A stretch of 64,000 bases of DNA, taken from assembly GCA_965262915.1 (NCBI GenBank), contig OZ253564.1:4768001-4832000 (forward strand), read 5' to 3'. Each line of letters begins with the position of its first letter. The stretch's first letter is position 1. The notes beneath the pieces are model-generated. The model searched no databases. It worked only from the letters and a program-made list of their open reading frames with translations, and was not told where the DNA came from. The translations under genes were made by a program, and so were the position numbers. Positions 1 through 64,000 of the stretch are shown piece after piece. The DNA is from Candidatus Spongiisociaceae bacterium (GTDB lineage: Bacteria > Actinomycetota > Acidimicrobiia > Spongiisociales > Spongiisociaceae).

Positions 1-574
1 AGCCGGTCGCGTCCCCGTGCCTTCCGTCGGCCAGGGGAGACACATCGTCGAGGAAGCGGCTGCACCAGGCCGCGACCTTGTCGCCCCTACGCTGATCGTA
101 CGGGCCCGATGGCGGCTGGTCACCGAGAGCGTCCGTGCCGTAGAGAGCGTCGTAGAGGGATCCCCAGCGGGCGTTGGCTGCGTTGATGGCGAACCGGGCG
201 TTCATCACCGGGACCACCAGCTGGGGGCCGGACACCGACGCGATCTCGATGTCGACATCGGCGGTGTCGATGCTGAACTCCTCCCCCTCCGGTTCGATGT
301 AACCGATCTCCTCGAGGAAGGCCCGGTAGGCGTTCTTGTCGAACCACTCCTCCCGATGCCGGAGGTGCCAGGCATCGATCTGCGCCTGGAGGTCGGCGCG
401 GCGCTCCAGAAGATCACGGTTGACCGGACCGCAATCGTGGATCAACGCAGCAAGTCCCTTCCAGAATTCCTCAGGATCGACACCGCTCCCGGGCAAGGCC
501 TCATCGGCGATGAAGCTGTACATCTCGGTGTCGATTGTCAGGCCTTCGACATCGAAGGCTCGGAGCACAACCAT
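1..574 (-). CDS. glcB: malate synthase G, N-terminal part (runs off window start; missing from ORF track)
   Basis: Manual translation from ATG at 574: MVVLRAFDVEGLTIDTEMYSFIADEALPGSGVDPEEFWKGL...GPQLVVPVMNARFAINAANARWGSLYDALYGTDA, the malate synthase G signature. Confidence 0.93.
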   Translation of the reverse strand, partial: MVVLRAFDVEGLTIDTEMYSFIADEALPGSGVDPEEFWKGLAALIHDCGPVNRDLLERRADLQAQIDAWHLRHREEWFDKNAYRAFLEEIGYIEPEGEEFSIDTADVDIEIASVSGPQLVVPVMNARFAINAANARWGSLYDALYGTDALGDQPPSGPYDQRRGDKVAAWCSRFLDDVSPLADGRHGDATG

Positions 575-592
575 ATTCGTCCTCGAGCGGGG

Positions 593-1813
593 CTACGGGC
601 GGCGGCGAACCAGATCCCTGGTGATCTCGGCGACTGATCGTACCCCCGTCAGAGCCATAGATCGGCGCATTCCGTCCTCGAAGAAGTCCAGCACCCACTC
701 GACACCCTTGCGGCCTCCCGCCCCCAACCCGTACAGGTAAGGCCGGCCGACCATCACAGAGCCGGCGCCCAGGGCTATCGCCTTGATGATGTCTGCCCCG
801 CGCCTCACCCCTCCGTCACAGATGATCTCGACCGAGTCCCCGACCGCTTGGCTGATCGGTTCGATCAACTCGATGGACGAAGGAGCGCTCTCGAGTTGGC
901 GTCCTCCGTGGTTGGACACGCATATGGCCGCGATGTCGTGCTCGACCGCACGGCGTGCATCCGCAACCGACTGGATGCCCTTGATGATGATGGGGCCATC
1001 CCAGAGGGACCGGAACCATTCCATGTCGTCCCACGACAGACTCGGGTCGAACTGGTCGTTCACCAGGCTCGACAACGCCACCGCGGTCGTACCGTCCTCG
1101 TCGTGGAGGCCGACCATGTTGGAGAAGGTGATCGGCTCGGCATTGAGGAACCGCCAGGTCCATCCGGGTTTGCGAACACTCTCGATCATCATGCCGAGGC
1201 CGAGCTTGGGGGGTAGCGTCATCCCGTTGCGGACATCCCGCTCCCGGCGGCCCGGCACCACCAGATCGACCGTGATGCACAGCGCCTCGTAGCCGGCGGC
1301 CTTGGCTCGCTCGATCATGTTGCGAACCAGACCACGATCCTTCCACACGTAGACCTGGAACCAGTTACGGCCTCCCGCCCCGGCTTCCGCCACCTCCTCG
1401 ATGGACCGGGTCCCGAGCGTCGACAGCGAGTACGGTATGTTCCTCTCCGCCGCGGTGCTGGCCACCGAGAGTTCTCCCGGCGGATCGACGATCCGGGTGA
1501 AGCCTGTCGGTGCCAGGATCAGCGGGAAGGGTGCTTTCCGCCCCAGAATCTCCGATGATGTGTCGATATTGCTCACATCGCGCATGACTGTGGGTACGAA
1601 CTCCCAGTTGTGGAAGTCCTGCTCGTTCCGGGCGTAGGTCACCTCGTCCTCGGCGCCCCCGTCGACATAGTCGAATACGCCTTGGGGCAGGCGCTTGTGA
1701 GCGATCGCACGCAGGTCCCCGATGTTTGCAGCCGTCTGCATACGGCGAAGGTCCGGATCCCGCTCGAACGAGCGGAACCGCACCACAGAGCGCATAGTTC
1801 TGATCATTCCCAT
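593..1813 (-). CDS. FMN-dependent alpha-hydroxy-acid oxidase/dehydrogenase (LldD/glycolate oxidase family)
   Basis: FDYVDGGAEDE, LAPTG, WFQVY, SNHGGRQLE, DGGVRRGADIIKAIALGA motifs; start placed at MGMIRT. Confidence 0.92.
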   Translation of the reverse strand: MGMIRTMRSVVRFRSFERDPDLRRMQTAANIGDLRAIAHKRLPQGVFDYVDGGAEDEVTYARNEQDFHNWEFVPTVMRDVSNIDTSSEILGRKAPFPLILAPTGFTRIVDPPGELSVASTAAERNIPYSLSTLGTRSIEEVAEAGAGGRNWFQVYVWKDRGLVRNMIERAKAAGYEALCITVDLVVPGRRERDVRNGMTLPPKLGLGMMIESVRKPGWTWRFLNAEPITFSNMVGLHDEDGTTAVALSSLVNDQFDPSLSWDDMEWFRSLWDGPIIIKGIQSVADARRAVEHDIAAICVSNHGGRQLESAPSSIELIEPISQAVGDSVEIICDGGVRRGADIIKAIALGAGSVMVGRPYLYGLGAGGRKGVEWVLDFFEDGMRRSMALTGVRSVAEITRDLVRRRP

Positions 1814-1938
1814 GGAACCAATGGTACCCGTTAACGCCCGACCGGTCCGGGAAGTCGACAAGGACCCGAGCGTCTCCGGTTCGGTGACCTGGTACCAAAA
1901 GTTGCAGGATTCGATGCCGGCATTCTGGGGAAAGCCGG

Positions 1939-2682
1939 TTAGCGATCCCGCCTCCGGAGTCTCCGGGATCCCCACACGTATCGGGGATGGGCACCGACGG
2001 GAGGCCAGTAGTTGTCCTTCCTGTATGCCCAGTATTCGAATGGATTGTCGTAGTAGGCGAAGGTCTCGATGACCGACCAGAGGTGCTTCCGGTCCCGCGC
2101 CAGCGACACGAACAGGCCTACCCCGCCCGCCGCCACCATCCAGGCGAGGTAGCCGAGCGTGTACAACGGACCCAGGAGCCGGTTCTGAAACAGGTGGGCG
2201 CTCTCATGGACGTCCACCAGTTTCCGCCGCCGGACCACCCGCTCCGAGTCCCCTCGCAGACCGACCGAGCCTCCTGCACCCGACACCACGTTGCCCAGCG
2301 CCAGGGCGAATCCGGGGCGGGCACTGTATCCGCCCTCGTAGACGTGCCGGTTGGCCCGGCGGCTCATACCAGCCACGTAGGACGGGTTCGGGTGCAACAC
2401 GTTGGCCGCGTGCAGGAGCACTCCCGCCGCCACTCCAGGCAAGGCCCAGGTCGAGTCCAGAACGAAACACAACCATCCCCGGGCCCGTCTCCATTCGTAG
2501 GCACCCGCTACGCCCGAGATCAGACCGTTGAGACCACCCACCACCGCTCCGGCCGCGACGAGACCGGGCGTCCACGTCCCGAAGGGCAACAGGACCGACC
2601 AGGCCAGGCCCGCTCCGAGCGCTGCGGCCACCAGGCCCTCGCCCGTCCGGGCCATGGTTGTCCGGCGGCCGGGCTGCTTCAC
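1939..2682 (-). CDS. hypothetical membrane protein with HExxH-like motif (VHESAH)
   Basis: 3' part of ORF 1939..3291; GTG at 2682 overlaps the upstream stop (GTGA); TM segments, DSTWAL and YYDNPFEYWAY. Confidence 0.7.
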   Translation of the reverse strand: MKQPGRRTTMARTGEGLVAAALGAGLAWSVLLPFGTWTPGLVAAGAVVGGLNGLISGVAGAYEWRRARGWLCFVLDSTWALPGVAAGVLLHAANVLHPNPSYVAGMSRRANRHVYEGGYSARPGFALALGNVVSGAGGSVGLRGDSERVVRRRKLVDVHESAHLFQNRLLGPLYTLGYLAWMVAAGGVGLFVSLARDRKHLWSVIETFAYYDNPFEYWAYRKDNYWPPVGAHPRYVWGSRRLRRRDR

Positions 2683-3521
2683 AGAAGGAACCCTTTGTGG
2701 ATGAGGGCGGCAACATCCATGGTGGCGGCGACAGCCATATGAACCGCCACCCCCCACCATATGGAACGGCTCCGCAAGGACAGGGAGCCGAGGACCGCGC
2801 CTCCTGCGATGGCGGCCAGGGCCTCGGCCATGGGCTTGCCGTAGTGCAGCATGTTGTAGGGAACGACCATGACGAACACCGCCATGTAGCCGAGCCGCCC
2901 GCTCAGCCCGTGGATCATGAAGCCCCGGAAGAAGAACTCCAACGCCGCGAACTGGAGCCCGTATACCACCCACCACAGAGCCATGTTGGGCCACAGCCCC
3001 TCCCCTTCCGCCAGGTCGTAGAACGGGTACTTGGCCTGGAACGCGGCTGTGTAGGAGGCCGCCACCACGAAAGGAACCGAGATCGCCAGCAGCGCCGCGT
3101 AGGCCGGGGCGTGCCTTCCGATACCCCTGACCCGCACCCCGTAGGCGGCCACCCGCTCCCGCAGCACCAGCTTGATGGCCAGGAGCGGCGGCACCGTGTA
3201 GGCGAAGACCTGCCCGATTCCCCAGAACACCAGACCGTTCCGCTGCGAGAACTCCGATAGCAGGAACGCCCCCCGCGCCCGGTCGGCCCATCCACTCAAG
3301 CCGAGCCCATCGAGCAAGGTGATGAACCAGAAGGGCTGTGACGTGGCGCCGAAGTTCAGGATCGTGAGGCTGAGGGCCGACGTGACGAGGACCACCACCG
3401 CCTTGCGGTTGGCCTCGGCCCGCGGCGTGGCGGCCTGGTAGGAGGCGGACTCACGATCTCCGTAGTCCTGGATGGCGGTCACGTAGCGCCGCCAGAACCG
3501 GCTGCCGGTTACCGAACGCAT
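2679..3521 (-). CDS. CPBP family intramembrane glutamic endopeptidase (CAAX/Abi)
   Basis: LEFFFRGF, HYGKP, final H in VAVH; multiple TM helices. Confidence 0.88.
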   Translation of the reverse strand: MRSVTGSRFWRRYVTAIQDYGDRESASYQAATPRAEANRKAVVVLVTSALSLTILNFGATSQPFWFITLLDGLGLSGWADRARGAFLLSEFSQRNGLVFWGIGQVFAYTVPPLLAIKLVLRERVAAYGVRVRGIGRHAPAYAALLAISVPFVVAASYTAAFQAKYPFYDLAEGEGLWPNMALWWVVYGLQFAALEFFFRGFMIHGLSGRLGYMAVFVMVVPYNMLHYGKPMAEALAAIAGGAVLGSLSLRSRSIWWGVAVHMAVAATMDVAALIHKGFLL

Positions 3522-3535
3522 CCCGAACAGGTTAA

Positions 3536-3681
3536 GAGGGTGTGCGGATAGGCGGAGATTGATCGCCCGTGTCGTCTGGCCCTGCCCGGCCGCAGGTCAG
3601 GGAACCACCTGTCATCGCCGTCTCCTCGTGAACTGTCCCAAGCTGTGTCTCCCCCAGGTGAGCACCTATCCGCACACCCTC
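3536..3681. mobile_element. MITE, subfamily A (146 bp, 17-bp TIRs)
   Basis: GAGGGTGTGCGGATAGG ... CCTATCCGCACACCCTC; related copy at 62224-62367. Confidence 0.8.
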
Positions 3682-3993
3682 TGAGCGAGCCGGTGGCCTC
3701 ATCGGGTAGGCGGCGCGAACGTCGGCATCGGACGATGCGGAGGCACGGGTATCGAGATCCCCGGCCCGCTCATCGCTGACCGCACCTCGTCCGGATGATC
3801 CCGGATCGTCGCCACGAACTCATCGACCGCCACGGGAACCTCCTGCACCGACCGCCGCCCATCGCGCCTCGTCCCCGGTGCCGACCACCCTGCACCGACC
3901 GCGCTAACGTGGTATGCGGCTGCGGTAGCAGGCCTACGGCCGGGCTACGTCGATATACCAGCTATATTTGCGCGTGTTTTGGAGGTGTTGAAT

Positions 3994-4668
3994 ATGATGT
4001 CGTCCACCTATGCCGGATTCATCGATGCCGGGTTCCTGAGAGCGGAAGGAGCCCGGGCTCTCGGCGAGAGCCCCCGTAACGTCCGTCTGGACGCCGAGGC
4101 GATCGTGACATGGTTCAGAGGACTCGCCTTCGATCGCCCGGGACGGTTCCTGCGGGCCTACTGGTACGACGCCCGGTTCGAGCAGGGTCACGATCACGCC
4201 GAGGGGCAAGGGAGGTTCTTCGCCGCGCTGGGCCAGACCCCGGGTATCCAGTTGCGCCTGGGACATATCGTCGAACACAGACCGTGGTTCGAGCCGGGCA
4301 TCCGGGATGCCATCAGGCGTACGGCGGTCGGGCTGGGTCTGGATCCCACCAAGTTGATGAACGAGTTCGACCGGAACTGGACCTTCCGACCGGAGCGCAA
4401 ACAGAAGGGTGTCGACACCCTCGTCACGCTGGACCTGGTCCGGTTGGCCGGCCGCCGGGCGTTCGACACCGCCGTGCTGATCTCGGGAGACCGCGACCTC
4501 GCCGAGGCGGTGCGGACGGTCCAGGATCTCGGCGGCCAAGTGGCCATCGCTACCCCGGACCGGTACTGCGTTGCCCGGGAGATGGTGAATCTGGCCGACC
4601 ACATCATCGAGATCGACGAAGAAGATCTCCATCGGATACTTCCCCGGCGGGTCCCCTCGTTCTCCTGA
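3994..4668 (+). CDS. NYN domain (PIN-like) ribonuclease
   Basis: FIDAGFL, RAYWYDA, QKGVDTLVTLDL, LISGDRDL; GGAGG RBS upstream. Confidence 0.9.
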   Translation: MMSSTYAGFIDAGFLRAEGARALGESPRNVRLDAEAIVTWFRGLAFDRPGRFLRAYWYDARFEQGHDHAEGQGRFFAALGQTPGIQLRLGHIVEHRPWFEPGIRDAIRRTAVGLGLDPTKLMNEFDRNWTFRPERKQKGVDTLVTLDLVRLAGRRAFDTAVLISGDRDLAEAVRTVQDLGGQVAIATPDRYCVAREMVNLADHIIEIDEEDLHRILPRRVPSFS

Positions 4669-4716
4669 ACCCGGGCGCGGGTAGGTCTCCCCTCCGGTCG
4701 GGTGGGAGAGAGCCGG

Positions 4717-6987
4717 ATGTCGGGAACCGACTTCGGTAGCCTCGTCCGGCGGTGGGAACGCGGTGCCTCGTCCGGCGGGGAGTTGGTCCACACCAGGGTG
4801 CTTACGGCCCGGGAGGCCCGGTTCGAGGACGTCGATCCCCCCCTGAGCGGGCGGCTGACCGAGCAGCTGGCGGCCAGTGGTGTCACCCGGCTGTACGCGC
4901 ACCAGGCCAGGGCGATCCGCAGGATCCGGGAGGGAACCCATGTGGTCCTGGTCTCGGGTACGGCCTCCGGGAAGACCCTCTGCTACCAGATCCCGATAGC
5001 CGAGCGCATCCTCGAGGACCCCACCCGCACCGCCCTACTGGTGTTCCCCACCAAGGCTCTTGCCCAGGACCAGCTCGGCTCGCTTCGCCGGCTGGATATA
5101 CCGGGGTTGACGGCATCCACCTACGACGGAGACCTGCCGACCCACCGCCGGCGGCGGGTGCGGAACACGGCCAACGTGATCCTCACCAACCCCGACATGC
5201 TCCACTACGGGATCCTTCCCCATCACGGGTTGTGGAACTCGTTCCTGTCCCGCCTCAGCTACGTCGTGGTCGACGAGATGCACTACCTGCGCGGCATGTT
5301 CGGGAGCCACACCGCCCACATACTCCGGCGGCTGCGCCGCCTCGCCGCCCACCACGGCGCCCTCCCCACCTTCGTGCTCACGTCGGCCACGATCGGCAAC
5401 CCCACCGAACTGGCGTCGCGGCTCACCGGCCTGGGAGTGGCACTGGTGGAGGGAGACGACTCCCCGACCGGCGAGCGGGTCGTGGCGTTGTGGAACCCAC
5501 CGCTCGAAGACCCCGAATCGGGCAGTCGCCGGTCGGCGATGTACGAGACTTGCGATCTCTACATCGACTTGGTGCGGCGCGGAACCCGCACCATCGTCTT
5601 CGGGCGGAGCCGCAAGATAGCCGAACTGATCCATATCGAGTCGGCGCGCCGCCTCGGTGAGCTGGCCGACCGGATCTCCCCCTACCGGGCCGGATACACG
5701 GCGGACGACCGGCGCAAGATCGAGAGGCGCCTGTTCTCGGGCGAGCTCCTGGGGATCACCGCTACCAACGCTCTCGAGTTGGGAATCGATGTCGGCGGGC
5801 TCGACGCCGCCCTCCTGTGCACGTTCCCCGGGACCGTCTCGTCCTACCGCCAGCAGTCCGGTCGGGCCGGACGGTCCAGGGAGATGTCGCTCGTGGTCCT
5901 CGTCGCCGGTGCGGACGCCCTCGACCAGTACTTCATGTACCACCCGGACCAGCTCTTCAGCCGGCCCCCGGAAGCGGCCGTGATCAACCCCGACAACCCC
6001 AAGGTGCTCGACAGCCACGTCTCCTGCGCCGCTCACGAACTGCCTCTGACGATCACCGATCGCCGGTACTTCGGGGAGGAGTTGGAGGAGTCGGCCCGGC
6101 GGCTGGCGGCCGACGGAAGCCTCCGGCATGCTGGAGGGCGCCTCCACTGGACCGGGCGACGGTCACCGGCGCACGGAACCAGTCTCAGGTCCTCGGACCG
6201 CCGCACCTTCTCGATCTACGACGTGGACACGCACAAGCGGGTCGGTGAGGTCGACTGGGAGCGGGCCTTCTCGGACGCCCACGAAGGCGCCGTGTACCTT
6301 CACCAGGGCAGGACCTATCTGATCGAACGTCTCGATCTGGTACAGCGCGAGATCCTGATCCGGGCTTCGCGGGTGGCCTACTTCACCGAGCCCTACATCG
6401 AGAAGGATCTCAGCATCATCGAGGTGGAACGGAAAGGGCATCTGGGCACGATGGGCCATCACCTGGGCCGCGTGCGGGTGGCGTCCCATGTGGTGGGGTT
6501 CCGCCGGAGGTATCAGAGAGGGGGCGGGAGTCGCAAGATCAACCGACTCCACCTTCCTCCGCTGGAGATCGAGACCCAGGCATTCTGGTTCACGGTGCCA
6601 AGCCGGTTGCTCGAGCGAGCGGGCCTCGACAAGCGAACCGCACCGGGATCCCTCCACGCCGCGGAGCACACCCTCATCTCCATGATGCCGCTGTTCGCCA
6701 TCTGCGACCGCTCCGACATCGGGGGCCTGTCCACCTCTTACCACCTCGATACGGGAGGGGCGGCCATCTTCGTCCATGACGGTTACCACGGCGGAGCGGG
6801 GATCGCACCCGTCGCCTACGAAGCCGGGGAAGACTTGGTGCCGGCCACCCTGGAAACCTTGCGCAGGTGTCCCTGCTCCGCCGGATGCCCGTCCTGCGTG
6901 CAGTCGCCCAAATGCGGCAATTTCAACGAGCCGCTGTCCAAAGACGGAGCCATCCAACTTCTCGCGGCATCGCTGGAAAGAGGCTAG
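4717..6987 (+). CDS. DEAD/DEAH-box helicase with C-terminal DUF1998 Zn domain (SftH/MrfA/Hrq1-like)
   Basis: GTASGKT, PTKALAQDQ, DEMH, SAT, QQSGRAGR, CPCSAGCPSC..SPKC. Confidence 0.93.
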   Translation: MSGTDFGSLVRRWERGASSGGELVHTRVLTAREARFEDVDPPLSGRLTEQLAASGVTRLYAHQARAIRRIREGTHVVLVSGTASGKTLCYQIPIAERILEDPTRTALLVFPTKALAQDQLGSLRRLDIPGLTASTYDGDLPTHRRRRVRNTANVILTNPDMLHYGILPHHGLWNSFLSRLSYVVVDEMHYLRGMFGSHTAHILRRLRRLAAHHGALPTFVLTSATIGNPTELASRLTGLGVALVEGDDSPTGERVVALWNPPLEDPESGSRRSAMYETCDLYIDLVRRGTRTIVFGRSRKIAELIHIESARRLGELADRISPYRAGYTADDRRKIERRLFSGELLGITATNALELGIDVGGLDAALLCTFPGTVSSYRQQSGRAGRSREMSLVVLVAGADALDQYFMYHPDQLFSRPPEAAVINPDNPKVLDSHVSCAAHELPLTITDRRYFGEELEESARRLAADGSLRHAGGRLHWTGRRSPAHGTSLRSSDRRTFSIYDVDTHKRVGEVDWERAFSDAHEGAVYLHQGRTYLIERLDLVQREILIRASRVAYFTEPYIEKDLSIIEVERKGHLGTMGHHLGRVRVASHVVGFRRRYQRGGGSRKINRLHLPPLEIETQAFWFTVPSRLLERAGLDKRTAPGSLHAAEHTLISMMPLFAICDRSDIGGLSTSYHLDTGGAAIFVHDGYHGGAGIAPVAYEAGEDLVPATLETLRRCPCSAGCPSCVQSPKCGNFNEPLSKDGAIQLLAASLERG

Positions 6988-7280
6988 AGACCGGAAGTCT
7001 TGATCATCAAGATGCGGCCTATCGCTCGGAAGTACAGCAGACGCACGCCATCCGATGTGTTACTCGAATAGTTTCGAGAATCTGTCCAGGCTCGAATGGC
7101 GACAAGACCCATAGCCATGACGCGTACTGGGCATCAGTAATAGGTCTTACTATCGAAACTATGCGGAACAACTCTCCTGATCAGGGCATGCCACCGTTCG
7201 CGTGTCCTGCCATTGAGGCGTCTCGATCGGGAAGAGTTAGCGTTGTGCCGTCGCTGCCCTGATTGTGGAGTTCGATACAT

Positions 7281-8276
7281 ATGAGAAATAGAGTGCACGA
7301 ACACCAGGTCGGAGGTCACGACCATCACGGACAGTCCCACGACTACACAGATGCCAACCGGCGCAGCCTCGCTATAGCTCTGGCCCTGATCGGGGGGTTC
7401 ATGGTTGCCGAAGTGATCGGCGGAGTTCTGTCCGGAAGCCTCGCCCTGCTGTCGGATGCAGGGCACATGATCACCGACGCGGCAGCGATCACGCTGGCCT
7501 TGGTCGCTCAGCGGATGGCACAGCGGGACGCCTCGGCTGAGCGCACCTTCGGTTATCTCCGAGCGGAGGTCCTGGCAGCGATGTTGAACGCCCTGAGCCT
7601 ATGGCTTATCGCCGGCTGGGTGTTCTTCGAGGCGTATCACCGCTTCCGGGACGTGCCGGAGGTGGAAGGCGGCCTACTGCTGGTCATCGGGCTTCTCGGC
7701 CTTCTGGTGAACGTCGCCGCTGCCTGGGTGCTCCATCGGTCGGCTGAGCACAGCATGAACGTCGAAGGCGCTTTTCGCCACGTGATGGCGGACCTGATGG
7801 GGTCCGCCGGCGTGGTCATCTCCGGGATCGTCATATTGACCCTGGGATGGACGATCGTCGATCCCATTTTGAGCGTGTTGATCGGGCTTCTGATCCTGGG
7901 CAGTGCCTGGCGGCTCACTGTCAAGGCGTTCCATGTGCTGATGGAGGCCGTCCCGGACAACATAGATGTGTACGCCCTTTGTCATGAACTGGAGGAACAA
8001 CACGGTGTCACCCTGGTCCACGACGTTCACGTGTGGACTATCTCATCGGGTCATGAATCGTTTACCGCTCACGTCCTGGTCGATCCCGCCTATCGAGGAG
8101 ACATGGACGAACTTATCCACCGGATGCAGGAAATCGCCCGCCACGACTTCGGCATCGGCCACATCACCATACAGGCGGAGAAGTCCCTAGCAGGCTGTAC
8201 CGAGAATCACCATGTGGGCCACCTGATGGCGCGGGCACGGACCAAGAAGAAGAAAAAGAGGTTCGCCCTTGCTTGA
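7281..8276 (+). CDS. cation diffusion facilitator (CzcD/ZitB-like Zn/Co/Cd exporter)
   Basis: His-rich N-terminus, SLALLSDAGHMITD, TFGYLRAE, HVMAD, HDVHVW. Confidence 0.93.
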   Translation: MRNRVHEHQVGGHDHHGQSHDYTDANRRSLAIALALIGGFMVAEVIGGVLSGSLALLSDAGHMITDAAAITLALVAQRMAQRDASAERTFGYLRAEVLAAMLNALSLWLIAGWVFFEAYHRFRDVPEVEGGLLLVIGLLGLLVNVAAAWVLHRSAEHSMNVEGAFRHVMADLMGSAGVVISGIVILTLGWTIVDPILSVLIGLLILGSAWRLTVKAFHVLMEAVPDNIDVYALCHELEEQHGVTLVHDVHVWTISSGHESFTAHVLVDPAYRGDMDELIHRMQEIARHDFGIGHITIQAEKSLAGCTENHHVGHLMARARTKKKKKRFALA

Positions 8277-8312
8277 CGAGCCTCCAGCAACCAACCATGC
8301 AGGGAGCAATAC

Positions 8313-8366
8313 ATGGGCACACATGATCAGCACGAGTGCGACACCCACGAGCACCACGGACACTGA
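8313..8366 (+). CDS. 17-aa His-rich peptide or stub of a second CDF gene
   Basis: GGGAG RBS then MGTHDQHECDTHEHHGH-stop. Confidence 0.35.
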   Translation: MGTHDQHECDTHEHHGH

Positions 8367-8600
8367 ACACGACTGGATCATGACCAATCACCGGACCCTG
8401 CTGTACCCTCCCTGGGTGCAGCAGGTCGGTCGGTGGGCCTCCATGAGGTACGCGGGTTACCCGGGAGAACCCAGCCGGGTCACGCTCATCTCTTGATCGG
8501 TTCTCGCCTCCCGCCGGACGGGAAAGGGCGATGCCGACCTCCAACCAATCCAGCTTCGGTACCGGAGTTCGGTGGTGACCGGGCGCTCCGGCTCGGGGTT

Positions 8601-9425
8601 CTACTTCGCGAGGCTCGCGCGAAGGCTCGATCCACCCAGCGCGATAAAGAAGAGCACCACGGGGAACACCGCCATGGTTGCCGAGCCCGAGGTGTTGGCA
8701 TGGAAGCTGATGACCAACCCGGCGGCCACACTCAACACGCCGATGGCGGCGCTGGTGACCATCATGGCCGGCACCCTCCGCACCAGCAGAGCGGCAGTGG
8801 CGGGAGGCCCTACCAGCAACCCCAACGCCAGCAGCGTACCGACCGTACGGAACGAACCGACGATCGCCATGGTGATCAGCGCCAGCAGGGCGGCGTTGGT
8901 GAACCCCGGGTGCAACCCGAGTAGCTGGGCCTTCTGCTCGTTGAACGACAGGGTCAGGAAGCCCCGGTAGAGGACGACCGACGCGAGCGTCACCACCACG
9001 GTGACGATGGCGAGCACCACAATGTCCGAGGTGGTCACCCCGAGTGTGTCCCCGAACAGGATGGCGGCCAGGCTGCCGCCGTACGACGGAGTCCGGGACA
9101 TGAAGATGACACCGAGTCCCAGCATCCCCACGAACAGCAGACCGATACCCGTGTCCTCCGAGAACACCGTTTGGCGGTGAACCAGGTTTATGCCGCCGAT
9201 CATCACCACAGCTGCGAGGGCGGCGCCGATGAACACATTGAAGTCGAGGAGGATGGCGAGAGCAATACCGGGTATCACCCCGTGGATCAACGCGTCGCCC
9301 AGGAAGCTCATACCTCTGATCACCACCCAGGTACCCACCACCGAACCGGAAATCGCAGCAAGCGCCCCACCGATCATGGCCCGCTGCTGAAAGGCGAGTT
9401 CGAAAGGCTCGGTCAACCACTCCAT
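8601..9425 (-). CDS. aztB: zinc ABC transporter permease (AztB-like)
   Basis: GTWVVIRGMSFLGDALIHGVIPG, SEDTGIGLLFVGML, VGTLL..LLVGPPATA. Confidence 0.88.
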   Translation of the reverse strand: MEWLTEPFELAFQQRAMIGGALAAISGSVVGTWVVIRGMSFLGDALIHGVIPGIALAILLDFNVFIGAALAAVVMIGGINLVHRQTVFSEDTGIGLLFVGMLGLGVIFMSRTPSYGGSLAAILFGDTLGVTTSDIVVLAIVTVVVTLASVVLYRGFLTLSFNEQKAQLLGLHPGFTNAALLALITMAIVGSFRTVGTLLALGLLVGPPATAALLVRRVPAMMVTSAAIGVLSVAAGLVISFHANTSGSATMAVFPVVLFFIALGGSSLRASLAK

Positions 9426-9429
9426 AGGC

Positions 9430-9444
9430 TGATAACAATAGTCA
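9430..9444. promoter_or_regulatory. putative Zur box
   Basis: TGATAACAATAGTCA (AT-rich TGA-N9-TCA) a few bp upstream of the permease start. Confidence 0.6.
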
Positions 9445-9638
9445 TCACCAGAGCACGGCTCCGCGTTTCGTTTTGTTAGCAGAGCCGATGCCCGCGCTTT
9501 CGACCGAACCTGTAGCCCAGCTCATCGGTGATCGCACCCCGGAGTCGGGGGTCACGAACGTACCGGCCCGTCCCGGAAGCGGACACGGTCAGCGGTTCTC
9601 GTACACACTCCTGCCCGCCGCCCGGTCCGCGGCGCCGG

Positions 9639-10661
9639 TCACTGACCGCCGGCAAGCGCGTCGGCGATACGTCGGGCGTCCTCGCGTAGCATCCCGATCA
9701 GCGTATCGGCGCCCGATCCCGGCTCACCCAGGGACCCGGTGTAGAGCTCTACGACTTCGATGCCCGAGCCCGCCTCGGCGGCCAGCGCTTCGGCCAGTAC
9801 GGTCGGTTCGATGGTCTCGGCGAAGAGCGCCGGCGTACCCGTCTCGCGGATCCTGTCCACGAGGGCAGCCAGTTCGGCAGAGCTCGGTTCGGCCAGCGTC
9901 GCGCCTCCCGGGATCACGGTATCGATGATCTCGAAGCCGTAGCGGTCAGCGAAATAGCCCAACGCATCGTGGTTGGTGATCAGCGCGCGGTCTTCGTTCG
10001 GGATGGGCGTGAGGATGGCTTGGATCTCCTCGTGGAGTTCCTCGATCGCTGATGCGTACGAATCGGCACGGGCCATCCAATCGATCGAGCCCTCGAGCGA
10101 CGCCAGCGCCTGTGCGATCAGGCGAGCAGCCTCAGCCACCCGTAAGGGGTCCATCCAGAAGTGAGGGTCCGCGCCGCTATGAGCATGGTCCTCATCCTCG
10201 TCACCGTCACCGTCACCGTCTTCGTCGTGACCCCCGAACGGCAAGGGGTCGAGCAGGTCCCCCACCTCGAGCAGGTTGATACCGTCTGCTTCGGCGGCCT
10301 CCAACACATCGAGGATCCCCTTCTCGAGCCCAAGCCCGTTGGCCACCACCAGATCGGCATCGTGGAGAAGAGCCACCTGGGCAGCGGATGCCCGGTAGTC
10401 GTGCGGATCGGTGCCGACCGGAATCAGTACCGCCAAGTCGGCATCAGCACCCACGACATTCGCCACCAGATCACCCAGGATCGTGGTGGTTGCGGCCACC
10501 AGCAGACGCTCGGACTGCGGCGCCGACTCGACTACCCCTGCCGAATCGGTGCCCGGAGGCGCGGTCGTCCCCGAGGATATGCCATCGCCCGAACCGCACG
10601 ATCCGAGCAACAACAAGAACGCAAACGTCCAACACGGGACTCGATTTCGACGAGCGGCCAC
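9639..10661 (-). CDS. aztC: zinc ABC transporter substrate-binding lipoprotein (AztC/ZnuA-like)
   Basis: Lipobox LGSC, DPHDY, VANGLGLE, His/Asp-rich loop, DPHFWMDP, TNHDALGYFA. Confidence 0.9.
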   Translation of the reverse strand: MAARRNRVPCWTFAFLLLLGSCGSGDGISSGTTAPPGTDSAGVVESAPQSERLLVAATTTILGDLVANVVGADADLAVLIPVGTDPHDYRASAAQVALLHDADLVVANGLGLEKGILDVLEAAEADGINLLEVGDLLDPLPFGGHDEDGDGDGDEDEDHAHSGADPHFWMDPLRVAEAARLIAQALASLEGSIDWMARADSYASAIEELHEEIQAILTPIPNEDRALITNHDALGYFADRYGFEIIDTVIPGGATLAEPSSAELAALVDRIRETGTPALFAETIEPTVLAEALAAEAGSGIEVVELYTGSLGEPGSGADTLIGMLREDARRIADALAGGQ

Positions 10662-10680
10662 CCTCTACCCCTCTCATAGA

Positions 10681-10698
10681 AATAAGAATCAATACTAT
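10681..10698. promoter_or_regulatory. possible Zur/Fur-type box
   Basis: AATAAGAATCAATACTAT, AT-rich imperfect palindrome upstream of aztC. Confidence 0.35.
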
Positions 10699-10756
10699 AG
10701 CAGCAGCGCAGGCCTGTAGAACAAAGCGGTAGCAGTCGATCCGGGTCCGAGTTCGG

Positions 10757-11218
10757 CTATCGAGACGGCCGGGGGAGGGAACGAACCTCCGTTCTTCGGC
10801 CGGCGACCGGGCGGAGTTCCGGCCCATCGAGCAAAGCGACGGGCCGGAACTCGGCGGCGGCGGCCGCCTCCAGCGTCATCTCCCCGAGCCCCAGCACGGT
10901 CACGGGCAGCCGCGCGGTGACGGTGACCGTCCTGGGAGCGTATCCGGGGTCATGCGCGCATGAACACGACAGCAGTTCGGCGCCGTTCGCCCGGACCAGC
11001 CAGGCCGCCTCGGCGGTGGCCGAGCCGGCGGCGCCGAAGGGGCGGAAGGTCACCGGCGCCGCAGCCAGCGCACCGGCCGCGGCAGCCGTTACCACCCGGC
11101 TCCTAGCGATCAGCACCTGTCCGACGGCGGCCAGCGCAACAACCAGGAGGAAGCCGAGAACCAGCACGCCCACCGCAAACACGGTCACCGAGCCGCGCTC
11201 CGACCTCAACCTGCCCAC
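10757..11218 (-). CDS. TadE/Rv3654c-like pseudopilin
   Basis: SERGSVTV prepilin motif, TM helix, AAAAGALAAA, LLSCSC; last gene of the tad operon. Confidence 0.8.
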   Translation of the reverse strand: MGRLRSERGSVTVFAVGVLVLGFLLVVALAAVGQVLIARSRVVTAAAAGALAAAPVTFRPFGAAGSATAEAAWLVRANGAELLSCSCAHDPGYAPRTVTVTARLPVTVLGLGEMTLEAAAAAEFRPVALLDGPELRPVAGRRTEVRSLPRPSR

Positions 11219-11219
11219 C

Positions 11220-11582
11220 TCATGACTCGACGCGCATGGTCGCGGTGGACTCCAGGGGCACCCGGAATCCACCTAGAGCCGGCAGGAGGGTGTGCATGAC
11301 GGCCACGGTGACCCGGGCAGGCGCACCGACCACCGGCGGACGGCGGACCGTAATCCTCGCCCGTCCACCCAGTTCGTCGCCCAGCACGCTCCTGGCGGCC
11401 TCGATGGCTCTGGACGTGTCGGGGACGGTGGCGGCCACACGGGCGCCTTCACGGGAGGCCGCAGCCAGTTGGAGGGACGTCCTCGCCACCACCGCCACCT
11501 CCATGATTCCCGCAATCAGCAGGAAGACGAGCGGGATGACGAGGACGAACTCCAACGTGGCGGAGCCTCGTTCTTTCCTCAG
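11220..11582 (-). CDS. TadE family pseudopilin (start uncertain)
   Basis: ERGSATLEFVLVIP...ASREGARVAA. Confidence 0.82.
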   Translation of the reverse strand: MRKERGSATLEFVLVIPLVFLLIAGIMEVAVVARTSLQLAAASREGARVAATVPDTSRAIEAARSVLGDELGGRARITVRRPPVVGAPARVTVAVMHTLLPALGGFRVPLESTATMRVES

Positions 11583-11779
11583 CCGAGCAGTCCGTGGATG
11601 TTGCGAACCACGGCGCCGAAGAACTTCCCTATCATGCTGGTCTTGTTGATCCAGGCCAGCAGCAGGGAGGCCATTCCGGCCGCACACATCCCGACCAGGC
11701 TGTACTCGACGGTCACCTGTCCTTCCTCGCCGACCACGGCGCGAATCGCACGACGAACCAGATGGGTAATTGCACTCAC
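11579..11779 (-). CDS. Flp family type IVb pilin
   Basis: EEGQVTVEYSL Flp motif, 66 aa, AGGAG RBS. Confidence 0.85.
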   Translation of the reverse strand: MSAITHLVRRAIRAVVGEEGQVTVEYSLVGMCAAGMASLLLAWINKTSMIGKFFGAVVRNIHGLLG

Positions 11780-11847
11780 TATGAGTCTCCTTTCTCCCGC
11801 CTCTGCGGGACTGCCGGCTTCCGGCCGGTTCGGGGGGAAGTGACATC

Positions 11848-12489
11848 TCAGAGCGACACGATCGGGCCGAGTAGCCGCACCACCGAAGGCAGTACGAGAG
11901 GGCCGACCATGAGTATCAGAAGGCCGGGAAGCATCAGCAGGGTGATCGGGACCACCATCCTGACCGGGAGTTGGCGAGCCCGCTCAACCGCCCGGGTTCG
12001 TGCAGCCTCGCGGTATTCGCCAGCCAGGGCGGTGAGGGCAAGCCCCAGCGGAGCACCCGAGAGATGGGCGGCTCCCACTTGGCGGAACAGCCTTCCGCCC
12101 ACTCCGGCCGCGTTCAGGAGAGAGGCCGTGAGACCTTCCCGTACCGAGCGGCGGAGCACCAGGTCCACCTCCTGGCCAAGGCGGGACCGGAGGGCTTCAC
12201 GGGACAGACCGAGTGCCGCCGCCGGCGACAGGCCCCCGGAGAGACCGATGAGCATCGAGTGGGTGAACAACTCGAGTTCGCCCTCCGCCCGTTCCAGGGC
12301 AAGCCGCTCGTCACGCAGGGCCCGGCGCCGGTGCAACGAGAACCACGCCAGGGCAAGACCGGCACCGGCCAGGGGGTTGGCCAGCCCCACAGCGGCGCCG
12401 ACCGCCGCTGTGGTCCGCCGCCGGGTCGGATGGGACCGAAGGAGGACGAATACCACCACCGCAACCGAGACCAGGGTGACGAGCGTCAC
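11848..12489 (-). CDS. type II secretion F domain protein (TadC-like)
   Basis: C-terminal part of ORF 11848..12987; SGAPL...ARQLPVRMVVPITLLMLPG; GTGA overlap with tadB. Confidence 0.82.
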   Translation of the reverse strand: MTLVTLVSVAVVVFVLLRSHPTRRRTTAAVGAAVGLANPLAGAGLALAWFSLHRRRALRDERLALERAEGELELFTHSMLIGLSGGLSPAAALGLSREALRSRLGQEVDLVLRRSVREGLTASLLNAAGVGGRLFRQVGAAHLSGAPLGLALTALAGEYREAARTRAVERARQLPVRMVVPITLLMLPGLLILMVGPLVLPSVVRLLGPIVSL

Positions 12490-13082
12490 GAGAGCCTCCT
12501 GCCGAGGGCCAGGAGTTCGGAGAGCATCCCGGTGGCGGAGGCGACGAACAGCCCTCCGATCGGGAGCACCGTCAGCACCGCCACCGATACCCGGGCGCCG
12601 GCGCCCGCCGCCCTCACTTCCCGGCCCAACTCGATGCGGTCGGCCTGGATGCCGGCCAGGGTCGCGAACGCCGACGCGAGCCTTCCCCCGCTCTCGGCCC
12701 CGATCCTCATGGCGGCGGCAGCCAGGGATCCGGTTCCCGGCAGGGCGGTCGAAGCCGCCTCGGCCACCTCGGCCATCGGACGGCCGGAGCGGGCCAACCT
12801 GGCGACGTAGGCCAAGTCGAGATCCGGTGTCCGAACACCTGCTTCCACCAGCGCTTGGCGAAGGCTCCGTCCGGACCGCAACTCGGCGCTCACCGCCTGC
12901 AGGTAGGCGACCTCCTGGTACGGATCGGCCCCCTGGCTGCGGCGAGCCACCCAGATGCCGATGGACAGACCGGCCAAGCTCGCCCACCAGGGAAGGATTA
13001 CGGCCGCGCCCAAGGCCAGCGGTTCCCAGAAGCGGTGGGGCCGCAACCCTATGCCGACTGCCACCAGTGCGATGATCAGCAT
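12486..13082 (-). CDS. type II secretion F domain protein (TadB-like)
   Basis: AELRSGRS, AESGGRLA, ARVSVAVLTVLP. Confidence 0.8.
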   Translation of the reverse strand: MLIIALVAVGIGLRPHRFWEPLALGAAVILPWWASLAGLSIGIWVARRSQGADPYQEVAYLQAVSAELRSGRSLRQALVEAGVRTPDLDLAYVARLARSGRPMAEVAEAASTALPGTGSLAAAAMRIGAESGGRLASAFATLAGIQADRIELGREVRAAGAGARVSVAVLTVLPIGGLFVASATGMLSELLALGRRLS

Positions 13083-14131
13083 GGCAGTTCCCGGCATCCT
13101 TCCTGGCCGACCTCGGCTATCTCCGCCACGAACCGGTGGGCATCCCGCCTCGAGAGATGAACGATGACGTCCACACCCGACCGGAGTTGCCGTCGCACGG
13201 CCAACTCCCCGACGCTCTCACCGGACAGGGCCAGGGTTTCCAGCCTCCACAGGGCGTCTTCCGGCCCGTTGGCGTGGACCGTGGACAGGCTCCCGTCGTG
13301 GCCGGTGTTCATAGCCGAGATCATGTCGAGAGCCTCGGGGCCTCGTACCTCACCGACGATGATCCGATCGGGACGCAGGCGGAGGGCGGTCCGGACCAGA
13401 TCGGCCATGCTTACCCGTCCCTGACCTTCGGCGTTGGCCGGGCGGGCCTCCAGACGGACTACATGACCCGAGAACCTCAACTCGGCGGCGTCCTCGATGG
13501 TCACTATCCGCTCCCCGGCAGGCACGGTGCCCGCCAGTGCGTTGAGCAGGGTGGTCTTCCCGGTCCCCGTCCCCCCGCTGACCACGATGTTCTTCCGGTC
13601 CACGACAGCCCGCTCCAGGAGATCCCGCTGGCCGACGGTCATCGATCCCCAGTCGACGAAGGTCCCCAGATCGGGTGCAACGGCGGTGAAACGGCGGATC
13701 GCCACCACCGGGCCTCCCACCGAGACCGGAGGGATCACCGCATGAAGCCGGCTCCCGTCGGGCAACCGGGCACTCAGCAGCGGGCTGGCCCGGTCCAGAC
13801 GTAACCCGAGAGGGGCGATGGTGCGTTCCACCGCCGCAAGCACCGCGGCATCGTCAGCGAACACGATGTCGGTCGGCTCCAGAACGCCCCGGCGCTCCAC
13901 CCATACCTCGTCCGGCCCGTTGACGAACACGTCCGACACCGCGGGATCCCGGAACAGCGGCTCGATCGGACCCATACCCACCAGGGTGTCCACCACGACA
14001 TCGACGATTCGAGGAGATGCCAGCGGTGATTCGACCGAGAGGATTCGGCGCACCTCGGCCTCCGCGCCCTCACGGCTCAGCTCGACATCCGATTCGAGCA
14101 CCCGGCGGAGCACTCGATCCACTACAGCCAC
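13076..14131 (-). CDS. tadA: TadA/CpaF pilus assembly ATPase
   Basis: [48 protein letters not shown]. Confidence 0.93.
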
Positions 14132-14652
14132 GGCCACCTCCAGACTCCCGCCCAGGAGCGCAGCCACCGGCCGGCCGGGGTCCTGCCGGCCAGTACGGAG
14201 ATGACCGCCGACCGGCCGGGACTGTCGACTACGGGACCGGGACCCGGCTCGACCGTTCCGATTCCGGTCCGAACCCAGATGCGAGGCCGGGATCTGGTGT
14301 CCACCCCCGGCACGAGCGGGGCCACCTCCGCGAAGGGCAGGCCTGCCACAGGCGTTCGTGTCCTCACCACGACGCAGGGCCACGATTCGACCAGGGCACC
14401 CAGCACCACGCCGGCGGCCTCGACATCCGCCCCGCCATGAGGCAGCACCGCCACACCCGAACGGGAAGGGACCAGCTCCGCCAGGGTGGGGCCGTCCTCG
14501 ACCAGCCCTGCCAGAGTCCGCCTGCCGGGGAGCGGGAAGCCCTCCGGATCGAGGTCGATCACCAGCGCGGTCGGATGGGAGGCGGCCAACGCGAAGGGCG
14601 TCACCAGACCCAGCAGATCGTCGTGGAGGGTGTGCACAGCTAGAGCCACCAC
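14122..14652 (-). CDS. short Ssd/CpaE(TadZ)-like protein lacking the N-terminal receiver part
   Basis: ALVIDLDPEG MinD-like motif; first gene of the tad operon, divergent from the HAD gene as in the actinobacterial ssd locus. Confidence 0.55.
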   Translation of the reverse strand: MVALAVHTLHDDLLGLVTPFALAASHPTALVIDLDPEGFPLPGRRTLAGLVEDGPTLAELVPSRSGVAVLPHGGADVEAAGVVLGALVESWPCVVVRTRTPVAGLPFAEVAPLVPGVDTRSRPRIWVRTGIGTVEPGPGPVVDSPGRSAVISVLAGRTPAGRWLRSWAGVWRWPWL

Positions 14653-14733
14653 AATCCGTGCCTCTCCCGGTAATAGTGGCTTGTATTTTGTTTATCAATG
14701 GTTATCGTTGTTGACATCATCAACAACGTACAG

Positions 14734-14838
14734 CATCCGGATGCAGCTGTGAACCCCCTTATGCATCAGGATGGGGGGGCGGCGCCCAAGATGCCAGTCG
14801 GCAGTTCCCCGTCCCCCTGCAGATCGGGCGCCGCCCCC
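14734..14838 (+). ncRNA. 6C RNA homolog
   Basis: Two adjacent hairpins with C-rich loops: CATCCGGATGCA/TGCATCAGGATG (loop CCCCC) and GGGGGCGGCGCCC/GGGCGCCGCCCCC (loop CCCCGTCCCC); lies between ssd and the HAD gene, the known 6C position. Confidence 0.75.
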
Positions 14839-14867
14839 AACTACCCGTGCATCCCTAGGATGAACCC

Positions 14868-15686
14868 GTGACCGCTACCTCGCCCCCCCACCGGAACGCA
14901 GCCGCCTTCTTCGACCTCGACAAGACGATCATCGCCAAGTCCTCGACCCTCGCATTCGTCAGACCACTGCACGCAGCGGGGCTGCTGAAGCGTCGCACCA
15001 TGCTCAAAGCGGCGGTGGCCCAGGTCATCTACCGGACGATGGGCGCCGACCAGCAACAGTTGGACCGCGTTCGTGATCAACTCATGGCCCTGACCAAGGG
15101 GTGGAAGGCGTCGCGGGTCCGCCAGCTGGTGCAGGAAACCGTGGACGAGATCATCTCTCCCATCGTCTATGCCGAGGCGCTGGTCCTGATGGACGACCAC
15201 CGGCGGGAGGGGAGGGAGGTGGTGATCGTGTCGAGCGCGCCGGAGGAGGTCGTGCGTCCCATGGCCAGGTATCTGGGAGTGGATCATGTGATCGCCAGCC
15301 GCTCGACGGTGGACGAGGAGGGCCGTTACGCCGGCGAGTTGGCCTTCTACGCAACCGGCGCCGGTAAGGCCGAGGCGATCGGCGCGCTGGCCGGCGAATG
15401 GGAGCTCGACCTCGCCCGGTGTTTCGCCTATTCGGACAGCGCCACCGACCTGCCCATGCTAGAGGCGGTCGGCCATCCCATAGCCGTCAACCCGGATAGG
15501 GAACTGCGTGACGTGGCCGAGGAACGGGAATGGCCCGTGGTCGAGTTCGCCCGCCCGGTGACACTGCGAACTCGTCTGGCCACCCTTCCCAAACCGGCGC
15601 CGGTCATCTCCGGCGCGGCCCTCGCCACCGCCGTGGCGGGCGTCATCACCCTGTGGGTGCTCAAGAGCCGCCGGAGAGCCGCTTAG
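14868..15686 (+). CDS. HAD-IB family hydrolase (Rv3661-like)
   Basis: AAFFDLDKTIIAKSS, AYSDSATDLPMLEAVGHPIAVNPD, C-terminal TM. Confidence 0.92.
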   Translation: MTATSPPHRNAAAFFDLDKTIIAKSSTLAFVRPLHAAGLLKRRTMLKAAVAQVIYRTMGADQQQLDRVRDQLMALTKGWKASRVRQLVQETVDEIISPIVYAEALVLMDDHRREGREVVIVSSAPEEVVRPMARYLGVDHVIASRSTVDEEGRYAGELAFYATGAGKAEAIGALAGEWELDLARCFAYSDSATDLPMLEAVGHPIAVNPDRELRDVAEEREWPVVEFARPVTLRTRLATLPKPAPVISGAALATAVAGVITLWVLKSRRRAA

Positions 15687-15721
15687 GCGCAGGCGAAGGG
15701 CGACGATTCGTCCCGGAGGCG

Positions 15722-15763
15722 TCGCTCGGGTCGGTGATTCCGGAAGTCCACCGACCCGAGCGA
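15722..15763. terminator. strong 15-bp hairpin downstream of the HAD gene
   Basis: TCGCTCGGGTCGGTG / CACCGACCCGAGCGA perfect inverted repeat. Confidence 0.5.
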
Positions 15764-15884
15764 TAATAGTTGGTATCGGCGGGGCGGGACCCTGTTGGCG
15801 GTTCCGGCTCCGCCCCGGACGCGTCGCGACCTTGGTCGCGGCGCCACGACCGAGCCAAGGGGACTCGGGGATCGGAGAGCAGAA

Positions 15885-16727
15885 ATGGCGAACATCGTTC
15901 GAGCAGCCCTTCTTCAGGCTGCATGGACCGGTGACCGGGAATCGATGGTCGAAAAGGGCGCCCACTACGCCTACGAGGCGGCCGACCGGGGCGCCCGGGT
16001 GATGTGTTTCCAGGAACTCTTCAACGGTCCCTACTTCTGCCAGGTCCAGGACGACGACCACAAGGACACGGCCGAAGCGGTACCCGACGGCTTCAGCACG
16101 CAGCGAATGATCGAGGTTGCGAGGGAAACCGAGATGGTCCTCGTGGTCCCCCTGTACGAGAAGGAGGACGACGGGTTCCTGTACAACACGGCCGCCGTGA
16201 TCGACGCGGACGGCACCTACCTCGGTAAGTACCGCAAGACCCACATCCCCCACGTCAACGGGTTCTGGGAGAAGTTCTACTTCCGTCCCGGGAACCTCGG
16301 ATACCCGGTGTTCGACACCGCGGTGGGCCGGATCGGCGTGTACATCTGCTACGACCGCCACTTCCCGGAAGGCTGGAGGGCGTTGGGTCTGGCCGGCGCC
16401 AAGATCGTGTTCAACCCTTCGGCGACCAGCCGCGGCCTGTCGATGTACCTGTGGAACCTCGAGCAGCCCGCCTCTGCGGTGGCCAACGAGTACTTCATCG
16501 GCGCCATCAACCGGGTCGGGCGGGAACCCTACGGCGACAACGACTTCTACGGCTCCTCGTACTTCGTGGACCCGAGGGGGCAACTGGTCGGCGAGGTCGG
16601 TTCGGACACCGAGGAGGAACTCGTCGTCAGGGACCTCGAGATGGACATGATCGAGGATGTGCGCAAGATATGGGCCTTCTACCGCGACCGCCGTCCCGAC
16701 GCCTACGACTCCCTGGTCGCCCCCTGA
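15885..16727 (+). CDS. nitrilase-family beta-ureidopropionase
   Basis: CFQELF, KYRKTHIP, FWEKFYFRPGNLGYPVF, ICYDRHFPE; clustered with dihydropyrimidinase. Confidence 0.88.
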   Translation: MANIVRAALLQAAWTGDRESMVEKGAHYAYEAADRGARVMCFQELFNGPYFCQVQDDDHKDTAEAVPDGFSTQRMIEVARETEMVLVVPLYEKEDDGFLYNTAAVIDADGTYLGKYRKTHIPHVNGFWEKFYFRPGNLGYPVFDTAVGRIGVYICYDRHFPEGWRALGLAGAKIVFNPSATSRGLSMYLWNLEQPASAVANEYFIGAINRVGREPYGDNDFYGSSYFVDPRGQLVGEVGSDTEEELVVRDLEMDMIEDVRKIWAFYRDRRPDAYDSLVAP

Positions 16728-16833
16728 GAGGCCGGTCAATCGTGACGCGGGATGGGCGCCTGCCCGCTCCCTAACCCGGCGTCGATGTAGGTAACGCGAG
16801 TCGTTCTGAAGCGCTGTCCCTCACGAGCGGAAC

Positions 16834-17094
16834 TCAGCCGATGGCCTCCAAGATCGCGACGATGCCGCCCACCACCGCAACGATACCCACACCCTGCATC
16901 CACAATGCCCGGTACATGTCCGCCCGCAGCCTCGACTCGACACCGGCTAGTTCCGTCTTGAGCCCATCCCGCGTTACCAGAGGGCTGGTGGCCTCAGCGA
17001 CTACGTCGACAACGCTCCCGGCAGCCTGCTCCTCCATCTCGGCGGCGCGCAGCTTGCGGACTCCGGCCTGAGTGTCGAACTTCGGTGAGGTCAC
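16834..17094 (-). CDS. small DUF1640/CCDC90-like coiled-coil membrane protein
   Basis: FDTQAGVRKLRAAEMEEQAA...LKTELAG, C-terminal TM; paralog at 57941-58189. Confidence 0.75.
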   Translation of the reverse strand: MTSPKFDTQAGVRKLRAAEMEEQAAGSVVDVVAEATSPLVTRDGLKTELAGVESRLRADMYRALWMQGVGIVAVVGGIVAILEAIG

Positions 17095-17313
17095 AGATCC
17101 TTTCCTTCCTTGCCACCATACCCCTCGCAGCATACGGTGGTTACTCTAGTAGTCAATCATGTTTAGCGTTTCTTGGGATAACCAATCCCTCTCCGAGGAG
17201 TCGACCAATGGAAGGTTCGGTCGTGTTCCCAGCAGGACAGCGGTCACTCGCCACCGGTAGAGGCAACAGTGCTTCCCGGAGCCTCACAATTGGGTACGGC
17301 TTCGCACCGGTGC

Positions 17314-18291
17314 CTAGGTGAGGCGATCAACGTAGGGCATGAGCGTCTCGTGGAGTCGGTACATGGCGTCTGCCAGGACTTCGTAACCGGCTTTCCGCTC
17401 GTGAGGGGGTGAGCGGTAGCCACATGTTTCGTCCGGCACCCATCCGACATAGCTCGCACGGTACTTGGGATCGTTGTTCCAACTCAGAGTCGTGCCCATG
17501 GCATCGTGGATGGAGTCCCGCTCATCCTGTAGGGCGTTGAAGAGTTCATCGTTCTTCTCTTGGTCCGACGCGTCTATCGCAAGCTGGAGCCGACATAAGT
17601 TCATCTGCAAAACAAAGTTGAACTGGAAAGATCCTCGGGTTGTGACAGTGATATAGCTGTGCACTCTGCGGTTAGTTTGTGACCAATACAGAGTACTCTT
17701 ATCCTCTATCACACTTCGTAACCCAGCCCAGAACTCGCTCCGCTCCCTTTCCCTGAGCTGGTCGGCCTCGGAAGGTGTTCTCTTGCCCGTTGCCGTCTCC
17801 GACTTCCATTCGTTCGGTCCAGCGACGAGGCGGAAGCGGAAACCGGGGGCCGAATCGCCTATCCGGCCCGCCTCGATCGCGACCAAGAACAGGCGGATCC
17901 CAACGGAACCGTAGGCTTCCGAATAGCGGTTCCATTCGTCTGCCACCGCCACGAACTCATCACGGTGAGACTCGGCCACCACGATCACGGCTCGGCACTC
18001 AAGGCCGACCGCGTAGGCGAGGGCGCGGGTGAGGTGATCGTGGTCGGCTTCGCCATACTGGTTCTCGACCGCCCAGTTCCTGCCGTCGGCGTCCTTCGCG
18101 AGGACATCGAGCTTGCGCCCTCCGGGCACCTCGACCTCGGTGTGATCCAATTCGAGTTCGCCGATCTCGAGATGCGCGGACAGGGTCTCCAGGTTGTCGG
18201 CCAGCCAGGGCGTGAAGTCCCGCGCCTCACCCGGCCACACGTCGCGGATATCGATCAACTTGAACTCTTGCGGAAGAATGGGTGCGGTCAT
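17314..18291 (-). CDS. DUF4268-domain protein with N-terminal PD-(D/E)xK-like nuclease domain
   Basis: VWPGEARDFTPWLADNL, LDVLA, VENQYGEADHDHL, EFWAGL. Confidence 0.8.
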   Translation of the reverse strand: MTAPILPQEFKLIDIRDVWPGEARDFTPWLADNLETLSAHLEIGELELDHTEVEVPGGRKLDVLAKDADGRNWAVENQYGEADHDHLTRALAYAVGLECRAVIVVAESHRDEFVAVADEWNRYSEAYGSVGIRLFLVAIEAGRIGDSAPGFRFRLVAGPNEWKSETATGKRTPSEADQLRERERSEFWAGLRSVIEDKSTLYWSQTNRRVHSYITVTTRGSFQFNFVLQMNLCRLQLAIDASDQEKNDELFNALQDERDSIHDAMGTTLSWNNDPKYRASYVGWVPDETCGYRSPPHERKAGYEVLADAMYRLHETLMPYVDRLT

Positions 18292-18412
18292 GACGGCCAA
18301 CCTAATCAGGGGGCAGGGGGCCTACAAGCGGTGGGCATGACGTTGTCAGGTGGCATTGTTCCCGAGCCGGGAAGTTATCCTGGGACCTTCACGCGACAGA
18401 CGGAGGCCAGCC

Positions 18413-19708
18413 GTGGGAATCCATGCCGACCTGCTTGAACGCCACCGGGCGGTGATACCCCCGTGGGTCGGTCTGTACTACGACGAGCCCATCTCGCTGG
18501 TGGACGGAGCGGGACGGCACGTGACCGACGCCGAGGGCAACCGCTACCTGGACTTCTTCGGCGGGATCCTCGTGACGATCGCGGGCCATGCCGTTCCCCG
18601 AGTGGTCGAGGCGATCAGAGACCAGGCCGACCGGATGCTGCACAGCTCCACGCTGTATCTGATCGAGTCCCAGATCGAATTGGCGGAGAAGATCGCCGAG
18701 CTCTCGGGCATCCCGGACGCCAAGGTGTTCTTCGCGAACTCCGGTACCGAAGCCAACGACACCGCGCTGATGCTGGCTACCCAGTACCGCAAGTCCAACC
18801 AGGTGCTGGCGATCCGGGGCAGCTACCACGGCAAGTCCCACAGCGCCATCGCTGTAACGGGTAACGCCGCATGGTCGGGGACCACTTTCAGCCCCTTCCA
18901 GGTCACCTACGTACACGGCGGCTACAAGGTCCGCTCCCCGTTCGGTCACCTGCCGGACGACCAGTTCATCGCCAAGTGCGTCGAGGACCTGCGTGACCTG
19001 CTGGACATCGCCACAGCCGGCAACGTGGCGGCGATGATCGCGGAGCCCATCCAGGGCGTGGGAGGGTTCATAACCCCGCCCGACGGATTGTTCGGCGCCA
19101 TGAAGGAAGTGCTCGACCGCCACGGCATCCTGTTCATCTCCGACGAAGTCCAGACCGGCTGGGGCCGGACCGGGGAGAACTTCTGGGGCTACCAGGCACA
19201 CGGCATCGTGCCGGACCTGCTCACCTTCGCGAAGGGTTTGGGCAACGGTATGGCGATCGGAGGCGTCGTCGGTCGGCGGGAGATCATGGACTGCTACCCC
19301 GCCAACGCCATCTCGACCTTCGGGGGTAACCCGATGGCGACCGCGGCCGGCCTCGCCACCCTCGAAATCCTGCTGGAGGAAGACCTGCAATCCAACTCGC
19401 ACAAGGTGGGCAACCGGCTCAGGGAGGGCCTCCACTACATCGCCGAGGAGACCGAGGCGGTAACCGAGGTCCGGGGCAAGGGTCTGATGCTGGGCGTAGA
19501 GTTGTCCGACCCGGCGACCGGCAGGCCCGATCCTGCTCTCACCGGGGCCATCATGGAGGAGGCCAGGGTGGAGGGTCTGCTGATCGGAAAGGGCGGGCTG
19601 TACGGGAACGTGCTGCGCATTGCCCCTCCGCTGTCGCTCACCGAAACGGAGTGTGACGAGGGACTGGCCATGCTGGGAACCGCCGTACGCCGGGCAACCG
19701 GCTCCTAG
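18413..19708 (+). CDS. class III aminotransferase (probable beta-alanine transaminase)
   Basis: YLDFFGGI, SGTEAND, SYHG, AEPIQGVGG, DEVQTGWGRTG, FAKGLGNG. Confidence 0.9.
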   Translation: MGIHADLLERHRAVIPPWVGLYYDEPISLVDGAGRHVTDAEGNRYLDFFGGILVTIAGHAVPRVVEAIRDQADRMLHSSTLYLIESQIELAEKIAELSGIPDAKVFFANSGTEANDTALMLATQYRKSNQVLAIRGSYHGKSHSAIAVTGNAAWSGTTFSPFQVTYVHGGYKVRSPFGHLPDDQFIAKCVEDLRDLLDIATAGNVAAMIAEPIQGVGGFITPPDGLFGAMKEVLDRHGILFISDEVQTGWGRTGENFWGYQAHGIVPDLLTFAKGLGNGMAIGGVVGRREIMDCYPANAISTFGGNPMATAAGLATLEILLEEDLQSNSHKVGNRLREGLHYIAEETEAVTEVRGKGLMLGVELSDPATGRPDPALTGAIMEEARVEGLLIGKGGLYGNVLRIAPPLSLTETECDEGLAMLGTAVRRATGS

Positions 19709-19740
19709 TAGGCGACAAACGACCAACACGGAGGGGAGTC

Positions 19741-21162
19741 ATGGGTTCTGCACTCATCAAAAACGGCACCGTCGTCACGGCTACCGAGAACATGCAGGCC
19801 GATGTACTCATCCAGGACACGAAGATCGTCGCCATTGTCGCATCCGGCTCGATCGACCTGGGCCTCATGGCCGACCGCACCATCGACGCTGCCGGGAAGC
19901 TGGTGATACCGGGCGGCATCGATGTGCACACCCACATGGAACTGCCCTTCGGCGGGACCTTCGCCGCCGACACCTTCGAGACCGGGAGCCGGGCTGCCGC
20001 CTGGGGAGGTACGACCACGATCGTGGACTTCGCCGTACAGACCAAGGGCGAGTCGGCCATGGACGGGTTCGAGAAGTGGATGGCCAAGGCCGAGGGCGAG
20101 TGCGCCATCGACTACGGCTTCCACATGATCACCGGAGACATCAACGAGCAGACCCTCAAGGAGATGGACATGCTGGTGGACGAGGGCGTCACCTCGTTCA
20201 AGATGTTCATGGCGTATCCGGGGGTCTTCTACTCCGACGACGGCGAGATCGTCATGGCCATGCAGAAAGCCGCCGAGAACGGGTCGATGATCGCCATGCA
20301 CGCCGAGAACGGCATCGCCATCGACGTCTTCGTCAACCAGGCGCTCCAGAGGGGTGAGACCGACCCGATCTATCACGGGCTGGCCCGCAAGTCGGTGCTG
20401 GAAGGCGAAGCGACCCACCGCGCCATCCGCCTCGCCGAGGTCACCGGCGCTCCGGTCTACTTCGTGCATCTGTCCGCCCTCGAAGCGCTCGATCAGGTCA
20501 CGCTGGCGCGCGACGAGGGAAGGAACGTGTTCGCCGAAACATGCCCCCAGTACCTGCTGCTGGATCTCGAAAAACTCGGAAACGAATTCGAGGGCGCCAA
20601 ATACGTATGCTCGCCACCGCTGCGTGACCGGGCGGCGGGACATCAGGATCGACTGTGGCAGGGCCTAAGAACCGACGACCTTCAGGTTGTCTCCACCGAC
20701 CACTGCCCCTTCTGCATGGGTGACCACCACACGTTCGGGACCCAGAAACAGCTCGGGAGGGACAACTTCGCGGCGATACCCAACGGGATCCCCGTGGTCG
20801 AGAACCGGATGGAACTGATATTCGACGCCGGAGTCGTCGGCCGTCGTATCAACTTGAACCGGTTCGTCGAGATCACCGCCACCGCCCCCGCCAAGATGTT
20901 CGGCCTGTTCCCGAAGAAGGGTACGATCGCGGTGGGGAGTGACGCCGACATCGTGATCCTCGACCCCGACCGCACCCACACCATCTCGGTGGAAACCCAT
21001 CACATGGATGTCGACTACTCGGCGTTCGAGGGGAGGGAGATCACCGGCAAGGTCGAAACGGTCTTGTCGAAGGGCGAGGTCATCATCGCGGACGGCCGCT
21101 ACCACGGGGGCAAGGGTGACGGCGAGTACCTGCGACGCGGCACGACCATGCTGCTGCGCTGA
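19741..21162 (+). CDS. hydA: dihydropyrimidinase
   Basis: PGGIDVHTH, SFKMFMAY, MHAENG, ETCPQYL, STDHCPF. Confidence 0.94.
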   Translation: MGSALIKNGTVVTATENMQADVLIQDTKIVAIVASGSIDLGLMADRTIDAAGKLVIPGGIDVHTHMELPFGGTFAADTFETGSRAAAWGGTTTIVDFAVQTKGESAMDGFEKWMAKAEGECAIDYGFHMITGDINEQTLKEMDMLVDEGVTSFKMFMAYPGVFYSDDGEIVMAMQKAAENGSMIAMHAENGIAIDVFVNQALQRGETDPIYHGLARKSVLEGEATHRAIRLAEVTGAPVYFVHLSALEALDQVTLARDEGRNVFAETCPQYLLLDLEKLGNEFEGAKYVCSPPLRDRAAGHQDRLWQGLRTDDLQVVSTDHCPFCMGDHHTFGTQKQLGRDNFAAIPNGIPVVENRMELIFDAGVVGRRINLNRFVEITATAPAKMFGLFPKKGTIAVGSDADIVILDPDRTHTISVETHHMDVDYSAFEGREITGKVETVLSKGEVIIADGRYHGGKGDGEYLRRGTTMLLR

Positions 21163-21248
21163 AGCGCACACGCGGGAACCCGACGGTGTATCCAGCAGGG
21201 CGCTAGCGTCGAGGTTAAGCAAGGACCTACAGGACAAGGTAAGAAACG

Positions 21249-22742
21249 ATGAAAACCATAACCCATTGGATCAAGGGCAAGTCCTGGGAAGGGGAACCGC
21301 AGCGGACCGGTCCGGTGTTCAATCCGGCCACCGGGCGGCAGACCGCCGAGGTGACCTTCGCCACCGCCGAAGAGGTGGACCAAGCCGTCGGCGCGGCTCG
21401 GAAGGCGTTCGAAGACTGGCGCTCGGTGTCGCTCACCCGCCGCCAGAACATCATGTTCGCCTACCGGGAACTGATCACCCGGCACCGCCTGGACCTGGCC
21501 CGTGCCCTCACCGCCGAACACGGCAAGACCCTCGACGACGCCCTCGGCGAAGTGCAGCGGGGCCTCGAAGTGGTGGAGTTCTCCTGCAACATCGCCCACC
21601 TCCTCAAAGGGGAGTTCTCCGAACAGGTCAGCACCTCGGTCGACACCTACACCGTACGCCAACCGCTGGGCGTGGCGGCCGGGATCACCCCGTTCAACTT
21701 CCCCGCCATGGTGCCGATGTGGATGTTCCCGATCGCCATCGCCTGCGGGAACACCTTCGTACTGAAGCCATCCGAAAAGGACCCGTCGCCGTCCCTGCTC
21801 AACGCCGAGCTGCTGGCCGAGGCCGGCCTTCCCGACGGGGTGTTCAACGTGGTTCACGGCGACAAGATGGCGGTGGACGCCATAGTTGCCCACCCCGATG
21901 TTGCCGCCATATCTTTCGTGGGCTCGACCCCGATCGCCCGCTACATCTACGAGCAGGGAACCCGCAACGGCAAGCGGGTCCAGGCCCTGGGCGGCGCCAA
22001 GAACCACATGATCGTGCTGCCCGACGCGGACATGGACCTGGCGGCCGACGCGGCGGTGTCGGCCGGGTACGGATCGGCCGGCGAACGGTGCATGGCCATT
22101 TCGGTGGTGGTGACGGTGGGCGATGCCGCCGACCGGCTGCTGCCCAAAGTCAGGGAACGCATAGCCGAGTTGGTAGTAGGACCGGGGGACTCCGAACGCG
22201 CCCAGATGGGTCCGCTGGTAACCGCACAGCATCGCGACCGCGTCGCCGGCTACGTCGACGCCGGCGAGGCGGAAGGAGCAATTCTCCTCGAAGACGGTAG
22301 GGGCTTCACCAGCGAAGGACACGAGGACGGATTCTTCTTCGGACCCACCCTGTTCGACGAGGTGACACCCGACATGTCCGTCTACCGGGACGAGATATTC
22401 GGACCGGTCCTCTCGCTGGTGCGCACCGGCTCCTACCAGGAAGCCATCGACCTGATCAACGTCAACCCCTACGGCAACGGAACCGCTGTCTTTACCAACG
22501 ACGGAGGCGCGGCGCGCAAGTTCCAGTCGGAGATCGAGGTGGGCATGGTGGGCATCAACGTGCCGATACCGGTTCCGCTCTCGTTCTACTCGTTCGGGGG
22601 ATGGAAGGACTCGATATTCGGGGATCATGCCATCTACGGTCCCGACGGCGTACATTTCTACACTCGGCCCAAGGTGGTGATCACCAGATGGCCCGACCCC
22701 ATCCATCGCGGGGTGGATCTCGGATTCCCCCAGCACCGCTAA
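21249..22742 (+). CDS. mmsA: CoA-acylating (methyl)malonate-semialdehyde dehydrogenase
   Basis: ITPFNFPAMVPMW, LKPSEKDP, GGAKNH, AGERCMA. Confidence 0.94.
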   Translation: MKTITHWIKGKSWEGEPQRTGPVFNPATGRQTAEVTFATAEEVDQAVGAARKAFEDWRSVSLTRRQNIMFAYRELITRHRLDLARALTAEHGKTLDDALGEVQRGLEVVEFSCNIAHLLKGEFSEQVSTSVDTYTVRQPLGVAAGITPFNFPAMVPMWMFPIAIACGNTFVLKPSEKDPSPSLLNAELLAEAGLPDGVFNVVHGDKMAVDAIVAHPDVAAISFVGSTPIARYIYEQGTRNGKRVQALGGAKNHMIVLPDADMDLAADAAVSAGYGSAGERCMAISVVVTVGDAADRLLPKVRERIAELVVGPGDSERAQMGPLVTAQHRDRVAGYVDAGEAEGAILLEDGRGFTSEGHEDGFFFGPTLFDEVTPDMSVYRDEIFGPVLSLVRTGSYQEAIDLINVNPYGNGTAVFTNDGGAARKFQSEIEVGMVGINVPIPVPLSFYSFGGWKDSIFGDHAIYGPDGVHFYTRPKVVITRWPDPIHRGVDLGFPQHR

Positions 22743-22779
22743 GAGGGGCGAAAGAACACTGGACGATGGGATAGGAAGC

Positions 22780-23787
22780 ATGGACTTCGGTGTCGTACTC
22801 CAGACCGATCCACCGGCCTCACGGGTGGTGGAACTCACCCGCATGGCGGAGGCCAACGGATTCACACACGCCTGGACCTTCGATTCCCACATCCTGTGGC
22901 AGGAGCCGTTCGTGATCTACTCACGGATGCTGGCCGAGACCGAGCGGATGGTGGTGGGTCCCATGGTGACCAACCCCGGTACCCGGGACTGGACGGTGCT
23001 GGCCTCCCTGTTTGCCACCCTCAACGACATGTACGGGGACCGGACCATCTGCGGGATGGGGCGGGGAGACTCGGCCCTTCGCTGCATCGGCCGCAGGCCT
23101 CGTACCCTGGCCAAGATGGTCGAGTCGATGAAGGTCATAAAGGGCCTGGTAGCGGGAGACGAAGTCGACTACGACGGCACCCCGCTCCGCATACCGTGGA
23201 TCTCCCAGGGCTGGGACCTGCCGATGTGGGCGGCCGGTTACGGACCGAAAGCCCTGGCCACGGTGGGCCGCCACGCCGACGGGTTCATCCTGCAGTTGGC
23301 CGACCCCCAGATCCTCCAATGGACAGTGGCCGCGGTACGGGCTGCGGCCGCGGATGCAGGACGGGATCCCGAAGAGATAACGATCTGCGTGGTGGCTCCG
23401 GCTTACGTCGGGGACAACATCGAACACCAGCGGGAGAAACTCCGGTGGTTCGGGGGCATGGTCGGCAACCACGTCCACGACCTCGTCAAGCGCTACGGCT
23501 CGGACAACCCCGAGATGGTTCCCGAAGTACTGGCCGACTACATCGCCGCCCGGGAAGGCTACGACTACGCCCATCACGGGAGATCCGGTAACCCGTCCAC
23601 CGACTTCGTCCCGGATGCGATCGTCGACCGCTTCTGCGTGCTCGGGACGGCAGAAGATCACATCGCCAAACTGGAGTTCCTACGGGATCTCGGGATGGAC
23701 CACTTCGGGATCTACCTGATGCACGACGACCGGGAGGGCACCCTGGCCGCCTACGGAGATTCGGTTATACCTGCGATCGGTGGGTAA
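22780..23787 (+). CDS. F420-dependent LLM oxidoreductase, TIGR03842-like
   Basis: MDFGVVLQTDPPA, WTFDSHILWQEP, GPMVTNPGTRDW, WFGGMVGNHV. Confidence 0.88.
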   Translation: MDFGVVLQTDPPASRVVELTRMAEANGFTHAWTFDSHILWQEPFVIYSRMLAETERMVVGPMVTNPGTRDWTVLASLFATLNDMYGDRTICGMGRGDSALRCIGRRPRTLAKMVESMKVIKGLVAGDEVDYDGTPLRIPWISQGWDLPMWAAGYGPKALATVGRHADGFILQLADPQILQWTVAAVRAAAADAGRDPEEITICVVAPAYVGDNIEHQREKLRWFGGMVGNHVHDLVKRYGSDNPEMVPEVLADYIAAREGYDYAHHGRSGNPSTDFVPDAIVDRFCVLGTAEDHIAKLEFLRDLGMDHFGIYLMHDDREGTLAAYGDSVIPAIGG

Positions 23788-23954
23788 TCGGTGACCGGCG
23801 GAGTACGTCTAGTTGGTGTCGCCGGTTCGTACGGGCTTACCTGAATAGCTCAGCTGCGTCCCAGTCCGGGTGCACTGCAGTCACGTAATCGTGTAGCAGC
23901 GCTCGGCACACGTCCTGCGTGCTGGTCTCGGTGAGCTTGATGATGTTATCGATC

Positions 23955-24644
23955 TCATCGGCCGCGGTGCGAGATCTTGAATCTCTGGGACCAGACCCCT
24001 CTGCGGCTCCAGCCATGCCTCAGGTGCCACCCGCTGATCAGCCTGTAAACGGTACGGCCACCGTAGGTGACCGATGGAAGCAGAAACGAAAGCTCGTCCT
24101 TTGGTTTGGTAGCTCGCTCAAGAGCGTTCACCACCAAGGTCGAGAACTTCATGTATTCGGCCCAAGCCTGGGCCTGCAGCCGCTCCTTAACGGACGTCGG
24201 CACCGAGAACGCGATCGTCGGCCGCCCCTCTTTGGTCGACCCACCTGCTGATCGCAGGTCTCGGGCCGAAGCGTATTCCTCCTCGGTTACCTTGCGGCGT
24301 TTCCAGACGGTGGCGCCGCCGGTGGTGTGGGACAGGTGGGTCATGGGTGAGTCCGGCAGCGCGCCGTGCCAATGGACCTCTCCGGGTGGGGCATGGACGA
24401 GGTCTCCGGTGGAGATCTCGACGGCGGAACCCTCATCGTTCTGGACAAGACCCGCACCGTTCGTGACGTACAGCACCTGTCCGCCGGGGTGGTAGTGCCA
24501 ATCGGTGCGGGCCCCCGGAGAGAAGCTCACCGCCAGGATGTTGAGGGCGCCGTCGTTCCTCACCGGCCCGAACAGGACCTCCCCGGTGAAGTTCCCGGCC
24601 GGGGCTTTCCCCCATTCGATGTCTCCCGGCTTCCAGTGCTCCAT
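23955..24644 (-). CDS. cupin-domain protein with C-terminal ribbon-helix-helix-like extension
   Basis: FSPGARTDWHYHPGGQVL, PGEVHWHGA; typical end VTEEEY followed by ~100 extra residues. Confidence 0.8.
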   Translation of the reverse strand: MEHWKPGDIEWGKAPAGNFTGEVLFGPVRNDGALNILAVSFSPGARTDWHYHPGGQVLYVTNGAGLVQNDEGSAVEISTGDLVHAPPGEVHWHGALPDSPMTHLSHTTGGATVWKRRKVTEEEYASARDLRSAGGSTKEGRPTIAFSVPTSVKERLQAQAWAEYMKFSTLVVNALERATKPKDELSFLLPSVTYGGRTVYRLISGWHLRHGWSRRGVWSQRFKISHRGR

Positions 24645-24945
24645 GGCCCTCCCAGTCTTGTCCCTCGGTGAACCTTCAGGAGAGAACTGAGGTTACCGGC
24701 TGTATGTGCTGCGCGCACGCCGAGCGGATGCGGATACCGCCGGGCGTCCCCATTCCACGCCGGTCGGGTATCGGGAGAACTCTCGGGGTTTTTCTGGTGT
24801 GGCCTGGATTGTCAGCCCGGCCGCCGCGCACCGGTCGCTATGGCGTCGGGCCGACCGGTTCTGCTCGGTGTTGATCCAGGAACTGGTCCATGGGGCTATC
24901 TCGAGTATTGTAGACTACCGTTGATAGCTCTATTGTTAAAGCGTA

Positions 24946-25073
24946 CGGGGGTCGCAGGGTCTCAGTCGTCACGGACTACTGACCATTCACAAGGTTCCGT
25001 TTATGGCCCCTCTCTCACCGACAGGGGTCTCCGTCAAGAACCGATACACCTTCGAACCACCGTTCGGCCCCCG
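24946..25073 (+). ncRNA. candidate multi-stem RNA upstream of the DUF3800-like gene
   Basis: Closing stem CGGGGGTCG/CGGCCCCCG, inner hairpins, promoter-like TTGTAG-N17-TATTGT at 24908-24936. Confidence 0.35.
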
Positions 25074-25106
25074 CGGCAAGATCAGTAAAGCTGCGAGTCC
25101 GTTCCT

Positions 25107-25646
25107 ATGAGCATGCACGCCTACGCGGACGAGTCCGTCCGTGGTCGCGACTACATCATCTGCGTCACGTCGATTCCGTCGAGGGATGTCAAGACGGCAC
25201 GACGGAAACTACGAACTCTCACCGCCCGAGGCCAGAGACGTATCCACTTCGCCACTGACAGCGACCAGCGTCGGCGCGCTCTTCTGTCACAAATCGCCAC
25301 CGTCGGTACGTCATCGGTCATCTACATAGCCCGTCACCGGGACCAGGTGGCCGCCCGAGCCGCGATTGTCAAGGTGGTCGCGGCTGACCTGCTGACATCC
25401 GGTGTGACCTTCTTTGTCCTCGAATCACGGGAGGGGCAAGATCATCGCGATCGTGCAATCATCTCCGGCGAACTCGGTACCTTCCGACCGCCTCCGTTTG
25501 GCTACACCCACAAGACGCCGGGCGGCGAACCCCTGCTTTGGGTGCCGGACGCTGTCGCCTGGGCGTGGGGTCGAGGGAACAAATGGCGGACGACCGTTCA
25601 GGATCTTGGCCTCGTTGTTGATACGAAACGCGTTGAAGTCTCATAG
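25107..25646 (+). CDS. DUF3800-like (RNase H-fold) protein
   Basis: HAYADES, RRIHF, EPLLWVPDAVAWAW. Confidence 0.7.
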   Translation: MSMHAYADESVRGRDYIICVTSIPSRDVKTARRKLRTLTARGQRRIHFATDSDQRRRALLSQIATVGTSSVIYIARHRDQVAARAAIVKVVAADLLTSGVTFFVLESREGQDHRDRAIISGELGTFRPPPFGYTHKTPGGEPLLWVPDAVAWAWGRGNKWRTTVQDLGLVVDTKRVEVS

Positions 25647-25730
25647 AAACGCGCGGAGGCCCGACCGCTCACCGTCCGGAGAGGAGCCGGGCCCGCTTCC
25701 ACGGGCTAGTGCCCTGGCACCTCTAATTGT
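25647..25730 (+). ncRNA. candidate DUF3800-associated RNA motif
   Basis: Directly after the stop: GGCCCG(25658-63)/CGGGCC(25688-93) stem enclosing ACCGTCCGGA, then GCTTCC and GTGCC/GGCAC. Confidence 0.55.
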
Positions 25731-25750
25731 TGTCGGAGATCCTGCTGCTG

Positions 25751-27202
25751 TCAATGCTGAATCTCCGAGGAACCTTCTTGAGTTCTTCGTTTCACGCCGG
25801 TGACCAACACTTCGAGCGGAGCGGCAGTTTGGTCGATGAAGCGCCACAGCCGCTCGACGTGCTCCTCCCGTGTGTTGACCTGACCGATAGACACGCGCAC
25901 GAAAGCCGTGTCACCGATCCGAGACGGCGTAAGGAAGGAGTGGCCGGAACGGTTCACGTCCGCGGCGAGAGATTCGGTGGCCTGATTACCAGCCCGGTGG
26001 CGGAAACACACTAGGGAGAACGGCACGGGCGCGACGAGCTCGAGACGCTGATCCGCCTCGATCCGGGCCGCTAGATCCCGGGCCCACGCCACGTTGGCGC
26101 GCAGCCGGGCGCGGATCCCCGCAGCCCCGTAGTAGCGGAGCACGAACCACAGCTTCAGGGAGCGAAAGCGGCGGCCGAGCGCCACGTGCCAGTCCCGGTA
26201 GTCGATGACCTGACCACTTTCCGATGCCTCGTTGCGTAGGTATTCGGGCAGGATCGAGAGGGCTTGGATGAGCGGCGCGCGGTCGGCCACGAAGAACAGA
26301 GATCCATCGAAGGTCATCGGGGTCCACTTGTAGGGGTTGACCGTATAGCTGTCTGCGAGTTCGAGGCCGTCCTGATGGTGCCGGAACTCCTCGCAGAGCA
26401 TGGCGTTGCCCGCGAAGGCGGCGTCGACGTGGTGCCACATCCCCTGCTCCCGAGCCAACTCGCCGATAGCTCGCACCGGGTCCACAGCCGTGGTCCCGGT
26501 AGTGCCGATGGTGGAACATACGAAGGTCGGAACCAGACCGGCGTCCCGGTCGTCGGCGACCCGGTCGACCAACTCATCGAGGTCCATGGCGTAGACATCA
26601 TCCACATCGACCAGGCGGATGTGTTCGTAGCCCGCCACACGGGCACCCTTCTCGATCGAGGAGTGAGCCTGCGTGCTGGTGTAGGCAACACAGCGGCGGA
26701 TGTCGGCGCCAAGGCGCTGGGCCCGATCGCGGGCCACCACGACAGCCACGTGAGCGGCATCGGAGGCAGTCTGCTGCATCACGCCGCCTCCCTTCGCAGT
26801 GGTCTTCCAACCCGCAGGGAGACCCATCAGGTCCACCATCCAGTCCATCATGACGGTCTCGAGTTCTGTACACACCGGGCTGGTGGCCCACAGCATGCCC
26901 TGCTGGTCCAGGCCGGCCGCCACCAACTCGCCCAGCATCCCCGGACCCGACGTGGTGCATGGGAAGTAGGCAAACCATCCGGGCGAGGTCCAGTTGGTCA
27001 GCCCCGGCACCACGATCCGGTCCAGATCGGCGGCTATCGCCTCGAAGCCCTCCGGTTCCTCGGGCGCCTTCTCGGGTAGCATCTCGCGGATCCACCCCGG
27101 CGCTACCTCCGACTGCACCGGGAGATGGCTCACCCGCTCCATGTAGCCGGCTAACCAGTCGATCATTGCGTAGCCGTGGCGCCGAAACTCTTCAGGGGTC
27201 AT
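25751..27202 (-). CDS. group II PLP-dependent aromatic-L-amino-acid decarboxylase
   Basis: MTPEEFRRHG, FAYFP, SPVCTELE, AHSSIEK, HVDAAFAG, NPYKW, DYRDWHVALGRRFRSLKLWFVLR. Confidence 0.92.
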   Translation of the reverse strand: MTPEEFRRHGYAMIDWLAGYMERVSHLPVQSEVAPGWIREMLPEKAPEEPEGFEAIAADLDRIVVPGLTNWTSPGWFAYFPCTTSGPGMLGELVAAGLDQQGMLWATSPVCTELETVMMDWMVDLMGLPAGWKTTAKGGGVMQQTASDAAHVAVVVARDRAQRLGADIRRCVAYTSTQAHSSIEKGARVAGYEHIRLVDVDDVYAMDLDELVDRVADDRDAGLVPTFVCSTIGTTGTTAVDPVRAIGELAREQGMWHHVDAAFAGNAMLCEEFRHHQDGLELADSYTVNPYKWTPMTFDGSLFFVADRAPLIQALSILPEYLRNEASESGQVIDYRDWHVALGRRFRSLKLWFVLRYYGAAGIRARLRANVAWARDLAARIEADQRLELVAPVPFSLVCFRHRAGNQATESLAADVNRSGHSFLTPSRIGDTAFVRVSIGQVNTREEHVERLWRFIDQTAAPLEVLVTGVKRRTQEGSSEIQH

Positions 27203-27456
27203 GTCACCGCGATCGGTCCATCATCCTTATGCAGTGCGAGTCAGGATAGAGGGTCAGATGGTGCCTGACTTCGGGGCCGGAACATGGCCTGCCTGTCACT
27301 CGAGCCGGACCGCGCGCCTATCGAGTCCCCTACGGACAGTTGTACAGCCATGGGGACAAGGGCGATGTCGGGTGATCCGCCGCGGTACACGGGTTGTCAC
27401 AGTGGTGTCGCATGATGAATGGGTACCAGGACACGGGTGCCATCAGAAAGTAGGCA

Positions 27457-27711
27457 ATGGGCAGGCAACACAAGCTCCTCCAGAAGATTCTGGGCGGTCA
27501 CTCGGACGCCAACATCCGCTTCAACGAGTTGCGCCGCCTGCTCAAGAAACTCGGATTCGTCGAGCGCGTCCGCGGTAGCCACCATGTGTTCGTGCGGAGA
27601 GGCATCGCCGAGAGAGTCATCTTGCAGCGAGATGGCAAACATGCGAAACCGTATCAGATACGGCAAGTTCGTAGGATGGTCCTGAGGAATAGACTAGGTC
27701 TCGAGGAGTGA
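27457..27711 (+). CDS. hicA: HicA family toxin
   Basis: LKKLGFVERVRGSHHVF, AKPYQIRQV. Confidence 0.9.
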   Translation: MGRQHKLLQKILGGHSDANIRFNELRRLLKKLGFVERVRGSHHVFVRRGIAERVILQRDGKHAKPYQIRQVRRMVLRNRLGLEE

Positions 27712-27923
27712 TGCACAAGTACGGAATCGTTCTCTATTGGAGCACCACCGATCAGGCGTATGTGGCCGAGGTTCCGGAGCTCCCCGGATGCATGGCTCAC
27801 GGCGACACTCAGGAAGCTGCTCTCAGGAACGTCAACGAGGCAACGGGACTCTGGATCGATAGCGCGAGGGAGTTCGGGGATCCGGTGCCGGAACCTAGTG
27901 GCGAACGTCTAGCACGGGCCTGA
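27708..27923 (+). CDS. hicB: HicB family antitoxin (short form)
   Basis: YVAEVPELPGCMAHGDTQEAA; overlaps the hicA stop. Confidence 0.9.
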   Translation: MMHKYGIVLYWSTTDQAYVAEVPELPGCMAHGDTQEAALRNVNEATGLWIDSAREFGDPVPEPSGERLARA

Positions 27924-28084
27924 TCCTCATCTCACGCACCAAGCGCCCCGGTGTGGCCGCCGCCTGCCCACGAGCTTCCATACGCATCAGGACTCCCGAT
28001 CTCGCAGTCATCGATGGAACGCGAATGCTCCGCGCGGTGGATCCCTGTTCGGCGCACCACTAGTAGCATGCCCCCGGAGAAACG

Positions 28085-29512
28085 ATGACCACTGTACCGA
28101 GAACTCTGTTCCAGAAGGTTTGGGACGCCCACGTGGCCCACGAGGCGCCGGGCGAGCCCTCCATTCTGTATATCGACCTCCACCTGGTGCACGAGGTAAC
28201 CAGCCCCCAGGCCTTCGACGGGCTGCGCGTGGCCGGCCGGGGCGTGCGGCGGCCCGATCTGATCCTGGCGACCATCGACCACGGGGTTCCGACCACCAAC
28301 CGGAACCTCGGAATCAGGGACCCGCTGTCGAAGAGACAGATCGATGCGCTGATCCGCAGGCGCCGGGCGACATCCATTGCGAGGAGTACGGGATCACCCT
28401 GTACGGGCTGCGACGATCCCCGCCAGGGGATCGTGCACATCATCGGCCCCGAGCAGGGGCTGACCCAGCCGGGCATGACCATCGTGTGCGGTGACTCCCA
28501 CACGGCCACCCATGGGGCTTTCGGCGCCCTGGCCTTCGGGATAGGCACGTCGGAGGTCGAGCACGTGCTCGCCACCCAGACCCTCCCCCAGATCAAACCG
28601 AAGGCGATGGCGGTCACCGTGGAAGGGGACCTCCCGAGAGGAGTGGCAGCCAAGGACATCATCCTGGCCATAATCGCCAGGATCGGGGTGGCCGGAGGCA
28701 CGGGACACGTGATCGAGTACCGGGGCTCGACCATCCGGTCGCTGTCGATGGCCGGCCGCATGACCATCTGCAACATGTCGATCGAGGGCGGCGCCCGGGC
28801 CGGGATGGTGGGACCCGACGACACCACCTACTCGTACATCGAGGGGCGTCCCCACGCTCCCGAGGCCTGGGAACAGGCGTTGGACCACTGGCGCACCCTC
28901 CCCACCGACGAGGGCGCCACCTTCGACTCCGAGATCGAAGTGGACGCCCGGTCCCTCGAACCTCACGTTTCATGGGGTACCAACCCCGCCCAGACGGCGC
29001 CGGTGAGTTCACGAGTCCCTCATCCCGACGACTACGACGACCCTCTCGACCGGGAAGGGTGCAACCGAGCCCTGGACTACATGGACCTGGCGGCCGGAGT
29101 GCCTATCACCGACATCCGGCTGGACCGCGTGTTCCTCGGGTCCTGTACGAACGCCCGCATAGAGGACCTCCGGGCCGCGGCCGCCGTGGTCGAAGGCCGC
29201 AAGGTGGACAGGCGCGTGCAGGCGATGGTGGTACCCGGTTCCGGACTCGTGAAGCTCCAAGCCGAGGAGGAGGGCCTGGACCGGATCTTCAAGGAGGCCG
29301 GGTTCGAATGGCGCGACGCGGGCTGCTCCATGTGCCTGGGGATGAACGACGACATCCTGGCGCCCGGCGAGCGGTGCGCGTCGACATCGAACCGTAATTT
29401 CGAAGGTAGGCAGGGTCGCAGAGGCCGCACCCACCTGGTGAGCCCCGAGATGGCAGCCGCCGCGGCGGTGACCGGCCACTTCGTCGATGTGCGCACCTGG
29501 GACCGACCATGA
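28085..29512 (+). CDS. leuC: 3-isopropylmalate dehydratase large subunit (with local compensated frameshift)
   Basis: [57 protein letters not shown]. Confidence 0.95.
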
Positions 29513-30114
29513 GACCGGTCGGCACCATCTCGGGAACCATGGCCCCGCTGCCGCGCAGCAACGTCGATACCGACCAGATCATGCCCAAGCAGTTCCTCAA
29601 GCGGGTGGAGCGCAGCGGCTACGGTCGTTACCTGTTCCACGACTGGGCCAGGACACCGAGCGGGGATCTCGATCCGCACTTCGTCCTCAACCGCACCGTG
29701 TATCGGGACGCGAAGGTGCTGGTGAGCGGACCCAACTTCGGTTCCGGATCGTCTCGCGAGCATGCCCCCTGGGGTATCCAGGACTGGGGATTCGAAGCTG
29801 TCATAGCCCCCTCGTTCGCCGACATCTTCTACAACAACTGCACCAAGATCGGCCTGCTCCCGGTCAGGCTCCCCGGCAGCGAGGCGAGCGGGCTGATGGA
29901 ACTCGCCACCGATGACCCGCACACGGTCGTGACGATCGACCTGGCCGGCCAGACCGTCGAGGCCGGAGACCGCCGGTCGCAATTCGAGATCGATCCCTTC
30001 ACGAAGTACCGCCTGCTCGAAGGGCTGGACGACATCGGCCTCACGCTCCGCCATATCCAGGCTATCAACGCCTTCGAGGCCGGCCGTGCCGACCACCTGC
30101 CCGGCCTCGGGTAG
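29509..30114 (+). CDS. leuD: 3-isopropylmalate dehydratase small subunit
   Basis: [35 protein letters not shown]. Confidence 0.95.
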
Positions 30115-30213
30115 GAGGGTGCTGGAAAACCCCCTATTGACCCGGCAGTCGATGGCAAACCATCTGTTCCGCGAATACCGCGCCAAGCGCTACCATCGTT
30201 CTCGAGCACCCTC
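30115..30213. mobile_element. MITE, subfamily B (99 bp)
   Basis: GAGGGTGCT...AGCACCCTC flanked by GTAG/CTAG; abuts the leuD TAG; related to 48852-48977. Confidence 0.7.
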
Positions 30214-30222
30214 CTAGGCCAC

Positions 30223-31107
30223 ATGGATCTCCTAGCTGTCATCTCCTACCCGCCCATCCCGATCTTCGACGTGGGGCCGCTGCGTCTCTCCCTCCACGGC
30301 CTGTTCGCGGGAGTCGGCTTCGTAGCGGGCGCGTACTACGCCACCCGGCTGTATCACGCCCGCGGCTTTAACACCACCCGGTTCCAGTCGGCTCTGACCT
30401 GGGCCCTGGTCGGGGCACTCCTGGGCGCCCGCTGGCTGACGCTCCCCGCGTACTGGCTGGAAAACGGGTTCGACATCAGGGACATGATCAACATCGGGGG
30501 CAACTTCTCCATCCTGGGCGGCTTCGCGGGCGGTATCGGCCTGGGGATCTGGCGCGCCTATAGAGTGGGGCTGAGGGTCTGGCCCACCCTCGACGTGACC
30601 GCCTTCGGCCTGGCGGTGGGAACCGTGGTCGGCCGCATCGGCGATCTGGCGATCGTAGAGCACCTGGGAGGCCCCACCAGGTTCCTGCTCGGCTACGGGA
30701 TCCGCCCGGGATACGACGTGGCGCCCCAGCACAACCGCTTGGAGTGCGCGGTGGCCGAGGTGGGTGAATACTGTGGGGTGTACCACCACGCCGCCCTCTA
30801 CGACATGGTGGGCGCCATGGTGCTGTTCGGAGTCCTCTACTGGCTCTACCAACGCTCCCGCCTGAGCCTCCGCTACGGACAGCTATTCGGGGTCTGGGTG
30901 GCTTGGTACGGGTTCCAGCGCTTCCTCATCGACTTCACGCGGTTGGCGCTGGAAATCGACGGCGACCGCACCCTCGGCGCGCTCACGTGGAGTCAGTGGA
31001 GCGGGCTGGTGGCCGGGATCGCCGGGATCGCCGCGCTCCTCTGGCTGGGCAGACGGAATCCGGTAGTGACCGCCGAGAACGACCGGGCCTACGGCGCCGC
31101 GGTGTAG
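30223..31107 (+). CDS. lgt: prolipoprotein diacylglyceryl transferase
   Basis: LLGARW, GGFAGG, GRIGDL, HHAALYD, RFLIDFTR, SQW. Confidence 0.85.
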   Translation: MDLLAVISYPPIPIFDVGPLRLSLHGLFAGVGFVAGAYYATRLYHARGFNTTRFQSALTWALVGALLGARWLTLPAYWLENGFDIRDMINIGGNFSILGGFAGGIGLGIWRAYRVGLRVWPTLDVTAFGLAVGTVVGRIGDLAIVEHLGGPTRFLLGYGIRPGYDVAPQHNRLECAVAEVGEYCGVYHHAALYDMVGAMVLFGVLYWLYQRSRLSLRYGQLFGVWVAWYGFQRFLIDFTRLALEIDGDRTLGALTWSQWSGLVAGIAGIAALLWLGRRNPVVTAENDRAYGAAV

Positions 31108-31179
31108 TTCTGTCCCGTTGCGCGGATCGGGTACGACCACCTCCGCCGCCTAACCCTGATTATTCACGGGTCGGCCGGT

Positions 31180-31254
31180 TGCCAGGTGCCGGGTGCCAGG
31201 TGCCAGGTGCCAGGTGCCGGTGGTCAGTGGTCAGTGTTGGTAGTCAGTAGTCAA
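31180..31254. repeat. heptamer tandem repeat (TGCCAGG then TRGTCAG units, ~11 units)
   Basis: Direct reading of the sequence. Confidence 0.8.
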
Positions 31255-31255
31255 G

Positions 31256-31429
31256 CCTGGTTCCACCACCGGCCGGGTGAAATCAACAAGTGTGCTCAGT
31301 CGCCGCTCGCCCTACGGGTGAAACCCCTGTGCGGGACACCCGGGTTCGTCAACACTCACAAATCCCAGGTCAGAGGTCCCTGCCCCACCAGCTTCAAGGA
31401 CGTGACCCTCCAATCCTGAAGAATTGGGG
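31256..31429. mobile_element. possible internally deleted IS1380-like element
   Basis: Left end CCTGGTTCCACCA resembles the IS1380 TIR CCTGAATCCACCG in this window; right end is only weakly complementary. Confidence 0.3.
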
Positions 31430-31485
31430 CTAATCATCATCCACGTTCGGTGACCACACTTGTATGTACATAATTAGGAGGCGCG

Positions 31486-31770
31486 ATGGGTACGTCGATC
31501 ACGGAGCGGACCATCCCGGCGGGGGCGTTCAGAGACCGGTGCCTGAGGCTCATGGACGAAATCAACGAGACGGGCGAGTCGATAGTGGTGACCAAGCACG
31601 GTAGACCCGTGGTCATCATCTCGCCGGCCCCGCGCGAAGCGACAGGGCTGGTGGGCTTCATGACCGGGGTCACCCGCATCGTGGACGACTTGGACGAACC
31701 CGCCATCCCGGCCGAGGAGTGGGACATCGTCAGTAACCCGGACCGGATCGTAGACCCGAGCCGGCTTTGA
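31486..31770 (+). CDS. Phd/YefM family antitoxin
   Basis: IPAGAFRDRCLRLMDEI, IVVTKHGRPV; TATGTACATA palindrome at 31463-31472. Confidence 0.88.
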   Translation: MGTSITERTIPAGAFRDRCLRLMDEINETGESIVVTKHGRPVVIISPAPREATGLVGFMTGVTRIVDDLDEPAIPAEEWDIVSNPDRIVDPSRL

Positions 31771-32186
31771 TCCTGCTCGACACCAACGCGCTGTTGTGGG
31801 CCACAGCAAACAGTAGGAGGATGGGAACGAAGACCAAGCGCCGACTGGATGATGCCTTGGTCGACGGACAACTCGCCGTTCCCACGATCGTATTCCTCGA
31901 GGCCGCAATGCTTCACTGGGCCAACAGGGTGGATCTGGGCATGTCACCGGATATCTGGCACCGGCGGCACATCAATCTCGGGCTGCGCGAGATACCGCTG
32001 ACCGGTAAGATAGCGGTGGCCGCCGCGGCGCTGGAGCCCCGAAGCGGATTCCATGGAGACCCCGGCGATCAGATCGCTACTGCGACGGCCCTTACGCGGG
32101 GAGGGACCCTGGTCACATCAGGCTGAGCTATCCTGGCCTGGGCCGTAAAGAACCCCTCCCCAAAAACCATGGACGCAACACAATGA
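31767..32186 (+). pseudogene. VapC/PIN toxin with premature TGA at 32124
   Basis: ILLDTNALLW, HGDPGDQI; LVTSG-stop-AILAW where LVTxDxxI is expected. Confidence 0.75.
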
Positions 32187-32349
32187 GACAGTGTGTCTGG
32201 GCCCTCTTTCACCTCAACTAGTCAACGATAGGAAGGGTCGGTTGTCCGGATCGGGCGCGCAAATACCACCGTCCGGATAGTTTACGAACATCACCAGTGA
32301 ATCGGTGTCCGGGGATAGGACTCTCCAGCAAGGGTTGCCCGCAATGACT

Positions 32350-32530
32350 TGCTGCCGTCAAACCAGCGTGCCTGATATCGAGTTGGTTGGCGATGATGTC
32401 ACCCTGGTAATAGAAGGGGCTGGGGAGGTCGGACAGGACCCTGGGATCGAGACCAGGCGTCGACCCGGCAATCTGGAGGTGCCCCGCCAACGCGACACTC
32501 TGCTCCAGGTTGCTGCCGATCATCCAACGC
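32350..32530 (-). pseudogene. C-terminal fragment of an enolase-superfamily (muconate cycloisomerase-like) gene
   Basis: MIGSNLEQSVALAGHLQIA...SDLPSPFYYQGDII; approximate bounds. Confidence 0.4.
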
Positions 32531-32576
32531 AGGCCGTAGGAAGACGCGACAGACCCATGCCTTGGATGGAACAGCA

Positions 32577-32920
32577 CTACGACGGGATGTCGAGGATCAA
32601 CCCCACGGTATCCCGGATCCGGGCGAGAGCGACCGGCCCCACATTGCCCCTCACCTGACTGATCCGAACGGATGCGACGGCCCGGATGTGGTGACATTGG
32701 GCCACGGACGCTTCGTCCAGCCCGTTATGCCGATCAGGCTCGATCAAGATCTCGGATCTGACCCACGATTCCTGGTGGTCACGGGTACGACATAAACCAC
32801 ATTGGGAGATGCCGCGAATAGCGTCGGGGCGGTCACCAGCACAGCCGGGCTGAGGATCCCGGATTCTCTCTCGACGGGTAGTCCCAGATCGAGGTCCACG
32901 ACATCACCCGAGGTCAGCAT
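32577..32920 (-). pseudogene. PemK/MazF family toxin, frameshifted
   Basis: MLTSGDVVDLDLGLPVERESGILSPAVLV...VVPVTT, shift near 32760, then IEPDRHNGLDEASVAQCHHIRAV; span is 344 nt. Confidence 0.8.
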
Positions 32921-33110
32921 TGAGCCATGCCACCTCGTCGGGAGTAAGGGGCGCCGCCAATTCTTCGCCCATCCGATCCTGGCGAAACCGGCGCACGACC
33001 AACGCTACGGTCTCTCCCATTGTGGTTCCTAGTTCCGGGGCGATCCGGCGGAGTTCCTGATGGGTTGCCCTATCCGCACGAACGCTCGTGGACTGTATAC
33101 ATCTTAGCAT
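32904..33110 (-). CDS. putative antitoxin of the PemK pair
   Basis: STSVRADRATHQELRRIA...WLNADLG overlapping the toxin start. Confidence 0.65.
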   Translation of the reverse strand: MLRCIQSTSVRADRATHQELRRIAPELGTTMGETVALVVRRFRQDRMGEELAAPLTPDEVAWLNADLG

Positions 33111-33245
33111 ACATAAACATATGCAAACTTAGCGTGGCACGTCGTGACAAGCGGTGATCGACCGGAGTTGGTCGGGCTGGCCGGAACAGGCGATCCACGC
33201 TGGATCGGATTCGAGAGGACACCGGGTTCAGAATCACCCGGCGGG

Positions 33246-33274
33246 TTGTCCGTCACGCTCACGGCGGTTAGCCT
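33246..33274 (+). promoter_or_regulatory. sigma-70 promoter for a leaderless leader peptide
   Basis: TTGTCC-N17-TAGCCT, 7 nt before GTG at 33282. Confidence 0.6.
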
Positions 33275-33281
33275 TGCCATC

Positions 33282-33353
33282 GTGAAACAGACGTTGGTAT
33301 ATGCGTATCGCGGCTTTACCGGGCCCGGCGCCCGGGCCAGGCACTGCGTGTAG
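33282..33353 (+). CDS. putative attenuator leader peptide MKQTLVYAYRGFTGPGARARHCV
   Basis: Tyr-x-Tyr-x-x-Phe codons, upstream of a terminator and an aromatic-pathway gene. Confidence 0.6.
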   Translation: MKQTLVYAYRGFTGPGARARHCV

Positions 33354-33377
33354 CACCAGCAATCGTCGCAAGAAAAG

Positions 33378-33409
33378 GCCCGGAGCAGCCGCTCCGGGCG
33401 GTTTTCGTT
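33378..33409 (+). terminator. attenuator terminator
   Basis: GCCCGGAGC-AGCC-GCTCCGGGC followed by GGTTTTCGTT. Confidence 0.7.
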
Positions 33410-33437
33410 CACGGGGCGGCCCCACCAGAGGAGCATC

Positions 33438-34499
33438 ATGGAACGGAGAGCGATACGTAACGGATCAGGCGCCGACACGATCGTCGAGGTCGGATCTACC
33501 AGGTTCGGGCATGACCCCTTCCCGGCCATCGCCGGCCCCCGGGCGATCGAGTCGGAGGAGCAGATAATGCAGGTGGCCGAGGCGGTGGCCGAGGCGGGCG
33601 CCGCCGTGCTGCGAGGCGGGGTGTTCGAGTCGAGCGCCTCCCCCTACGCCTTTCCCGGGTTGGGCGAGCCGGGTCTCAAACTCCTCGAGAAGGCCGGCGA
33701 GGCGGTCGGGTTACCCACACTCACCAAAGCGCTGGAGCCCAAGGACGTCGAGATTGTCGCCGCTCACGTGGACATGATCTACGTGGATCCCGGTTCGATG
33801 CAGAACTTCGAGTTGCTGCGGGTGATCGGCCGATCAGGCAAGCCGGTCCTGCTCGAGAGGGGCGGGTCGGCCACTGTGGACGAGTGGCTCTGGGCGGCCG
33901 AGTACATCCTCGCCGAGGGGAACGATCAGGTGGTCCTCTGCGAGGCGGGGATACGAACCTTCGAGAAGTCGACCCGGGCGACGCTGGACTTGAGTGCCAT
34001 CCCGGTGCTGAAGGAGAAGAGCCATCTCCCGGTGATCGTGGCGCCGTCCGCGGCGGTGGGATCCCCGGCCCGTATCCAGCCATTGGCACTGGCCGCCCAG
34101 GGAGTCGGGGCGGACGGAATCATGATCGAGGTCCATCCGGATCCGAGCACGTCCCGCACCAGCGTCTCCAATCACATCACAATCGATGCCTTCTCCCGCC
34201 TCATGGACGCGCTGGGCGTCAACCGGATCCGAATGAACATCGATATGATCGATCGTGACCTGGTGCGGCTGCTGGCTAACCGGCATCATATGGCCATGCG
34301 GGTAGGCCGGATAAAGGCGGAACGGGGAATGCCGGTCCAGATACCCGAGCGCGAGGAGGAACTCCTTGCCATCATCCGGGAAGAGGCCGACCGGGCGGGG
34401 CTGGACCCCGACCAAGTGGAGCGGATCTTCATCCTGATCCTCAAGCAATCCCGCGACGCGCAACACCGGAAACGCGCCCGGACCTGGTCGCAAGGCTGA
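33438..34499 (+). CDS. type I-beta DAHP synthase-like domain (catalytic motifs degenerate) fused to C-terminal AroQ chorismate mutase
   Basis: Scaffold MQNFELL, AAEYILAEGN, GIRTFE, SHLPVIV, EVHPDP; CM motif RMNIDMIDRDLVRLLANR...GRIK...PERE...SRDAQ. Confidence 0.9.
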   Translation: MERRAIRNGSGADTIVEVGSTRFGHDPFPAIAGPRAIESEEQIMQVAEAVAEAGAAVLRGGVFESSASPYAFPGLGEPGLKLLEKAGEAVGLPTLTKALEPKDVEIVAAHVDMIYVDPGSMQNFELLRVIGRSGKPVLLERGGSATVDEWLWAAEYILAEGNDQVVLCEAGIRTFEKSTRATLDLSAIPVLKEKSHLPVIVAPSAAVGSPARIQPLALAAQGVGADGIMIEVHPDPSTSRTSVSNHITIDAFSRLMDALGVNRIRMNIDMIDRDLVRLLANRHHMAMRVGRIKAERGMPVQIPEREEELLAIIREEADRAGLDPDQVERIFILILKQSRDAQHRKRARTWSQG

Positions 34500-34568
34500 C
34501 AACGACCCCCGTTCTGGCCGAGACTCGGTTTCCGGACGAGGATTCGGCATGTCTAGCCGGGCGTTTAG

Positions 34569-36384
34569 CCTGAATCCACCGGTAGATATTCTGTGGTTGG
34601 GGGTGGATAGACGCGGAAAGTGCCTCTGATCTGGGACAATAGCCATACGAAACATGGTGATTGGCTCGGAGTCTGGAGGCGCTTCCTGTGAGTGGAGTAT
34701 TGCAGAATATCGACCGGTATGAGGCGGTTTTCGATGATGAGGGGCTGGTGGCCGACGCTGGGTTGTTGGCGGCCGGGACGTTGATGGACCGTTTGGGTTT
34801 GGAAGGTTTGGTGGATCGGACGGTGCGGTTGGGCGGCCGGGTGGGTGGCGCGCATCCGGGTCGTAAGGTATGCACGTTGGTAGCTGCGATGCTGGTGGGC
34901 GCCTCCCATATTGACCATGTGGATCGGCTCCGGGCCGGTTCCACCGACCGGGTGCTGCCCCATGCGGTGATGGCCCCGTCCACTGTGGGAACCTTCCTGC
35001 GTTCGTTCACCTGGGGTCATGTACGCCAGTTGGAGAAGGTGGTGACCGTAGCGCTGGGCCGTGCGTGGGGGGCGGGCGCCGGTCCCGGCAAGGGAGCGGT
35101 GACCCTCGATGTGGACTCGACGATCTGTGAGGTGTCTGCCAAGACCAAACAAGGGGCCGCCTATGGCTACACCAAAGAGTTGGGTTATCACCCGCTGTTG
35201 GCGTTCCGAGCCGATACGGGGGAAGTGGTCGGCGCCCGTCTGCGGGAAGGAGCATCGCAGAGGGGTGTGGTCCATTTCGTTGGGGAGACAGTGCGGCGTG
35301 TGCGACGGGCCGGGGCCAGGGGCCCGGTGAGCGTGCGGGCCGATTCGGGGTTCTGGTCCTATACCCTCTTGGCCGCCCTCGACCGCCTCGGGGTGGGCTG
35401 GTCGATCACCTGCCCGCTGAATGCCAAGATTAGGACACTGATCAGCAATATCGACAAAGACGCGTGGACCCCCATTGCCTATCCCGAAGGCGGGCTGGCA
35501 CAAGTGGGGGAAACAGTCCTGGAGATGACCAACCCCAAGAAACGGTCGCAGAAACGCCGGGTTCGCCTGGTAGTGCGCCGCACCCGCCTGCTCGGTTCCC
35601 AAGCCGAGCTGTGGCCCGACTGGCGATACCACGCGTTCGTCACCAACCTGGACCTGCCCGCGGCAGAAGCCGACCGGCGCCACCAACCCCGGGCCGGACA
35701 AGACGACACCGGCCACCAACCCCGCCGCGGAGAACAAGACACCGAACCGGCCGAACTGCCGGTGGTAGAGATCGGTGACAACCCTGGGGAAGCGCACAGC
35801 CCGCTGCCCGCGGTCGAAATCGACCGGTACCACCGCCGCCACGCCACATGCGAACTCGCCATCCGCGACCTCAAAGACTCCGGGGGTCTCGCCCACCTAC
35901 CCTCCGGCGTCTTCGCAGCTAACGCCGCCTGGCTGATCTGCGCCGCCCTAGCCCATAACCTCTACCGGCAGATAGCCCTCCTCGGGGGTACGCAGCCGCC
36001 CGGGCGGCTGGTCTGTGGACGTACCATCCGTACCCGACTGTTCGGACTCCCTGGACGCCTCGTCAACCACGGCGGACGCCGCCTCCTGCGTCTACCCGCC
36101 CGATGGCCCTGGGCCGGCGCCTACCTAACCACCCTCACTAACCTCCGGGCGCTGCCACAGCTCTGCTGACCCGGCCCGACGGACCCGCCGCAACCATAAC
36201 CAACCACCCAAACCCCGACCACACACGCCCGAAACCATCCCAACCAGCCCCCAACACTACCTAACCCACCAAACCACACCCACCACACCCCCGAAACCCC
36301 CCGAATCCAACCAGCCCCAACCCCTCAACCCCCCACCAACCGCACCCCGGACCACCCCCCGGGGAGGCCGTCGGTGGATTCAGG
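34569..36384 (+). mobile_element. complete IS1380-family insertion sequence
   Basis: 13-bp TIRs CCTGAATCCACCG / CGGTGGATTCAGG; TTTAG direct repeats at 34564-68 and 36385-89. Confidence 0.93.
34688..36169 (+). CDS. IS1380 family DDE transposase
   Basis: TLDVDST, GYHPLLAF, VRADSGF, HATCELAIRDLK, LPSGVFAANAAW. Confidence 0.93.
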   Translation: MSGVLQNIDRYEAVFDDEGLVADAGLLAAGTLMDRLGLEGLVDRTVRLGGRVGGAHPGRKVCTLVAAMLVGASHIDHVDRLRAGSTDRVLPHAVMAPSTVGTFLRSFTWGHVRQLEKVVTVALGRAWGAGAGPGKGAVTLDVDSTICEVSAKTKQGAAYGYTKELGYHPLLAFRADTGEVVGARLREGASQRGVVHFVGETVRRVRRAGARGPVSVRADSGFWSYTLLAALDRLGVGWSITCPLNAKIRTLISNIDKDAWTPIAYPEGGLAQVGETVLEMTNPKKRSQKRRVRLVVRRTRLLGSQAELWPDWRYHAFVTNLDLPAAEADRRHQPRAGQDDTGHQPRRGEQDTEPAELPVVEIGDNPGEAHSPLPAVEIDRYHRRHATCELAIRDLKDSGGLAHLPSGVFAANAAWLICAALAHNLYRQIALLGGTQPPGRLVCGRTIRTRLFGLPGRLVNHGGRRLLRLPARWPWAGAYLTTLTNLRALPQLC

Positions 36385-36556
36385 TTTAGGGCGCCGTTCT
36401 ATGGCGTTCGCCTAGATAGCACCACGAGAAGGCTGAACAGTGACGGTTGCAGTTGGACCATCGCTCGCTGACCTGGCTTTTCGTCATCGGCCGACGGGAC
36501 GCTGGTAGATCGCTCGGCACGGTCCTGGCTGACAACCCACTGATCCATTAGGTCGC

Positions 36557-36825
36557 GCCCTGGACCAATGGGCGTTTCTGTTCACTAACCAACAGCCCAG
36601 GCGCCCGAGGATTCTACGACCAACGACGAGCAGCCGACGACCTCCACCACCAAGCCCTACGAGCCCTACGAGCCCTACGAGCCCTACGAGCCCTAGCCAA
36701 CCGCCTCGTCAGCATCCTCCACGGCTGTCTCAAACACCAAACCCCCTACAACGAACACACCGCCTGGGCACACGGAACCATCCCCGACAAAGCCGCAGCT
36801 TGACAATTACGCTCCTGGGATGCTC
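36557..36825 (+). pseudogene. IS110 family transposase 3' remnant and right end
   Basis: ALDQWAF / SPGARGFYDQRRA..HHQALRAL..ANRLVSILHGCLKHQTPYNEHTAW; stop at 36801-03. Confidence 0.75.
36653..36695 (+). repeat. 9-bp tandem repeat (AGCCCTACG)x4 plus partial
   Basis: Direct reading; in-frame (RAL)n expansion in the IS110 remnant. Confidence 0.9.
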
Positions 36826-37791
36826 CTAGACCGTGGCGTTCTGGGAGACGACGGCGATGAACAGGACGAAGGACGCCAGCAGCACCAGGCCTTGGATTCT
36901 GCCCAGGCGCCGACGACCGGTGATCGCCATGATCCCCACGAGGAGCCCGATCACAATCATCACTACGTGCCCCCAAACCTGCTGTTCGCCTATCGCCCCG
37001 GCACCTATCACACCGGCCAGCCCCACCACCAGCAGCGAGTTGAACAGGTTGGAGCCCAGCAGGTTGCCGATGACCAGTTCGTTGGCCTTGCGACGTGCTG
37101 CCGCACCTGCTGTGACCAGTTCGGGAAGGCTGGTCCCGAGGGCGAAGATGGTGGCCCCGACGAACCCGCCGGCCAGACCGTAGTGATCAGCCACGTTACC
37201 GCCGCCCTCCACGAGCAACCAGGCACCGACCACGATGCCCACCAACGAAGCAAACGCCTTGGCGAGTTCCCGGGTCGCCCGGTACTCCATCGCATCGGCG
37301 TCGTCCTGCAGGGTAGCTCCGGCCAACCCGTCCCTGACATCCCGACGGGACCACAAGACCAGGAACACCGAGACGACCGCCATCGCCGCCACCAGTAACA
37401 GGCCCTCGGTTCTCTGGAGAACATCGTCCCAGGCGACCAGGACCACCGCGCCCATCGCCAGCAGGGTGATGAGCCCCTCCCGGCGGATTATGCGGACCTG
37501 GCCGACCACCGGAGAGATCATCGCACTGACCCCCAACACCAGCGACAGGTTGGCGGCGTTCGAACCGACCACGTTTCCTACCGACTCGGCCAGCTCCCCC
37601 CTGGCCGCCGCCAAGCCGCTGACAACCAACTCGGGGGCCGAGGTTCCGAAGCCGATGACCAGAGCCCCCACAAGAACCGGCGAGACACCCCAGATACTGG
37701 CCAGGCGGGCGGCCGCCTCCACGAACGGATCGGCCACCACCCACAACAGCGCGACTCCCACCACGATCAGGATGACTCCCAGCCACAGCAT
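36826..37791 (-). CDS. calcium/sodium antiporter (YrbG/CaCA)
   Basis: GTSAPELVVS...GNVVGSN and GTSLPELVT...GNLLGSN alpha repeats. Confidence 0.92.
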   Translation of the reverse strand: MLWLGVILIVVGVALLWVVADPFVEAAARLASIWGVSPVLVGALVIGFGTSAPELVVSGLAAARGELAESVGNVVGSNAANLSLVLGVSAMISPVVGQVRIIRREGLITLLAMGAVVLVAWDDVLQRTEGLLLVAAMAVVSVFLVLWSRRDVRDGLAGATLQDDADAMEYRATRELAKAFASLVGIVVGAWLLVEGGGNVADHYGLAGGFVGATIFALGTSLPELVTAGAAARRKANELVIGNLLGSNLFNSLLVVGLAGVIGAGAIGEQQVWGHVVMIVIGLLVGIMAITGRRRLGRIQGLVLLASFVLFIAVVSQNATV

Positions 37792-37859
37792 CTCGTCAGC
37801 CTAACGAACGGAACCAACTTGACGACCTGCCCATCTGCCGATGGCTTTCGTTGGGCTGG

Positions 37860-38229
37860 TCATGCCAACTGCAGACCGGAATTCCCAAACCGGCGGAAGT
37901 CCGCCACATTCGTGGTTGCGACCGGCGCGTCATCCGAGAGAGCCCCGGCGGCGATCATACAATCGCTCAACGATCCACGCCGGCGACCGTTTCATTGAAT
38001 AGGCGCGCGGCAACCTCTGCATGTCCTGCCGTGAGATCGCGGCACTGTCCAACTATCTGGGCTGCCATGTCTAGTTCGGATCTCGGGAGTGGGCCACAAA
38101 GGAACTCTGCCCAAGCGACCGCGCTCATAGTCAGGCTTAGCCCGATGCGATCCAATCACCTATCTTGCCCTCCTCAGGAGTACCGCCACGCAGTGCCAGA
38201 ATGACCAAGCTCGTGTCCAGATGGATCAT
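37860..38229 (-). pseudogene. VapC/PIN toxin, multiply frameshifted
   Basis: MIHLDTSLVI / MSAVAWAEFLCGP / SLSDCMIAAGAL..VATTNVADFRRF in different frames. Confidence 0.78.
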
Positions 38230-38518
38230 CGGGGCTCTGAGAGCGTCGCTGCTCAGCAGCCGCGCGCCGCTCCTCCCGAACGTCACGTGCCCACTGATCG
38301 AGGTTCACGTTGCGCTCGCGCACAGACGCCTGCAGCCGATCGAGCGCATCAAGAGCCGCGACATTGCCCGGATTGTCTCCCGCTACCGCGATACGGATTG
38401 CGCGCCTGAACACCTCGGATTTGGACACCTTCCAACGGCGTGCCAATTCATCCAGTGTTCTCACGGACCCGACATCCAGCGAGTAGGTAGATTTGATAGT
38501 CGTTACGGCCAGACTCAT
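38174..38518 (-). CDS. CopG/RHH antitoxin; C-terminus probably extended by a frameshift
   Basis: KSTYSLDVGSVRTLDELARRWKVSKSEVFRRAI. Confidence 0.75.
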   Translation of the reverse strand: MSLAVTTIKSTYSLDVGSVRTLDELARRWKVSKSEVFRRAIRIAVAGDNPGNVAALDALDRLQASVRERNVNLDQWARDVREERRAAAEQRRSQSPDDPSGHELGHSGTAWRYS

Positions 38519-38658
38519 TGTCTATCAAGGGTGGTTTCCACCTCATTGAGCAGACTATCGAGCAATTCGCCGGTGACCCATCGGCGATGACCAGTCGCAG
38601 TTCAGCGGGAAACAGACCGGTAGCGATCGGAATTGCTCCGCGCTCTCCGAGGAGCGGT

Positions 38659-39435
38659 TCAGGTGTTCTTCTCGTCCCGCCAGGCGATCCACTCGTCGAG
38701 TCCGGCCATGTCGTAGTCGGGACCGTTCACTCCGAGGGTGATCTGGGTGGCGCCGGCTCCGAGCAGGTCGTCGGCCTCGCCGATCTCGTCGAGGTTGGCG
38801 CCCACCGCCCGTTCGATCTCCGATGGGTCCCGGCCGGCGACCCGGCACCACTCGTCGAGGATCCTGGTCTTGCGGCGCACGGTCGCCGAATCGCCGAAGC
38901 CGTGCCAGATGTCGGCATAGCGGGCCGCGATCCGCAGCGTGTGCTTCTCGCCCTGGCCTCCGATCAGGATCGGTATGTCCCTCATGGGTGGGGGATTGAG
39001 CCGGCCCAGCCGCCGCCTGATGCGGTACATACCGGCTTCGAAATCCCGTAGGCGGCCCCCGAAGGTCCCGAACGGGTACTCGTACTCCGTGTAGTCCCGC
39101 TCGGTCCAACCGGCGCCCACGCCGAGGACGAGGCGGCCCTCGCTTATGTGGTCCACGGTGCGGGCCATATCGGCGAGGAGGTGGGGATTGCGGTAGGAGT
39201 AACAAGTGACCAGTGCCCCGAGCTCCACCCTCTCGGTCACCTCCGCCCATGAGGCCAGCATCGTCCAGCACTCGAAATGCCGGCCGTCCGGCGGTCCCGA
39301 GAGCGGGAAGAAGTGGTCCCAGTTGTAGACGATGTCCACGCCCATCTCCTCGGCATGCACCGCGGCAGCCCGAAGATCCCGGTACTCACCATGCTGCGGG
39401 TAGATATGGACGGCGATTCGTACCGGCCTCGTCAT
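38659..39435 (-). CDS. F420-dependent LLM oxidoreductase (MSMEG_2906/TIGR03856-like)
   Basis: NWDHFFPL, HFECWTMLASWAE, YRNPHLLADMARTVDHIS, IGGQGEK. Confidence 0.88.
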   Translation of the reverse strand: MTRPVRIAVHIYPQHGEYRDLRAAAVHAEEMGVDIVYNWDHFFPLSGPPDGRHFECWTMLASWAEVTERVELGALVTCYSYRNPHLLADMARTVDHISEGRLVLGVGAGWTERDYTEYEYPFGTFGGRLRDFEAGMYRIRRRLGRLNPPPMRDIPILIGGQGEKHTLRIAARYADIWHGFGDSATVRRKTRILDEWCRVAGRDPSEIERAVGANLDEIGEADDLLGAGATQITLGVNGPDYDMAGLDEWIAWRDEKNT

Positions 39436-39480
39436 GTGAACTCCCCTCCGGGTCCTCCCGATAGAAGGTAGCCGCATCGA

Positions 39481-40122
39481 TCAGCCGGACGGTAGGGGAA
39501 CGCCTTCAGGGCGATTCCCGAATCGGGCGTCCTCCGTCCGGGTTCGTTTCAGTTCCCAGAATCCGGGGGTGAGGGTGGCCGCCACGACGATGTCCCAGAG
39601 TTGGAGGGAGGCGTCGCGGGGCGGGACCCGGCTGATCACCGGACCGAATATCCCCACCCGGCCGCCGTGGCCGTCCCCAATGGCGATGATCGGAGTCCCC
39701 ACATCCTCGCCCACCAGATCGAGGCCGGCATCCATCCGCTGCCGGATCTCCCCGTCCCAGCCCTGGTCGTCGAACGCCTCGGCGTGCGACGGGTCGATGC
39801 CGCATCCGGACAGCACCTCGCCGATGTCAAAGTCGAGCAACCGGCCATCGTGATGGATGCGGGTACCGAATCCCCAGTAGGCGCGGAAGACGCCGTCGTT
39901 GCCCTCCTCGATTCGCACCGATTCCATCACCCGCAGGAGCCCGTGCGTGCGCACGGAGGGCTCGTACCGGTCGGATTCCGGACCGGGCCGGTTCTTGAAC
40001 AGGAGGCTGATCGGCTCCCATTCGACGCGCAGATCCCTGACCGGCGCAACCTCGTCGACGACCCACCGGGCCGTCACCCAGCACCACGGTCAGACCGGGT
40101 CAACCCAGAAAGAGATCTCCAT
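39481..40122 (-). CDS. Rv2466c/DsbA-like thioredoxin-fold selenoprotein (UPWC)
   Basis: MEISFWVDPV-TGA(40090-92)-PWCWVTARW in frame with ORF 39481..40077; VGEDVGTP, FGPVIS, GFWELKRTR; next to pepN-like gene. Confidence 0.85.
40057..40075 (-). promoter_or_regulatory. putative bacterial SECIS hairpin
   Basis: GACGGCCC-GGT-GGGTCGTC starting 14 nt after the UGA, G-first loop. Confidence 0.65.
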
Positions 40123-40202
40123 ACCGTTCCTTTCGTCAACCCCGCAACGGTAGCGGCGGGAACCGGAAGAGGCCACCGGCCCACCCCGCCCCGGAACCCG
40201 CG

Positions 40203-42755
40203 TCAGGCAGTCAGTGCGGCCGTCACGGCCGCCGTCTCCCGTTCCCGCATCATCACCAGGGCCCGCAACCGCTCGAGCTTCTGCTCGAGGGCCTTGGCGG
40301 CATGGGGCAGCGGGTTCTCGGCGAAGAAGGCCTCGACTTGGGCTGCCAATCCGGGATGAGACAGCGCCGGAAGGCCTTCCACCATCCTCGAATGGGTCAT
40401 CGGGGGAAGGGAACCGGCCATCCCGGGCCACTCCTCGCGCAGCCTGGTCCAGGCATACGGACCCGATACCCGGTTTGCCAGCATCCTGGCCAGGACCCAC
40501 GTGGTGTCCTGGTTGCGGATGGTGCCGTCCTCGATCAACCCGAAGGTGCGGTCCACCGCATCCCGGTTGTCGAACGTCGCCAGGGCCCGCAGGTACTTCA
40601 TCGCGTCCTGAGGGTTGCCGGCCTCCTTGTGGCGGGCCAGGTATGCACCGTAGGTGGCGCTGTCACCGTGGGAGGCGCAGACGTACAGGCACGCGGTCCC
40701 CACCTCCGGATCCACCGCCGTCGGATCGGAGACCATCCGCTCGTAGGTTCGCCGGGCCCCCTCGATGGTGCCCGCGACATTGGCCAGGCACCCCAGCGCG
40801 CTGATCACCCGGCCGCGCAGGCGGCGCACGAGATCGGTCTCTTCGTCCACGGGATCCCATCCGAGCCGGTCGGCCACGGGCCCCAGCAGACCGGACACCC
40901 AGTTCTCGAAGCCCGAACGGGCCTCGTCGGTGACCAGGTGGTGTCCGATACCCCCGGCACCCCCCAGGAGGGCGCCCCACACCGCCTGCTCGGCCTCATC
41001 GGCGAACGCGGCGGCCATTCCCATGAAGGAGCCCGTCGCGGCCTGGCCCGACTCGACGAACGCCCATGTGTCGTCCACCAGCGTGAAGCGCTCCACGGGA
41101 TCGAGCTCGTCGAGCCGCTCGACGAGAGCAGCCAGCAGGGAACCCTCGTACAGGGACCGGTAGAAGCCGTGGCCGCCGGCATTGGCGATCACCCATTCGA
41201 CCGGCCCATCCACCGGTACCACGGTCCTGCGCCCGTCGAGCAACATCCTGGCCCGAAATGGCTCCCCTCCGGCCATCCCCCGGAGTTGCACCGGGACCTT
41301 CCAGGAGGTCGGGTCCGATCGATCGGGAATGACAAGGAAGCGTCGTTGTTCCAGGGAAACACCCCCCTCAACCGATCGTACCGTCAACTGCGGGTAGCCG
41401 CCTTGAAGGATCCACGTGTCCATGATCTCCCCCACAGGCCGTCCCGACGCCTCGTCGAGGCTCTGCCAGAGGTCCCCGGTCTCGGTATTGGCATAAGCGT
41501 GATCACGTAGATAGGAACCTACCCCCCGGCGGAAAGGCTGCTCACCTATGTACTGCTCCATCATGCGCAACACCGCCGAGCCCTTCCCGTAGGTGAGGGC
41601 GTCGAACATCGCCTCGGCCTCCTCGGGCGACCGGACCTTGAACTCCACGGGCCGGGTACCGGCCAGTTCGTCCACCTTGAAAGCCCAGGGCCGCTCGACG
41701 GCGGCGAACTCCAGCCATCGCTTCCATCCCGGCCGTCGTGCGTCGGTGGCCTTCATCTCCATGAAGGTGGCGAAGGCCTCGTTCAGCCAGATACCGTTCC
41801 ACCACTTCATAGTGACCAGGTCCCCGAACCACATGTGGGCCAGTTCGTGACCGATCACGTCCAGGACCCGCATCTGCTCCGCGGAGGTCGCGGTGGCTTC
41901 GTCGAGCAGCAGCACCGACTCCCGGTAGGTGATGCAACCGAGGTTCTCCATGGCGCCGCAGGCGAAGTCGGGTATCGCCACCATGTCGACCTTGTCGCCG
42001 GGGTAAAGGATCCCGTAGTAGGAGGCCAGGTAGTCGAGGCAGAACCGGCTGCACTCAAGCGCGAACCCGGTCAGATGCTCCTTGCCCCTCGGCACAACGA
42101 TCCGGAGCGGAACACCGTTGACATCTACGGATTCAGTGGCTTCGAAAGGACCCACGACGAAAGCCACCAGATAGGTGGACATCTCGATGGTGTCCGCGAA
42201 CGTGATTGCGACCTTCCCGTCCCCGAACGGCGCCCGACCGATCTCGGCCCCATTCGATACCGCCATCAGGTCGCCGGGCACGATTAGCGTGACACCGAAG
42301 GAGGCTTTGAAGTCAGGCTCGTCCCAACAGGGAAAGGCCCGCCTGGCATCGGTGGCCTCGAACTGGGTGGTGGCGATGACCTGCTCCCGGCCCTCCACGT
42401 CGGTGAACACCGAACGGTAGAACCCCCGCAACTGATCATTGAGGATCCCGCTGAAACGACAGTGGAACTCGGATCGACCGGCCGGGATCTCCTCGGCCAG
42501 ACCGACAACGGCTCGCTGCGCTTCCTCGTCGTACTCCACCTCAGCATCGACCCGGTGACCGCCGTCGACGACGAACCAGGCCTCGTGGATGTCCAGTTCG
42601 ATAGCGTTCAGCACCACCCGATCCGTGGGCTCGGCAACCTCGACTGCCACCACCTCCGACCCGCCGAAAGTAGCCCCATCGAGATCAGGATCGATGCGAA
42701 GCCGGTAGTGCCGAGGCACCACGGTACGGGGCAACCGGTATGGATCGTCGTTCAT
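40203..42755 (-). CDS. pepN: M1 family aminopeptidase
   Basis: TQFEATDARRAFPCWDEP, GAMEN, HELAHMWFGDLVTMKWW..WLNEAFA, ERAP1-like C-terminus. Confidence 0.93.
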   Translation of the reverse strand: MNDDPYRLPRTVVPRHYRLRIDPDLDGATFGGSEVVAVEVAEPTDRVVLNAIELDIHEAWFVVDGGHRVDAEVEYDEEAQRAVVGLAEEIPAGRSEFHCRFSGILNDQLRGFYRSVFTDVEGREQVIATTQFEATDARRAFPCWDEPDFKASFGVTLIVPGDLMAVSNGAEIGRAPFGDGKVAITFADTIEMSTYLVAFVVGPFEATESVDVNGVPLRIVVPRGKEHLTGFALECSRFCLDYLASYYGILYPGDKVDMVAIPDFACGAMENLGCITYRESVLLLDEATATSAEQMRVLDVIGHELAHMWFGDLVTMKWWNGIWLNEAFATFMEMKATDARRPGWKRWLEFAAVERPWAFKVDELAGTRPVEFKVRSPEEAEAMFDALTYGKGSAVLRMMEQYIGEQPFRRGVGSYLRDHAYANTETGDLWQSLDEASGRPVGEIMDTWILQGGYPQLTVRSVEGGVSLEQRRFLVIPDRSDPTSWKVPVQLRGMAGGEPFRARMLLDGRRTVVPVDGPVEWVIANAGGHGFYRSLYEGSLLAALVERLDELDPVERFTLVDDTWAFVESGQAATGSFMGMAAAFADEAEQAVWGALLGGAGGIGHHLVTDEARSGFENWVSGLLGPVADRLGWDPVDEETDLVRRLRGRVISALGCLANVAGTIEGARRTYERMVSDPTAVDPEVGTACLYVCASHGDSATYGAYLARHKEAGNPQDAMKYLRALATFDNRDAVDRTFGLIEDGTIRNQDTTWVLARMLANRVSGPYAWTRLREEWPGMAGSLPPMTHSRMVEGLPALSHPGLAAQVEAFFAENPLPHAAKALEQKLERLRALVMMRERETAAVTAALTA

Positions 42756-42904
42756 CGTGACTCCAGCGCTCGGGAACAAGCCGGACGGAAGCGGCAGGAC
42801 GGAATACGATCAGTCCGTATGAAGCTCGTCGGCATCACCCGCATGATATGCGCGGCGCACCGCCCGGCCTGTCCGTACAGATACCGCCGGCCCGGAGCCG
42901 GACG

Positions 42905-43912
42905 GTGAGCGGTCCGGGCTTGCTCAGGTTCGATCCCGTACTGGTACCGAAACCGTGGGGTGGAAGGAGGTTGGTTCGTCTCGGCAAGAAACCCCCGGCG
43001 GGTCGACCTCCCGCCACCCGCTACGGAGAGTCCTGGGAAATAGCAGACCTCCCGGAGAGGGCACTATCCGCATCGCAACAAGGACGCACGCAGGTCGCGA
43101 CCGGCCCTCATCGAGGCAAGACCCTCAACAGGCTGATCGCAGAGTATGGGACGGCACTACTCGGCGCTTCCCCCGTGACCCCTGCCGGCGACTTCCCCCT
43201 CCTGTTCAAGCTTCTCGACACCTCAGAGCACCTGTCGATCCAGGTCCATCCCGACGAGAACTACGCAACCACCCAACCTGAGTGGTTGCCCAAGACCGAA
43301 TCCTGGTACGTGCTCGACGCCGAGCCGGGGGCTGCGATCTTCAAGGGGTTCCGTCTTGGAGTGGAGATGGACGATGTGAGGGCTGCGGCTGGTACACCCC
43401 AACTGGCGGATCTTCTGCAACGGCTGGAAGTAAGACCGGGGGACTTCCACCACCTCCCGGCCGGGACCATTCACGGCCTAGGTGCCGGAGTCACCGTCGC
43501 CGAAGTCCAGACTCCGTCCGACACCACGTTTCGCCTCTACGACTGGACCGAGGAGTACGATCGTCCACCTCGCCGGCTACAGATCGGCCATGGTCTCGAA
43601 GCCCTCTCTCTGGATCTGCCATCCGCTATCTCACGCATCCGGATGGACGGGGGAGGAGTGCGCCGGCTGGTGGACACTCCCTTCTACTGGATGCGGGAGC
43701 ATCGGGGCACCGATCAACCGATGATCCTACGGGAATTGCCAGAGCTACGCGTCCTCGTTGTTGCCCGAGGCCGCGCCGGAGTGACAACGGACACCGGTTC
43801 TGCTTTGCAGCTCGGCACCGGTTCCACGGTGCTGGTTCCGGCCTCCTCTGCCATTTCCACGCGTGTTTCAGCCGTCGGAACTACCACACTGCTCGAGATC
43901 GGACTCATGTAG
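42905..43912 (+). CDS. manA: type I mannose-6-phosphate isomerase
   Basis: KPWGG, GESWE, FPLLFKLLD, LSIQVHPD, KTESWY, AGTIHG, EVQTPSDTTFRLYDW. Confidence 0.88.
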   Translation: MSGPGLLRFDPVLVPKPWGGRRLVRLGKKPPAGRPPATRYGESWEIADLPERALSASQQGRTQVATGPHRGKTLNRLIAEYGTALLGASPVTPAGDFPLLFKLLDTSEHLSIQVHPDENYATTQPEWLPKTESWYVLDAEPGAAIFKGFRLGVEMDDVRAAAGTPQLADLLQRLEVRPGDFHHLPAGTIHGLGAGVTVAEVQTPSDTTFRLYDWTEEYDRPPRRLQIGHGLEALSLDLPSAISRIRMDGGGVRRLVDTPFYWMREHRGTDQPMILRELPELRVLVVARGRAGVTTDTGSALQLGTGSTVLVPASSAISTRVSAVGTTTLLEIGLM

Positions 43913-44014
43913 GAAACCGTTCTGACCAGCGTTGACAGCCCACGACTCTCGCTGGTCGGTTACCTACGGGTCCAACCCGTCGATTCGTCGCAGACGGCCA
44001 GTAGGGTTACCGAT

Positions 44015-44953
44015 ATGAGTCTGGAAGAACAGATACGGGATCAGCGCCTTGCCCTGGTCCCGCCGAGAAGCATCGGAGGGCAACCTTCGACGTTCGGCTC
44101 ATACGTCAGGCTCGATACGGATATCGACGGCCCGCTGGACTCCCTTACCTCTCCGGTGATCGTGCGCGGTCGCGCGACCGACGCCTTGGGCCTTCTTCCG
44201 ACCGGCAGTGTTCAAACGGTCGTGACCTCCCCTCCTTATTGGTCGTTGAGGGACTACGACGTTGCCGAGCAGATCGGCCGCGATGACGGACTAGATGACT
44301 ACGTCAAGAGCATCGTCGTGGCCTTCGACCAGCTTCGACGGGTTCTCACCGATGACGGCACCGTCTGGCTCAACGTCGGAGATAGCTACACATCGGGAAA
44401 TCGGAGGTACCGCGCACCTGATCGAAAGGACCGGGCCAGGGCGATGTCGGTGCGCCCACCCACCCCAGAGGGCCTCAAACCGAAGGATCTCATCGGTGTT
44501 CCATGGCGGCTCGCTTTCGCCCTCCAAGATGTTGGTTGGTGGCTGCGATCCGAAGTGATCTGGTACAAGCCCAACGCGCACCCGGAATCTGTGCGCGATC
44601 GCCCGACGAAGGCGCACGAAACCGTATTCCTGCTATCGAAGAACCAGGACTACCACTATGATGTATCGGCTGTCACAGGCCCGAACGGTCGCCGACTCCG
44701 CACGATGTGGGACATCAACACCGAACCTCGCCGACGAGAGGCCGGAGGGATCGATGACCATCCAGCGGTTATGCCGATGACGCTGGCTCGTCGGTGCATC
44801 CAGATCACCAGCCGCCCCGGCGATGTGGTGCTTGATCCCTACGCCGGATCCGGCACCACGCTGCTGGCCGCTATGGAACTCGGTAGGGACTGGGTTGGCA
44901 TCGAGTTGAAACCTGAGTATGTGGAATTGATCGAGCGCAGACTTGCCGGGTGA
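44015..44953 (+). CDS. orphan N4/N6 DNA methyltransferase (beta class)
   Basis: VTSPPYW before DPYAGSGTT; HPAVMP. Confidence 0.9.
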   Translation: MSLEEQIRDQRLALVPPRSIGGQPSTFGSYVRLDTDIDGPLDSLTSPVIVRGRATDALGLLPTGSVQTVVTSPPYWSLRDYDVAEQIGRDDGLDDYVKSIVVAFDQLRRVLTDDGTVWLNVGDSYTSGNRRYRAPDRKDRARAMSVRPPTPEGLKPKDLIGVPWRLAFALQDVGWWLRSEVIWYKPNAHPESVRDRPTKAHETVFLLSKNQDYHYDVSAVTGPNGRRLRTMWDINTEPRRREAGGIDDHPAVMPMTLARRCIQITSRPGDVVLDPYAGSGTTLLAAMELGRDWVGIELKPEYVELIERRLAG

Positions 44954-44989
44954 GCGACCACTGCAACCAGCAAGTGGACATCGACGAAC

Positions 44990-46453
44990 TCAAGCCTGGT
45001 AACTGCCCGAAGTCGTGGCGCCTCCGGTACCGGTCCAATCTGTGTGGAAGAACTCGCCGCGGGGGCGGTCGATCCGTTCGTAGGTGTGAGCACCGAAGTA
45101 GTCGCGCTGGGCCTGGACCAGGTTGGCGGGAAGCCGCTCGGAGCGGTAGGCGTCGTAGAATGCCAGCGCCGACGAGTAGGCCGGTACCGGAATGCCGCTT
45201 CCGACCGCCGCGGCGACCACCCTACGCCATCCTGCCTCCGCCTTGCGGAGCGCCTCGACGAAAAACTCGTCCAGGAGAAGGCTGGGCAGGTCAGGCCGCC
45301 GCGCGAAGGCGACGGTGATGTCGTCGAGAAATGCGGCCCGGATGATACAGCCCTCCCGCCACAGCTGGGCGATCCTGCCGTAGTCGAGGTCCCACCCATG
45401 CTCCTTCGAAGCCGCGCCGAGCAGCATGAAGCCCTGCGCGTACGACACGATCTTCGAGGCGTAGAGAGCATCGTGAATGGCCTCCACGAAGCCATCCCCC
45501 TCGCCTTGACGCAGGGATCCCAGCTGTCCCACCCTTGATCCGAGAACCGCGGCCGCCTCGATGCGTTGGTCACGGAGCGCCGACACCACCCGTGCGTACA
45601 CCGCTTCGGCTACCAGGGTCATGGGATAGCCGAGGTGCAGGGAGGAGATCACCGTCCACTTCCCCGTTCCCTTCTGGCCGGCGGCATCGAGGATCAACTC
45701 CAAGGTAGGCTCGCCCCGCTCACCGGTGTGATCGAGGATGTCGGCGGTGATGTCGATGAGGTACGAATCGAGAAGCCCGTCACCCCAGCGGCGGAAGACG
45801 GAGGCCATCTCACAGTAGGACATACCCAGCCCGACCCGCATCAGGTGGTAGGCCTCCGCTATCACCTGCATGTCGCCGTACTCGATGCCGTTGTGCACCA
45901 TCTTCGTGTAGTGACCGGCCCCGTCCGGACCCACCCAGTCGCAGCAAGGGGTCCCGTCGGCAACCTTGGCGGCGATGGCCTGCAGGATCTCCCGAACCCG
46001 GGGCCAGGCGGCCGGATCCCCACCCGGCATGATCGAGGGACCGTGGCGGGCGCCCTCCTCACCCCCCGACACCCCCGTCCCTACGAACAGGATGCCGCTG
46101 TTGCGCAACTGTCGGGTGCGGCGGATCGAGTCCTCGAAGTGGGAGTTGCCCCCGTCGATGATGATGTCGCCCTCGTCCAGGAGGGGGATGAGCCGCTCGA
46201 TGGTCAGGTCCACCGCCCGGCCGGCCTTGACCATGAGCATGATCCGTCTAGGCGACTTCAGGGCACCGACCAGTTCCTCGATGCTTTGGGTGCCTATCAC
46301 TCCGGTGCCTCGGGCCGGACCGGCCAGGAACTCGGTGGTGCGGGCGGTGGTCCGGTTGTAGACAGCCACCTTGAACCCGTGGTCGTCCATATTGAGCACC
46401 AGGTTCTGGCCCATCACTGCCAGACCTATCAGACCGATGTCAGCGGAAGTCAC
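44990..46453 (-). CDS. gndA: NADP-dependent 6-phosphogluconate dehydrogenase
   Basis: GLAVMGQNL, GVSGGEEGA, KMVHNGIEYGDMQ, QAQRDYFGAHTY. Confidence 0.96.
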   Translation of the reverse strand: MTSADIGLIGLAVMGQNLVLNMDDHGFKVAVYNRTTARTTEFLAGPARGTGVIGTQSIEELVGALKSPRRIMLMVKAGRAVDLTIERLIPLLDEGDIIIDGGNSHFEDSIRRTRQLRNSGILFVGTGVSGGEEGARHGPSIMPGGDPAAWPRVREILQAIAAKVADGTPCCDWVGPDGAGHYTKMVHNGIEYGDMQVIAEAYHLMRVGLGMSYCEMASVFRRWGDGLLDSYLIDITADILDHTGERGEPTLELILDAAGQKGTGKWTVISSLHLGYPMTLVAEAVYARVVSALRDQRIEAAAVLGSRVGQLGSLRQGEGDGFVEAIHDALYASKIVSYAQGFMLLGAASKEHGWDLDYGRIAQLWREGCIIRAAFLDDITVAFARRPDLPSLLLDEFFVEALRKAEAGWRRVVAAAVGSGIPVPAYSSALAFYDAYRSERLPANLVQAQRDYFGAHTYERIDRPRGEFFHTDWTGTGGATTSGSYQA

Positions 46454-46481
46454 GTAACTCCATAGTACGGGAGGACCGAAT

Positions 46482-47180
46482 CTAGTGGCCCGGCCTTCCG
46501 CTCACTCCGGCAACCAGGAAACGGACCAGGACCAGCGCCAAGGCGGCCCCGATCAACTGCATGACTATGAAGCCCGGCGCTGAGCCCGGGGCGATCCCGG
46601 CAAAGGTGTCGGAGAACATACGGGAGATGGTGACCGCCGGATTGGCGAAGCTGGTAGAGGAAGTGAAGAAGTACGCACCGCCTATGTACACACCTACGGC
46701 CGGGGCTACGTACCCCACGCCTCCCCCGCCCGGCCTTGCGATGAGGAATATCACCATCATCAACCCGAGTGTGGCGATCACCTCACCGAGTAGCTGACCC
46801 GTACCGCCGCGCACGGTCTCGGACCAGTGGACTGGATCGAGGGAGAACATGAGGTTCGCGAGGACAGTGCCAACGATACCGCCGACTATCTGGGACCCTA
46901 CGTATGCAGCCCCTTCCCCGGCGGTGCGGTTGCCCATCGCCACGTCCAGCAGGGTGACGCACGGATTGAAGTGGGCGCCCGAGATCGGACCCAGTGACCA
47001 TATGAGCATCATCAGGGCGAAGGCCGTAACCACAGCTGCCTCGAACAACTGGAGCCCTACATCGTTGGGGCTGAGCTTCTGGGCGGCAATCCCGCCGCCT
47101 ACCACGGCCATCAGCAGGAAGGATGTTCCAACGCCTTCGGCCACCACGCGTCGGCTCAACGAATAACAAGGAGACCCCAT
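46482..47180 (-). CDS. MIP/aquaporin family channel (arsenic-associated AqpS-like)
   Basis: ISGAHFNPCVT, FTSSTSFANPAVT; divergent from arsC. Confidence 0.88.
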   Translation of the reverse strand: MGSPCYSLSRRVVAEGVGTSFLLMAVVGGGIAAQKLSPNDVGLQLFEAAVVTAFALMMLIWSLGPISGAHFNPCVTLLDVAMGNRTAGEGAAYVGSQIVGGIVGTVLANLMFSLDPVHWSETVRGGTGQLLGEVIATLGLMMVIFLIARPGGGGVGYVAPAVGVYIGGAYFFTSSTSFANPAVTISRMFSDTFAGIAPGSAPGFIVMQLIGAALALVLVRFLVAGVSGRPGH

Positions 47181-47284
47181 CGGCCGCAAGACTAGAGGCG
47201 TTGCCAGAGGTCCGATGCCATGCGAACGGCAACTCCACCATAGGTTTACCGGCTGTTCGCGACTCGGTCGTACCATGCGATCCC

Positions 47285-47710
47285 ATGAGCACCGCCACAA
47301 CCGTTCCCGAAGTCCTGTTCGTATGCGTCCACAACGCCGGCCGGTCCCAGATGGCAGCCGGCTTTCTCCGTCATCTGGCGGGCGATCGGGTGACGGTCCG
47401 CAGCGCTGGGTCGATGCCGGCCGAGCAGATCAACCCGGCAGTTCTCGAGGTCATGGCCGAGAGAGGTATCGACCTGAGCGGGCGCCTCCCCGCGAAGCTC
47501 TCGCGGGACAAGGTCTCCGCTTCCGATGTGGTGGTGACCATGGGTTGCGGTGACGCCTGCCCGGTGCTCCCCGGCAGACACTACCTGGACTGGGAGCTCG
47601 GCGACCCCGCCGGGAAGGGCGCCGACCAGGTCCGGCCGGTGCGGGGCGAGATAGAACGACTGGTGAGGGGACTGCTGGCCGACCTGGGTATCGAACCCTC
47701 CCGATCGTGA
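47285..47710 (+). CDS. arsC: arsenate reductase (LMW-PTP fold)
   Basis: FVCVHNAGRSQMA, TMGCGDACP, DWELGDP. Confidence 0.9.
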   Translation: MSTATTVPEVLFVCVHNAGRSQMAAGFLRHLAGDRVTVRSAGSMPAEQINPAVLEVMAERGIDLSGRLPAKLSRDKVSASDVVVTMGCGDACPVLPGRHYLDWELGDPAGKGADQVRPVRGEIERLVRGLLADLGIEPSRS

Positions 47711-47728
47711 GATCGGACGAGAAACAGG

Positions 47729-48484
47729 GTGAGGGCGCGTGACGTGGTTGTTCGGCTCGGTATCGACATCGGCGGAAGCGGGATAAAGGGGGGTCCGGTC
47801 GATCTCGACTCGGGAGCTTTGATCCGCAAGCGGGTTCGCATCGAGACCCCGCGGCCGTCCCATCCCGAAGCAGTGGCCGGGACGATCCGCCGGCTGGTGG
47901 CGGCATTCCCCGAGGCGACCGGGCGCATCGGATGTGCCTTCCCCGCCATCGTCCTCTCCGGACGGGTGAACTCGGCCGCCAACGTCGACGATTCATGGAT
48001 AGGTACCGACGCCGACCGTCTGTTGTCGGAGACATGCGGCCGCCCGGTGGTGGTGATCAACGATGCCGACGCGGCCGGCCTGGCCGAGGCCCGCGTGGGC
48101 GCGGCGGCCGGCCGGGAAGGGGTGGTCATCGTCCTCACCCTGGGCACGGGAATCGGCTCGGCGCTCCTGCACGACGGCAGGCTGGTACCCAACACCGAGC
48201 TGGGCCATCTCGAAGTGGGCGGGCGGGTGATCGAGAAGGCCGCGTCCAACCGGGCTCGGAAGCGGGAAGGTCTGTCGTTCGAGGCATGGGCGACAAGGCT
48301 CAACGACTACCTGTCCCACCTGGAGCGCCTGTTCTCGCCCGGCCTGTTCGTGATCGGCGGCGGCATCTCCAAGCGTTTCGGAGAGTACGGCCCCTATCTC
48401 CAGACCCGGGCCGAGATCGTGCCTGCCGCCCTCCGCAACGACGCCGGCATCGTCGGCGCGGCCATGCAGGCGGGTCTCCGCTAG
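47729..48484 (+). CDS. ppgK: polyphosphate glucokinase (ROK)
   Basis: GIDIGGSGIKG, NDADAAGLAE, TLGTGIGSA, PNTELGH. Confidence 0.92.
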   Translation: MRARDVVVRLGIDIGGSGIKGGPVDLDSGALIRKRVRIETPRPSHPEAVAGTIRRLVAAFPEATGRIGCAFPAIVLSGRVNSAANVDDSWIGTDADRLLSETCGRPVVVINDADAAGLAEARVGAAAGREGVVIVLTLGTGIGSALLHDGRLVPNTELGHLEVGGRVIEKAASNRARKREGLSFEAWATRLNDYLSHLERLFSPGLFVIGGGISKRFGEYGPYLQTRAEIVPAALRNDAGIVGAAMQAGLR

Positions 48485-48851
48485 CTGGTCGGATAGCCGG
48501 CACCCGGCCAGGAGGGCTCAGTTCGGCACGGACCCGACTCGCGAAACTTTGCCGCGCGAAGGGGTTGATCCTCTCCCACCGACACCGCGTAGTTGGTGAT
48601 ACCAAGCACCCGAGCGGATTCGAACCGGATGTCATTCGACCGCCCGAGGGATCACGATCTCGGAACCGAGCCGCCCGCACCGGGCGTGGCGGCCCAGACT
48701 CCGATCCCAGGAACGGTGGGGGTGGGGGAGGGCCCTGGCAGGCAAACCGGACAGGCCGGTTTTTCGCGACTTGAACATGGCCTAGCAGAGCGGTGCTCGG
48801 AACCTCGCGGGGATGGCGAGCCCTCGGGGTGACCGGGCCGGCGCCTCCTAG

Positions 48852-48977
48852 GAGGGTGCTGAAAAACGAATCTTGCGGGGTTCGCTGGTTGGCAAACCAC
48901 CTGGTCTGAGCGTTGTGGGCTAGCGTGCGAACCCCTTTGCACAGGGATGCTCCTATGAGTGTTTTTTCAGCACCCTC
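48852..48977. mobile_element. MITE, subfamily B (126 bp, TIR GAGGGTGCTGAAAAA)
   Basis: 15-bp perfect TIR, flanked by CTAG/CTAC; abuts the hflX stop. Confidence 0.82.
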
Positions 48978-50285
48978 CTACGGGCTGGTGGCGAACTCCC
49001 GGTAGCGATCGGCCCGCTCCCGCGGTATCCGCACGCTCACCAGGGTGCCGTCGGCCCGGTGGATTTCCTCCAGGACCTCGGCTTCGCGCCGGAGCCTCCC
49101 GAGGACCTCTCCCCTCGTGTACGGGATCAGCAACTCGACCTGTCGCGAGCCACGGGCGAGGTGATCGACCAAGCGGTCCCGCAGATCGGCGAGTCCGGTC
49201 CCCTCGGTCGACGAAACGGTGACTGCCTGCGGATACAGACGCTGGAGCCGGGCGAGGATCGTCCGATCTGCCAGGTCGGCCTTGTTGAGAACCAGCATCT
49301 CGGGGACATGCCCCGCGCCGATCGAGTCGAGCACTTCCCGCACCGCGCCGATCTGACCCGGCGCCCCGGGTTCCGACGCGTCCACGACGTGGAGTAGCAG
49401 GTCGGCGCCCACTGTCTCCTGCAGGGTCGACCGGAAAGCCTCGACCAGCTGGTGGGGAAGGCGACGGACGAACCCGACCGTATCCGAGAGCAGCATCAGG
49501 CGACCGTTGGCCAACTCGAGCTTGCGGGTGGTCGAGTCCAGGGTCGAGAAAAGGCGGTCCTCGGTTCGCACGCCGGCCCCGGTCAGGGCGTTCATCAACG
49601 TGGACTTCCCGGCGTTGGTATAGCCGACCAGGGACGCCAGCGGGATGGCGGCGCCCGCCCGAGTCTTGCGCTGGCTTTGCCGCGCGCTGTGGACCTCCTT
49701 CATGCGCCGCTCCACATGCGAGATACGGCGCATGATGCGACGCCGGTCGGTCTCCAGCTTGGTCTCCCCCGGACCCCGGGTACCGATACCCCCGCCCAGC
49801 CGGCTCAGCTCGGTGCCCCTGCCCCGAAGCCGGGGAAGGTGGTACTTGAGCAAGGCCAACTCCACCTGGAGCATGCCCTCCCGGCTCGTGGCATGCTGGG
49901 CGAAGATGTCGAGAATGACCGCAACCCGGTCCACCACGTCGCACTCGAACAGCTGCTGGAGGTTGCGTTGTTGACCGGGAGCAAGGCTGTTGTCGAACAC
50001 CACGACGTCGACATCGAGCAGGTCGGCATCGCGCGCCAGGTCCTTGGCCTGGCCGGGGCCGACGAAGGTGGCCGGATGCGGCGATCGTCGCTTCAGCACC
50101 ACCGTGCCCACCGGGGTCGATCCGGCGGTATCGGTGAGGAGCCGTAGCTCCCCAATCGACCTGTTGACATCGCCGATGCCCGCTCCGGCGAGATCGACGC
50201 TGACGAGGAGCGCCTTCTGGCGCGCCACATCGAGATCGGTGACGGTGGCTGTGAGGCGGCGACCCCGACGTCCGTCCGTGGTCAT
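48978..50285 (-). CDS. hflX: GTPase HflX
   Basis: ILDIFAQHA, GPGETKLETDRR, GYTNAGKST, DTVGF, NKAD. Confidence 0.96.
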   Translation of the reverse strand: MTTDGRRGRRLTATVTDLDVARQKALLVSVDLAGAGIGDVNRSIGELRLLTDTAGSTPVGTVVLKRRSPHPATFVGPGQAKDLARDADLLDVDVVVFDNSLAPGQQRNLQQLFECDVVDRVAVILDIFAQHATSREGMLQVELALLKYHLPRLRGRGTELSRLGGGIGTRGPGETKLETDRRRIMRRISHVERRMKEVHSARQSQRKTRAGAAIPLASLVGYTNAGKSTLMNALTGAGVRTEDRLFSTLDSTTRKLELANGRLMLLSDTVGFVRRLPHQLVEAFRSTLQETVGADLLLHVVDASEPGAPGQIGAVREVLDSIGAGHVPEMLVLNKADLADRTILARLQRLYPQAVTVSSTEGTGLADLRDRLVDHLARGSRQVELLIPYTRGEVLGRLRREAEVLEEIHRADGTLVSVRIPRERADRYREFATSP

Positions 50286-50367
50286 GAGAGGGGCTGGTCG
50301 CGGGAAGAAGCAGTCAGACGGTCACACCGGTGAAAGGTCATCCAGTCGTGCGCATCAGCTAGGAGGT

Positions 50368-50682
50368 TCACAGGTACGAGTTCTCGCCGGTGGGCGAGTC
50401 GTCCTGCTCCTCAGCAATGATCTGCGACTCCCGGACGGCCACCGCTACCCGCCCGCTCTCCGGCCACAGGAAACGCCACGCCCCGGTGGGAACCGCCCAG
50501 AACCGGAGACCGGTGTGGATATCCACCAGCGACAACGCATCGTTGGTCGATTCGGTCCCGGCGGGGACCAGCAACCCCGATCGCGTGGCGGATTCCTCCA
50601 TGAGATGCCCCACCCGCCATCCGGGCAGGATCCGGTAGCCGTTGGCATCGCGGTGTTCGTTCTTAGTGGCAGCCATACTCAC
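50368..50682 (-). CDS. hypothetical protein
   Basis: 104-aa ORF with protein-like composition, co-oriented with hflX; no family recognised. Confidence 0.5.
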   Translation of the reverse strand: MSMAATKNEHRDANGYRILPGWRVGHLMEESATRSGLLVPAGTESTNDALSLVDIHTGLRFWAVPTGAWRFLWPESGRVAVAVRESQIIAEEQDDSPTGENSYL

Positions 50683-50891
50683 CTGGGTTCGGTCGCCTGA
50701 GGGTAGTCGCGTCGGCGGCCGGCTCAGAAGGGCTCAACCGCTCACCGGGCCGGCCCCGGGAGCGTAGCCTCGATATGCGGGAGGCGATCCGCGATCTGCC
50801 CTTCGAGGCGCACCCGCAATTCATCACCGCAGACCATATGCTTTCCCCGACCGTCTGGTACGCGCGGGGGAAGGGAAGTAACCTCCGAGGC

Positions 50892-50983
50892 GGAGGCGAA
50901 CGAGCGCCTGGTGGGCTCCCTGGTCTTCAAAACCAGTGGGGGTACGAGAGTGCCCCGGCGGGTTCGATTCCCGTCCGCCTCCG
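50892..50983 (+). tRNA. selC: tRNA-Sec (anticodon TCA at 50927-50929)
   Basis: GGAGGCG/CGCCTCC acceptor, CTGGT-CTTCAAA-ACCAG anticodon arm, long variable arm, GGTTCGATTCC T-loop; CCA not encoded. Confidence 0.95.
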
Positions 50984-51039
50984 CTAACGATAGAAGTATT
51001 TCCCCTAGTAGATACCAGTTTATTGGGTTCTGCTCACTG

Positions 51040-51377
51040 GTTCGGTTACTGGTGGCGACTGGCGCATTCCTGGGCGAGTTGGGAGACCCTCCACTCGGGC
51101 CGCCGACCCGAAGGATGCGCCGGCCTTTACACGCGACGAGAAGGCCCGACTGCGGGCGTTGATGCCCAAGGCCCTGACCTCGGCCCCGCGAAAGAGCCAT
51201 GCACCCTTTCTCCGCCGAAACATCGTGTCGGCCACAACTGTGCCAAGCGGCCCGAGCACGTGGGTTGCGGGAGGATAGCTCGGTCGCCCATCCTCCTCGG
51301 GCGCCTTCCAAGCCACCGTCATCAACCCGTCCCCGGCCTGCCAAACAAACGAGACACCCGCCCAGTAATCACCGAAC
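51040..51377. ncRNA. candidate ~340-nt rod-like structured RNA
   Basis: Nested long-range stems listed in findings; no convincing ORF. Confidence 0.45.
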
Positions 51378-51571
51378 GCCGTACCCTGATCACATCCAGC
51401 CTCATCATCCTGTTATCACCACCGCGGATCAGCAAATACTGGGGTTCTTTCGTGTTCGTAAACGTCTCGGCTCTCAGACCAGGAGGCCCCCGCCTGTTCA
51501 AGGACAAACCGCGCCCCGACCGCCGCCGGGGTGTTCACATGACCAGCTCCCTGACCGGCTACCGTGGGGGC

Positions 51572-51979
51572 ATGGCATCCGGATTGGCGGACGATCCGTC
51601 CCGCTTGGTGGTGACCGGCTCGGTCGACGACCCGGGACGTTACGACCTGGAGGATCTTCGGCGCCTGGGAGAGCGCCACGGCGACCTCGGGGACGTAGTG
51701 GTGCGGCTGGGGAATGTGATCGGGAAGGCCCGACCGACGACGGACGCCACGCACGTGTCCGCGGTGAGCGCCGACGGCTCCTACTCGGCCTCCATCCCGC
51801 TCCCGGAAGCGATCGCGAAGGGTGAACTTCATGTGGCGGGTGCATCCGGAGGGAATGCCGCTATCCGGCTCCTGGTGCCCGGTGGCATGACCCTGTGTTG
51901 GAATGTCAAAGGGCTCGGTCGGCTCCGGGTCACCGGGGGACCGGAACCGGATAGCCTCCCGGAGGTCCTGACCCACTGA
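51572..51979 (+). CDS. small molybdopterin-oxidoreductase-like domain protein
   Basis: LVVTGSV, SADGSYSASIPL, IRLLVPG..CWNVKGL. Confidence 0.6.
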   Translation: MASGLADDPSRLVVTGSVDDPGRYDLEDLRRLGERHGDLGDVVVRLGNVIGKARPTTDATHVSAVSADGSYSASIPLPEAIAKGELHVAGASGGNAAIRLLVPGGMTLCWNVKGLGRLRVTGGPEPDSLPEVLTH

Positions 51980-52671
51980 TGGCCGAAGACGGGGGGATCG
52001 CCTTCGGCCGCCTCTTCTCCCAGCGACGAGCGGAACTCGACCTGTCGGTGGTGGACATCGCGGTGCAGACCGGGCGACCGATCGAAGTGGTGGTCGGCTG
52101 GGATCGGGGTACGGCGGTTCCCGACAGCGATGACCTCGCCAAGGTGGCCCAAACCCTCAGGCTCCCGAAGCCTCTGCTGGAAGAGGCGCAGAGGAGGGCT
52201 GTCGCGTACCGGAAGGTCAACCCTCCTCTCGACTCCCTCCCGGACGCGGCGTCATACCGCGAGGAACTGCCGGCCCTGGTGACCAAGCCGGGTGCCGAGC
52301 CGGCTCCTGCGACGATCACCGAGTCCTCGATTCCGCCTGCCGACGCAGCGACCGCTTTCACGTCGAGCGCCATATCGACCGCGTCCGCAGTCGCGTCCAC
52401 CGTGGCCGGCGCTCTGTCGAATGTCCTGAGCGCCGCGTCCGACATGGTCGGCGACATACGAGGGGCCATGAGCCGGAGGCGCCGCCTAGCCCGGGCGCCG
52501 ATCGCGCACCCGTCATACGTGGAGGACCGCGACCAGCTCATCACCTACCGGCTGCGCCTAGTGTTCACCGCTGCCGGAGTGGCAGCCCTGGTTCTGATCC
52601 TCCGCTGGTCCCTCGGCGGGCTCGGCTCGGCCATCGCCGACCTGTGGGAGGCGCTGAGCGGGGCACTGTAG
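51979..52671 (+). CDS. XRE-type HTH protein with C-terminal TM helix
   Basis: FGRLFSQRRAELDLS...WDRGTAVP; hydrophobic C-terminus. Confidence 0.7.
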   Translation: MAEDGGIAFGRLFSQRRAELDLSVVDIAVQTGRPIEVVVGWDRGTAVPDSDDLAKVAQTLRLPKPLLEEAQRRAVAYRKVNPPLDSLPDAASYREELPALVTKPGAEPAPATITESSIPPADAATAFTSSAISTASAVASTVAGALSNVLSAASDMVGDIRGAMSRRRRLARAPIAHPSYVEDRDQLITYRLRLVFTAAGVAALVLILRWSLGGLGSAIADLWEALSGAL

Positions 52672-52742
52672 CTGGAGGAGTTACGAACCTGTCCCGAAAC
52701 ACGGCTAGAGTCACACCTACCAGAGAAAGGAGGTGGTCCGGC

Positions 52743-52787
52743 TTGTTAGACAGTTCATGTAGGACTCTGGAGGTGGCCGAGCGCTAG
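52743..52787 (+). CDS. 14-aa small ORF MLDSSCRTLEVAER heading a structured RNA
   Basis: Perfect SD AAGGAGGT (52727-34) 8 nt before TTG. Confidence 0.5.
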   Translation: MLDSSCRTLEVAER

Positions 52788-52964
52788 CGGTCACGGGTCG
52801 CTTCCGAAAACCCCTCCCGGACGGAGCGGGTTTTCGGGCAGGTGGCGACTCCGACTCGGACCACCGAGTCTTCCCGTCCGCATGTTGGTCCTCATGCGGC
52901 ATCGGTGAGGGGAACAGAAACCCACCGATGAAGTACGGGTCGGCAGCTATCCATATCGAGTGTC

Positions 52965-52994
52965 GTCGGGGGCCCCGTTAGTGGGGCCCCCGAC
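52965..52994. terminator. 12-bp GC hairpin between convergent units
   Basis: GTCGGGGGCCCC / GGGGCCCCCGAC. Confidence 0.7.
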
Positions 52995-53060
52995 CCGTGT
53001 GCCTGCCTTGGTGCCCGTACAGGTATGTAATGGACCCCACCGCCGGCCGGCTCTCGGCCC

Positions 53061-54008
53061 CTATCCCAAGCCGTGCTCGGCCAGCCACTCCTCGTTCCAG
53101 ATCTTCGACAGGTAGCCGCGCCCCGAATCCGGCAGCAGCACCACGACCAGCTTCCCGGTGTCCTCGGCGGCCACCTCAGCGGCGGCGTGGACGGCCATCC
53201 CTCCCGAACCCCCCACCAGAAGCCCTTCCGAACGAGCCACGCGGCGCGCCATGTCGAAAGACTGCCGGTCGTCGACCATGACGTAGCGGTCGACCACCTC
53301 CCGGTCGAGGGTCTCGGGCCAGAAGTCCTCCCCCACGCCCTCCACCCTGTACTGGTGGATCTCGTCCTCGCAGGCAGCCGAGTAGATCGACCCTTCGGGA
53401 TCGGCCCCCACCAACTCCACCGCCGGCTTCCTCTCTCGCAGGTACCGGCCCACGCCCGTTATCGTGCCGCCCGTCCCCACCCCGGCCACGAAAACGTCGA
53501 TCTCACCCCCGGTCTGCTCCCAGATCTCCGGGCCGGTGGTCAGGTAGTGTGCTTCGGGATTGAAACGGTTCGAGTACTGATCGGGATTGTAGGCCCCCTC
53601 GATCTCGGCGGTCAGGCGCCGGGCCACGCCGTAGTAGGAGTCCTCGTCCTCGGGAAGGAGTTCGGTGGGAGTGACTATGACCTCCGCTCCGTAGGCCCTG
53701 AGGAGGTCGATCTTCTCGGGCGCAACCTTGTCCGGAACCGTGCAGATCACCCGGTACCCCCGCACCGCCCCCACCATGGCGAGGCCCGCACCGGTATTGC
53801 CCGAGGTGGGCTCCACGATCGTCCCGCCGTCGCTCAGCAGACCCATCTGCTCGGCCCGCTCGATCATGTTCACCGCAATGCGCTCCTTGACGGATCCCGC
53901 CGGGTTCATGAAGTCGACCTTGGCGACCAGATTCCCGGGAACGTGGAGGCGCGAGAGACGGACCAGGGGCGTACCTCCTACCGCCTCGAGGGCACTGTCG
54001 CGTATCAC
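53061..54008 (-). CDS. PLP-dependent cysteine synthase/cystathionine beta-synthase (no CBS domains)
   Basis: NPAGSVKERI, EPTSGNTG, GVGTGGT, VEGVGEDF, PDSGRGYLSK. Confidence 0.92.
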   Translation of the reverse strand: MIRDSALEAVGGTPLVRLSRLHVPGNLVAKVDFMNPAGSVKERIAVNMIERAEQMGLLSDGGTIVEPTSGNTGAGLAMVGAVRGYRVICTVPDKVAPEKIDLLRAYGAEVIVTPTELLPEDEDSYYGVARRLTAEIEGAYNPDQYSNRFNPEAHYLTTGPEIWEQTGGEIDVFVAGVGTGGTITGVGRYLRERKPAVELVGADPEGSIYSAACEDEIHQYRVEGVGEDFWPETLDREVVDRYVMVDDRQSFDMARRVARSEGLLVGGSGGMAVHAAAEVAAEDTGKLVVVLLPDSGRGYLSKIWNEEWLAEHGLG

Positions 54009-54051
54009 GGGCGGAGATTGTGGTGCCGGGTGCCAGCGACCGGACAGGGGT

Positions 54052-56070
54052 TCACAGCAGGGCCATCATCTCGTCGTAGGAAGCTGCGGGAGTCTGGCAG
54101 ACGCCTCGCTCGCAGACGTAGGCCAGGGTCTGCCCCTCCCTGTGCCGGTCCGCCAGGAGCGGAACCCTGCTGTCCGGCCCGGGCGATGGCGCCACGACGA
54201 TGTTCGGTCGGTAGGTCGAAGCGAGCATCCCCGCCCACTCCAGTGAGGCGGGACCTGTGAGCGCCACCTCCCGGTAGCCCATCTGGGAGGTCGCCAGGAC
54301 GGCCAGCAGGTGCCCGGCCGCGCTGGGAGCGGCCGCCACCAGCCGGTCCGCGGACCGGACGATCTGCTCGTACCGATCGTGGTAGGAGTAGTCCCCGGTC
54401 AGGTGGCCGATTGCCAGGTAGCACTCGGCGGCGAGCGATGCTCCCGAGGCGCTCGGATTGTCCTGCTGGTCGGGGGGACGCACGACGAGGTGGGAGGCAT
54501 CGGCGGAGCTGGCGAACACCACTCCCTCGGGACCGCCGAAGTGGCTCTCGAGCAGGTCGACGAGGTCTCGGGCTTCCTCGAACCACTCCGCCTCCCCGGT
54601 GGCCTGGTACAGCTCGATGAGCCCGAGCGCATAGGAGGCGTGGTCCTCGAGAAAGCCGGCCACCGGCGACAACCCGTTACTCCAGGTGCGGGCCAGGCGC
54701 CCGTCCGGGCGGCGCATCTCCCCCAACACGAACCCGGCGTTGGCCCGGGCCGCGTCGAGGTAACGGCCGTCGCCCAGCACCGAACCGGCCACGGCCAGCG
54801 CCCGTAGCGCGAGGCCGTTCCACACCGTGATGATCTTGTCGTCCAGACCGGGCCGGATCCTCGCTTCCCGCCGTACCAGGAGTCGGGCCTTGGCCCTCCC
54901 GATGGCCGCGGCGGCCTCCTCGGCCGACATCCCGAAGCGCTCACCCACCACCTCGACCGGAAGGGCTTCGTGAAACACGTTGGCGCCCTCGAAGTTCCCG
55001 CCGGGTGTCACACCGAAGTAGGCAGCCGCCGCCGGGCCGTCGTCCGGTCCCACCACCTCGTGGAACTCGGCGTCGTCGAAGACGTAGAACTTGCCCTCCA
55101 CCCCCTCCGAGTCGGCGTCCTCGGCGGCGAAGAACCCGCCCCCGGGGTGCGATAGGTCCCCCATGATGTAATCGAGGGTCTCGATCGCCACGCGGTGGTA
55201 GAGCGGGTCACCGGTCAGCTGTCCGGCCCGGAGATACAGCCGGGCCAGGTCGGCGTTGTCGTAGAGCATCTTCTCGAAGTGGGGCACCAGCCAGATCCGG
55301 TCGACGGAGTAGCGGGCGAACCCCCCTCCCAGGTGATCCCTGATCCCGCCGTGAGCCATCCGGGTGAGGGTCGTGGTGAGCATGGTGCCCGCATCAGGCG
55401 CCCAGGGCTGCCCGGCGACGCGAGTGAGGAACTCGAGGACCGGCGCCTGGGGGAACTTGGGCGCCCCGCCGAGACCTCCGTACTGCGGGTCGAAGTGCTG
55501 CCCTAGCGCTTGGTAGGCCTGGGCCACCCGTCCGGGGTCAGGAAGGTCGTCGGCGGGGGGCAGCGGCACCCCGATGGCGCGGGTCAGCTCCCCCGCCTGG
55601 GTTTGGACATCCGCCCGGCGGTTCTGCCACGCATGGCGGATCGCCTCCAGCACCCGCCGGAAGCTCGGCATGCCGTGGCGGTCCACATCGGGGAAGTAGG
55701 TACCGGCGAAGAAGGGCCTTCCCTCCGGAGTGAGGAACACCGTCATCGGCCACCCTCCCCGCCCCGTCATCGTGTTGACCGCATCCATGTAGATCGAGTC
55801 CACGTCGGGCCGTTCCTCACGGTCGACCTTCACCGAGACGAAGTGGCGGTTCATGAACGCGGCGGTCTCCTGGTCGTGAAACGACTCCCGCTCCATCACA
55901 TGGCACCAGTGACAGGTCGAGTACCCGACGGAGAGCAGGATGGGCCGATCGGACCGTGTGGCCGCGGCGAATGCCTCCTCGCCCCACGGGTACCAGTCGA
56001 CCGGGTTGTCCCGGTGTTGGCGGAGGTAGGGCGAGAGGCCCCGCAGGCCGAGGTCTCTCAGAAGTGGCAT
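54052..56070 (-). CDS. YyaL/SPATA20-like thioredoxin-domain protein (DUF255)
   Basis: [52 protein letters not shown]. Confidence 0.93.
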
Positions 56071-56524
56071 GGCAGGGCTGGCGTAGGGCGGATGGGTTCC
56101 TCGCGTTCGACCGGGCAATGATACGTAGATGGGCCCACTGAGGCCATATCCGGATCGGGACCGGCTCTCAGCACCTTCCTAGAAATCCGGGAACAAAACT
56201 TGAGAAAAGGGGGTTTAGCAAAGAGACCTGAGTCTGGCATAGTTAGATTAGACATGTCGGCAGGGTGATCGTCGTCAGCACCGTCTCCCCGGGCTTTGCG
56301 CTCGGGAAGACGGGTAGAGTTCGATTACCGGGAGGCCCTGTGTGACAGGCCGGTCGGGGTACGCGTGATGACGTGCGACTGCCCGATCAAGATACGACTG
56401 TGGTTTCCGGCAGTACTAGAGGAGAGTGCCCCTCGGTATCCGGAAGGGGACGGCGGGCATCCGAAACGGCCACGGGAACGGTGGCCTAGGCAACATCGGC
56501 ACGCAATACGTGGAGGAACCCCGC

Positions 56525-57595
56525 ATGGTGGTTGCCAACCGGACTCGGAAGAAGCCCATTCGGAAGAAGGCCGTTCGGAAGAAGCCCGTTCGGAAGAAGG
56601 CCGTTCGGAAGAAGGCCATATCGGCGGCAGAAGCTCGAACCCGGCGGGAACGTGAGCGGAATCGCAGCAAGCTCACCGACGAGCGAGGCCGGCTGACCAC
56701 CGATCTGGTCAGCCAGTATCTCGCCGCCATCGGGGAATACGACCTGCTCACCGCCGAGCAGGAAGTGGAGCTCGCCCAGAAGATCGAGTCCGGGCAGGAA
56801 GCAGCGGCCCGCTTGGAAGAGGGCGGCATCGATGACTTCAAGGAGCGGTTCATCCTTGAGCGCCGGAGGAACAAGGGTCGCGAAGCCAAGGACACCTTCC
56901 TCACCGCCAACCTGCGCCTTGTGGTCGCCAACGCCCGAAGGTACGCCAACACCTCCGGGATCGACTTCCTCGACCTGATCCAGGAGGGGAACCTCGGGCT
57001 GATCAGGGCCGTCGAGAAGTTCGACTGGCGGAAGGGTTTCAAGTTCTCGACCTACGCCACCTGGTGGATCCGCCAGGCCATCACCCGCGCCATCGCCGAC
57101 AAATCCCGGACCGTGCGCATCCCGGTCCACCTCCACGACACGCTGGCCGCAGTCCGGGCGGCCCAGGCCAGCCTGAAGGCCGAGCTGGGCAGGGACCCGA
57201 AGCCGGCCGAGATCGCCGAGGAGGCGGGCGTCACCCTCGACAAGGTGGAACTGGCGCTGAGCGTCTCGGATGCGGCTTCTCTCGAGAAGCCGGTCGGCGA
57301 GGACGGCGCCCAGCTCGGGGACTTCATCGAGGACCAGGACGCCGCCGACCCGGTCCGCATCACCGAGGAACTGGACGTGTCCGAGTGCCTGCGACGCTCC
57401 ATCGATCGTCTCCCCCACCGGGAGGGACGGATCCTCGCCCTGCGGTACGGCTTCCTCGACGGCGTACCGCGAACGCTGGAGGAGATCGGGGAGGAGTTCA
57501 ACCTGACCCGCGAGCGCATCCGCCAACTCGAGAAGCTCGCCCTCTGCCGGCTCCGCCACCCCTCCTTCGGGATACGCGAACAGGACCTGATCTGA
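56525..57595 (+). CDS. RpoD/SigB-like sigma-70 factor
   Basis: [54 protein letters not shown]. Confidence 0.94.
56546..56620 (+). repeat. 15-bp coding tandem repeat x5 (RKK[PA][IV])
   Basis: CGGAAGAAG(C/G)CC(A/G)T(T/A) units. Confidence 0.9.
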
Positions 57596-57709
57596 CAGGC
57601 ACCGCTCCGCAGCGGTCGGTCAGCATCTGATCGGGGTTGCGAACAAAGGGGTTGACACCGCCGAGCAAGTAGTGCATCTTGAGTGCATCTTGGTAGTCCG
57701 GGAACGGCC

Positions 57710-57745
57710 GTCGCACAGCACTCCAGGGCGGGTGAGGATTGAAAC
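57710..57745 (+). repeat. solitary CRISPR-like repeat (type I style, ATTGAAAC end)
   Basis: GTCGCACAGCACTCCAGGGCGGGTGAGGATTGAAAC, 36 nt; no array or cas gene in the window. Confidence 0.45.
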
Positions 57746-57940
57746 GCGTCGGGGAGCGCCGTGTCGTGTACGGAGCTCGCCTTCGGCTCGGACGGCGACG
57801 ATCCCGGACAGGCAACAATCGACGACCAAGCCGTATCCCGCCTTCACCGATGTGTCGTCGGGGGGTGATTCATGAGCGGAATAGACCGTCGGCATCCTTG
57901 AGGTACAACAAATCCTTAAGGTGCAACGAAAGGAGATCCT

Positions 57941-58189
57941 GTGACCGTGCCGACCTTCGACACACATGCCGCCGTTCGGAAGCTACGCTCCGCGGGGATG
58001 GAGGAGCAGACCGCCGAGAGTGTCGTAGAGATAGTCGACAATGCCACGAACCCGCTGGTGACGGGCTATATGCTCAAGACGGAACTGGCCGGGCTCCGGG
58101 CTGACATGTACCGAGCGCTGTGGATACAGGGTGTGGGTATCGTGGCGGTCGTGGGCGGGATCGTCGGGATCGCGGAGGTCATCAACTGA
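57941..58189 (+). CDS. small DUF1640/CCDC90-like protein
   Basis: TFDTHAAVRKLRSAGMEEQ...LRADMYRALWIQGVGIVAVVGG; AAGGAG RBS. Confidence 0.78.
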   Translation: MTVPTFDTHAAVRKLRSAGMEEQTAESVVEIVDNATNPLVTGYMLKTELAGLRADMYRALWIQGVGIVAVVGGIVGIAEVIN

Positions 58190-58253
58190 AGCACGATCCG
58201 AGATCGGGGAGAAGGCAACACGCGGTGCTTCCTCGACCGGTCAGGCGCGCCGG

Positions 58254-59579
58254 TCATACTTCGTAAACGTCACCTTCGGGATAGAACGCGCCCCATACGA
58301 ACCAGAACTCGTTGCGGTGGACGGCGATCCGGAGGCGGGTCCCCGCCAGCGGGCCGCTGACCGCCTCGCCCATGAGGGTCCACTCCGACGAGGTCTCGTT
58401 ATCGCGGAACAGGTCCCCTTCCCTGGTGAAGGTGAGTTCCCGGCCGTCCACCTCGCGCACGTATGCCACACCGGTCCCGATCGACCTCCCCTCGCTCACC
58501 TGCCGGGCGTCGAGCGCGTCGGCGGTGTCACCGCCCCAGAACACGGCTACCTTGACCCCACCCACCGAGTCGTTGACCGCCCCGACCTCGGAGATCGCCG
58601 GGAAGGGGTAGGCGGTGGCCGCCCCGCCCTCGGTGACACCCACCACCCGCTCCAGCGCACGGTATCGGGGATCGATCTCCCCGGTGTAGAACGGGTAGGG
58701 CGCCGACCGCGTCGAGTAGCCCACGTAAGGGTTGGAGCCGTACGGGATGGGGGCCCCGCTCGCGCGGGAGAGGGAGACCCCGTCGGGATAGGAGGCGGCG
58801 AACTCGCCGAAGGCCACGATGGCGGTGGGTACAGGAGCCAACACCGTGCCGGTGGCGCTCCCGACAATGGCCTCCCCGGTCACCTGCTGCCACAGGGAAA
58901 CGGAAACGTCGTCCCACATGACCAGGTCCGAGTTGCGGAGCAGGCCCGACACACCGAAGCGAAGCACCCTGCCGTCCACCCTGCGGTCGAACGCTAACGC
59001 CGTGTTGCACAAGGGGCAGTAGGTGACCGCGACCGGGATCCCCCCGATCTCGTCGTTGACTATCTCATGGCGGTGCAGGATGCTCAACGGGTAGAACCGG
59101 GCCTCCCCGCCCAGCAGAACCAGCGCACCCGGAACACGGGCTTCGAGCCATCCGGACGCGGCCGCCACCGGCTCGAACACCGGGTGGTCGATCGGCGGTA
59201 TGGCGTCACGGGGATCCATCATCTGGATACCCAACAGGAGCTCCCCGAGGTCGATGGAGCTCATCGCCCAGTCGGTAGGCCAGGCTTCCGTTACCTGCTT
59301 CACCAGCGGGTCCAGTTGCTCGGCGGGATCACGATGGGCGACCGTTGTGGTCGTGATCGTCGTGGCCACCGCGGTGATGCTCGGCGGATCTTCTGTGGTG
59401 GCTACCGGCCTGCTTGCCGGTTGCGAAGGCGGCGCAGCGGTGGTCGTGGTGAGGGCCTCCCCACCCGTGGACTCCGGAACGGGGACCGCGGGCAGATCGG
59501 TTTCCTCGCTCTCGGACCCCCCGCAGGAGGCAGCCACGATTGCGAGCATCACGGCGGCGATCACCCAGGACCGGCGCAT
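58254..59579 (-). CDS. DUF3179-domain lipoprotein (Cys form, CPLC)
   Basis: Lipobox AASC, DAIPPID, HEIVND, TYCPLCNT, FGVSGLLRNSDLVMWD, FWFVWGAFYP. Confidence 0.88.
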   Translation of the reverse strand: MRRSWVIAAVMLAIVAASCGGSESEETDLPAVPVPESTGGEALTTTTAAPPSQPASRPVATTEDPPSITAVATTITTTTVAHRDPAEQLDPLVKQVTEAWPTDWAMSSIDLGELLLGIQMMDPRDAIPPIDHPVFEPVAAASGWLEARVPGALVLLGGEARFYPLSILHRHEIVNDEIGGIPVAVTYCPLCNTALAFDRRVDGRVLRFGVSGLLRNSDLVMWDDVSVSLWQQVTGEAIVGSATGTVLAPVPTAIVAFGEFAASYPDGVSLSRASGAPIPYGSNPYVGYSTRSAPYPFYTGEIDPRYRALERVVGVTEGGAATAYPFPAISEVGAVNDSVGGVKVAVFWGGDTADALDARQVSEGRSIGTGVAYVREVDGRELTFTREGDLFRDNETSSEWTLMGEAVSGPLAGTRLRIAVHRNEFWFVWGAFYPEGDVYEV

Positions 59580-59703
59580 GAGGAACCCCCGGTACCGAAA
59601 CTCCAGCATGATAATGCCCTCAGAATAGGCGAACCGGTGAGTTAGACGGACCGGCCCCCCCATTGGCGGGGACCGCCGGGCGAGCACGACCCGGGCCGGG
59701 CCG

Positions 59704-60567
59704 TCAACCGGGTGCCGCCAGGTAGTTGGCAGTGGCCAGATCGCCGGCCCTGAAATCGAAGACCCACGTACTACCTTTCGCCAGGGGGAGATCCGCCCTG
59801 TCTCGTATCAACGTGCGCATGGCCGCCTGCAAGATCGGGCGATGGGAGCAGAACAGACTGGTCCCGGCGGGCCGGTCCTCCACCAGCGCACGGACCTCGT
59901 CGACGCCGGCCTCTTCCCACAGCCCTCCGGTGATCTCGGGCACCAGACGCCGGGCCTCGGCCAGCGGTCCGACGGTCTCCCTGCATCGGATGGCGTGGCT
60001 GGTGAGGATGGTGTCGATGTTGAAACCCTCCAGTTGCCTGACGATCGCCTCCGCCTGGGACCTCCCCCGCTCCGACAGGGGCCGGGCCGAGTCGTCGCCC
60101 CGCCATCCGCCCCTCGCACCGGCCCGGGCATGCCGGGTGAGCAGGATACGGTCCGCCGGACCCCTCCACCCGTTCTCCAGGCAGGCCACCAACCTCCGCT
60201 CGGTGACGTACGAGACCCGATCGGCCAGCGATGCCTCCGCCACCCACCGAATCCGATCCACCTCGGCGCACGGTTCGAAGGCGACACTTTCGGCACGCAT
60301 CGCCCAGTAGTGCACCTCCTTGGGAATGCTGATCCGCTTGAAATAGGAGACGTGCCCCAGGTAGCGGCCGATGCCCGCACGCACGCCGCTCTCTTCCAGC
60401 ACTTCTCGCCGGGCACACTCCACCAGGCTCTCGCCTCGCTCTAGCTTGCCCTTGGGAAAGGTCCAATCCCCGTATTTGGGCCGGTGTACGAGAAGCACTT
60501 CGACCCCCCGCCCACGATCGCGCCAGACCACGCCACCGGCGGCAGACTCGACACGGTGATCGGTCAT
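59704..60567 (-). CDS. mutT1: NUDIX hydrolase fused to histidine phosphatase domain (MutT1-like)
   Basis: HRPKYGDWTFPKGK, ARREVLEESG, RHARAG. Confidence 0.88.
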   Translation of the reverse strand: MTDHRVESAAGGVVWRDRGRGVEVLLVHRPKYGDWTFPKGKLERGESLVECARREVLEESGVRAGIGRYLGHVSYFKRISIPKEVHYWAMRAESVAFEPCAEVDRIRWVAEASLADRVSYVTERRLVACLENGWRGPADRILLTRHARAGARGGWRGDDSARPLSERGRSQAEAIVRQLEGFNIDTILTSHAIRCRETVGPLAEARRLVPEITGGLWEEAGVDEVRALVEDRPAGTSLFCSHRPILQAAMRTLIRDRADLPLAKGSTWVFDFRAGDLATANYLAAPG

Positions 60568-60679
60568 GGTGGGGGATCGATCATTGGGTTGGTGATCTGG
60601 CCCATCCGGCAAACTAGAGAATCCGGCATCCTGTCAACCGCTCCAGGAGCACCCGCAGCTCGCACCCTGCCGAACGGCA

Positions 60680-61225
60680 CTACGGGTTCGTCACTCGGAA
60701 ACGGAGCAGTTCGACCGCTTCGGAGGGCGTTTCCACCATGGAGACCAGCCCGGGGGTGGTCCGCAAGTCCCGGGTGACTCGATCGACGATGCTCCCCCAA
60801 GCACCCCGGAAGGCGATGATCGGAACGGGGTCCTCCCCTCGCCGAGCGGAGAGAAAGGCATCGTTCCAGGCCACAGCCAACTCGGTCAGCGTCCCGATGC
60901 TCCCGGGCAACACGACGACGGCGCACGCCATCTGCGACATCACCTTGATCCGGTCAATGAGGCTCTCGGTCGGGACCTCCTCGGTCAGGAACCGGTTACC
61001 GCCCGGCCTGCCCGGGAACAGGGGCGGGGCGGTCACGCCGATCGCCCGGCCGCCGGCCCCGGCCGCCCCGGCCGACACAGCTTCCATCAACCCCGAATAA
61101 CCACCGTTGACAACCGCGAATCCGGCCTCCGCCAAGAGGCGGCCCAACTCGACCGCCGACTCGTAGACCCCGCCACCGGGAACCGACTGCGACGAACCGT
61201 AGACGGCCACGATCTTGTCCTGCAT
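60680..61225 (-). CDS. LOG family protein
   Basis: NGGYSGLMEAVS, LPGSIGTLTEL. Confidence 0.85.
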   Translation of the reverse strand: MQDKIVAVYGSSQSVPGGGVYESAVELGRLLAEAGFAVVNGGYSGLMEAVSAGAAGAGGRAIGVTAPPLFPGRPGGNRFLTEEVPTESLIDRIKVMSQMACAVVVLPGSIGTLTELAVAWNDAFLSARRGEDPVPIIAFRGAWGSIVDRVTRDLRTTPGLVSMVETPSEAVELLRFRVTNP

Positions 61226-61430
61226 CGGAGTGAGGGTACACGCGCCCACCGGTGGCCGGTGGTCCGCCAACCGCCGACGCCGCACGTCACCGGCTGCCGA
61301 TCGTTCCCCATTCCGCCCCCGTGACCACTAGTCACGCCCACTGATTAGGGTCGGTTGTGAAGCGACAAACTCAATCGGACGCTGGTCACCGGGCCACCGG
61401 CCACCGGCCACCGAGAGGAGCGAGGAGGCC

Positions 61431-62204
61431 ATGTTGAGCGACCGTCCCCGGTTCTACAAGCGAAGGTCCGTACAGATCGGTGCGGTGGTGTTGGCCATCC
61501 CGGCGCTTGCCCTGGCCTGGTGGCTGGGCTCACCCCTGTTCATCGATCAAGTGGTTGACGAGCCCTTCCCCAGGGCAGCTATGGCCGTTATCCCCGAAGA
61601 CATGACCGCCGAGGACGTCGAGCAGAAGATGGTGGAGGCCGAGGCCACGAACATACCGGCGTACGAGGACATGCCGGAACCCGAATCGGCGATGACCACC
61701 ACGAGTAACGCAACCGCCACGACCACGGCATCCACCAAGCCGACCAATACCACCGGAGCTACCGCCGAGGCAAGCACCGAAGGAACCGACCAGACCGATA
61801 CGTCGACGACGGTCCCCGAAGCCCCGGAGGAACAACCGGTGGAGCCCGAGTCCGCCGGTCCGGTGGCTCTTGTCACCGGCGCAATCATGGACGGTGACTC
61901 CTTCCACATGGGTTCCGGGCAGGTGACCCTCTACCGCCTGGAGGACGGTTCGCACCTCCTCCGGCTGGAGGACATCCAGGTGACCAACGGACCCGACCTC
62001 CATGTTCTCCTCACGCCGGTACACGGTCTGGAAGGGCGCGCCGACTTGCAGGAAGCCGGATACATAGACCTGGGCTCCCTCAAGGGGAACATCGGCTCCC
62101 AGAACTACGAAATACCGGCCGGCTACGCGATCCCGGAACAAGTCACCATGGTGATCTACTGCGTCCCGTTCCACGTGGTGTTCGCCACAGCGGAGCTAGC
62201 CTGA
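61431..62204 (+). CDS. DM13-domain protein with N-terminal TM and Thr-rich linker
   Basis: SPLFIDQVVDE, NGPDLHV, LKGNIGSQNY, IYCVPFHVVFATA. Confidence 0.88.
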   Translation: MLSDRPRFYKRRSVQIGAVVLAIPALALAWWLGSPLFIDQVVDEPFPRAAMAVIPEDMTAEDVEQKMVEAEATNIPAYEDMPEPESAMTTTSNATATTTASTKPTNTTGATAEASTEGTDQTDTSTTVPEAPEEQPVEPESAGPVALVTGAIMDGDSFHMGSGQVTLYRLEDGSHLLRLEDIQVTNGPDLHVLLTPVHGLEGRADLQEAGYIDLGSLKGNIGSQNYEIPAGYAIPEQVTMVIYCVPFHVVFATAELA

Positions 62205-62223
62205 CACCACGAGGTCGGCTTTC

Positions 62224-62367
62224 GAGGGTGCGCGGATAGGTGCTCACCTGGGGAAACACCGAGTACGACCGTTGATGAGTACACAGCGACGACCAGGGGT
62301 TCTTCGAGCGGGAGCCGGTTAGGTCTATCGACAGGGGCGGTTACGGTCCGCCTATCCGCGCACCCTC
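62224..62367. mobile_element. MITE, subfamily A (144 bp), inverted relative to 3536-3681
   Basis: GAGGGTGCGCGGATAGG TIRs; shares GGATAGGTGCTCACCTGGGG with the first copy; abuts the E1 TAA. Confidence 0.82.
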
Positions 62368-64000
62368 TTACCCGAAAGTCTCCTTCACAGCGGACATGAC
62401 TCGCTGCGGGGTGATGATGGCATGGTGCTCGACCCCGAACTGGGGCCAGGGTGCATCGAACCCGGCAACCCGCACGATGGGCGCCTCCAGGTCGTACAGG
62501 GCCTCCTCCGCCACGGTCGCCGCCACCTCGGCGGCCATGCCGGCGGTGCGGGGCGGCTCCTGGACCAGCACCAACCGTCCGGTCTTGCCGACCGAGTCGA
62601 GAACCGTCTCCCTGTCCCAGGGCTTCAGCGTCCTCAGATCGATCACCTCGCACTCCACCCCGTCCCGGGCCAGGTTCTCCGCCGCCTCCAGAGCGACGCG
62701 CACCATGCCGCCGTAGGTGACCACCGTCACGTCGGAGCCCGGTCGGCGGATGCGGGCCCGGCCGATCGGAAGCGTGTAGTAGCCCGTGGGCACGTCCTCC
62801 CGCCCGGCCCTGTAGAGCACCTTCGGCTCGAGGAACAGGACGGGGTCGGGACTCTCCGCGGCTGCGGTGAGCAGGCCCTTCGCGTCCACCGCGGTGGACG
62901 GGATCACCACCGTCAGACCCGGGGTATGGACGAAATAGGCTTCGGGGCTGTCGGCGTGGAACTCGTGCGGAGCGATTCCCCCACCGTTGGGCCAGCGCAC
63001 CACGATCGGCAACGACACGTTGCTCCTGGTACGGAAGCGAAAGCGCGCCATGTGGCTCACGATCTGGTCGAAAGCCGGGTACACGAAGCCGTCGAACTGG
63101 ATCTCGACAACCGGGCGAGCGCCCCCGATGGCCATGCCCACCGCCGTGCCCGCTATTCCGGTCTCGCACAGCGGGGTGTCGATGATCCGATCGGGGCCGT
63201 AACGGTCGAGAAGACCTTCGGTGATCCGGAAGACGCCACCGGTCATCCCGACATCCTGCCCCATCATGAGAGCTTCGTCGTAGCGGTCCAGGATCTCGAA
63301 GAGGGCCGCGTTTATCGCCTCGGCCATCGTCCAGCGGCCGGTGGGACCGCGGAGGGGAGGGTCGTAGCCGATCGTCCACAACTCGTCGGGGGTCACCGCC
63401 GACGGTCTACCTCCCTCCCGCCTCATCACGGTTCCGAGCTGGCGCGCCAGATCCCGCGGTATCCGGGCATACGCGTGGCGGACGGCCTCCTCCCGCGGTG
63501 GCTCCTCCCGCGCTTCGAGGTCCGCCAGAGCCTCGTCGAACTTCACCGATTCGGCCTTGACCTGATCGTCTATCTCATCGGACCACAGACCTTGGTCGAC
63601 CAGGAAGCGTTTGAACCGGATGAGAGGATCCCTGTCCCGCCAGGCTCTGACCTCCTCCTCCGTCCTGTACAGGCTCGGATCGTCGGCGGTGGCATGGGGA
63701 CCGTACCGGTAGGTCATGGCTTCGATCAGGGTAGGCCCGCCCCCGCCCCGGGCCCGTTCGATCGCATCCCTGGTGACCGTGTACACGGCGAGGGCGTCCA
63801 TACCGTCCACCTGCACGCCGGGCATCCCGTACCCGACCGCCTTGTCCGCCAGCGAACTCGCCGCGGTCTGCTTCCGGACCGGCATCGAGATGGCCCAACC
63901 GTTGTTGGAGCACAGGAACACGGTCGGGGTCTTCCAGAGGCCGGCGAAGTTCATGGAGGAGTGGAAGTCGCTCTCGGAGGTGGCCCCGTCCCCGAAGTAG
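62368..64000 (-). CDS. fused alpha/beta E1 of a 2-oxoacid (pyruvate or branched-chain) dehydrogenase, 5' end outside window
   Basis: FGDGATSESDFH...NNGWAIS (TPP motif), TYRYGPHATADDP, then GQDVG, DTPLCE, EIQFDGF, IDLRTL in one frame. Confidence 0.92.
   Translation of the reverse strand, partial: YFGDGATSESDFHSSMNFAGLWKTPTVFLCSNNGWAISMPVRKQTAASSLADKAVGYGMPGVQVDGMDALAVYTVTRDAIERARGGGGPTLIEAMTYRYGPHATADDPSLYRTEEEVRAWRDRDPLIRFKRFLVDQGLWSDEIDDQVKAESVKFDEALADLEAREEPPREEAVRHAYARIPRDLARQLGTVMRREGGRPSAVTPDELWTIGYDPPLRGPTGRWTMAEAINAALFEILDRYDEALMMGQDVGMTGGVFRITEGLLDRYGPDRIIDTPLCETGIAGTAVGMAIGGARPVVEIQFDGFVYPAFDQIVSHMARFRFRTRSNVSLPIVVRWPNGGGIAPHEFHADSPEAYFVHTPGLTVVIPSTAVDAKGLLTAAAESPDPVLFLEPKVLYRAGREDVPTGYYTLPIGRARIRRPGSDVTVVTYGGMVRVALEAAENLARDGVECEVIDLRTLKPWDRETVLDSVGKTGRLVLVQEPPRTAGMAAEVAATVAEEALYDLEAPIVRVAGFDAPWPQFGVEHHAIITPQRVMSAVKETFG

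Follow-up and report, generated by a model that had tools for sequence, protein, structure and literature searches.

A chorismate mutase fused to a probably inactive DAHP synthase barrel, behind a putative Tyr/Phe leader-peptide attenuator, in the actinobacterial order Spongiisociales

Described DAHP synthase-chorismate mutase assemblies and the fused gene

The closest described systems are PniDAH7PS of Prevotella nigrescens and PgiDAH7PS-CM of Porphyromonas gingivalis, in which an unadorned type I-beta DAHP synthase (DAH7PS) barrel, a short linker and an AroQ chorismate mutase (CM) follow one another in a chain of about 350-366 aa, with both activities present and the barrel site intact (PMC8408635, PMC12202928). 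The domains of both enzymes are described as interdependent: the Km for chorismate of PgiDAH7PS-CM is given as 19.1 µM for the whole enzyme versus 207 µM for the separated CM, a roughly tenfold rise (PMC12202928), and in PniDAH7PS the presence of the DAH7PS substrates activates the CM (PMC8408635). The 2025 report on the P. gingivalis enzyme calls the DAH7PS-CM fusion specific to periodontal pathogens, and the passages of it consulted here do not consider the order-wide family described below (PMC12202928). Other arrangements are known as well. In the N-terminal CM-linked DAH7PS of Bacillus subtilis, Listeria and Geobacillus (PDB 3NVT, 5J6F; PMC5526877), a CM and an I-beta barrel likewise share one chain in which one domain is mainly a regulator, and a CM-like appendage regulates a working DAHP synthase. 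In Mycobacterium tuberculosis, the performance of an AroQ CM depends on contact with a DAHP-synthase body, but the complex is non-covalent and the partner is a catalytically active type II DAHP synthase (PMC7762937, PMC4281200).

Within the window, by which we mean the whole analysed stretch of 64,000 nucleotides from a Candidatus Spongiisociaceae bacterium, the open reading frame 33438..34499 (+) encodes a protein of 353 aa with the domain order of the C-terminal CM type of bifunctional DAH7PS-CM, namely barrel, linker and CM in a single chain. Its frame is uninterrupted, as the first-pass annotation of this DNA had claimed, and the conserved scaffold motifs named there were all found in the translation. 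A Shine-Dalgarno sequence, AGAGGAG, lies at 33427..33433 (+), with the ATG 4 nt further on, and its GGAG core is kept in a 30-locus alignment. Residues 1-260 (33438..34217, +) form a type I-beta (beta/alpha)8 barrel with a degenerate active site, a candidate pseudoenzyme domain, and residues 261-353 plus the stop codon (34218..34499, +) form an AroQ (CM_2) domain of three long helices. In contrast to the two Bacteroidota enzymes, whose interdependent domains serve us as the model for barrel retention, 12 of 14 key barrel residues are replaced here, and a FastTree phylogeny sets the Acidimicrobiia fusion clade apart from the other intact C-terminal fusions. The arrangement would also be the mirror image of the Bacillus, Listeria and Geobacillus proteins, with the barrel as a non-catalytic appendage of the CM.

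A degenerate barrel has a precedent in another architecture. In Shewanella oneidensis, an aroA I-beta 'pseudogene' fused to aroQ-pheA receives a one-sentence mention as 'bizarre', with neither selection analysis nor function in the part of the survey consulted (Song et al. 2005, BMC Biol 3:13, PMC1173090). That protein resembles ours in having a degenerate I-beta domain in frame with a CM-containing protein, while catalysis is carried out by other DAHP synthases; its architecture differs, running from CM through prephenate dehydratase to a C-terminal dead barrel (PMC1173090). The first-pass annotation had stated that it knew of no complex using a dead barrel. A topic search indeed found no paper on a dead or pseudo DAHP synthase, but the S. 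oneidensis domain, in its other architecture, qualifies the statement. Four further proteins (P0160, P0162, P0209 and P0224; 667-688 aa, N-terminal CM, 5-8 of the 14 key positions kept) look like the Shewanella type.

Active sites of the two domains and partners in the genome

The barrel belongs to the type I-beta DAHP synthase family by profile, alignment and model. DAHP_synth_1 (PF00793) matches residues 24-254 with 181 bits against a cut-off of 25.5, and the structure of the Aeropyrum pernix enzyme (1VS1) is matched with an E value of 9e-76; residues 5-263 align to it without a gap, and the alignment to the Pyrococcus furiosus enzyme (1ZCO) needs a single gap, around residue 25. An AlphaFold2 model of the barrel has a mean pLDDT of 90.3 and superimposes on 1VS1 with 1.6 Å rmsd and a TM score of 0.94 over 259 columns, across which the sequence identity is 51%.

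Alignment to 1VS1 and 1ZCO places the substitutions in the catalytic motifs: GPC has become GPR (R35, at the metal Cys), FKPRTSPY has become FESSASPY (E64, S65, S66, A67), QIGARN has become YVDPGS (Y115 to S120), LLKRG has become LLERG (E140), ERG has become EAG (A170), DPSH has become APSA (A202, A205) and ALSD has become SRTS (S242), while EVHP retains its Glu and His (E231, H233). Every active-site substitution listed in the first-pass annotation is thus seen in both alignments. For counting, 14 key positions were defined, at each of which the canonical residue is found in 120-133 of 134 barrels that represent clusters at 50% identity. Here R35, E64, S66, A67, Y115, G119, S120, E140, A170, A202, A205 and S242 are replacements, so that the canonical residue stands at 2 of 14. 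The 14 key positions are the least variable sites. The metal ligands of the family, which we take to be Cys31, His201, Glu227 and Asp238 in P. furiosus numbering, in agreement with the alignment register, correspond to R35, A205, E231 and S242, so that one of four is kept at positions that are canonical in 128, 128, 128 and 127 of the 134 representatives, respectively. None of the five Lys/Arg residues of the KPRT, GARN, KRG and ERG motifs, presumably the PEP- and E4P-binding residues of the family, is preserved; their places are held by E64, S66, G119, E140 and A170. Since identity to 1VS1 is still 51% although 12 of 14 key positions have changed, the losses are concentrated in the active site; by our own arithmetic, a uniform 49% change rate would give 12 or more changes among 14 with P of about 0.005. 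The charge of the pocket has been switched from cationic to anionic by E64, D117, E140 and E231, with R35 at the former metal-binding Cys. By its residues the barrel site is not competent, and the protein therefore lacks the two competent sites of a bifunctional DAH7PS-CM; from this pattern we infer that the DAHP-synthase activity of the fused barrel has been lost.

The CM domain, in contrast to the barrel, keeps its catalytic pattern, as the first-pass annotation had said. CM_2 (PF01817) matches residues 264-342 with 72.2 bits against a cut-off of 27, covering 79 of 80 profile positions, and the helices of the AlphaFold2 model span residues 261-295, 303-319 and 324-352. Against Escherichia coli CM (1ECM) the alignment has no gaps over chain residues 10-85 and pairs R265, R282, K293, R305, E306 and S338 with Arg11, Arg28, Lys39, Arg51, Glu52 and Ser84, while Q342, just beyond the aligned stretch, is in register with Gln88; we take the E. 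coli active site to consist of Arg11', Arg28, Lys39, Arg51, Glu52, Ser84 and Gln88. All seven positions are kept, with R265, R282, K293 and E306 invariant among 53 fusion proteins and R305, S338 and Q342 conserved in at least 90%. The three-helix profile match and the retained active-site positions place the domain in the AroQ (CM_2) family.

The genome (G000) carries a second, intact DAHP synthase (G000:C1:4572391-4573110), for which the first-pass annotation had suggested looking. This paralog is 47% identical to the fused barrel, carries an N-terminal regulatory domain and is adjoined by a prephenate dehydrogenase gene; prephenate dehydratase and prephenate dehydrogenase are both present in the genome. 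In a census with Pfam models, in a genome 96.4% complete by marker genes, the fusion is the sole CM_2 match and there are no CM_1 matches, and the gene thus looks like the only chorismate mutase of the bacterium. Neither a leader ORF nor a terminator could be seen upstream of the canonical paralog, either in a 21-locus alignment, of which the final 240 columns were inspected for the first 12 rows, or in three-frame translations of 6 of the loci. Inverted repeats around a transposase defined no clear element ends.

Distribution, purifying selection and the role of the retained barrel

The fusion is carried by 45 of 61 genomes of the same order, intact in 4 and degenerate in graded steps in 41. 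Fused orthologs with all 14 key positions occur in families f7 and f9. An I-beta paralog with all 14 positions accompanies the fusion in 44 of the 45 genomes; the 45th, G040, has a type II enzyme and no I-beta paralog, and its fusion is strongly decayed (2 of 14). In 43 of the 45 genomes, CM_2 matches nothing but the fusion. Two genomes (G021, G022) have, in addition to the fusion, a barrel-less duplicate of its CM, and free-standing CMs occur in three genomes that lack the fusion (G008, G016, G051), so that, in principle, a CM of this kind need not have a barrel. A quick tree grouped the degenerate families f2 and f11 with the intact f7 and f9, suggesting at least three independent losses, but an AU test did not reject (p-AU 0.554) a single clade of all 40 degenerate rows, and the log-likelihood was better by 1.73 units for the constrained tree; because this result is compatible with a single degenerate clade, three or more independent decays were dropped as a claim and we put no number on the inactivation events. 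The candidate idea of a fusion-specific docking surface was likewise abandoned, since conservation of 90% or more in 44 fusions combined with 20% or less in 88 unfused barrels is seen at only three barrel positions (P29, E100 and G260), and no such surface stands out by sequence.

Selection on the barrel was estimated as NG86 dN/dS. In the same-family set, comprising the 37 of 210 genome pairs with dS of 0.05-1.0 in all four domains, the median is 0.110 for the dead barrel, 0.237 for the fused CM, 0.053 for the live paralog barrel and 0.155 for the paralog regulatory domain; with dS up to 2.5 (157 pairs) the corresponding values are 0.121, 0.179, 0.060 and 0.152. Within the intact family f7, the fused barrel has a dN/dS of 0.091-0.105, and within degenerate families it ranges over 0.042-0.070 (f6), 0.062-0.090 (f8), 0.040-0.095 (f11) and 0.140-0.212 (f2), with 0.175 in f12, so that dead barrels are about as constrained as an intact fused one. 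Over 25 genomes, 126 of 248 barrel columns are invariant. No frameshift or stop lies inside the fusion gene among the 45 genomes, three apparent stops falling beyond the gene end. All 25 same-family orthologs have the substitutions in common; among these proteins R35 and A202 are invariant and E64, D117, P118 and E140 nearly so, and six of the 14 key positions are highly variable even within this family (entropy 0.97-2.72). The first-pass annotation had proposed a selected pseudoenzyme, to be checked by shared substitutions and a dN/dS below 1, and the common substitutions (25/25), the barrel median of 0.110 over 37 genome pairs and the intact second DAHP synthase bear it out. It had also named an outcome that would speak against selection, namely intact motifs in close orthologs together with neutral decay in this lineage only; intact fused orthologs do exist, in two other families of the order, but the decay is neither neutral nor confined to one lineage. 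Judged from these alignments and rates, the barrel qualifies as a pseudoenzyme domain, that is, an enzyme homologue without catalytic residues that is retained under purifying selection.

Residues 1-260 would then be a barrel that no longer makes DAHP, three of the four metal ligands being lost, and DAHP would be supplied by the separate intact paralog with its N-terminal regulatory domain. The ancestor would have been genuinely bifunctional; after the barrel chemistry had become redundant through a second DAHP synthase, selection would have continued to act on the non-catalytic role of the barrel alone. The dead barrel may thus have been retained as a folding and quaternary scaffold for the fused CM and as a partner that tunes its affinity for chorismate. 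We consider it probable, though well short of certain, that the gene provides the cell's CM for the Phe/Tyr branch, that the non-catalytic barrel owes its retention to a dependence of the fused CM on it, and that an attenuator sets expression. By analogy with the Bacteroidota enzymes, the CM presumably depends on the barrel, for which a non-catalytic support or allosteric module is the most likely role; the first-pass suggestion of an oligomerisation or allosteric module for the CM is plausible on the same grounds. The replacements themselves differ between families, with position 35 being R in f1, S in f8, V, T or G in f2 and C elsewhere, and position 140 being E, R, H, K or N across families, which argues against a common new pocket and fits a state in which the pocket may be irrelevant and the scaffold relevant.

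Several other explanations have to be weighed against this role of a non-catalytic support. The barrel may have become a new small-molecule sensor, whose remodelled pocket would regulate the fused CM allosterically on binding a metabolite, with aromatic amino acids, prephenate or cations as examples. Type-II shifts fixed in the family (C35R, K64E, G117D, T118P and D202A, with entropy of at most 0.3 in both paralog sets), the reversed charge of the pocket and the signalling from barrel occupancy to the CM reported for the working Prevotella enzyme (PMC8408635) would all suit such a sensor, which we nevertheless hold to be unlikely, because the fixed residues are family-specific, other degenerate families differ at the same positions without a common new site, and six of the 14 positions vary within the family itself (entropy 0.97-2.72). 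The fixed R35 and A202 and the near-fixed E64, D117, P118 and E140 could mean a new ligand site rather than filler. Type I-beta DAHP synthases are oligomers, and a dead barrel might act as a docking subunit that forms mixed oligomers with the live paralog through the conserved barrel-barrel interfaces, bringing CM and DAHP synthase into one complex, comparable to the non-covalent one of M. tuberculosis, with chorismate or prephenate feedback on the live enzyme. Although the I-beta paralog is co-carried by 44 of the 45 fusion-bearing genomes and the M. tuberculosis CM is reported to be activated more than 100-fold by its DAHP synthase (PMC7762937, PMC4281200), we rate this docking as quite improbable given a paralog only 47% identical to the barrel and the genome G040, where a strongly decayed fusion (2 of 14) coexists with a type II enzyme only and no I-beta paralog. 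A related and speculative proposal, which we likewise hold to be unlikely, is that the barrel is not a passive scaffold but either a frozen allosteric switch, in which R35 at the metal site together with E64, D117, E140 and E231 would imitate an occupied barrel and keep the CM permanently 'on', or a unit docked on the live paralog as a DAHPS-CM regulatory complex. If either were true, the series of 14, 10, 8, 7, 5 and 2 of 14 residues in this order would record stepwise how an enzyme became a regulatory domain.

Two further readings are far less credible. The barrel might still be a DAHP synthase or related aldolase with a different, metal-independent residue set, like the non-metal KDO8P synthases (Asn for Cys). 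In its favour are the retention of the metal Glu with the His next to it, the existence of metal-independent relatives within the KDO8PS branch (by the titles of PDB entries 2nwr and 2nxg), and scores above the NCBIfam equivalog cut-offs (TIGR01361, 292.9 versus 267.75; NF009239, 314.8 versus 279). Such retained activity appears very improbable, as beyond the metal ligands all five phosphate or carboxylate binders (K64, R66, R119, K140 and R170) are replaced, three of them by acidic or small residues, and close relatives differ freely at several such sites, as would not be expected of a working active site. That the barrel is a neutrally decaying remnant awaiting deletion is the reading to which we give hardly any credence: a dN/dS of 0.04-0.21 in every degenerate family, the absence of frameshifts and stops in 45 genomes, the 126 invariant columns of 248 over 25 genomes and the confident fold prediction all oppose it, against which stand the graded decay across families and the barrel-less duplicates in two genomes.

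A putative attenuator, annotation and significance

The region upstream of the gene has the sequence elements of a leader-peptide attenuator, namely a regulatory codon run, three alternative helices and an intrinsic terminator. A putative promoter at 33246..33274 (+) consists of a -35-like TTGTCC (33246-33251), a 17-nt spacer and a -10-like TAGCCT (33269-33274), with hexamers and spacing kept in the 30-locus upstream alignment; a promoter consensus scan of the region returned 0 promoter-like sites. If this promoter is used, the transcript may start at about the GTG of the leader ORF (33282..33353, +; 23 codons plus stop), which would make it a leaderless uORF. The leader peptide contains the run V-Y-A-Y-R-G-F, with Tyr, Tyr and Phe among 7 codons, and relatives have 4-5 such codons of 7 in the runs VYSYFAF, FYAYYAF or FFAYFGF. 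All 30 loci of families f1, f4, f6 and f8 have a short in-frame ORF containing 3-8 Phe and Tyr codons, and a leader ORF was also found in 10 of 14 further loci, including the intact fusions of f7 and f9. As those intact fusions have the same Tyr/Phe leader, it was ruled out as proof of a CM-only role.

Just 3' of the Phe/Tyr codons, helix 1:2 (33319..33335, +) pairs CCGGGC at 33319-33324 with GCCCGG at 33330-33335; it is present in the minimum-free-energy fold, and 97.1% of cells are paired among 29 distinct sequences. The proposed antiterminator, helix 2:3 (33332..33383, +), pairs 33332-33338 with 33377-33383 through 7 G-C pairs and is mutually exclusive with both helix 1:2 and the terminator. 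Across the loci, 98.0% of its 202 cells are paired, falling to at most 58% when the partner is slid, and both sides change in 2 of the 7 pairs (4 cells), a covariation score reached by 0 of 500 shuffles. The intrinsic-terminator hairpin (33378..33409, +) has a 9-bp stem (33378-33386 / 33391-33399) and a loop of 4, followed by GGTTTTCGTT, and lies 29 nt upstream of the start codon. Among the 29 distinct sequences, pairing reaches 100% in its main stem of 8 pairs and 93.1% at the ninth, innermost pair; a terminator scan of the region gave 2 terminator-like sites, which are the same hairpin on each strand, versus 1.1 expected. Ribosome stalling at the Tyr/Phe codons would favour the antiterminator, and otherwise the terminator upstream of the start codon would form. 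Two contigs from RNA libraries, X3 and X6, run from the leader through the terminator into the coding sequence, from 33314 to 33523 and 33577, respectively, and give no level, strand or true ends; they are at most a weak hint of the read-through that would respond to the supply of charged tRNA; contig X1 was taken as RNA by guess, and contig gaps over the gene carry no meaning.

The element resembles the amino-acid operon attenuators of the E. coli trp and pheA type in its short ORF rich in regulatory residues, its three overlapping helices and its terminator before the gene, and differs from them in that the leader is apparently leaderless, spans about 125 nt and mixes Tyr and Phe codons. Putative attenuators have been tabulated for aromatic genes, including the aroA I-beta-aroQ of Bacteroides, in the portion of the survey consulted (Song et al. 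2005, PMC1173090). Rfam gave no matches to the leader (E up to 1, window positions 30000-37000), and no description of such an attenuator in the present bacterial group was found in the literature searched. At this locus, a little-studied class of actinobacteria would have a Tyr/Phe leader-peptide attenuator that is compact and apparently leaderless.

These results bear on how such genes are named. The NCBIfam 'bifunctional' equivalog model scores above its cut-off on the protein of 33438..34499, and degenerate relatives are publicly named '3-deoxy-7-phosphoheptulonate synthase' or 'bifunctional...', as in the case of P0103 with its degenerate motifs. The public two-function annotations are probably wrong; metabolic reconstructions that follow them would count a DAHP synthase that is probably absent, and could also overlook the gene as the only CM. 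How DAH7PS and CM domains depend on each other is being actively investigated with two Bacteroidota enzymes, and the apparent natural loss of one activity here would offer a direct test of the non-catalytic service of the barrel to the CM. Versions ranging from intact through partly to fully decayed occur within a single order, each under purifying selection, so that the family may serve as a tractable series for the origin of a pseudoenzyme domain.

Domains and active site of the fusion protein

The open frame of 353 codons at window 33438-34499 (+) encodes a fusion protein in which Pfam places a DAHP_synthetase I domain at residues 24-254 (181 bits) and a chorismate mutase (CM) type II domain at residues 264-342 (72 bits). 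Since it passes the cut-offs of two NCBIfam models, one for the Bacillus-type DAHP-synthase domain and one named 'bifunctional DAHP synthase/chorismate mutase', an automatic pipeline would name it a two-function enzyme. The AlphaFold2 model, built on a 53-sequence alignment, has a mean pLDDT of 90.3, and the predicted barrel superposes on the A. pernix DAHP synthase (1VS1) at 1.6 Å over 259 columns. No gap is needed to align the CM domain with E. coli CM, whose residue numbering we take to define the catalytic positions: R265, R282, K293, R305, E306 and S338 are kept, and Q342 is in register. Across the alignment of 53 fusion proteins, each CM catalytic position is either invariant or conserved in at least 90% of the rows.

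The barrel was compared by phmmer against PDB sequences, with residues 5-263 aligning gap-free to 1VS1 and a single gap, near residue 25, in the P. furiosus (1ZCO) alignment. All of the substitutions from which the first-pass annotation had argued for a dead barrel were seen in these alignments: GPC to GPR, KPRT to ESSA, QIGARN to YVDPGS, KRG to ERG, ERG to EAG, DPSH to APSA, and the last metal Asp to Ser, while the EVHP motif is retained. In the 1ZCO register, R35, A205, E231 and S242 correspond to P. furiosus chain positions 31, 201, 227 and 238, which we take to be the Cys, His, Glu and Asp metal ligands. As an empirical standard, the 150 best representatives were drawn from a library of 50%-identity clusters; 134 of these had at least 225 barrel positions aligned, and the canonical residue at each of 14 chosen active-site positions occurs in 120-133 of them. 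The window protein retains only 2 of the 14 despite 51% identity to 1VS1, and the loss is therefore aimed at the active site.

Literature searches brought up no description of a dead DAHP-synthase barrel with a C-terminal CM attached; the fusion would be a pseudoenzyme form of the C-terminal CM-linked DAH7PS. Degenerate barrels outside the fusion clade were found in the library representatives P0160, P0162, P0209, P0224 and P0167. The first four (667-688 aa, N-terminal CM, 5-8 of 14 positions kept) are probably the Shewanella-type P-protein with a dead DAHP-synthase barrel, as noted by Song et al. 2005 (PMC1173090); P0167 has 305 aa and keeps 4 of 14.

Distribution and constraint across the order

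The window's genome, a single contig of 5.06 Mb (96.4% complete), contains a second PF00793 match at C1:4572391-4573110 (253 bits). This paralog has every canonical motif, carries a regulatory domain at its N terminus, and is adjoined by a prephenate dehydrogenase. Within this genome, the fusion is the sole CM_2 match, a prephenate dehydratase is present, and neither a type II DAHP synthase nor a CM_1 match was found. Given the intact paralog, the sole CM and the prephenate enzymes, DAHP synthesis is thus otherwise provided, and the Phe/Tyr branch needs the CM of the fusion.

Among 61 genomes searched in the same order, which include G032 and G043 (marked unpublished) as non-carriers in denominators only, a full-length fusion occurs in 45. 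Family f1, to which the window belongs, accounts for 25 carriers among 29 genomes (the window's genome counted), and the other families for 20 among 32. Fusions of all 45 carriers were extracted, the G050 copy being cut by a contig end. Intact fused orthologs exist, with 14 of 14 positions kept in families f7 (3 genomes) and f9 (1 genome); the other 41 of 45 fusions are degenerate to differing degree, keeping 10 in f11 (3 genomes), 8 in f4 (1), 7 in f6 (3), 6-7 in f12 (3), 4-5 in f8 (3), and 2-4 in both f2 (3) and f1 (25). The replacement residues at these positions are not the same from family to family. A FastTree phylogeny of 163 barrels places all 32 degenerate C-terminal-CM rows in one group (support 99), sister to the intact fusion P0123 (support 98), whose barrel is identical to that of genome G054. 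A quick IQ-TREE of 57 rows groups degenerate f2 and f11 with intact f7 and f9 (support 91); however, a tree that unites the 40 degenerate rows in a single clade is not rejected by an AU test (p 0.554). Inactivation may have occurred once or several times.

The catalytic set does not vary among the 21 paralogs of the window's family, and 23 more paralog barrels, taken from the remaining carriers, score 14 of 14 if Arg (position 115) and Asp (position 231) are counted as the clade's own variants. Genome G040 combines a 2/14 fusion with a type II enzyme but has no I-beta paralog. In 43 of 45 carriers, CM_2 matches nothing but the CM of the fusion; besides the full fusion, G021 (locus L072, 1529-1849) and G022 (locus L073, 767-1060) have a barrel-less partial CM duplicate, which starts at about residue 247, is 70-73% identical, keeps the CM catalytic positions and lies directly 3' of an unrelated gene. 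In the non-carriers G008, G016 and G051, a type II DAHP synthase occurs together with a small CM that stands free, the arrangement known from M. tuberculosis.

Selection was estimated as dN/dS by NG86 on codon alignments, using 21 same-family genomes with both genes in the extracted loci; 37 of 210 pairs had dS of 0.05-1.0 in all four domains. Over these 37 pairs, the median was 0.110 for the dead barrel, 0.237 for the fused CM, 0.053 for the live paralog barrel and 0.155 for the paralog regulatory domain, and the dead barrel is thus under tighter constraint than its own CM in this family. Values for the fused barrel within other families were 0.091-0.105 in f7 (intact), 0.042-0.070 in f6, 0.062-0.090 in f8, 0.040-0.095 in f11, 0.140-0.212 in f2 and 0.175 in f12; dead barrels are thus constrained as much as the intact fused barrel. 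Across 25 family members, 126 of 248 barrel columns are invariant in the fusion versus 166 in the live paralog. Within the 14 positions of the same members, R35, A202, E231 and H233 are invariant, E64, S120, E140 and A205 are near-invariant, and variation is free at positions 66, 67, 115, 119, 170 and 242, where entropy is 0.97-2.72. The pocket, in which acidic residues stand in place of positive ones, is therefore part relaxed and part re-fixed.

Leader and surroundings of the fusion gene

Conserved blocks upstream of the fusion gene are common to 30 loci from four families. They comprise a -35/-10-like pair (33246-33251, 33269-33274; our reading, as a consensus scan made no call), a 23-codon ORF from GTG 33282 to TAG 33353 with the run V-Y-A-Y-R-G-F (VYSYFAF, FYAYYAF or FFAYFGF in relatives), helix 1:2 (33319-33324 with 33330-33335, 97.1% paired), a terminator (33378-33399 plus a T-run to 33409, main stem 100% paired) and a Shine-Dalgarno site. 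In an alternative pairing (33332-33338 with 33377-33383), the 3' arm of helix 1:2 can join the terminator's 5' arm; 98.0% of alignment cells pair, two pairs are changed on both sides, and the covariation score was reached by 0 of 500 shuffles. Judged by sequence, this is the anatomy of a putative leader-peptide attenuator that would read Tyr and Phe supply and is apparently leaderless; no Rfam family matches the leader. Weak hints come from public contigs. Two of these, from RNA libraries, reach from 33314 past the terminator and into coding sequence. Another, from run X1, whose RNA nature is only guessed, covers 33285-33409 exactly before 120 unlike A-rich letters; this span matches the leader transcript as predicted, roughly from where the uORF starts to where the T-run of the terminator ends, and is a weak hint of terminated leader RNA.

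The same leader precedes the intact f7 and f9 fusions, and the attenuator is common to degenerate and intact fusions in at least eight families of the order. The leader is therefore older than the death of the barrel and shows only that the gene belongs to a Phe/Tyr regulon. In the live paralog (L001 and 20 related loci), the 5' region is short and a promoter-like block (GGGTCTATCCTC) is conserved; neither a leader ORF nor a terminator is visible there in the upstream alignment (12 rows) or in three-frame translations of 6 loci, so the paralogs are controlled in different ways.

In the upstream context at 28085-31104 the fusion gene has no aromatic-pathway neighbour; it stands by itself. The genes there are the large and small subunits of a leuCD-like aconitase-family dehydratase (28085-29509 and 29509-30111) and lgt (30223-31104). 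A 94-codon ORF (31486-31770) shares 4 bases with the PIN-domain ORF that comes next (31767-32126; Pfam PIN, E 2e-9), the layout of a putative VapBC-type toxin-antitoxin pair, and short minus-strand ORFs at 32904-33110, 32744-32920 and 32577-32747 resemble, by eye, a small antitoxin with a broken MazF/PemK-like toxin behind it. A DDE transposase ORF (34661-36169; PF13701, E 7e-35) begins 160 nt past the fusion gene. Two features overlap its start: a minus-strand Rfam hit at 34570-34687 for Ms_IGR-7, an actinobacterial sRNA (44.9 bits versus a gathering score of 45), and a 16-nt inverted repeat (34578-34593/34703-34718). The 'sRNA' hit may belong to the end of the mobile element.

Possible roles of the barrel

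The best-supported reading, which we consider somewhat probable from sequence comparison, is that the barrel of the fusion serves as a pseudoenzyme domain. The family-specific fixation of residues favours a different role, in which the barrel would have become a new ligand-sensing pocket, although we regard this as rather unlikely. Docking of the barrel to the live paralog appears more doubtful still, and residual non-canonical activity is very improbable, far below both of these alternatives.

Related enzymes offer analogies for a pseudoenzyme domain. In the Porphyromonas enzyme, the CM is reported to hold the dimer and, when separated from the barrel, to keep its kcat while its chorismate Km rises from 19.1 to 207 µM (PMC12202928); for the Prevotella enzyme, CM activation by barrel occupancy is reported (PMC8408635). 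As a pseudoenzyme domain, the barrel would descend from a true DAH7PS-CM enzyme, a state surviving in f7 and f9, whose barrel chemistry a second DAHP synthase would have made dispensable; by analogy with the Porphyromonas enzyme, selection may now act on the non-catalytic service of the barrel to its fused CM.
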